NCBI RefSeq assembly: GCF_040938485.1
Contig: NW_027272137.1
Span: forward strand, 806,001 to 870,000
Reading direction: 5' to 3'
Source of the DNA: Diadema antillarum
Taxonomy: Eukaryota
Length of the DNA: 64,000 bases
Position numbers and translations under genes: made by a program. Below the pieces are notes generated by a model, which saw nothing but the letters and a program-made list of their open reading frames with translations, was not told where the DNA came from and made no database searches. Below, piece by piece: positions 1 through 64,000 of the stretch (position 1 is the stretch's first letter; every line of letters starts with the position of its first letter).

Positions 1-12500: not shown

Positions 12501-15500
12501 ATCAGACTAGCTCATATTTTGACTGGATTTCCTCTTTAACTTGCTTTGATGTGGTCACGTGATTCGGATAAAAGTCTGAGGGAGAGATCGACAAATAATG
12601 AAAAGTGGTAGACTGAAATACGCTACTGGGATGAACAATGTGCAACATTTGTTGACTCAATCTGGAAAAGCTATGGATGAAAAATTAACGGAGAAATAAG
12701 AAAAGATGACTCAAGAGGGGGAGAGAGAGAGAGAGGGAGAGAGAGAAAGAGAGAGAGAAATACATGATGGAGGATATTGAAGGAACGAGTGATAGATAGA
12801 AAAAAGGAACCCTCGCACGTCATAGCGTTTATGCACGTAATCAGTATTACTGGGCGTGATCAAGCTATAAGCAATGATAAGTAAATACATTCACGTCTCG
12901 ACACAGCCTATGTTAACAGATAACCCGTACACACAGAGATCTTATTATGTAAGAAAGAAGTCTTTCTCACCTTGAGGTGACGTAATCACACAACAAACTC
13001 TCGAAGTTTGCTGAATACACATTAATAGCAGTAAAACCTATCCCTATATGCCTGCATATACAAATATGATGTAATATACGTTGTAAATGTGATCGTAAAT
13101 TGCTATAATAATACATGTATGACAGTATGAGTCTGTTAGGGGGGAAGAGTTGTCCCAAGTCAGTGTGTTTTGTATTTTCCACCATTGAATCCTCTCTTTC
13201 ACTGTAGAGTCTGAGCCGTGTCATAGGAATTGCTGTGGAAAAGAACGTGGATTCACGCTCAAATTTGTCGACTTCGCCCAACAGGTATGAAAAGTTCTCT
13301 TAAACCAGTAATTTCAGCAGACAAGCAAGCGCAGCACTCAAATACAGCACTTGACTCTCACGCCATGCACACATGAACACAGATACCTAAGTGGTTACTA
13401 TACTCTCTATACCCCAAAATCACGCCCTAGTGTTCGTTATTTTGTCAAATTTCAATGCAATAGCCATCATCAACCGACAATGCTGAGACTGTAGACTGAT
13501 ATCTATCAAGGACTCGTCATGTTAGGATTTTCAGGTTTCGTGTCCTCGGTCGACAAACACGTCACGTCACTGGATCTGCAACAGAAACATTAAAGTGGCG
13601 AAGGGGTCAAATTGTACTAATTAAATGTCAATTAACTCTGCACTTTGCAAAAAATGATTACAAATCTTACTCTATTGTCAAATATAAGTATTATACAGAT
13701 AAAGAACGACAGTAAATATTGGACAAAACACACTTATTTACTCCTAATGTTCTAATTATGTGGAAGCTGCAATACCTCAGACAACTCAGAGTTATCAAAA
13801 CGAATATCATTTGTGCCTCACTTCTTTTGAGCACCAGGTCACGAGTAATGCAGTAATATTCGAAGATATGAAAATTGCGTTATCTTAGATTTACTCTATT
13901 AAGATATAATATGATAACAATGAAAATGAGAATGATGATGACAATGTTGAAAATCGTGGTGATGCATACCATCACTTTTTAGAGTCGAACATCATTCTAT
14001 CGCATTACATCTGTTTTATATGGTCATCTTTCTGTAATGTTCATCATTTTCATTGTCAGTGTTCATAAACTTGGTATCTCCAGTATAAGCACGTTTATCA
14101 AAAGATAGGTAATGATATGACCTAGAGTGAAAGAGCCCGCAAAACTGCACATCAGTTTTGTTATTGCGAAACATCTGCAAAAAAAGTAAATTAACATTCC
14201 TTACATCTTTATATCTGTCGATACCATTTCATAAAGGTTTATTTACAATCTGATTCATTCATCCAGGTATTCTTTTTTAAGTCTTTATTTCCAACTCTAT
14301 TATCATCGTTGTCCTCATCTGCAAAACTGCTTGCGTCATTGTACATTTTATCATCACCAACACCATTTTTAATCATCGGCATTGTCATCCTATAGTAAAA
14401 AAAAAAAAAATACATGTAACATCATCGGGTTTTCTTTATTATCATCATCATTATCACTATGGTTTCGAGCTCCGTCATCATCATGGTTAACATAATCAAC
14501 ATTNNNNNNNNNNNNNNNNNNNNNNNNNNNNNNNNNNNNNNNNNNNNNNNNNNNNNNNNNNNNNNNNNNNNNNNNNNNNNNNNNNNNNNNNNNNNNNNNN
14601 NNNNNNNNNNNNNNNNNNNNNNNNNNNNNNNNNNNNNNNNNNNNNNNNNNNNNNNNNNNNNNNNNNNNNNNNNNNNNNNNNNNNNNNNNNNNNNNNNNNN
14701 NNNNNNNNNNNNNNNNNNNNNNNNNNNNNNNNNNNNNNNNNNNNNNNNNNNNNNNNNNNNNNNNNNNNNNNNNNNNNNNNNNNNNNNNNNNNNNNNNNNN
14801 NNNNNNNNNNNNNNNNNNNNNNNNNNNNNNNNNNNNNNNNNNNNNNNNNNNNNNNNNNNNNNNNNNNNNNNNNNNNNNNNNNNNNNNNNNNNNNNNNNNN
14901 NNNNNNNNNNNNNNNNNNNNNNNNNNNNNNANNNNNNNNNNNNNNNNNNNNNNNNNNNNNNNNNNNNNNNNNNNNNNNNNNNNNNNNNNNNNNNNNNNNN
15001 NNNNNNNNNNNNNNNNNNNNNNNNNNNNNNNNNNNNNNNNNNNNNNNNNNNNNNNNNNNNNNNNNNNNNNNNNNNNNNNNNNNNNNNNNNNNNNNNNNNN
15101 NNNNNNNNNNNNNNNNNNNNNNNNNNNNNNNNNNNNNNNNNNNNNNNNNNNNNNNNNNNNNNNNNNNNNNNNNNNNNNNNNNNNNNNNNNNNNNNNNNNN
15201 NNNNNNNNNNNNNNNNNNNNNNNNNNNNNNNNNNNNNNNNNNNNNNNNNNNNNNNNNNNNNNNNNNNNNNNNNNNNNNNNNNNNNNNNNNNNNNNNNNNN
15301 NNNNNNNNNNNNNNNNNNNNNNNNNNNNNNNNNNNNNNNNNNNNNNNNNNNNNNNNNNNNNNNNNNNNNNNNATCATCACCCCATCATCATCATCATCAT
15401 CATCATCATAGCCATCATTCTCGTCATCACCATTCAACATATTAAAGCTATCACTGCAGCCGTCATTATTAATCATTAACTGTTGCCATAGCGACTATTG

Positions 15501-16637
15501 TTATCGTCATTACTGTAAACTTACTTTGTTCTCTACCTTTGTGGCAACCAGGAGGTGATGCGGATTGTACGTCCTTTTAAGTGTTGTGCTGGCTGGCCGT
15601 GCTGTGCCTGTATCAATTACTGCGCCTATACCATCGATGTGGAATCACCTCCAGGAACAGTGATCGGCTCAGTCAGACAGACGTAAGATCCTAAGTTCGA
15701 TCTTTCGACTTAGACCCAAACTCAATGAAATACTATATAGCAGCCTTACCACAAAACAAGAAATACTGTCAACCTGGGCACAATTGTAGGTCACCAGATC
15801 ACCAGAGCTGATTCAATAACTTATTGTGAGCGCTCATAGTCTGGCATCCGTTGTAAGAAGTGCGCATTACATAAACGTTTTTCACTTAATATTTTCAGTA
15901 TTCATTTGTTTTGTTTGCTTTTATTGGCATTCATCTCCTTAAAAAAAAAATGCGGCTGGAATTTGACAAAGCTTGACAGAAACCACAGGTGGAAGAGGAG
16001 ATTGTAGTTTGTACAACTGGTGATAGTGTTATGGCCCTATTGGGTGCTGCCCAATAGACTCCCAATTAGAACATTTTCCGATTTTTAAAAAAATCTTCTT
16101 CTGGAAAACAAGGGATTAGATTTTGACTTATCTTGCCAGGAATCACCGATTCAGGAAGGGAATATAAAATAGTTTGTTCAGATGACGTTGGTAATCCACA
16201 GGGCCCTTCAGGCTGTTTCCCAATACCCCAAATTATGAGAGTAATGCCCAAGGCGTCTGCAGTAATCCCCAAATCTCAAGATTTTTTTTTTAAATAGTTT
16301 GCCTCAGTTAAAGTGTGTTGACGGACGAGTGCTCAGGTGAGCGCTAAATCTATGAGTCGTGTTATTCTCCAGTTTTAAAAGTAACAAGAAGCTCGTCGCA
16401 TCATCGCATCTTATGCTTTATTTCAATCTGACCCGGATGTAGTATCAGCGCGTGGAAGGATCATCTGGACATCCTCGATCACCAAGGCAACACAGTTCTC
16501 AAAGTCCGCGGACCCTGCTGCCCGTGTCAGGCCATCTGTTGCACGGACGACGTGAACTTTGAGGTACGTGTATTGGAGTTTCTCACCTCTCTGTTCCCCC
16601 CCCCCCTCCCTCTCTCTATATATATATCTATCCCTAG

Positions 16638-16689
<52 letters not shown>

Positions 16690-18648
16690 TCGTTACGGTG
16701 AGTTGCGTTACTTACACGACAGCACACGCAGAAACATTATAAAGAAAGTTAATTGAATTCCTAATCACTCAAAAGGATAATACGCAGATGTAACGAAGAG
16801 TATTTTTTATATGGCTGTCGTGAACCTACATGTATTTGTAGTGGGTTGATAGACATATATGTTGCTCTCAAATGATTGTGTTAACTAGAAAGCGTTTGAG
16901 AAGGTGAAGAAACAATGGAAATAATTGATACCAAACGAGATGTGACGTCATGCGACGTCATACTCAGGCCTTGATCCTTCACCATTGTGACGTGCTCGTA
17001 ATACCTCTGTCCTTGGATGACCGGGCGTTGGAATGGACGACAAAGTTATCCGTAAAATTGGTCTGATTTCGCCGGATTTGAGCTAAACAATTACGTAAAT
17101 AACAGTGTTTTCATCTAAAGATAAGTGTCTTTTCTAGGCAAATTCCTTTCTTTAAACAAAGTAATCTGATTTCTTAATCTACCTTGATGCTACATCCGCT
17201 TTTCTGAAGGTGAAAACGACTGATTTGAAGAATAACATCGGTGCGATCAGCAAGCAGTGGGGAGGCTGGGTCCGAGAGATGTATACCAAGGCAGATAACT
17301 TCAGCATGACCTGTGAGTATGACTTCACTTCAACCATTTCTATTGTCCAAAGAGATATCAGCTTCTCTATATTTGTTTTTGTTGTATGAAACAGAATCAA
17401 TGAAGGAAGCAACAGGGAATCACTATATAGAAATCATGGCTGTCTAGTAAAGGTTAACTCGTTTATGGATTTGAGCGAAACAATTTAAAGCTGAACAGCA
17501 TTTCTCCACTTGATCATAACACAGTTCTAGTGACAGACGAGATGATTTGATGAAAAATTGCTGAAAACGTGTAAAATCTTTTGTTTTACTCTCCTTTGCA
17601 GTCCCAACAGATTTGGATGTGAGGACAAAGGCGACATTGATGGCCGCCATGTTTTTAATCGTGAGTATCATGGTACTTCTGTACAAGCTTTATTTGTCTG
17701 TACACTGCCTCTAATGAATGCTAAGCTACTGAACATCGACAAGTTCTTTTCTCATAATGCTTTCATTTAGCAAATTGTAAAAATGGGAACCCTAGTGATC
17801 ATGGGAAATGAAATAATGGCGTGAGTCCTCTGGCGTTTGGTAGAACAGTATGTAAATACTGAAGGGACTATCCTGACTATAGGTAAGACCTTTCCATCAT
17901 AAACATTCTACATACATACACACACTCACACAGACACATTTTCACATACTTGCCAGTTTACACTTTTCTTTGGGTGTGTGTTTGAATGGTTTGTCTGCTT
18001 TATATAAGACAGTAACTGTGTAAGTAAGTGCTTATGACGACGCTGGTTAAACTTACAGTTCCTTATTCCGAAGATTCGTTATTGCGAAAGTTCGTAATTC
18101 CGACAATGAAATAAAATTCGTTAATCCCAAGGTTCGTTAATCTGAAAAAAAAAAAGATAAGGTTCGTAATACCGAAGGCTCGTTAATAGTTTTTTTTTTT
18201 TTCACTCTGTGATTAACGAACCTTATTCCATTGTCGTACTATCCAGTCTTCGGAATTACGAACCTTATTTTATTTTCGGAGTAACGAACCTTCGGAATAA
18301 GGAGCATCACCGGACGACGAAATCTCACTTCTAACATCGCTCCCTTTGTTTGTGAACTTCTCAGGAAACTGAAGTAGAAAAGGGAACATGAAGAATAAAC
18401 ACGGTTTTGATATCATGTCGAAGGCAAAATTGGTTTTGCTGATGAATTTCTTTTCAAGTAATTCGATTTAATTGATTAATTGGATCCACCTCGATCCGCT
18501 TCTCCACCCAAATGTCACAAGCAGTCTCTTAAAGTGTATAATTACTAAGCTGTGTTTGTTCAATATCTTATGCCTTTATTTCATTATTCTCTTTTTTTAA
18601 AATCAGGAATTTGCGTACTACGAGAGAAAGAAGAACCGCAAAAGTTAA
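9379..18648 (+). CDS. PLSCR: Phospholipid scramblase gene A (9 coding exons, 313 aa)
   Basis: Exons 9379-9570, 10520-10658, 11278-11355, 13208-13284, 15552-15682, 16443-16563, 17210-17312, 17602-17660 and 18607-18648 join in frame with GT-AG introns (942 nt). Contains scramblase motifs [51 protein letters not shown] and ADNFSMTFPTDLDVRTKATL. Confidence 0.95.
10520..10658 (+). CDS. PLSCR: PLSCR gene A coding exon 2
   Basis: [46 protein letters not shown]; atag| and |gtaaga. Confidence 0.95.
11278..11355 (+). CDS. PLSCR: PLSCR gene A coding exon 3
   Basis: (I)VTPFEMENKYVIKNSMGQQIYYAFE; gcag| and |gtaaga. Confidence 0.95.
11914..12539. mobile_element. Kolobok-like MITE with long TIRs (gene A intron 3)
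   Basis: Inverted GAAATCCAGTC.AAATATGAG.TAGTCTGATAA ends; internal inverted AAATCGGATG..AATAAGGAAGTTATGACATTTTGAAGTTT blocks; right end CCTCT|TTAA. Confidence 0.7.
13208..13284 (+). CDS. PLSCR: PLSCR gene A coding exon 4
   Basis: (E)SEPCHRNCCGKERGFTLKFVDFAQQ; gtag| and |gtatga. Confidence 0.95.
14504..15372. other. N-run (masked or unresolved) in (ATC)n-rich context, with a single A at 14931
   Basis: Direct reading. Other N-runs: 630-834, 6176-6332, 30283-30410, 43860-43994, 52780-52932. Confidence 0.95.
15552..15682 (+). CDS. PLSCR: PLSCR gene A coding exon 5
   Basis: EVMRIVRPFKCCAGWPCCACINYCAYTIDVESPPGTVIGSVRQ; ccag| and |gtaaga. Confidence 0.95.
16443..16563 (+). CDS. PLSCR: PLSCR gene A coding exon 6
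   Basis: (T)ISAWKDHLDILDHQGNTVLKVRGPCCPCQAICCTDDVNFE; gtag| and |gtacgt. Confidence 0.95.
17210..17312 (+). CDS. PLSCR: PLSCR gene A coding exon 7
   Basis: VKTTDLKNNIGAISKQWGGWVREMYTKADNFSMT; gaag| and |gtgagt. Confidence 0.95.
17602..17660 (+). CDS. PLSCR: PLSCR gene A coding exon 8
   Basis: (F)PTDLDVRTKATLMAAMFLI; gcag| and |gtgagt. Confidence 0.95.
18056..18311. mobile_element. MITE built of GGTTCGTTATTCCGAA-like units, copy 2 (gene A intron 8)
   Basis: Inverted ends CCTTATTCCGAAG.TTCGTTA / TAACGAACCTTCGGAATAAGG with repeated internal units. Confidence 0.7.
18607..18648 (+). CDS. PLSCR: PLSCR gene A terminal coding exon 9
   Basis: EFAYYERKKNRKS-stop after a pyrimidine tract and tcag|; matches the PLSCR DFMFFE terminus and gene B exon 9. 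Confidence 0.9.
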   Translation, partial: EFAYYERKKNRKS

Positions 18649-19516
18649 AGCCGGATTCTAGCACGGAGGACAATCTACACTTCGCAATTTCTTATGACTC
18701 CGTGGAGGATGTTTCCTCACCAGCAGCAAGAATCTTTCCATTTCTTCTGTTTTTCGTACTTGGACTTTACAGTGGGAAAGTGAGCATCCATTCTGTCGAA
18801 CACGGTCTCAACTAAGATATCGCCTGATTTCAGTATTGAAAGCCGTAAATAACACATTTCGTTGTATACAATTAGATATGATCTGACCGCTGTATTCATC
18901 GGGATTTCGAGAAGAATAGTGTCAGGTTTACTGAGTTGATTTCTTACCATCACGTGACCATGGCAGATGGTGGCCTGAACATGCTGAACATATAAGGAGA
19001 CGAAGTCACGTGTCAACTATTGTGTGACGTATAAGCTGCCCGACAATGGGCGGATGTCTGCTCTTTATTATTCAAGCAACTTCCTAAAAATATCGAACAA
19101 AAAGCAGACAAAGCAAAAACCAAAACAAACATGACATTGTCCAAGCTAGTTGTATCAATGGCGATTATAATCAGCTTTTTTCCGCATGATAACTCTCACA
19201 TTTGTATTCTGTATCAATTACAGTTATGATAATGAATATGTATGTAATCTTGATAACAGTAAGCCATGTTGTCAGTCTATGTAAACGCAGACGACATTAC
19301 GATGATTGATCTTATTGCATCACGAAATGGTCTGTTGTGTTATGATTTCCTGCAAGTTGTTGGATCGCAAAGATATTTATATCACAATTATGATGGTAAA
19401 GTACGCAGATATCTTTTGTGAATGGATGGCCCACCCTGCCACCTATTTTTCATATTTGTCATCAATTTCTATTTCTCTCTCTCCCTCTCCTCTCTTGTAC
19501 TCTATCGATTGTTTAA

Positions 19517-19888
19517 AGGGATGGTATAGTTTTGATTGAGACCTAATTTCAGGTTTCTAGCATTTTTTTTTTTGGTGAGATAATGAGAAACCTCTTATGA
19601 AATATGAAAAAGCATTTTAATTCCATGAGGAATTCAGCGTTTATTTGATGAAAATTGGTTTTGAAATGCCCGATATATCCAAAACAGAGCGATTCTAATA
19701 AAGTGTGGGACCCACCTTTTATTACGATCGCTTTGTTTTACTTTGTTTTTGGATGTTTCAGACATTCCAAACTTGATTTTCATCAAATAACCTTTGAATT
19801 CCTCTTAAAATGGTATTCTCTGCACTATTTCAAAAGTGTTTTCTTAGTATCTCGCCCAATTCTCATCTCCACAAATACTACCATCCCT
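19517..19888. mobile_element. Kolobok-like MITE, family 2 copy 2
   Basis: TTAA|AGGGATGGTATAGT ... ACTACCATCCCT|TTCA; interior matches 7717-8115. Confidence 0.8.
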
Positions 19889-20389
19889 TTCAGGGGAGGC
19901 CTTATGCAGTTTACTAATCAAACAATAGAGGCTAACAATACATTGCAATGGTTAGATCTTGAAATAAGGCCTGCAAAATACAATCAAACTACACAACGTA
20001 TACTTTATTATACATTAGTGTTAATATTACATTAGATGTTATTTACATGTTTATTTCAGTTTGTCAATATACGGATGTATTATATACATGATATACATAT
20101 ACACAATATATGTATATATATATATGTATACACATATACATAATTATGAATGTGTTGATATATATATATATGTGTTGATATATATATGACTTTGTATCAT
20201 TCTGTTATTCTGAGGTATTGTATGTAATGTTCAAATAAAATGTCTTCTGTCCCTGATGATAAAGTCCGAGATGTTTTTAATCATTTTGTTTATCATACCA
20301 TACTTATGTTTTATACTAAAAGAAACAAGTATTATGTTCTTGCTCCCTTTGACTATAAGCTAATTTCTGTGTATCAAAAGAATAGGCAG

Positions 20390-20421
<32 letters not shown>

Positions 20422-20660
20422 GTCTTTGTTCATGAGGATTGTATAAATTGAATATTGTATTTTCAGAATTGGACATTATGATAGCTTCTTCTCAAAGAGA
20501 CAGTCGAAGTCACTACCTAGGAATTGTATAGGGCGGCGAGACGCTCGAAAATTTGTGTGCAGAAATAAACCGTTGGTGAATACAGCATGAACTTTGTTCC
20601 AGTTTTGTTACTATATCTTGTTATCTTGCCAACACGTGGACAACCTAATCAACATATATG

Positions 20661-20662
<2 letters not shown>

Positions 20663-20710
<48 letters not shown>

Positions 20711-20722
20711 TATATATACATA
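20663..20722. repeat. (TA)n microsatellite
   Basis: Direct reading. Confidence 0.95.
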
Positions 20723-21089
20723 TACTGTATTATGTATTTGCTATTCTACAGGTGCACATGAACTATCATTTGCATCCTGTATTCATGCAATGACATATAC
20801 ATTTCATCTCATCCTCTTAAAATTGGTTTATGATAAAGTTCTTTCCTTGAAACATCAGTGACGTATAGTAGTACTTCGTTGATCATTCATAATTGTTACT
20901 CTTATTTGAATTCCTTCAAGTCAAATAGATCATTAAGTTGCCTTTTTTTCATTATTTCTATCAATATTCTTATCAGTTTTTTATCATTTTATGTCGTCTA
21001 TTTGTATGATTGGATGAAATCCTACTGGAGTATCCTGCACCACTTAAACCAATGGGTGATCTACATCAGTAACTAAAAAAGATAGGAGT

Positions 21090-22000
21090 CCGTAATGACA
21101 ACTCCGCAGTGAAAACAATGTGTCCGCTTTAGATTTCATAATCCGATTTGTCGATGGAGCAATCGTTGCCTCCCGTTTTGAGTGTTGTACGGGTTCCCTT
21201 ATCTAATTTTGTCTTGCAGCCAATCCAGATCACACTCGACCCGGCTCACGACAAAACAGTGACACTTTTCGGGCCTTTGCAAACTTTCGTGGTACATCCT
21301 CAAGTTAACTAAACACTCTTTCGAGCATTAGGAGTTCAGGTGTAAATACATGCCAGGGTGGTGCTTGGGAGCACATTTTCTTTTTCTTGCAAACAGTCGT
21401 CTACATTGACTAGATGCACCTCTTGCTAGTTCAGTCGCAGAACTTTGAGCCAATCACGTCCCAGCAGGTTTGGTCCCGCCCATTTGCTACCATTTAGCAT
21501 CATGCGCGTCGCTGTTTGCTGGTTGTGAGACGGACGCCCAACATTATATCACCATGCTGTTCCTATAATATTATATATTATGGCGGTGGCAATTAATGCA
21601 GAGAGCCTTGTCGAAGTTAAGTGTGACTTCAGCCATTGATAATTTCTAAGTTCGGTCGTTGCCATCGCGACACACCAATAGATCACGCAACATTTTCCTC
21701 AGCTTTGCTCCGATATTGATAAGTTTCACCCGAGTGATGAACTCTGCAAAATAGGTCGGAAACAGACTCATCAGATAGCAAAGACGATAGTTTGATTAAG
21801 CATGACCAAGGGTTTTATAAAGCCATGTGATTCGTGATTGTTGCAACAGTATCCGAATACCTCTAAGGCCTTCTGCAGAACATGTAAGCTGGCCACAAGC
21901 CGACAAGTCCTCTAAAAACATGACAGACGATAAGTAAAAATGTCCGCTTCTTCCCCGCAGCCTATATCGTTGGCTATAAATATAGGAATGTACTTCCATG
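21090..22000 (-). mobile_element. Decayed Ty3/Gypsy LTR-retrotransposon gag-pol fragment
   Basis: Minus-strand frameshifted peptides: FIANDI and MLRDLLVC...AEVTLNFDKAL (gag), HNQQTAT...GPNLLGRDWLKVLRLN (end of protease), KFAKARKV...RVECDLDWLQ...EPVQHS (start of RT); many stops. Confidence 0.8.
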
Positions 22001-22269
22001 CTCCCAAATTGTGGCAGCTATACCTATTATCGTGATTACTAAATGGCTTGATGAAATTGTAACGCTATTGCTCATCATCACCAAGTAATGATAGTAATGA
22101 TATCACGAACAACAAAGGCACGCATACACGGGGATCATGTTTTCCATTACAATACAGAAAGTAACAACAATAGTAACATCCAATGAGGCTAATTTTGGCT
22201 TACGTTGATGGTATTGACCCTTGTACTCTTTTTTTCCCCTTTGATCCATTTTCCCTTCGAAAGCTATAT

Positions 22270-22313
<44 letters not shown>

Positions 22314-24107
22314 TGCGTGCACTTTTTTTTTCTTTGTCTTTTGTTGGGGTGGGGGGGCAATCTTCTTTAATTTTGCTCGTTCAGTAATTAGTTATAGTTC
22401 ATTAAGGGATTGTGCTACAAGCCCTGCATGCCTTTCAGCAGTCCCCTCCATTTCTTGCAACCTTGTTTTGGTACGGTTGCATACATGTCACAATATGTAA
22501 TTGTATGTCCGTTTACAATATTTTTTAATGTTAATTTTGCCCTGACTTTGTATGACCACTAGCATGTAAATGTTACGCTGTACTTGCATTTTACAGGAAA
22601 TGAAATTAATGAAATGAATAAAATGAATGAATGAATGAATGGATGGATGGACGAAAAAGGTGCATTCCAATTTCTTCTGTCATTATTAGTGCTCTAGCAT
22701 TGTTTAGAACAGTGGATGACAAATTATACCATTGACATGATCTTGATTTGGAAGGAAATCACAGGGCGTATTTAAGCAATCTGAAACAAAACCATTATAG
22801 ATAATTATCAATTGAATTAAATTTGAAATTAAAAATTACAAAACATACGGCACGTATTTAGAATTTCATTAGTCGGCAATCTGTATGTGGCCAAATGAAT
22901 GTCTTGATATAATAATGTTGAGGGTATCATTAATCAAGTTAACACAAGTCAACATGCAGTTGCTTTGCATTTAAGTTAAGGTCCTTAAACAACGAAGAAA
23001 AGTTAAATCAATCATGTACTTTGATTCTTGGTTTAAATGATGTTGCAGTTGGGACTAGTCCTGATTTCTAATCGCACGTTATTTCACAGTTTTGATGCTC
23101 CATTCTTTGGAGAATTGGAATCCAGTGTAGCCCTCTCCGAAGAAGAGTGATCCTTGCGAATTTGTGCCTATTTTGAAGTCTATCTTATAAGAGCTACACT
23201 CATCAATTGCATTTGAGCTTCGGGAATTCACGTTTCCTTTTGTTGTTGTTTTTGTTGTTGTTGTTCAAACGGATCCTCCCCCCCCCCCATAATCCACCAT
23301 ATACTTATCTCAGTAGGGCCTATATGTGCACTGGATGGCACGATTTGAAAAAAGCCAAATCAAATCTCCTTACCGTGGAAGGGGCGCACACACCCTCCTA
23401 CACCCTTTCCAGTTATGGATAGTAATTTCGTATACACCCTCCTACACCCTTCCCCAAGGGTCGTACCCTCCTATACCCTTCGGGAAAGGTCGTGGCCTCC
23501 TTTTCCCGGCTCCCATAGAAACCTGTGTTAAATGCAGCATATTCCATAAATCATAAAAAATCAATCGAATCGTAGAATTTTTTTGAATTGAAGCAGATGA
23601 AGGGAAATGTTCTCTGCTTTCAAGCAAACAACATATTTTGGGATGTTGTCCAGCTCTAAAAAAAGTTAAGAGCCTCCATACGAGACTAGTCATCCAGTCA
23701 CTCTCAAAAACTATAAAAATAGCAAATTACATCAACAAAAATTCATTAAAATACAAGAACTCTGATTCATTCAACTTCTTCATAGCCTGCAGAAGCTCCT
23801 GTCCTCAAGCAATGTCAAACATTACCAAAGGTGGCAATTTTCCACTTGACTGGTTTTTAATTATTTTTTTGGTAAAAAATAACACTACCTCATCCCTGTA
23901 GGCAATGCGCGAGTTGAATTAGGATCGTGAGACCTCGTACACACCCTCCTACACCCTTGTCATGCTTCGCTCCCTCAGCGGTGCAGACGCATAATCTCAC
24001 GCCTGACGAGCTACTTTGTGGCCTGAGTAACTCTGCCCTGGTTACGGGCCTTCAATGACACAGATTTGAACAATAACTCGACAAAAGGCCCAACGCCAAA
24101 GCACTGC

Positions 24108-24222
24108 AAGTCTCACTAATCTTTAGTTGCTAGGCCCTATTCCTCGCGATAGAACACTGAACGTCAGCCTGTGAGAGTTGGGTGTGTGCTGCACTCTTCA
24201 ACTGAAGACTGCATTAGAAAGG
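24108..24222 (+). other. Putative non-coding 5' exon of gene B
   Basis: Ends in AGG|GTAAGA; patchy similarity to 6630-6731; start is approximate. Confidence 0.4.
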
Positions 24223-24626
24223 GTAAGAAATTTTCCGGCTAAAAACACTCATGTTGATGACGATATTGAAACATCATTCTTGTGTTGTGTTTTGATTATG
24301 ATGATTGCTACTTAGCCACTTACAGTATGTGCCAAGGTCACATAATGGGGTGATTTTGTTCAACGCCATGGGGATTGCTGTGCCAAATTATGGAATAAGT
24401 GCATCCTTCTTTATATTTATGAATAAGATAGATAAATTGCATTGAACTGTAACATTGCCAATCATTTTTTCTGTTATATAATTCCTATTTTTGTAATGTT
24501 AAATGATTTTGTATATTTTGCCTCTGTGTGTGCGTATGTGTTTGTTTGTTTGTTTATTTATTTTTTTTCGTTTCCTATACTATGTGTTGTGTAGAATGTT
24601 GTATTATGTAAATAGTTTTTAAACTA

Positions 24627-24716
24627 CACGGACTCATAGGAGAACAACCATTGGCTGAAGTCAAGAGTGATCCGTGGTGAAATAAAATAAAGTCAAACTC
24701 AAACTCAAACTCAAAC
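24627..24716 (+). mobile_element. L2/CR1-type 3' tail
   Basis: Stem CACGGA...TCCGTG enclosing GAGAACAA...GCTGAAG, then AATAAA and an (AAACTC)n tail. Confidence 0.55.
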
Positions 24717-24893
24717 CTCGTTACATACCAGAGAGCAACTCATATTGGAAAATCACACATATCTTTTTTATCAAGTCCTTGTTTGCCAATGAGTCAAATG
24801 TGTAAAAAATTTTCACACAAACCTACGGACAGGTAATTAACGTGGAATGCAGAGGGTTAAAGAGTCGTGTCTATCACTCACAGTAACCCACTT

Positions 24894-25070
24894 CAGTGGC
24901 GGATCAAGGGGGGGGGGGGAGGGGGAACTCCCCGGGCGAGCGTCCCCCCTTTATTTTTTTTTTTTGGTCAAAACAAAGGACATAAAAAGAAAAAATGGGG
25001 AGGGGGCGTGTGCCCCCCTTTGATTTTGTAAAGGCGCCCCTTCTTTACGGAATTCCTGGATCCGCACCTG
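24894..25070. mobile_element. GC-rich TIR MITE (CAGTGGCGGATC type)
   Basis: TIR CAGTGGCGGATC / GATCCGCACCTG; related copy at 47126-47245; no clear TSD. Confidence 0.7.
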
Positions 25071-26854
25071 CACTCCAAAGTGAGGAAGTATCTATATTAA
25101 TAGAAACACATTATTATCACTATTTTCTGGTTGGCGTGATTCAGCTTCATTTGTATATAGTACTACATCTACTACTTTTATGTATGCGATCGAATCACAG
25201 AGCTTAAGATAAAAAATCAGTGGAATCGATTGAAAAATTCTCTCATAACATTTTCCCAGCATGCTTGGCAAACACAGCATGTAGGCCTTCCACATCTAAA
25301 TAAGAAAGTTCAGTAGTAAATACTGCAGATTCTAGAGCTAATTATAACCCATTTGCATGCCAATCATCAAACCTTTATCTATATTCTGCTGAGGGCAGTG
25401 CACTATCCTGTGTTCTTGATGTGTGATACGCAAAGAGCATGCACATCTCTCAAAAGTGGAATTTTCTCTTTTGTGTTTTTCTTCCTGCATACTCCCAAAC
25501 AAGAGTTCAAAGGTCATAGAATGCACCGCACAGTGCATGTAAAAAGTCAAAGTCCCCTGTACCTTTGTTCGCGGTGTTTTCTCGATCAAATTCCAAATAA
25601 TGGTGGCGTTAGCGAGCTTTCGCACCGTCACAATAAGGAACCCTTCGCTATTTGATGCACGTTTGGAAGTACGCGCCTTCTTCAAAACTAATGCCGCGTG
25701 AAAACTTCACACTGTCTGTAACCAGCCGTAACCAGATGGATAGCGAGGATGAAATACATGATTTCACAATAGTTTAACAATAATGGACTTGTGAAAATGT
25801 AAAGCTGATTTCAAACATGATTATCTCCCTGTACGCCCCATATTGAAGGACCGCGTAACTTGAAGGGCAAGGAGAATATCATTAAACTTATACATTGTCA
25901 GTAGTCCAGGACGTATACTTATGCGTACTTTTCATGACGAATGAATAGATATTTTTTAATCTCTCTATATTGCGCTGCGGTGATCTGACGAACTTGTGCA
26001 GCTCTTCTGTCCCGCAGTCCATACATCAATGATGGCACTTGGATTCAAAGAAAGTTGTCATAATTCATGACTTTGATGATTTTTGAACGGATTGTATACT
26101 ACGAATTTCTCAAATTTCTCTGTGTTTCGTTCTTCACATAGCTGTTGTCGCCACCAGTGACCAGGATCCGTTCCCTACGGAGCAAAAGCCATCGATACGC
26201 AAAACACCGCGCGAGTCGTGTTTACAAAAACTCTTTTTTGACCACTTTACCGTGAAGGTGGGCCAAAAACTGAAAGGGGCGAGATATGTCGGAAATGTAG
26301 CATGCCATACAGGACACCTCTGGACTAAAGTTCTATAGACTGTAAAGGGATTTAAGAATTGAACAGGTTATTTGTGTATGGCTTTAGATGGTGACAAGCG
26401 TTGTAACAGGCATCGCGTCTACTTAGCAAATAAAACGATGACTGAAATAGTATCACAAACATGATTTAGGCTAATGTAGTTCTTTGTGGCGATACTGCAG
26501 TAGTTTTTCATCTAAATGATCACTCTCGCAAATATGCGATAAGCTCAGAGCAAAAGGAACATGTGAAACTAAACAGATTTCAACCTTATTCCATGCAATA
26601 TACTAAAAGGTGACCTTCTATATCTACTCATATAGCACTGGGTGATCAAAGTTTTGTGAAAGGTTGAAAGATCCAAACTTAGTTAAATCTTTTGACACAA
26701 TGAAATCCTAAGTGCAGGCAATTATTTCTCCGGTCATTTCAGTGTGATTCTGAAGTTGCTGGGGTGTTTTTTTTTTTCAAAGCAAGGAACTCGTAACCTT
26801 CCGACAATTTTAATAGATATTGATATTTTGATTTGCAAGGATCCCAAGAGCAGC

Positions 26855-27049
26855 ATGGACGAACAAGACGAAGGGCAGAGCGAGAAAGACCCGCTGCCAC
26901 CCCCGGTGGATCAGGCACCGACCGCTGTGTCGCTTCTGCAGCCATGGATTGAAATCCCCCTTGCAGGAACCAATGAGGCTGTACATATGCCAACCTCAGG
27001 CCGAGGGGCTGCTAATATGACCTACAAATTCTCCTCCGATGCCCCAGAG
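26855..27049 (+). CDS. PLSCR: PLSCR gene B coding exon 1
   Basis: MDEQDEGQSEKDPLPPPVDQAPTAVSLLQPWIEIPLAGTNEAVHMPTSGRGAANMTYKFSSDAPE; acceptor gcaag| at 26839, donor |gtacgt. Confidence 0.85.
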
Positions 27050-30000
27050 GTACGTAAATTTACTACTTAAGGCCTCGATCCTTCGCTCTTTGTATTTTTC
27101 AATATGTTTATGATAATATTTACTACTTCATTGCAACTGATTGATAAACTGCCCTACATCGACGTAAATATACTATATGTATCTTGTCCGCTGACTATAC
27201 ATAGTGAGAATTACTTTCTTCTTTTTGAAGTGCACGGTCATTCCCTTTCCCTATCTTATCTTATAAATCCATCATGGTATAAATGTAAAGACCAGTGGCC
27301 CATTGCATAAAACTCACCATTGAATTTCAATGGTAACTACCGTCAAAATTAGGCGTCACAGCCAATCAGCATCAAGAATTATAACATTTACCGCTAATTT
27401 GAAGACTTACCGCCAGAAAGGAGCGGTAAGTCCAGCGGTAAAGTGTTTTATGCAACAGGGCCCAGATGTAGTAAATTGATTTTAGCTGTTGAAAAGAAAT
27501 CATCAAATTATCTTTGATATTATGAATCTCGCGCCATGTATGTACTCTTTTTTACGTGAACATTATTGCTATCTGCGCCATTATATACTTACATCATTTC
27601 TTGGACATTATCGGACATTCTTATTAATATCTCTCCTATTTTTCTCCTTCTTTCTGATAAAATTGACAAACTTGATAGACGGTCACCATGGGGTTGCCAG
27701 CACCTCCTGTGGAGTGGATGGACAGGCCAGCTGGGGTCAGTGGATGTCCCTCTGGTCTCGAATATCTTGCCCTCGTCGATCAGGTTCTCGTACACCAAGT
27801 CGTCGAGCTTTTTGAACGTAAGTTTGAGATGACCATTTATTGTAGACATTGTGTTTAATTCATGAGTTTATAGTACTTATAGCATCTCCATCACTGCACA
27901 TTGCATACTATTATCTGTATAATCTGCTATTTTAGAAACTGATTCTACATCCATATACATGAATACTGTTAACAAAGTGTATGTCACTGAAACTATCAAA
28001 AGAAATAAAGAAAAATATAAAAACTCTACCCTCAGTACGATACGCTACCCCCCCCCCCCCCCCAAAAAAAAAAGGCAGACTGTCGAGATGTCGATATTTT
28101 GCCATTATTTCATTTATTTGGATTTGGTCACTTTACACCATTTTGAGAGGAAAGTTGAAAATTTATCATTTCAAATCAGCTTAGATTATCTGTTGTTGTT
28201 GTTGTTGTTGTAAAGAAAGAACGAAGAGAGAAAAAAAATTGGGGCCCTATACAAATAATTTGCCCCAGACAATACTAACTTAAACACACATTATAAATCT
28301 TAGAGATATTAAACAAGAATATTAATTATACCATGTCTCCACGTGGGAGCTCATATCGTCTCCACGAGGGAGCTCATAGATTATCTGAAGAAAAAAATGT
28401 ACTGTATAGTTTGTTGTACAAGCTATCATATGTTTTACCTAGGTATAGTGAGCAAGGATTTAAAACTAGGGTGATTTTTTCTAATATCAACAATCGCATT
28501 GATCGTATAATCTATTTCCTTTGCTTGATATTATCTGGTTTCGAATATGACATAAAAGCTTTGATAGATAATATTAGAGCAATTCGATTCGTGTAGACAT
28601 GCGTGTATATACTACCCAGTATTCTGACTATTTTCATTGCCTAGCCCAGTTTTATGACAATCAAATAAGAAGATGTTTGTATTGCAACTGATTGACAAAT
28701 TGCCCCTCACCGTTGTAAATAAACACGGATTATTCGGTGTTTCAGTACTATAGCCATGATAAAAATCATGAGAATACGAATACATGGGATTCGAACCAAC
28801 AACCTCATGAAACTTGTCAGACAGGACAGTGATGGTTCTGATTCCTTATAGCAGCGGGTACTGCGCACGTATTATATTCAGATTAATGCACCGATAAAGC
28901 TCAGTTTGTCAATGATACATGTAATAAAAACAACTCTGCGCAAGAATGATTGATTTGAAGTTTTCACTACTCATTTTCAATTCCAACCACAGTTGTGACT
29001 CCATACGAGTTGGAAAATAAATATGTCATCAAGAATTCTATGGGACAACAAATATACTACGCTTTTGAAGGTAGGCCTGATTTTCTTTTGTGTGCAACGT
29101 TTTATTTATATTTATATGTACATGTATCTTATCATTCTAAAGTTCATTATGCTTTTACGAATCAAATTTAATGATGATGTCCTCACTTCACAAATCATTT
29201 TCGGGTATCATCAAACAACTATTTATTACTGCTTGTCAGTATTTGTTAGGGGACAGAAAAAACGAGGTCATTACTAATCTGTCTGCTGATGCCATTTGTT
29301 CTGTATCATCAAGTCGAATCCCCTTTTCTCCCCACTGTAGAATCTGAAACGTGCCATAGGAATTTTTGTGGAAACCAACGTGGATTTACGCTCGGGTTTT
29401 TAGACTACACCCAAAAGGTATAATAATCTATCATGGACACGTCATGCAAAGATCTACTTGTCTTTCGTGTCCTCTTTCATAAAACACACGTCATGTCACC
29501 ACATCTAGTAACAGAAATATATACGGCAAAGCGTTCAGAGTGGACCTATTAATTTCCAATAAACACTGCATTTTGCAAATTAGTACTCTCTAAAAGAAAT
29601 CGAGTGAAAATATTCACTCTCAAAGGAGTGAATACAAAAAAGAGTGAATTTAGAGTGAAATTGGAGTGAATTTCGAGTAAAAATGTTCATTATTCACTCA
29701 TTTTGGAGTGACCTCAGGGATCACTCGAAGATTTTGGAGTGATCCCTGACGTCACTCTAAAACGAGTGAAAATGAACATTTTCACTTAAAATTCACTCCA
29801 ATTTCACTCTAAATTCACTCTTTTTTGTATTCACTCCTTTAAGAGAGAAAATGTTCACTCGATTTTTTTTAGAGAGTAACTTTGGAATTTATCTTTTGTG
29901 AGATATACAGGTATAAAACAGTAGAGAATGTCTATTGATACTGCGCTAAAATGCCTTTCTAATTTTCGAATCAAATAATGTGAAAAACCTCTGGCTAATT

Positions 30001-33000
30001 GAGTAAAGTTAATGATGTGAAAGACCTTTGGCTGATTAAGCAAACGATGTAAAAGACATTTGGCTAATTAAGCAAATGCTGTCAATAGGACTGTTATAGC
30101 GTTTTATTTCTTTTGATCATATACTGTCTTTTTTTAATGTAAATGCATAGCAATATTACAAGACAATGATGATGGTCACATGATGATAATGACAATGCTT
30201 AATATAATATGATTGTAGAAAAATTATTGCGATAGTGATGATAAAGTTTATAATTATCACTTTTCTGGAATAGCATTACGATNNNNNNNNNNNNNNNNNN
30301 NNNNNNNNNNNNNNNNNNNNNNNNNNNNNNNNNNNNNNNNNNNNNNNNNNNNNNNNNNNNNNNNNNNNNNNNNNNNNNNNNNNNNNNNNNNNNNNNNNNN
30401 NNNNNNNNNNTTAGTATTCCACGGGAGACATAACTTCTTCTTCCTATTTCCTTTATTTTGTGTTCGAGCTTTCGGCCATGTCGGCCTTCATCAGGATCTA
30501 TACAGGCAGCTGACAGGCAAACAAAATGACAAATGTGCCACTGCCAGTGATATTTATAACATGACTTACATGTATGTGCTGTAATGTTATAAATATCACT
30601 GGCAGTGGCACATTTGTCATCTTGTTTGCATAGATCCTGATGAAGGCCGACACGGCCGAAAGCTCGAACACAAAATAAAGGAAATAAGAAGAAGAAGCTA
30701 CGGCTCCCGTGGAATACTAATTATACTGTCTTACGCCTACATAATGTCTCCGTTGCACGACCTGGAAGTTTAAGCGTTGGCACAAAATGTTTTGCATATA
30801 TATATAGTGCGATGATGCTGATACTCGTACCGTACGCCTCTGTCATCTTAGGAAGAATTATAGTCGAGACAATGTGACGATGACAAAAGATGTTGCAGGA
30901 AGCCGGCTAGCTTTTGTCATCATTACATTGTCTCGACTATATATATATATAATTTTTTTCCACAATGACCATTATGACCAATACTTCTCTCCTTACTTTG
31001 ATTCGTACATCTGCGACCATGTATACAGGAGGTGATGCGGTTAGTTCGCCCTTTTAAGTGTTGTGCTGGCTGGCCCTGCTGTGCTTGCTTTAATCACTGC
31101 GCCTATACCATCGATGTGGAATCACCCCCAGGAACAGTGATCGGCTCAGTCAGACAGACGTATGATTCTAAGTTTGATCTTTCGACTTAGCCCCACACTC
31201 ATTGGTATTAGCAGCTGAAATTAATATATGAGAAAAGCTGAATAGGTAGGAAGATCGATATAGATACAAACCAGGAAGTAAATGAAAGGTGCATAGACAG
31301 ACAGATAAATACATACCTACATACACACGAAGATATGCATGTACATGCATTTATCTATATAATCATGTGTATATAATTCTATTGATTGTATATCTATGCA
31401 TATTAATGTATTGAAGTATGCATGATAAGTCAACGTATGTTTTATACCTATACGCATGTGAGTACATACAATCTGAACAAAGAAATACAAATTTCATATA
31501 TACATAATAATGATAACACATTAATCTATTTTCACTAAAAGTCAGAAGAAAAATATGTTAAAATGTCGCAAGCGTTCGCGTAATCAGTCGTCAAATCGAT
31601 TTAGCATTCTAGTGGAGATCTTCAGTGGAGATCTGGACCCTCCTAAAACCTTAAATTAAAAACTTCAACCCCTGTGGTACTCTTACAAGTTTTAAGTATC
31701 GTATTGATATACACATGATATGCACGCTCATTTAAAAGATGTAAATAGTACGTAATATCATAACGTGTTCATTATATTATACTGGTACTCTAAGAAGGCG
31801 TTGCAAAAAAAGTCGAGCTGCAATAGATTGCAAATATCTATTGCAAATCTTGTATTTGATAGATCAACTGCAACTTGGAATCAGTCGGAAGTAACCGTTG
31901 CAAGAGCTTGCCATCAATTGCAAGTTAGAATTAATTTGCAATCAACAGCATCTTTCCTGTAAATAGCAGAATCGATTGTACGGTGCAATTGATTGCAAAT
32001 TTGCGATAATTTCAAGACTTGCGATTGATTTTGAGGATTTACAATTGATTGCAACTTTCTTGCAACGCTCCCTATAAGAGGTCAACACACTTTGAAAGAA
32101 GGCTGCTGGATCTCTGCATCGGCATTGTTTCTCATACTCCATATTATGAATCCTGCAATCACGCTGTTACAGTGGAAACTCAGCAAAGCGAGATCCTTTG
32201 GCCCAAGATAATTTGTTCTTTATATCAGACATTTTGTTTTATAAGTAGCCAATAAACAATACAAAACAAAGAAATGAATTTATTGGGACCGGAGAAATTA
32301 GTTTGCTAAATCGGGTATTTTGTTATAAACGCCTATCAGATCTCGTTGTATCGAGTTTTCACTGTACTTATTTCTGTCCCGGATGTAGTCTCAGCCCGTG
32401 GAAGGTTCACCTGGACATCCTCGATCACCATGGTAACACAGTTCTCAAAGTTCGGGGACCCTGCTGTCTCTGCCAGGGGGTCTGCTGCACGGAAGACGTG
32501 AACTTTGAGGTGTCAATTATCTCTTTTATATCTCTTTGTCTTAGAGTCACCAACCTATAACTCTCATCCTCCCTCTCTCTTCTCTCTCTTTATTGTCTTT
32601 CCTTTTGTCTGTATATTTCACTGAGTAACAGCAAGTTTCGATGTGTGTGTGTGTGTCTGTGTGTGTGTGTGTCTGTGTCTGTGTGTCTGTGTGTCTGTCT
32701 GTCTCTGTATCAGCACACATTTACCAGTGTTCAGTGCCAGTAAAATCTCAATCAGGCATGTGGCTATTGTCGCAGTGACATGTGACATGAGTGACATGAA
32801 GCTATAATATCTCTCATTACATTCGTAAATAACTTTGTGCCGAGGAAGAGTTAGTGGATTGGTACATACGTGTAAAATAAATGTTACTCTAACAGATAAA
32901 TGACTGTGTACCTTGTGAAATGTTTGTTCATATAAATCAACTGTGTAGGCTACATGCAGTAATCAATCGAAATGTGATGTGCAAGTGGCGTCACAATCAG

Positions 33001-35561
33001 GCCGTCCGTTTACCACTGCTGATCTCTACGTATAGTACGCTGTCCTCGTGGATTCGCGAACGTTGAGTGAAAACAGAGTAAGTTTGTCTGATTTCACTCG
33101 ATTTGAGCTGAATAGTTACCACTGCTTTCATTTAAAACGGTGTCTTGTTTAGGCAAATTCTTTTCTTAAGGCGAAATAATCTGGTCTTTTTATTAACCTT
33201 AATGCTCAATCCGCTTTTCTGAAGGTGAAAACCACCGACTTGAAGCATAACATCGGTGTGATCAGCAAGCAGTGGGGAGGATGGATCCGAGAGGTTTACA
33301 CCAAGGCAGATAACTTCAGCATGACCTGTGAGTATATATTTTTATTTCATCGGTTTCTATTGTCCAAAGAGATATTGCTAATGTATGAGCTTTTTGTTTC
33401 ATGTTGCGGAATTAATGTAGGAAGCAACAGGTTGTCATTACACAGAAATTATTACTGCCCTCTTGTTTGTGGACCTAAGCGGGACACCATTTAACTCGAA
33501 AAAAAAAACCCAACAAACCATTGCACAATTTGTAATCACTACACCAAGTCTTGGTTTTGATGACATACGAGACTATATTCGATGACAATTTGCTAGTCAG
33601 TAAATGCTAGATTGCTCGTGAATTCGAACCGAACAATCTTAGATAATATGCGTTTATAAACGATTTAAAGGTCCTGTTTACCTTTGGGAGCAGTGATTTA
33701 AAAAATGTTCAAGATATCACATATGATGCATACGTGTAGGACTGTTGTATCACAAAACATCCTACCATATAATATTTTCGCAATAAAACCTAAAATGTAA
33801 GGAGATATCAGTATTTTTCTCAATAAACCATAACTGTAGACGGTTTAGTGTGGAAACATTGTTATTATAACTATTGTTCACATTTTGTGTATTTAACAAT
33901 ACTGAACATCGATTATACGGATTAAAATTTTTACAGTGGGTGTTTCTATCCCTAAATCACATTTTAGAACTATTTCAAAGCACTAACGCTGGGTTTTTGT
34001 TTCATCTGCAAGTGGTAAATTATGCCTTTAAGAGAACATTGTGTAGCATGGTAATCATCTGACGTGATATATAGCTTTGGTGATCTGGGATGAGATGTAG
34101 TATTGATGAAAATTTCCTAAATTTCTGAAAACAGGGTTTTTTTTCACTCTCCCATGCAGTCCCAAAAGACTTGGATGTGAGGACAAAGGCGACATTAATG
34201 GCCGCCATGTTTTTAATTGTGAGTATACCATATTATATCTTTTGTTTATACATGCACTGCTGCTGCATAGAGCTTTGAAAGAATTATTCGCAATTATGCG
34301 AAAAAGGTATAATAAGCTAAAAATGAACAGTAAAAATCTATAAGCACACCCGTGATGATTTGGTAAGAAAACAAAAACAAATAAAGACTATAAGGGGAGT
34401 AAGAAATTGTGAAGTTCTCTATACTCTTTGCCAAAACAATTCTCTAATAGTTTATACGAATATACAAATGAGTGAGCTGAAAAGACAATGTTATTCCTGG
34501 CTGAATGACTTCAGAAAATGATCAGTCAGGTATCAGTATTGTAGGATTTGAGACTTGGCCATAAATGCGATTGAAAAAAAAAGACTTTCAAGATTTTGTG
34601 TACAAACAAAATGGCATGTCATAAATGTATTACAACGCGTTTTACAGCAGCAAGCGTATCTCCAGTACTAAAAAGAATGTACAGGGTCACACTCAGCAAA
34701 AGAGCGGCAGGGGAGCAGCAAGGTGAGTAGCGGGGTGGGGGTGGGGGGAAGCAGGGGAAGCAGGGGGTTGCAATCTAGGGGGCAGTTAGTGAGGGCAGTG
34801 CCTATATATCAGGGGAAGTTGACCCTTAGCCCTATTTTAATAGTAACGCCTATATCATATTATGATAATACTCTTTAAGAAATGATTTTGTTGATGAATA
34901 ACAAACCTTTAAAAGTTTGAGGTAGAAAAACGCGTAGGAATGAAAATACTCATTATTTCGATATCTTTGAAGAGATATCTATGAAGAAATATGAAGAGAC
35001 ATATATGAAGAGATATGCGTAAAAGAGTATTACACAGTGCAATTTACAATGAATGTGGTTGTTGATGTGCCTTTTTTGGTTGTTCGTTGGCGTTTGTAAC
35101 AATTCTTCACTAATCTAATCTTCCTTTATTGATATGATATTCTTTGCATTGTATAAGGTATCTTCGTGTATCTATGTGTAATTTTTATTTTGTAAACGGG
35201 AATTATAAGTCTTCGGACTTTTCACCCGTCTGTGTGTTTTTGATGGCAATAAAGCTGATCAATTTCAATTTCAATTTCAATTTCACAGAGCAGATTTGGT
35301 TTTGCTTATAGGGTTTTGCTAAGGAATTTATTTTGGGATAGATCAATTTAAATGGGTCATTAGATTCATCTCCATTCCCTCTACAGTCATTCAACTCTGT
35401 GTTGCGTCCGTTTTGGCATTTCATGTGGCAATTCTTATTTCGCATTACTGCAGGCCCAAAATGCATCGTCAATATTTGCTCGTTTGTATTATCATCATCA
35501 TCTCAATACTCACTTTGTATAGGAGTTTGCCTACTTTGAGAGAAAGAACCGCCGTCGCTAA
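26855..35561 (+). CDS. PLSCR: Phospholipid scramblase gene B (9 coding exons, 313 aa), tandem duplicate of gene A
   Basis: Exons 26855-27049, 27679-27817, 28993-29070, 29341-29417, 31029-31159, 32389-32509, 33225-33327, 34160-34218 and 35523-35561 join in frame (942 nt). Exons 2-8 have the same sizes and phases as in gene A. Confidence 0.95.
27296..27463. mobile_element. PIF/Harbinger-like MITE (gene B intron 1)
   Basis: Inverted ends GGCCCATTGCATAAAAC / GTTTTATGCAACAGGGCCC with CAG flanks; central AGCCAATCAG shared with 63683-63823. Confidence 0.65.
27679..27817 (+). CDS. PLSCR: PLSCR gene B coding exon 2
   Basis: TVTMGLPAPPVEWMDRPAGVSGCPSGLEYLALVDQVLVHQVVELFE; |gtaagt. Confidence 0.95.
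28993..29070 (+). CDS. PLSCR: PLSCR gene B coding exon 3
   Basis: (L)VTPYELENKYVIKNSMGQQIYYAFE; acag| and |gtaggc. Confidence 0.95.
29341..29417 (+). CDS. PLSCR: PLSCR gene B coding exon 4
   Basis: (E)SETCHRNFCGNQRGFTLGFLDYTQK; gtag| and |gtataa. Confidence 0.95.
29584..29878. mobile_element. Foldback MITE, near-perfect 295-bp palindrome (gene B intron 4)
   Basis: TA-CTCTCTAAAA...TTTTAGAGAG-TA; arms of about 140 bp made of GAGTGA/TCACTC units around a roughly 10-nt loop. Confidence 0.8.
30456..30501 (-). ncRNA. Second hammerhead-like motif, inverted copy
   Basis: Minus strand reads GATC-CTGATGA-A-GGCCGACATGGCC-GAAAGCTC-GAAC (core 30494 to 30466). Confidence 0.45.
30630..30675 (+). ncRNA. 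Minimal type-I hammerhead ribozyme-like motif (PLE type)
   Basis: CTGATGA 30637-30643; stem II GGCCG/ACA/CGGCC; GAAA 30658-30661; palindromic AGCT; predicted cleavage C at 30665. Helix I is short and imperfect. Confidence 0.5.
31029..31159 (+). CDS. PLSCR: PLSCR gene B coding exon 5
   Basis: EVMRLVRPFKCCAGWPCCACFNHCAYTIDVESPPGTVIGSVRQ; acag| and |gtatga. Confidence 0.95.
31794..32072. mobile_element. Harbinger-like MITE with TTGCAA repeats (gene B intron 5)
   Basis: Inverted ends GGCGTTGCAAAAAAAGT / ACTTTCTTGCAACGCTCCC; many internal ATTGCAA units. Confidence 0.6.
32389..32509 (+). CDS. PLSCR: PLSCR gene B coding exon 6
   Basis: (T)LSPWKVHLDILDHHGNTVLKVRGPCCLCQGVCCTEDVNFE; gtag| and |gtgtca. 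Confidence 0.95.
33225..33327 (+). CDS. PLSCR: PLSCR gene B coding exon 7
   Basis: VKTTDLKHNIGVISKQWGGWIREVYTKADNFSMT; gaag| and |gtgagt. Confidence 0.95.
33669..34027. mobile_element. Kolobok-like MITE, family 1 copy 2 (gene B intron 7)
   Basis: TTAA flanks at 33665-33668 and 34028-34031; similar along its length to 2909-3251. Confidence 0.8.
34160..34218 (+). CDS. PLSCR: PLSCR gene B coding exon 8
   Basis: (F)PKDLDVRTKATLMAAMFLI; gcag| and |gtgagt. Confidence 0.95.
35523..35561 (+). CDS. PLSCR: PLSCR gene B terminal coding exon 9
   Basis: EFAYFERKNRRR-stop; atag| acceptor; the following 3' UTR resembles that of gene A. Confidence 0.9.
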   Translation, partial: EFAYFERKNRRR

Positions 35562-35777
35562 GGAAGAAGTCATTCTTTGCTACGTCAAAGGACTCCATGT
35601 TTTCCTCGCCAGCTGCAAGAATGTATCCGCACTTTCAATTGTATGTTCTTGAGATTAAGCTATGCTACATAATTATCATTGATCTATGATTATTATTGTC
35701 AGCTTACTGATGGAGATTATCTATATTGGTTAATAATGTCAGCTTGTTGTGCCCGCTTATGTAACCGAGTACCTCTA

Positions 35778-35950
35778 CAGGCAACTCCCGTTATAACGAA
35801 GTCGTCTGGACCGACAGTTTTCTTTCGTTATAGCCGAAAAAAATAATAAAGTATATAAAGATGTCTAATTGATATTTTGGGAGCCTGAATCATACTACGT
35901 CGTATCCGAAATTTTGTTATAACCGTGTTCGTTATAACGGGAGTGCACTG
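35778..35950. mobile_element. Tc1/mariner (pogo/Tigger-like) MITE
   Basis: TA|CAGGCAACTCCCGTTATAACGAA ... TTCGTTATAACGGGAGTGCACTG|TA. Confidence 0.8.
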
Positions 35951-36028
35951 TACTATCATTCACGATTCATTGAAGCATCAGTGGCCACAGTTGTCGGGCT
36001 TGTTGACGGACCGCACTTGATTACTAAG

Positions 36029-36067
<39 letters not shown>

Positions 36068-37230
36068 CGCGTGTGTGAATGCTATTATGATTATTTATGT
36101 TTCTATATCAAAATAGTTCTCTACTGAACCAATCATTAGTATTGGTAAGCTTGTTGTAGGTTCGATGATGGTATATACTTGATTGCTGAGTATCGGTGGC
36201 GACGATTTCGTGTGTTTTTATGTGTGGTAGGCCTGTATAGACAATATTAAAATGTCCCTGCGATCCAAATGCATGTGGTAAGAATGATAATGACGTTAAG
36301 TTGTCACTGAAGTCATAGTGTTCTCATTCTCAGCCGATTGTTATTATGTTGACCTCTATTGATGCCTTTTGGTCTGTACATTAAACCAATGCACTAAACT
36401 CTTCGTGAAAATATGCAGCATATGTTTTTAAACGTTTTTTCTTAATGTTTTCTGCCCCACTTCTAAAAAGAAAGAAAAAGAAAAAGAAAACAAATCTTCC
36501 AGATCATCTATATTCATATTCCAGCGTTGACATCCTTCTCCTGTATCACTTGAGCTGAAGAGTGGTAGTTCATTGCAAAAATTTGTCAGAAGAATTTGCA
36601 TTAAAAAAGTACTTGTACCACTGACGTACTGAAGTGCAAGTAGTATATAGTAAGGCACATAAAAAAACATGCACACTCGATGATCCTAGGTCCTTGATAC
36701 AGCAAAGAATATTTATGTCATCCTTCTCTAATGGTTTTGTAAAAAGACTAATTGACTGTGAATCAAATACAGTGTATGGTATACGTGTCGGAATATCCAC
36801 TTTGTATTTTTTTTTTTCTTCAATGAAGCATAGGATGGGCTGATAGTCATCAAGCTGCGTACAGGTTCATTCCGTTCATATTTGCGACTTCTCTTCTCCA
36901 GTCAAATGCCAATTGCCACTGACTGTTATAATCCTCGTGCTATCACCACCCGTCCCGCTATCATGCGATAGCCGACACAGTGACACAAATACGCCAATAA
37001 TGAGTCCGAGATGAGAAAGTAGACACTTTAAACAATCGAATATGGCTTTATTCAAACACTTCAGATGGCGATATCTTGTAATTCTCTGTAATTCTTATAA
37101 GCAAGTTGTAGTGTTATGCTTTCCAAAAATATTGGCAAGCTCATGATAAACTTCGTTCCAACTTGCCGGTCAAAAACGATACGTTGACCATTTTTTGTTT
37201 GTTGTGTGTGCTTGTGTATGTTAGGGATGG

Positions 37231-37273
<43 letters not shown>

Positions 37274-38277
37274 GACATGATAGATTTATCTTAGTTAGAG
37301 CCGATGGAATACACTACTGTACTATGGTGCGATACTGTACAAATGAAAATGTTTGAGTTCTATATACCTAACAGCGTCCTTTAAAGTGGCCACTAAATCT
37401 TCCCACCATTCCAGTTATTGACTATAGACTCTAACTGCTTGTTATATTTTGTACGACATATGAATTGAGTGTTGTATGATGATGATATTAACAGTGAATG
37501 AGATAGAATCGCTTCATCCCTCTTTTTATCGTGATTTCGAACTGATGTCAAGAAATTTATGAGGACTTTGAGAAAATGTAGATGAACCTGATTGTGATTT
37601 AGTTAGTAATTCAATATTTTAACAATGAAATTGAAAATGATTAAGTGTGCAGTCTGAACAATACCATATTATGCAAAATGAAAAAAAAAAATTTAAACAA
37701 ATATTCATACATAATATAACCCTGTTTTACCTTGTTAAAATACAAATATAAAGATGTTATCGACTTAGGAAAGACACGCCTGTGACTGTATCTAATAATA
37801 AGGTTACTACATTGTACTGCAAACATAATTCACACAGTGCATTTCGTTGAGATATCAACTTCCATGTAAAGACTTGACCATGACGGATATAGGAAAGGTT
37901 CGATTACTCACAAGTAAACAGTTTTTGTGCGCGATTTCGTTTTTAAGTACGTTCCTCACTATACATAAGATGACTATGTTGTATACATTACATTAGCGTC
38001 TAAAAGTCATTGACATGAAAATGTGAATAAATGTTTATTATAAAACATATCTGTCTCAACAATTGTCACGTTTTGGTTTCGATTCCATCTTGTGTCCCTC
38101 GGAAGGAGAGTGGTCAATGAAATTACGTTACGAGAATGATTTGACTCCTAGAGTTATCAGTGAGAGTCCAAAGGCTATAAACATCCAAGGCGCACTCCTT
38201 TCGAAGTCTGGCAACGAGTCAAAAGGGGGCGCTGTTCGTGGGAAACGTTTCTTTCGTATCCTTGGAGGCACTTGGTT

Positions 38278-38313
38278 TTAGCTCTGGTTCTCTTGCTCGA
38301 AGAACATGAATTC
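38278..38313 (-). CDS. PLSCR: PLSCR gene C terminal coding exon 9
   Basis: [11 protein letters not shown]-stop; gcag| acceptor; minus-strand AATAAA at about 38034-38039. Confidence 0.9.
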   Translation of the reverse strand, partial: EFMFFEQENQS

Positions 38314-41300
38314 CTGCAGTTTGGGCGAGAAAGCACATTAGGTTGCGATGAAATGGATGGATGATCGGTTAAAAGATTATTCATTGGAATATTGGTGGGA
38401 TTGTACCGTGGTTCAAAATAAAAGGCTTACAAACAAACATGATATGAGAATAAAGTCTGCGCGTTTTTAATTAAGGGTTTTATGAACTGTAACCTCTACT
38501 TGTATGAATAACACGAACTTTTCACTCGAAACACTGTCATCGAAGCTTGCAAAATATTGTCTTGAAGTTATTTTCACATACAGCAGTTTTTATGAAAAGA
38601 ATACGTTTTCCTCGAAATATAGCTTCTGAGATGATTCGTTGCTGATCATTCCAAAGTCGACTGTCGACAAAGGATTATTTTGCCTTCGAAGGAGACAAAC
38701 AAATTTAATTTTCAATACCGGAACAATAATCTTATTTCAACCATGACCTGAAACCACCACTTATCAAATCGGTGGAATGACTCATAGGAATGAAATCGTT
38801 TGAAGTTATGTTACAGTACTTCCATCTTAATATACATCAAGTAGAGTGTCGAAAGATGGTATAAAATCACGCGTTTTGGAAATAGCAAAATGGCTGTCGA
38901 TTTAATATACCATATATGACGCCATGCACCTTTCGGCAGGATGGTGAAGTAAAATGAAAATTTCGACTGATTCGTTGGAAACGATTAACACACGTGATCC
39001 CATAGGGGGCGGTTTAGCACTCTTCATCACTATACGAACTTTGCACGCACCAAGAATTATCATAACGTCGAACTGAAATCAAGCTCTAAATTGATATGGT
39101 CTAAAGGCATTAATCGTGATATTCCGAGGTACTCACGAGCAAAAACATGGCTCCCAAGACAGTTGCCTTTGCCTTCACGTCAAGGTCCAGTGGGACTGAG
39201 AACAACAAAATAAAACAAAATGAAAGTGAAGAAAAATAGATACTTAACAGCGAAAACAGCAGCAATCCTGGAAAGAATGATTAATTGTCATTTCATATGG
39301 GTACTGTCATAGTGTAACTAAAGTTATGTTTATAGTGCGATCATTGCCATGATTGTTATGATTATCACCAAGATCAACATCACCACCATGATCATTCAAA
39401 TGTCGAATTCTAATTGATTGATCCTCGGATATTGTATCGCTGTCTGTTTTGTGTGTGTTTATTTGTGTTTATGTTTTATTCGTATGTGTGTGTTGGTGCT
39501 TTTGTGTGTCTCTTTAATCAGCCAGGCCAAAGCTTTGAAAAATATTATTAATACGTCAAGCATCAGATAATACATCCCATGCAAAAACGCGGGAGGAGGA
39601 ACAATATTTGAGGAAGGGGCGCGAAATGGAGTAAGACTTACAGGTGATGGCAAAGTTGTCTGCTCTCGTGCAACACTCTTTGAAGCAGCCAGGCCACTGC
39701 TTGGCGATCACTCCTAGATCTGTCTGGAGGTCGTTACTCTTCAACTGCGGCATGAAATTATCAGAAGGCAAACATATATCTTACTTTTACTGAAATAAGA
39801 AATCTATGCAGATAAACACAAAACATTGTCGACGGTCATACAAATTAATACAAAGTTAACAACACTAAGGATTTATCATCTTCAAGTTACGAAATAAAAC
39901 AGCAAACAAGTGATTGACATGAATGGACATAGTGTAACGAAACATCCAGACATTCAGGGTGTTCAGGGTCATATTTTCTTTCTTTGTATCATGCTTATTG
40001 ACGAAATTGTATCATATTTACGATTTTTTTTTAGATAGAAAAGGCACCTGGCTAAGAATTGCTATCCATGAAATACCGATTTCTTTGTGAGCAAAGGATT
40101 GTACGTCTTGTACTATTACAAAAGCCCTGCGACAAGATATTTCTATCCGTTATTGTGTTCATTCTAACCTTCCAACACATCCTTATCACAAAAGTCGTGT
40201 TGTTCCCCAGAAAATGATTAAGCTGCGGGAAGTCCTTGTGTAATACAAACATAATACTGAGATAACCGTCCAGCTTCCAATGGAATTTTTTTACTGTACC
40301 AGTGAAGACCTATACCTACTTCGTTTCAGTTTCCACAATTCCTTCGTTAAATATTACTAGCCCTTAAATTCCGGAGAAACCCCTTAAACTCAGCCTGATA
40401 TTACATTACTGAGCTGTAGATATGCGACGCTTATCATACCACCGGGTTATTATATAGGTTAAAAAAAAAACTAAACTAAACTAAACTAAACAAAGAAAAA
40501 AAAATACTTGCTCTGCACAAGCGCAAGACAGCTGTTTCCAATGTCCAACCCTACATCTGGGCCCCCCTTTCTTATCAAACGAGGGTTATGATTGATCCTG
40601 AAAGTGAGATAACTGACCCATTTATCAATACTCAGTCAACTATTAATAGTCTCTTTTTAATGAAGGACTTATAATCAAATTCAACTTCAAACTGATTGAA
40701 AAGTTACGATTGATGTATGGCATCATAATTTCTTTGGGGGACTTCAAGTAATTATTGATATCTGAGACTGATAATCATAATCTTTGATAAACCGGGGCCC
40801 AGATCTAAAGCTTAACGAGAGATGGAAAAGAGCTTCCAGTCAGCTGATCCTTACCCTGAAGTCAAGGTCACCTTGGCAACAGATCGCCTGGCAGAAGCAG
40901 CATGGTCCACGGACCTTCATAACAGGGTTCATGTCGGCGTCCATTATGTCCATATGTGGATACCACCAGCTCCGACTGGATAAGTAAACGGTATAACCTT
41001 ATAAACAGTCTGTTACAGAGTCTGATTGGGTGCAATGTCCTCACCCCCCCCCCTCCCTCCCTTTAGGTAAAAAGGAAGAGTTTGACCAAAAATCGGTTTT
41101 AAGCGCCATGAATTCTTGAACACTTTAAAGACCATCAGATAATAACAAGGAGAAAAATAAAATATTTCCAATGACACCTCACTTGTTGCATAGCAACGAA
41201 TATAGTTACTCTTGATTTCATATATATATTTTTAGCATGTTTAATCGACGATAATGGAGGTAACTCGTTTTACGATAAAACTCTTCCTATATTAATGACG

Positions 41301-42009
41301 TTCGAAAACAGAGGGACTGTGATCGCGGATTGATCCCAGTCAAGCTGTAAGACATGTGGAGTTATTAGTATACGTCATGATGGGACTATGGTACTCTTGG
41401 ACTAAAGAATCATATTAGCATACGGTATGATACTCCACTATCACTGACTATAATTATGGAGTATAGTTTAAGATCATATTACGATTATGCTATATTGTTG
41501 TTACATGTATCATAATCATGATCCTGTCCGTCTGTGGTAATCAACCTTCAATGTTAGCACTGATCTCACAGGAGGTACTGCAATCACGAGCTTCTCAGCA
41601 GCTATATAATTAGCTAAATAATTACTCATATTTTGTACACTGGAGTAAAGCATAAGGACATAACGGACAAAACACTCCGTCCTTAGGGACGAGGCAGACT
41701 CCAAATTATATCCCCTATCCCACATCAGTGCTCTTACTTGAAAAGCAATTGCATCAACCTTTAACACTACTGTTTTATTAGTTTATTTGTTAATTATTTA
41801 TTTATTTATTCATTTATTCATTTATTTACTTACTTACTTACTTATTCATTCATATAGATAAATTAACATTTCTGTTTTAAAGCCTTCATTGCTTAACTTA
41901 TGTAGATTATTTGATTTGTCTCTCCTTTTCCCAGATGTACAAATGAGTACCAGGGAGGGAGAATGAAACATACTGTGAGACGATAAGTTGAAAGAAGAGA
42001 ATGCTAAAG

Positions 42010-42040
<31 letters not shown>

Positions 42041-45000
42041 AGGGTGCAAAGAAAGCAAAGAAGGTACAAGAAAAGAGAAAGAAGAGGTAGGAGGAGGAGG
42101 AGGAGGAGATGGATGGAAAGGGAGAACGAGTCTTCACCTCTGCCTGGCGTATCCAATGACGTTTCCTGGCGGTGCTTCAACCTGGATCCGGTAGGCACAG
42201 ACATCCGAATTGGCGCACCAGCAGCAGCCAGCGCAGCACTGAAACGGACGCGTAATCTTGATCACTTCCTGTCAAGACAAAGGGGACCAATGGAATCAGC
42301 CAACACAGATAATTTGGTAAGCAAAATCAATGGAATCATTTGTATGACACGCAATACAAACCTGAAACAATTAAGTTCCATAGCCATTTGCTGTATGCTC
42401 ATGATAACTAATGTTTCAAAAGAATCACTTACATTATGACACCATCATTGTTTAATTCATGATAAATGGGAAGATAAAGGAATCTGAATCTGGATACGAA
42501 TCTAACATTTTCCTTTGTAAAGAGCCGGGATAATTTAGAAAAACCATCCAGCTCTATGATGATGTATGTTCAAGCTATCAGTATGCGCTCCTAGCCTTAG
42601 AAGCATATATATCAATGATGAATAATTCAGTGTAATATAATAAAATTCAAAACTGTAAAATGTCGCATTACAAGTGATGTAATGGTTGTTTGCCCTATGA
42701 TAAAGTGAATTCACACCATAGTGGTCGTATACGCACTTTTACCAAAATGTTGTTGTTGTTGTTGTTAAAATGTATTTATTCAGGATAAAAAGTTCAGCAA
42801 AAGCTGTTTTACAACAATGTCCTGTATTAAAATAGATATAAAAACAGTCTCAAATGCAGTTTCTAATGCAGTGGATTTCATGCATGTCATATATAAATTG
42901 AATCGAATTATTCAAACTGAAATATCAAATTTAAAAAAAACGCAGTAAAATACATACCTTCCCCATGTTGTCGACGATGTGCAGCAAAAAACTCGATTCT
43001 TTAACAAAAGAAAGAAAAGAGAAAAAGATGTTCCGTTTCCCAGATTAATTCAAAGCTATGAAAAATTTAGAAATTGTTCTATTTGTTTATAATGCTTATA
43101 GCTATGAAACTGTAGTATGGTAATCGAGTGATATTCCAAACATGCCAAAGGTCCGTTATTCCCCAACACACAAATTCTGTATTCCTCGCTGTTCGTTTTC
43201 AACGTCGGAAAATGAAGTAAGGTTAATAGTCAAAGGTTCGTTAATTAAAAGATGAAATAAGTTTCGTTATTCCGAAGGTACGCCTATCAAAAAATGAAAT
43301 AAGGTTCGTTATACCAAAGGTTCGTTTATCCAATGAAATAAGGTTCGTTATACCAAAGGTTTGATTGTCCAGAAATGAAATTAGGTTCGAAATGACAAAC
43401 ATTTGGAAATTTTCAGAGTATATTTTTGGGTTGAAATTATGTAATGAGTTATTCATTATACTTCACCCCCCCCCCCCCCCCAGCATAGTCGGCGTCAGTG
43501 TGATAAAAGATGAATTATATTCAGGGCTGTTTAATTATATTCTGACCTATGTTAAACCAATGATTACATGCTAAAGCTTTGGAGGGGTAAAATTATTGGA
43601 TTTTTATTTCATGCAGAAAGATTTAAAAATCGTGCACGTAAGTACCTCACCTGTGATTGCCAAAGATACGACGAATTATGATCACGCAAGGAGCATATTG
43701 CTTATTGATATCTTCCCGAAGAGGTTTTTGGTTTGTCGTCTTGTGTGTGTGTTTTCCCCTTCTCAGAATTACTTTCCAAGTAGCTCGAACAAAAGTGCTG
43801 ACTACAGTTGATCGAAATAATATGTTGAACTGAACCGAATAAAACTGAATCAATTCATCNNNNNNNNNNNNNNNNNNNNNNNNNNNNNNNNNNNNNNNNN
43901 NNNNNNNNNNNNNNNNNNNNNNNNNNNNNNNNNNNNNNNNNNNNNNNNNNNNNNNNNNNNNNNNNNNNNNNNNNNNNNNNNNNNNNNNNNNNNNATATAC
44001 CACTGAATATATACAAAACGTTTACCTTCAAAAGCAAAATAGATTTGCTGACCCAGTGAGTTCTTCACGGCGTATTTATTTTTCATTTGAATGCCAGTTA
44101 CAGCTGTGAGGAAGGAGATAAGAATTAGAAGAAAAAATTGGTGTAAGGTGACTCAGGAACATTGACATAGACATCATACTGGACAACTGAAATGATTAAA
44201 AGATATTAATTTTTGAAAGAGCGAGACAATTGAATACGTGAATATAAGAACGGCCCAAGTCCAAATTTAGCTATCATCTTTGGAGATCCTTAGTAATGGC
44301 AATGCAGATAATCAATCAAAGGATTCAATCAAATCTTTTATTTGAATTTTGTATGCATAACATTCCCATAAGTGAAATATGAAATTGAGAAGTTATTTGT
44401 TGGTGTTTTCTCCCTCTCGAAATTCTCTCTACTGGATTTGTGTTTTTCTTACATTCAGGTATTCAAATATAAGATATCTTGTATATTTCTTTGTGCCCTT
44501 GAAATTAAAAATCAATGTAAAAACTATAATTATAATACCAAAAGAGCAACTGAAATATGCGTGGTCAAACAAAACGCCAGTATCAAACAGTAACAATGGT
44601 GAAAGAAAAGAAGAAGTGAAGCTACTTGATGATCCGTTTGTCGCAACAAAATATATAGATAACTCTAGTAAATTAAACGCCCTATAACATGCATACAATG
44701 ATCTCCATCATTGGGGTGGTCTTCGAATTCATTCCTGGCATTAATGGTATACAGCATACTCTTGATCCGATAGGTGCAATATAATCTCCTAAAAGCCAAC
44801 ATCATTGTCTGTAGTCGAGCGTAATATGGGTAATATGAGTGTTGTTGTTTTTTTTATCTAGAAATAATCATCAATGCATTTTGTATGATTTTGGAATATA
44901 CTGTACCATGCAGCATGTGATCAGCAAAAACACGTGATAAACAATGATTATGGTCGCAATTACATTGAGTTCTCTATATTAATCTACCTTCAAAGACTTC

Positions 45001-46241
45001 GACCAGCTGATGAACAAGAAGCTGATCAATCTGTAGAAGGTATTCCAAACCCGGTGGACAGCTATCCGCACCCTCCGGTCGATCCATCCAACGGGATTTC
45101 TCTGGCTGCATCTCAACCTGCCATTTTGTTTTCATTGTCACGTGTACAGAAGACAAAATTACTTGTACAATTTATCATGTGCGTGTACGTTAACATGACT
45201 GATATCAGATAAGCAGATTTTTATTTTTCCCTATAAAGAACTTGCAAGAATTTTGAGAGGAAATCCACCCAAAAATAGATAAACTTCACAAGAAAGAAAA
45301 AAATATTCCCTATAATAGAACGATAAAAAATGACAAAAATAGGATGAGAAATAAGGAAGATATGACATTTTAAAATTTCACAGTTTTTATTTTCGGAAAG
45401 CGTTTTTTGACCAGTCCACATGAATATTCAAGTCAGCAAGTTGACGATGTCATGCTCTCAAAATCTCTTATTCATTTCATACAAAAATGACAAAAATCTC
45501 ATATTTCAGCTGTATAAATATAAAATTTGTCTTAAACCTGCACCCAAAATAAAAAGGACAAATGTTAACTGTGATATATCTTGGTATGGGAACATGTTTT
45601 TACTTGTATTAACTAAGAATAACAAATATTCCGAATTTCTTATATAACATTTATATGAAAAATTGTGAGAGTATGACATCGTCAAGTCACTCATTTCAAT
45701 ATTCATAAGGACTGGTCAAGAAATGTTTTCCGAAAAATTTGAAACTTCAAAGTGGCATATCTACCTTATTTCTTATCCGATTTTTGTCATTTTTGCATCA
45801 TTTTGTAGGGAATATTTTTCTCTTTCTTTTAAAGTTTATTTATTTTTGGGGTGGATGTCTTTTGAAAGCACTGGAAAGCTGGTTCTGCAGATGGGCATTC
45901 AGCTGCTCTGTGTCAAAACTTCGGTAGTACTCTTATCTCATTACAGAAATGAACTGTTATCAAACCACTTGTTCACGCGCTGTTTCTTTCAAATTACCTG
46001 TTAGCATCACTAGGTTTACATGATATGCAGAATAATGTTATATGTAATCATTTGATACGTTCGATTAACACACATCCACTCACAAACAAACGCGGAAATT
46101 CATGACCAAATTAAACCCTGAATGGACTGTCCTTATAGTCCTCAAATCAAAACACATGAAAGACTAAAAGTCCCGTTTTGTGGCTTTCGAGAGTAGTCCA
46201 CGTAATCACGCAATGAGCATACATACCACTCCCGATGCCAT
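38278..46241 (-). CDS. PLSCR: Phospholipid scramblase gene C (9 coding exons, 237 aa; exon 4 shortened by 12 codons)
   Basis: Minus-strand exons 46227-46241, 44988-45117, 44026-44103, 42958-42998, 42138-42268, 40855-40975, 39642-39744, 39137-39195 and 38278-38313 join in frame (714 nt) with no internal stops and canonical GT-AG. Confidence 0.9.
39137..39195 (-). CDS. PLSCR: PLSCR gene C coding exon 8
   Basis: (F)[19 protein letters not shown]; tcag| and |gtgagt. Confidence 0.95.
39642..39744 (-). CDS. PLSCR: PLSCR gene C coding exon 7
   Basis: [34 protein letters not shown]; gcag| and |gtaagt. Confidence 0.95.
40559..40800. mobile_element. Harbinger-like MITE (gene C intron 6)
   Basis: CT|GGGCCCCCC..TTATCAAA ... 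TTTGATAAACCGGGGCCC|AG. Confidence 0.65.
40855..40975 (-). CDS. PLSCR: PLSCR gene C coding exon 6
   Basis: (S)[40 protein letters not shown]; ccag| and |gtaagg. Confidence 0.95.
42138..42268 (-). CDS. PLSCR: PLSCR gene C coding exon 5
   Basis: [43 protein letters not shown]; acag| and |gtgaag. Confidence 0.95.
42748..42824 (-). mobile_element. L2/CR1-type 3' tail
   Basis: Minus strand CAGGA...GTAAAACAG...GCTGAAC...TCCTG, then AATAAA and an (ACA)n tail. Confidence 0.55.
42958..42998 (-). CDS. PLSCR: PLSCR gene C coding exon 4 (41 nt versus 77 nt in paralogues)
   Basis: (E)[13 protein letters not shown]; strong pyrimidine tract with taaag| and |gtatgt; phases 1/0 as in paralogues. Confidence 0.85.
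43150..43400. mobile_element. Partial MITE of the same GGTTCGTTA family (gene C intron 3)
   Basis: Tandem AATGAAATAAGGTTCGTTATACCAAAGG units; boundaries approximate. Confidence 0.55.
44026..44103 (-). CDS. PLSCR: PLSCR gene C coding exon 3
   Basis: (A)[25 protein letters not shown]; acag| and |gtaaac. Confidence 0.95.
44988..45117 (-). CDS. PLSCR: PLSCR gene C coding exon 2
   Basis: [43 protein letters not shown]; gcag| and |gtagat. Confidence 0.9.
45253..45864. mobile_element. Long-TIR palindromic MITE related to 11914-12539 (gene C intron 1)
   Basis: About 150-bp inverted arms, visible as mirror-image pseudo-ORFs 45221-45421(-) and 45723-46004(+), plus an inner inverted pair; boundaries approximate. 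Confidence 0.75.
46227..46241 (-). CDS. PLSCR: PLSCR gene C putative first coding micro-exon (MASGV)
   Basis: Pyrimidine tract and ccag| at 46264, then caagATG GCA TCG GGA GTG|gtatgt; phase 0 matches the next exon. Inferred from splice signals only. Confidence 0.6.
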
Positions 46242-47125
46242 CTTGTTTGGGTTGTGCAATCCTCCTGGTCAGAAACTAAGCAGAGAAGAAGACCACTATC
46301 AACAGAGAAGAGAGATAATGAAGATTAGTTATATAGTGACCAGATGAACTCTGGCACATAGTCCGTAAGCCTATATGACATGTCTGAGGAGTTGTGTCTA
46401 CAAAAGTCCCCTTCGGGCGTTTGGCGGGACTCAAAGACGATTATGGGCGTATGTATATAGGGCCTAATTATCTCCATGACGATTTATGACGAAAGGGGAA
46501 TTCACTCTGAGCGCATTTTCATTATGTGAACAAATGACAGTGAAGTTTGAGAAAATTTGAAAACGCCGATTAAAAGTGATGAATCTTTGAACTTTTATTT
46601 AAATCCACGTGCCGCTATCGCTTGATGGGTAGGCTGTAACACAATTAGAAAGCAAATATAGAATGAATTGAACAAAATATAATTTCTATGAAAAACACAT
46701 GGGTATAATAATACAAATTATGAAGGGTAGTATTACTCCCCTGCCGTCTGATGGATGAAAAGGCAATAATGCTCTTCATCTATATACCAGAACAAATTAA
46801 AAATTTAACACCTCAACATTCAAATGAGTTTTGTGCGTATCATTGTTCATGTCAGCATTGATTTTGTGCGTTCTCATTCTTCGAACGTAATTGATAAATA
46901 TTATCATATCTGTTCGAACGTAATTGATATATAATAATTATCATATCTGTAAGATCAAAAAAGGTTCGAATCATACGCACAATCATTATATTGTTTTCGG
47001 GCGAACTATATGCGTCATAACATACAAGATTAATAAGGGATAATGTAATCAGAGAATAACTATGTACATAGAGTCCAGGATGTTTGGAATAAGAAACTTT
47101 GATGTCATGCTAACCCATCACACCA

Positions 47126-47245
47126 CAGTGACAGATAAGAGGGGGCGCACCGACCCCGCGCCCCTCTTTATTTTTTGAAAAAAACAAAAAGAAAAAGAAA
47201 AAATGGGGGCGCCTCCCCTATGCGGAATTCCTGGATCAGCCCCTG
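47126..47245. mobile_element. GC-rich TIR MITE, second copy
   Basis: Ends in CGGAATTCCTGGATCAGCCCCTG, as 24894-25070 does, with the same G/C-run and T/A-run interior. Confidence 0.6.
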
Positions 47246-47479
47246 TACCACAGGATGGTATCTGGGACCGACATGGAGGAAAGGAGCCCTCTAGTCTCTC
47301 TCAATAATTCTTATCGACATCGTCATTGTCTCATATTGAAAAACGAAACTCTAACGCTACATTCTGAATCTAAATATGTTAAATATTTCATCTTCAAATT
47401 AATTTCAACTTAAGCACATGCTAAGGACCTCTTGTGTAATCAAGAAATAGCGGATGTACATCCCACTTCTATCTGTCTG

Positions 47480-47710
47480 TGGTGTCAAACCGTTATTGTG
47501 CTACCAATGCCATCGTTCAACCTATGTCTACAGTCTCAGGTCTTCTGTTCTACCTTCTAGATGTAAGTCTTTTATTCACAAGGTCTTGCTACACAAGGAA
47601 ACTATTTCCGTGGAGTGATAGCTCCTTGGTAACTCTTACCTGCAAATATTGAGATGGTATATTCCTCAGAGCTGACAACACCCAAAACAGACTTGTGTCC
47701 AAACTGGCTG
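47480..47710 (+). mobile_element. Decayed LINE (CR1/L2 clade) ORF2 C-terminal fragment
   Basis: Frameshifted peptides YSLRSS.LPSRCK and NYFRGVIAPW*LLPANI...ELTTPKTDL resemble the typical YxLR...FFxRxxxxWNxLPxxI...FKxxL end. Confidence 0.45.
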
Positions 47711-48706
47711 CATAGGGTATACGTTCTTGTCGCATTCAAACCGCTCTGGCTACTACTGACATGTTAAGACTGAAGATCATAGTGTCGAAACAGTGCAATG
47801 AGTATAAGATTTGTTCCATGATTATCTGGTTGATCATTAACTGCAGTTAGCTGGGTTTTTTTTTTCTTTCATCGCATGTACTGCAAACGGAGCATTGCGA
47901 ACGACGGCATGTGATATCTTTCGTCGATCTTAATCACTTTAATCAGTGGAATTGTCAATATCCTGTTAGAAAACTCATCTCTTATCAAATCACCAGCTCT
48001 GATTACGATAGCCATTGATATAATGTATTTATTACAATCTTGCACAAAAAGTGCGAGTGTGACAGTATGTGCGGACAGGACATTAGAAATTTTGTCACAT
48101 TTTACTCGTGCTATCCTCAAGAGTATAGTGTCCTATCCGGGCTAGAAACAAACATACAAACAGAGAAAACAGAATGCCTAGAGCAGCACATTATTCATAA
48201 CATACTTCACAAGATAATAATAATCATCACAACTACCATCATCATCATCATAATCACATGAAAGTTTCTTATTATTATCGTTATCATCGTTGCTATCATT
48301 GTCGTCACAACTGTCATTATCATAACCAGTATAAGAGCAATATTATATAAGAATTACACTTCAATATACCTTATACAAATCTTGCAAGAATGAATGTAGA
48401 AAATCACATAGGAAGTGAAAAAGGAGTGTAATAGTGGGAGTGATCTACATCAGTTACTCTCAACTCAAACATATCAGCCATAATGCAAAACCATTCGCAC
48501 GCATTCACACCGTGTATAATCACTAATTATATCAGTGAGAACTGCGCATCGAGTTCTTGTTCACAGCAATGACAAGAGCTGAGGTATACTCTGATACATT
48601 AGCAATGACGTAACATCAGAGTACAACATCACCACATCCAAAGCTCACCTAATATAGGGAACGACTTAGTCAATATGGAAATGTTTGTTTTGTTACGTGA
48701 GTTTAA

Positions 48707-62700: not shown

Positions 62701-63132
62701 AAAATATGAGCAGATACAGTGAGAAAGTCAGAAAAAAAGAAGCTCATAGTCACCACGGTCACTTTACAATTTCTATGTGATACTATGTTGCATGAACTAA
62801 TATGTATTTTTACATTTGCAATATTCATCATTTGTAAATGAACATACTGAAAAAGGAACGAATGAATGATTTTCTTTTTTTTAATGAAATCTGTGTGGCA
62901 AGAAAGCTCTAAGTCTTTCGGACAATAAACCAACTACAAGTCTCTAAAATCGCACTCCAGTCTTCGTACCCTCAAGGATCTCAATCTGCTGGTGTACCAG
63001 GACCTGGTCGATCTGGGCTAGGTACTCCAGTCCTGGGGGTACTCCAGGAACATTCAGCTGGGGCATTGGCATCCAGTTACCGGGCAGCTGGCCGGGCATC
63101 GCTGCGCCCATCTGCATGGACTTCGGCTGGTT
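56714..63132 (-). CDS. PLSCR: Phospholipid scramblase gene D (8 coding exons seen; 5' exon not located, probably beyond the window)
   Basis: Minus-strand exons 62970-63132, 62007-62084, 60311-60387, 59608-59738, 58817-58937, 58298-58400, 57356-57414 and 56714-56755 join in frame (774 nt). Confidence 0.93.
57101..57370 (-). repeat. 31-34-nt minisatellite derived from the gene D exon 8 / intron 8 junction
   Basis: Five ATTCT..TT|GT.AGTA-type units, the first of which is the real donor. Confidence 0.75.
57161..57276. mobile_element. Short Harbinger-like MITE (gene D intron 8)
   Basis: Inverted ends GGGTCCCGTTTTATCAAAAG / CTCTTCATAAAACATGGTC with CTAG-like flanks; interrupts a minisatellite. 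Confidence 0.6.
57356..57414 (-). CDS. PLSCR: PLSCR gene D exon 8
   Basis: (F)PQDLDVRAKASLIGTMILI; acag| and |gtgagt. Confidence 0.95.
58298..58400 (-). CDS. PLSCR: PLSCR gene D exon 7
   Basis: VKSPDLSADVGKISKQWGGFFRECITRADNFGIT; acag| and |gtgagt. Confidence 0.95.
58817..58937 (-). CDS. PLSCR: PLSCR gene D exon 6
   Basis: (T)KYCWKPNLDVMDANRQCILKIRGPCWLCQTICCQDDIDFV; ccag| and |gtaagt. Confidence 0.95.
59608..59738 (-). CDS. PLSCR: PLSCR gene D exon 5
   Basis: [43 protein letters not shown]; acag| and |gtaaga. Confidence 0.95.
60311..60387 (-). CDS. PLSCR: PLSCR gene D exon 4
   Basis: (E)SECCHRVWCREHRGFTLHVVDNMNQ; ttag| and |gttggt. Confidence 0.93.
62007..62084 (-). CDS. PLSCR: PLSCR gene D exon 3
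   Basis: (V)[25 protein letters not shown]; tcag| and |gtaagt. Confidence 0.95.
62970..63132 (-). CDS. PLSCR: PLSCR gene D exon equivalent to exon 2
   Basis: NQPKSMQMGAAMPGQLPGNWMPMPQLNVPGVPPGLEYLAQIDQVLVHQQIEILE; tcag| and |gtacga. Confidence 0.9.
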
Positions 63133-63682
63133 CTGAATGGGTAGCAAAGAATATCCGAGACGACATAACTTGCTGGTGAATATACTTGATATTTCTCACT
63201 TGTGAAAAAAAGACAAAATAAAACAAAACAAAAGCAACCTCCTGTCGCTCGCAATAAAGATAACACAATATAGAGTCTAACCTATGTGGAAAATTACACA
63301 CTATCGCTTGGTAGTGCATGAAAACAAGAATCTTGAACAATTATTAACACTTACAAATTACAGCATGGAAAACGGAGTTGAAAACTACTTGGTATAGATA
63401 AAGAAGATCGATCCCAGGAGAACAAGTTATCGATGACCCGGGTACGCTCAGGCCTACTGGGTAAGGAACTGGCTCTTTGGGGATTGCGACCATAAATAGT
63501 TTTGGTGTTAAAGCCTATCCGTAAAGGGCTTACACGAGTGATCAACTCTCTTTTTTGTCCTTGTGTGCATAACACTCAACGGGTGCTTATTGACAATATT
63601 CTCGACCTTTCTTCAGGACGGAACGTGAAATTCGTTTCAAAAGAGCACAAGTTTTTGTCAGTAAAACTCCAAATGAAGACCC

Positions 63683-63823
63683 GGGGACCGTTTCATGAAA
63701 CTTTTTGTCAGTGATTTACACTGACAACTGTTAAAAGCTACTGAAATCCTTGCGTCTGATTGGCTGATGATAGCAAATTTGTCGGTGAAAACCTCCGACG
63801 AACTTGTTGATGAAACGCCCCCC
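63683..63823. mobile_element. Harbinger-like MITE
   Basis: GGGGACCGTTTCATGAAAC ... GTTGATGAAACGCCCCCC; central CTGATTGGCTG. Confidence 0.65.
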
Positions 63824-64000
63824 TGACGTCGATGATTAAGTGGCGTGCCGATTAAAGTGCTAGACGTCTCAGTAGATGTGGATAACCGAACACCTAGTTC
63901 CCGATGGCTATGGCCATGCTTCGACGTTCTACCAACATTCGAATGGGGGTACGTCATCAGTAGGTAGAAGAAGGCTGATAAGCACACTCGACCAACAAGG

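What the first reader, a model, noticed from the sequence alone, without database searches (positions are those of the whole stretch)
42958..42998. Scramblase paralogue C lacks the conserved Cys-rich loop of exon 4 through an in-frame 12-codon deletion
Seen in sequence: exon 4 is 77 nt in A, B and D (ESEPCHRNCCGKERGFTLKFVDFAQQ; ESETCHRNFCGNQRGF...; ESECCHRVWCREHRGFTLHVVDNMNQ) but only 41 nt in C ([14 protein letters not shown]). It keeps a strong acceptor, a GTATGT donor and the correct phases, and the other eight exons are intact. Established knowledge: the equivalent human PLSCR1 segment is DTDCCTRNCCGPSRPF, conserved across the family. Inference: C is probably an expressed variant lacking one Cys cluster, which could change acylation, membrane anchoring or barrel geometry. 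ATCGAGTTT occurs in both C and D exon 4 in different frames, so the loss may be two compensating deletions (14+22 nt) rather than one.
Basis: partly seen in the sequence, partly recalled or inferred. Interest (0 to 1): 0.72.

Follow-up and report, generated by a model that had tools for sequence, protein, structure and literature searches.

The report
One-haplotype 36-bp deletion in urchin scramblase

Summary
Exon 4 of scramblase gene C (42998-42958, minus strand) is 41 nt, against 77 nt in A, B and D. It has AG/GTATGT splice sites and correct phases, and all nine exons are intact.

The interpretation needs correcting.
- The window is D. antillarum GCA_040938485.1, contig JBFRCO010001249.1. 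The assembly's authors describe it as retaining both haplotypes.
- The gap is already in RefSeq as XP_071476909.1.
- The second haplotig (XP_071480275.1) and the D. setosum orthologue (XP_072175065.1) keep the full 77-nt exon ([26 protein letters not shown]).
The missing codons lie inside the exon, not in the N-run.

The lost segment has the same length in 200 of 208 scramblases and contains C, R, C, R and F residues that are 87-98% conserved. By motif spacing it matches human PLSCR1 C148-F160, whose cysteines are S-acylated in macrophages. AlphaFold2 predicts a short helix between strands 3 and 4 that is replaced by a tight hairpin, with the barrel kept.

dN/dS is about 0.02-0.03, so the gene is constrained. 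The other haplotype has its own 4-codon deletion at the Ca2+-binding loop; the scan noted such a deletion on another piece of this genome. Expression could not be tested. I read this as a recent, probably hypomorphic allele.

The parts
42958..42998 (-). Exon 4 of scramblase gene C, 41 nt. The deletion junction lies between 42987 and 42986 (after AATCGAGTTTTT).
   Evidence: sequence, splice sites, phase. (alignment to the other haplotig and D. setosum; a single 36-nt deletion at offset 12).
46227..46241 (-). Coding part of exon 1 (ATG..., MASGV) with a GTATGT donor.
   Evidence: 219 of 220 nt around it are identical to the other haplotig. It is conserved in D. setosum and used in RefSeq model XP_071480275.1.
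44988..45117 (-). Exon 2 ([16 protein letters not shown]...VEVFE, phase 1 at its end).
   Evidence: (Pfam profile 9-34).
44026..44103 (-). Exon 3 (...[13 protein letters not shown]).
   Evidence: (profile 36-60).
42138..42268 (-). Exon 5, holding the canonical Cys cluster QCCAGCCWC (equivalent of the human 184-189 palmitoylation motif).
   Evidence: (profile 87-123).
40855..40975 (-). Exon 6.
   Evidence: (profile 128-160).
39642..39744 (-). Exon 7, with the start of the Ca2+-binding motif (TRADNFAIT) intact in this haplotype.
39137..39195 (-). Exon 8 ([11 protein letters not shown]...).
38278..38313 (-). Exon 9 with the stop codon ([11 protein letters not shown]).
42743..42935 (-). Insertion of about 193 nt in intron 4, starting 22 nt after the exon 4 donor. 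It is present only in this haplotype.
   Evidence: absent from the other haplotig and from D. setosum.
43860..43994 (.). N-run in intron 3. The public record continues across it at the same length. I did not read those letters, and the run is irrelevant to the missing codons.
13208..13284 (+). Exon 4 of paralogue A, 77 nt.
29341..29417 (+). Exon 4 of paralogue B, 77 nt.
60311..60387 (-). Exon 4 of paralogue D, 77 nt.

Best explanation
Gene C is an old, strongly constrained echinoid member of the PLSCR (PF03803) family. In the sequenced D. antillarum individual, one of its two haplotypes (this window) carries a single recent 36-bp in-frame deletion inside exon 4. The deletion removes C72-F83 (CHRCCCGAFRGF, D. 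setosum numbering) and turns V84 into L at the junction. It lies between imperfect direct repeats (GTTTTTG ... GTTTTG), which points to replication slippage or a simple breakage-repair event (inferred). In the intact protein the lost residues are predicted to form a short Cys/Arg-rich helix inserted between beta-strands 3 and 4 of the Tubby-like 12-stranded barrel. Without them the two strands are predicted to join through a two-residue turn and the barrel is kept. What is lost is four cysteines, which correspond by spacing to human C149, C153 and C154 next to C148 (all S-acylated in human macrophages), plus two nearly invariant arginines. I infer that the allele makes a folded protein with reduced or altered membrane attachment or partner binding, that is, a hypomorph or a tolerated variant that is segregating in the species rather than fixed. 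Shown: the deletion, its allelic status, the conservation, the constraint on the gene. Inferred: mutational mechanism, folding, functional effect, expression.
For: - Identity of the window: it is 100% identical to GCA_040938485.1 contig JBFRCO010001249.1. Its authors report that assembly as uncollapsed (1.75 Gb against about 703 Mb haploid, 84.4% duplicated BUSCOs, HiFi reads from one individual; PMC13511894).
- Two D. antillarum copies only sit in the 90% cluster: P0262 (this window, 238 aa, gap) and P0261 (contig JBFRCO010001584.1, 245 aa, full loop). D. setosum P0181 has the full loop.
- The contigs are collinear (D-C-B) and 95-99.6% identical across the 5' half of C and its flanks.
- A single 36-nt deletion explains the exon.
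- The segment length is invariant in 200 of 208 relatives. Conservation of the lost residues: C72 87%, R74 97%, C77 95%, R81 98%, F83 95%.
- The C clade includes a Lytechinus pictus orthologue that keeps the loop.
- dN/dS is 0.015-0.032 among the three copies. Derived changes are 11 synonymous to 2 non-synonymous on this haplotype and 13 to 2 on the other.
- AlphaFold2 on the intact protein gives helix 71-80 with pLDDT about 70. The deleted form gives strands 69-77 and 80-84 with pLDDT 88-92 and pTM 0.85.
- The best Foldseek matches are 1zxu and the Tubby C-terminal domains.
- The Pfam score drops from 230 to 193 bits but stays far above the 25.4 cut-off.
- Human C148/149/153/154 are S-acylated (PMC13380729).
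Against: - No transcript or raw-read evidence could be obtained: no RNA run was listed and the single run search is spent.
- AlphaFold2 is known to be insensitive to destabilising deletions, so 'the barrel is kept' is weak evidence.
- The correspondence with the human residues rests on invariant motif spacing and published site numbers, not on an alignment with a human sequence fetched here.
- The two copies differ by dS of about 0.20, and by 15-24% in the introns of the 3' half. That is much more than the 2.52% genome-wide heterozygosity, so a recent segmental duplication instead of allelism is not strictly excluded.
- The age and population frequency of the deletion are unknown.
Confidence: 0.64

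Rival explanations
1. One reading: paralogue C as such is an expressed, functional scramblase variant that has lost one Cys cluster, fixed or common in the species, neutral or adaptive.
For: The frame and splice sites are intact, and constraint on the gene is strong. The fold is predicted to be kept. NCBI's pipeline, which used 12 RNA-seq runs, produced a protein model with this exon structure.
Against: The other haplotype of the same animal and D. setosum keep the loop. The loop length is invariant in 200 of 208 relatives, and the L. pictus C orthologue keeps the loop. Constraint measured over the whole branch says nothing about the time since the deletion.
Confidence: 0.1
2. Gene C is losing constraint in D. 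antillarum (early pseudogenisation, or redundancy among at least seven PLSCR genes). Both haplotypes of the reference animal carry different in-frame deletions in conserved motifs: the 12-codon Cys/Arg loop here, and 4 codons (TRAD) at the Ca2+-binding loop on the other.
For: The exon 7 deletion of 12 nt in the other haplotig is genomic, not a splice choice. T203, A205 and D206 are at least 90% conserved. The adult animal therefore has no D. setosum-like copy. Pfam scores fall to 193 and 211 bits against 230. The other cluster genes checked show no such indels between haplotypes (D; A).
Against: There are no frameshifts, stops or broken splice sites in either copy. Synonymous changes heavily outnumber non-synonymous ones on both haplotype branches, P about 1e-6 and 6e-8 against neutrality. 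Both indels are multiples of three.
Confidence: 0.17
3. Assembly or consensus artefact: the 36-nt gap does not exist in the animal's DNA.
For: Coverage per haplotype is only about 11x, and the gap is flanked by T-runs.
Against: HiFi reads have mean Q34 and their typical errors are 1-2 nt homopolymer slips, not 36 nt. The gap is exactly in frame, within unique exon sequence, on a haplotig that also differs at neighbouring SNPs and by a 193-nt intron insertion.
Confidence: 0.04
4. Long-lived, functionally different haplotypes kept by balancing selection, one without the loop and one without the Ca2+ site.
For: The 3' half of the gene is as divergent between the two haplotigs as either is from D. 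setosum. Exons 6-9 differ at 11, 13 and 10 sites, and the introns are 76-85% identical.
Against: Other low-identity blocks occur nearby in the same contig pair, so the pattern is not specific to this gene. The exon 4 deletion sits in the less divergent 5' part. There are no population data.
Confidence: 0.05

Closest known systems
Human PLSCR1 (phospholipid scramblase 1), segment C148-F160
   Same: Same family (PF03803). It has the same spacing between the upstream Cys/Arg segment and the canonical Cys cluster at 184-189. It has the same predicted 12-stranded barrel with a buried C-terminal helix (PMC10371867).
   Different: The window's allele lacks the whole segment. Gene C also has only a very short N-terminus instead of the proline-rich domain. 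In human PLSCR1, C148/149/153/154 are S-acylated in macrophages (PMC13380729), but no deletion or mutant of this segment was found in the papers read here.
D. setosum XP_072175065.1 and the second D. antillarum haplotype XP_071480275.1
   Same: They are the orthologue and the allele of the same gene, 97-98% identical outside the indels, with the same nine-exon structure.
   Different: Both keep the 77-nt exon 4. The second haplotype instead lacks 4 codons (TRAD) in exon 7.
Tubby C-terminal domain and LURP-one-like At5g01750 (PDB 1c8z, 1i7e, 1zxu)
   Same: These are the best structural matches of the predicted model (probability 0.99-1.00). This agrees with the published Tubby-like superfamily assignment (PMC2639001).
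   Different: Sequence identity is only 8-10%. They are not scramblases, and the match is to a predicted structure, not a solved one.
Drosophila Scramb1
   Same: It is a PLSCR family member in which the canonical Cys cluster and the Ca2+ site are each required for function in vivo (PMC11335299).
   Different: The mutated residues there are those of the canonical cluster and the Ca2+ loop, not the upstream segment lost here.

Membership tests
Phospholipid scramblase family (Pfam PF03803) | Full-length match to the family profile above the curated cut-off | tested here: met
   P0262 scores 192.7 bits over profile positions 10-221 against a cut-off of 25.4. The single exons map in order on the profile.
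Phospholipid scramblase family (Pfam PF03803) | Conserved segment C-x-R-x-C-C-G-x-x-R-G-F between strands 3 and 4 (human C149-F160) | tested here: not met
   It is deleted in this allele. It is present with invariant length in 200 of 208 relatives.
Phospholipid scramblase family (Pfam PF03803) | Canonical Cys cluster (human 184-CCCPCC-189, the palmitoylation motif) | tested here: met
   QCCAGCCWC is encoded in exon 5. Whether it is acylated cannot be tested here.
Phospholipid scramblase family (Pfam PF03803) | Ca2+-binding motif (human D273-D284) followed by a hydrophobic C-terminal helix | tested here: met
   [12 protein letters not shown] is present in this haplotype, though position 1 is R rather than D. 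A helix is predicted at 214-232. The other haplotype lacks TRAD.
Phospholipid scramblase family (Pfam PF03803) | 12-stranded Tubby-like barrel around the C-terminal helix | tested here: met
   The AlphaFold2 model has pTM 0.85 and 12 strands plus the helix. Foldseek finds 1zxu and Tubby. This is prediction only.
Phospholipid scramblase family (Pfam PF03803) | Ca2+-dependent lipid scrambling, S-acylation, membrane localisation | not testable with these tools
   This needs expression and biochemical assays.
Allelic variant (as opposed to a separate paralogue) | Second copy collinear and near-identical in an assembly known to retain both haplotypes, with a single copy in the congener | tested here: met
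   Searches show the same gene order and 95-99.6% identity over the 5' half and flanks. One search covers the uncollapsed assembly. One search shows one D-C-B locus in D. setosum. Caveat: the 3' half is 76-85% identical.
Processed or decaying pseudogene | Frameshifts, stops, lost splice sites, dN/dS near 1 | tested here: not met
   The CDS is an open 714 nt with all AG/GT sites. dN/dS is 0.015-0.032.

The most novel reading that the evidence does not exclude
The scramblase C locus of D. antillarum carries two old, functionally distinct haplotype classes kept by balancing selection, one lacking the S-acylatable Cys/Arg loop and one lacking the start of the Ca2+-binding loop. The vertebrate members of this family act in cell-autonomous antiviral defence, and this species has been hit by pathogen-driven mass mortality. 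The reference animal would then be a heterozygote for the two classes.
Probability: 0.06. Interest if true: 0.65.

Novelty: new variant of a known kind. Interest (0 to 1): 0.3.

Why it matters
The upstream Cys/Arg segment of PLSCR proteins is as conserved as the well-studied palmitoylation motif. It was recently found to be heavily S-acylated in human macrophages, but the papers I read contain no mutant of it. A natural allele that removes exactly this segment from an otherwise intact, strongly constrained scramblase is a ready-made construct for testing what the segment does. The intact allele-like orthologue and a Ca2+-loop deletion allele are available as comparators. The case is also a caution for reading uncollapsed assemblies: what looked like a difference between paralogues is a difference between two haplotypes of one animal.

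Tried and rejected
- RNA evidence: the look-up of sequencing runs listed no RNA run for 38000-45200, and its single search is spent, so read laying could not be used.
- PDB sequence search with exon 5 found no solved scramblase.
- I aligned the single exons to a full-length protein to build a search profile. The fragments misaligned, so I dropped it.
- MAFFT of the four paralogous exon 4 regions aligned C's polypyrimidine tract with the coding loop of the others. I considered an acceptor-shift model and rejected it, because the allele and the orthologue have the same acceptor and the same first 12 exon bases.
- The two-deletion model (14+22 nt) is rejected.
- The hidden-exon-in-the-N-run model is rejected on homology, without reading the masked letters.
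- A slippage model with deletion between the two GTTTT repeats needs one extra substitution, so it is less parsimonious than a plain deletion at offset 12. Both remain possible.
- The Apostichopus model P0177, which also lacks the segment, looks like a gene-model error (intron-like residues replace exon 4), so I do not count it as a second natural case.
- No model coordinates are available, so I could not measure the position of the lost helix relative to the canonical Cys cluster.

Full report
**1. The observation**

The minus strand between 44100 and 42200 shows exon 3 ending ...TTTGCTTTTGAAG|gtaaac. After a polypyrimidine tract ending gttaaag comes a 41-nt exon (42998-42958), followed by gtatgt. 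With the G carried over from exon 3 it reads [14 protein letters not shown]. The next exon begins [18 protein letters not shown].

Similarity searches among stop-free stretches of the window found four scramblase genes:
- A, plus strand, about 9.4-18.6 kb
- B, plus strand, 26.9-35 kb
- C, minus strand, 46.2-38.3 kb
- D, minus strand, 63.1-56.7 kb

They share exon boundaries. Exon 4 is 77 nt in A, B and D and 41 nt in C, each with AG and GT. Pfam PF03803 matches the C exons in order, and exon 4 of A and D covers profile positions 62-86. The nine C exons join into one open 714-nt reading frame.

**2. Where the window comes from**

A search of protein representatives with exon 5, followed by word searches, gave RefSeq proteins of Diadema antillarum and D. 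setosum. The 90% cluster around the C product has three members:
- XP_072175065.1 (D. setosum, 242 aa)
- XP_071480275.1 (D. antillarum, contig JBFRCO010001584.1, 245 aa)
- XP_071476909.1 (D. antillarum, contig JBFRCO010001249.1, 238 aa)

The last is the window's gene C, gap included. The locus fetched from JBFRCO010001249.1 is 100% identical to window 16855-45561 on either side of the two N-runs. So the window is record positions 806001-870000 of that contig. The public record continues across the N-runs at the same length.

**3. Allele, not paralogue**

The authors of assembly GCA_040938485.1 report that it retains both haplotypes of one individual. It is 1.75 Gb against a haploid estimate of about 703 Mb, 84.4% of BUSCO genes are duplicated, and it was built from PacBio HiFi reads (PMC13511894; preprint).

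The second contig carries the same D-C-B order. It is 95-99.6% identical to the window from 58.6 kb down to 42,987 and again below 37.2 kb. D. setosum has one such locus on a chromosome-scale record.

In both the second haplotig and D. setosum, exon 4 of C is 77 nt and reads [26 protein letters not shown]. Removing 36 nt at offset 12 of the other allele's exon gives the window's exon, with one synonymous difference left (CTA/CTG). The deletion therefore removes C72-F83 and changes V84 to L.

It lies between GTTTTTG and GTTTTG, which hints at slippage, although a plain deletion with no junctional microhomology is the most parsimonious placement.

The allele and the orthologue begin the exon with the same AATC(G/A)AGTTTTT, and D's ATCGAGTTT aligns with the part of the intact C exon that reads ATCGGTGCT.
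- The missing codons lie between the retained ends of the exon in both intact copies, so the N-run in intron 3 cannot hide them.

**4. How unusual the loss is**

In an alignment of 208 scramblases of 200-420 aa, from deuterostomes, molluscs, annelids and others, the segment E67-N90 has exactly 24 residues in 200. The window's protein has 12. The other outliers are evident gene-model errors or very divergent proteins.

Within the lost twelve residues the conservation is: C72 87%, R74 97%, C76 77%, C77 95%, G78 78%, R81 98%, G82 75%, F83 95% (nearly invariant columns also).

A maximum-likelihood tree puts Diadema C with a Lytechinus pictus protein (support 100/98) and Diadema D with a Strongylocentrotus purpuratus protein (100/98). 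C and D therefore separated before those sea urchin lineages split, and the L. pictus C orthologue keeps the loop.

**5. Constraint**

| Comparison | dN/dS |
|---|---|
| Window vs other haplotype | 0.032 |
| Window vs D. setosum | 0.023 |
| Other haplotype vs D. setosum | 0.015 |

Polarised with D. setosum, this haplotype has 11 synonymous and 2 non-synonymous derived changes, one of which is the deletion junction. The other haplotype has 13 and 2. The binomial P against a neutral 80% non-synonymous expectation is about 1e-6 and 6e-8. The gene is not a long-standing pseudogene. These counts cannot date the deletion.

**6. The other haplotype is not wild type either**

Its exon 7 lacks 12 nt, so [13 protein letters not shown] becomes KECCNFAIT. 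This is a genomic deletion, not a splice choice. T203, A205 and D206 are at least 90% conserved. By established knowledge this is the start of the EF-hand-like Ca2+ loop (human D273-D284). Mutation of that loop abolishes function in Drosophila Scramb1 (PMC11335299), and F281 in it is needed for Ca2+ binding in human PLSCR1 (PMC10371867).

The reference animal thus has no copy like the D. setosum one. Pfam scores are 230 bits (D. setosum), 211 (other haplotype) and 193 (this haplotype). The D products of the two haplotypes have equal length with one substitution, and the A exons align without gaps.

**7. Structure**

AlphaFold2 was run with an 88-sequence alignment.
- The intact D. setosum protein has strands 61-67 and 83-89 separated by a helix at 71-80. 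pLDDT is about 70 in that block, and pTM is 0.84.
- The deleted protein has strands 69-77 and 80-84 joined by a two-residue turn. pLDDT is 88-92, and pTM is 0.85.
- Foldseek's best matches for the deleted model are At5g01750 (1zxu) and the Tubby C-terminal domains (probability 0.99-1.00), in line with PMC2639001.

The deletion therefore excises an inserted element between two neighbouring antiparallel strands. The prediction says the barrel can close without it, but AlphaFold2 is a poor judge of stability.

**8. What the lost element may do**

The spacing between this segment and the canonical Cys cluster is invariant (34 residues in 90 of 93 proteins matched by a motif pair). The human sites follow the pattern CC-x3-CC at 148-154, ahead of 184-189. 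On that basis Diadema 71-77 (FCHRCCC) corresponds to human 148-154.

Site-specific acyl-biotin exchange in THP-1 macrophages found long-chain S-acylation at C148-149 among the most abundant sites, and also at C153 and C154, rising on inflammatory stimulation (PMC13380729). I found no mutant of this segment in the papers read.

My inference is that the allele yields a folded protein with fewer acylation sites and without two invariant arginines, so its membrane attachment or partner binding is weakened. This step is inferred, not shown.

**9. Expression**

No RNA run was listed. The protein collections hold these sequences only from NCBI genome annotation, with no transcript-derived copies.

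RefSeq gives three different 5' ends for the three copies (MKTKWQ..., MASGV..., MQPEK...). Yet the MASGV exon 1 with its donor is present in all three DNAs. This suggests thin transcript support. The promoter-proximal region is nearly identical between the haplotypes (219 of 220 nt).

**10. Verdict**

The feature is real and correctly described. It is a heterozygous, haplotype-specific deletion in an uncollapsed assembly and is already present in RefSeq as a predicted protein. It is a new natural variant of a known protein family, of modest interest. Its main use is as a ready-made test of the conserved upstream Cys/Arg segment, and as a reminder to check the second haplotype before calling paralogue differences.

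Noticed in passing
L004:17578-17668 (other haplotig JBFRCO010001584.1, exon 7 of gene C): A 12-nt in-frame deletion removes TRAD at the start of the Ca2+-binding motif. Both haplotypes of the reference animal therefore carry different in-frame deletions in conserved motifs of the same gene.
   Followed up: yes
window 42743-42935 (intron 4 of C, minus strand): An insertion of about 193 nt is present only in this haplotype, starting 22 nt after the exon 4 donor. It ends in (CAA)6 and is flanked by ATTTT-like short repeats. It may be a small mobile element, and it lies within 100 nt of the exon deletion.
   Followed up: partly
window 37295-41900, against L004:15578-24853: The 3' half of gene C is only 76-85% identical between the two haplotigs, while the flanks are 95-99%. 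It is about equally distant from D. setosum (exons 6-9 differ at 11, 13 and 10 sites). The other haplotig also has about 5 kb extra in intron 7. This could be deep coalescence, introgression or conversion; it is unexplained.
   Followed up: partly
window 44988-45117 (exon 2 of C): There are six synonymous differences between the haplotypes in 130 nt, while the surrounding 1.26-kb block is 98.5% identical overall. Four of them cluster in codons 9-18 on the other haplotype.
   Followed up: no
window 28992-31160 (gene B exons 3-5): The RefSeq models for B on both haplotigs (227 and 200 aa) skip exons 3-5 or more. The exons are present and open in the window and match the D. setosum protein at 96-100%. 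This is probably an annotation problem rather than gene decay.
   Followed up: partly
window 46227-46241 and 45118-45141: The three RefSeq models of the same gene use three different starts. The MASGV first exon with a GTATGT donor is conserved in both haplotypes and in D. setosum.
   Followed up: partly
window 43250-43400 (intron 3 of C), and about 18040-18270 downstream of A: There are repeated units of the type ...aacgaaccttatttcatt..., apparently one dispersed repeat family. A run of 17 G lies near 43470.
   Followed up: no
window 30283-30410 and 43860-43994: These N-runs have the same length as real sequence in the public record, so they are masked, not assembly gaps. I did not read the letters.
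   Followed up: no
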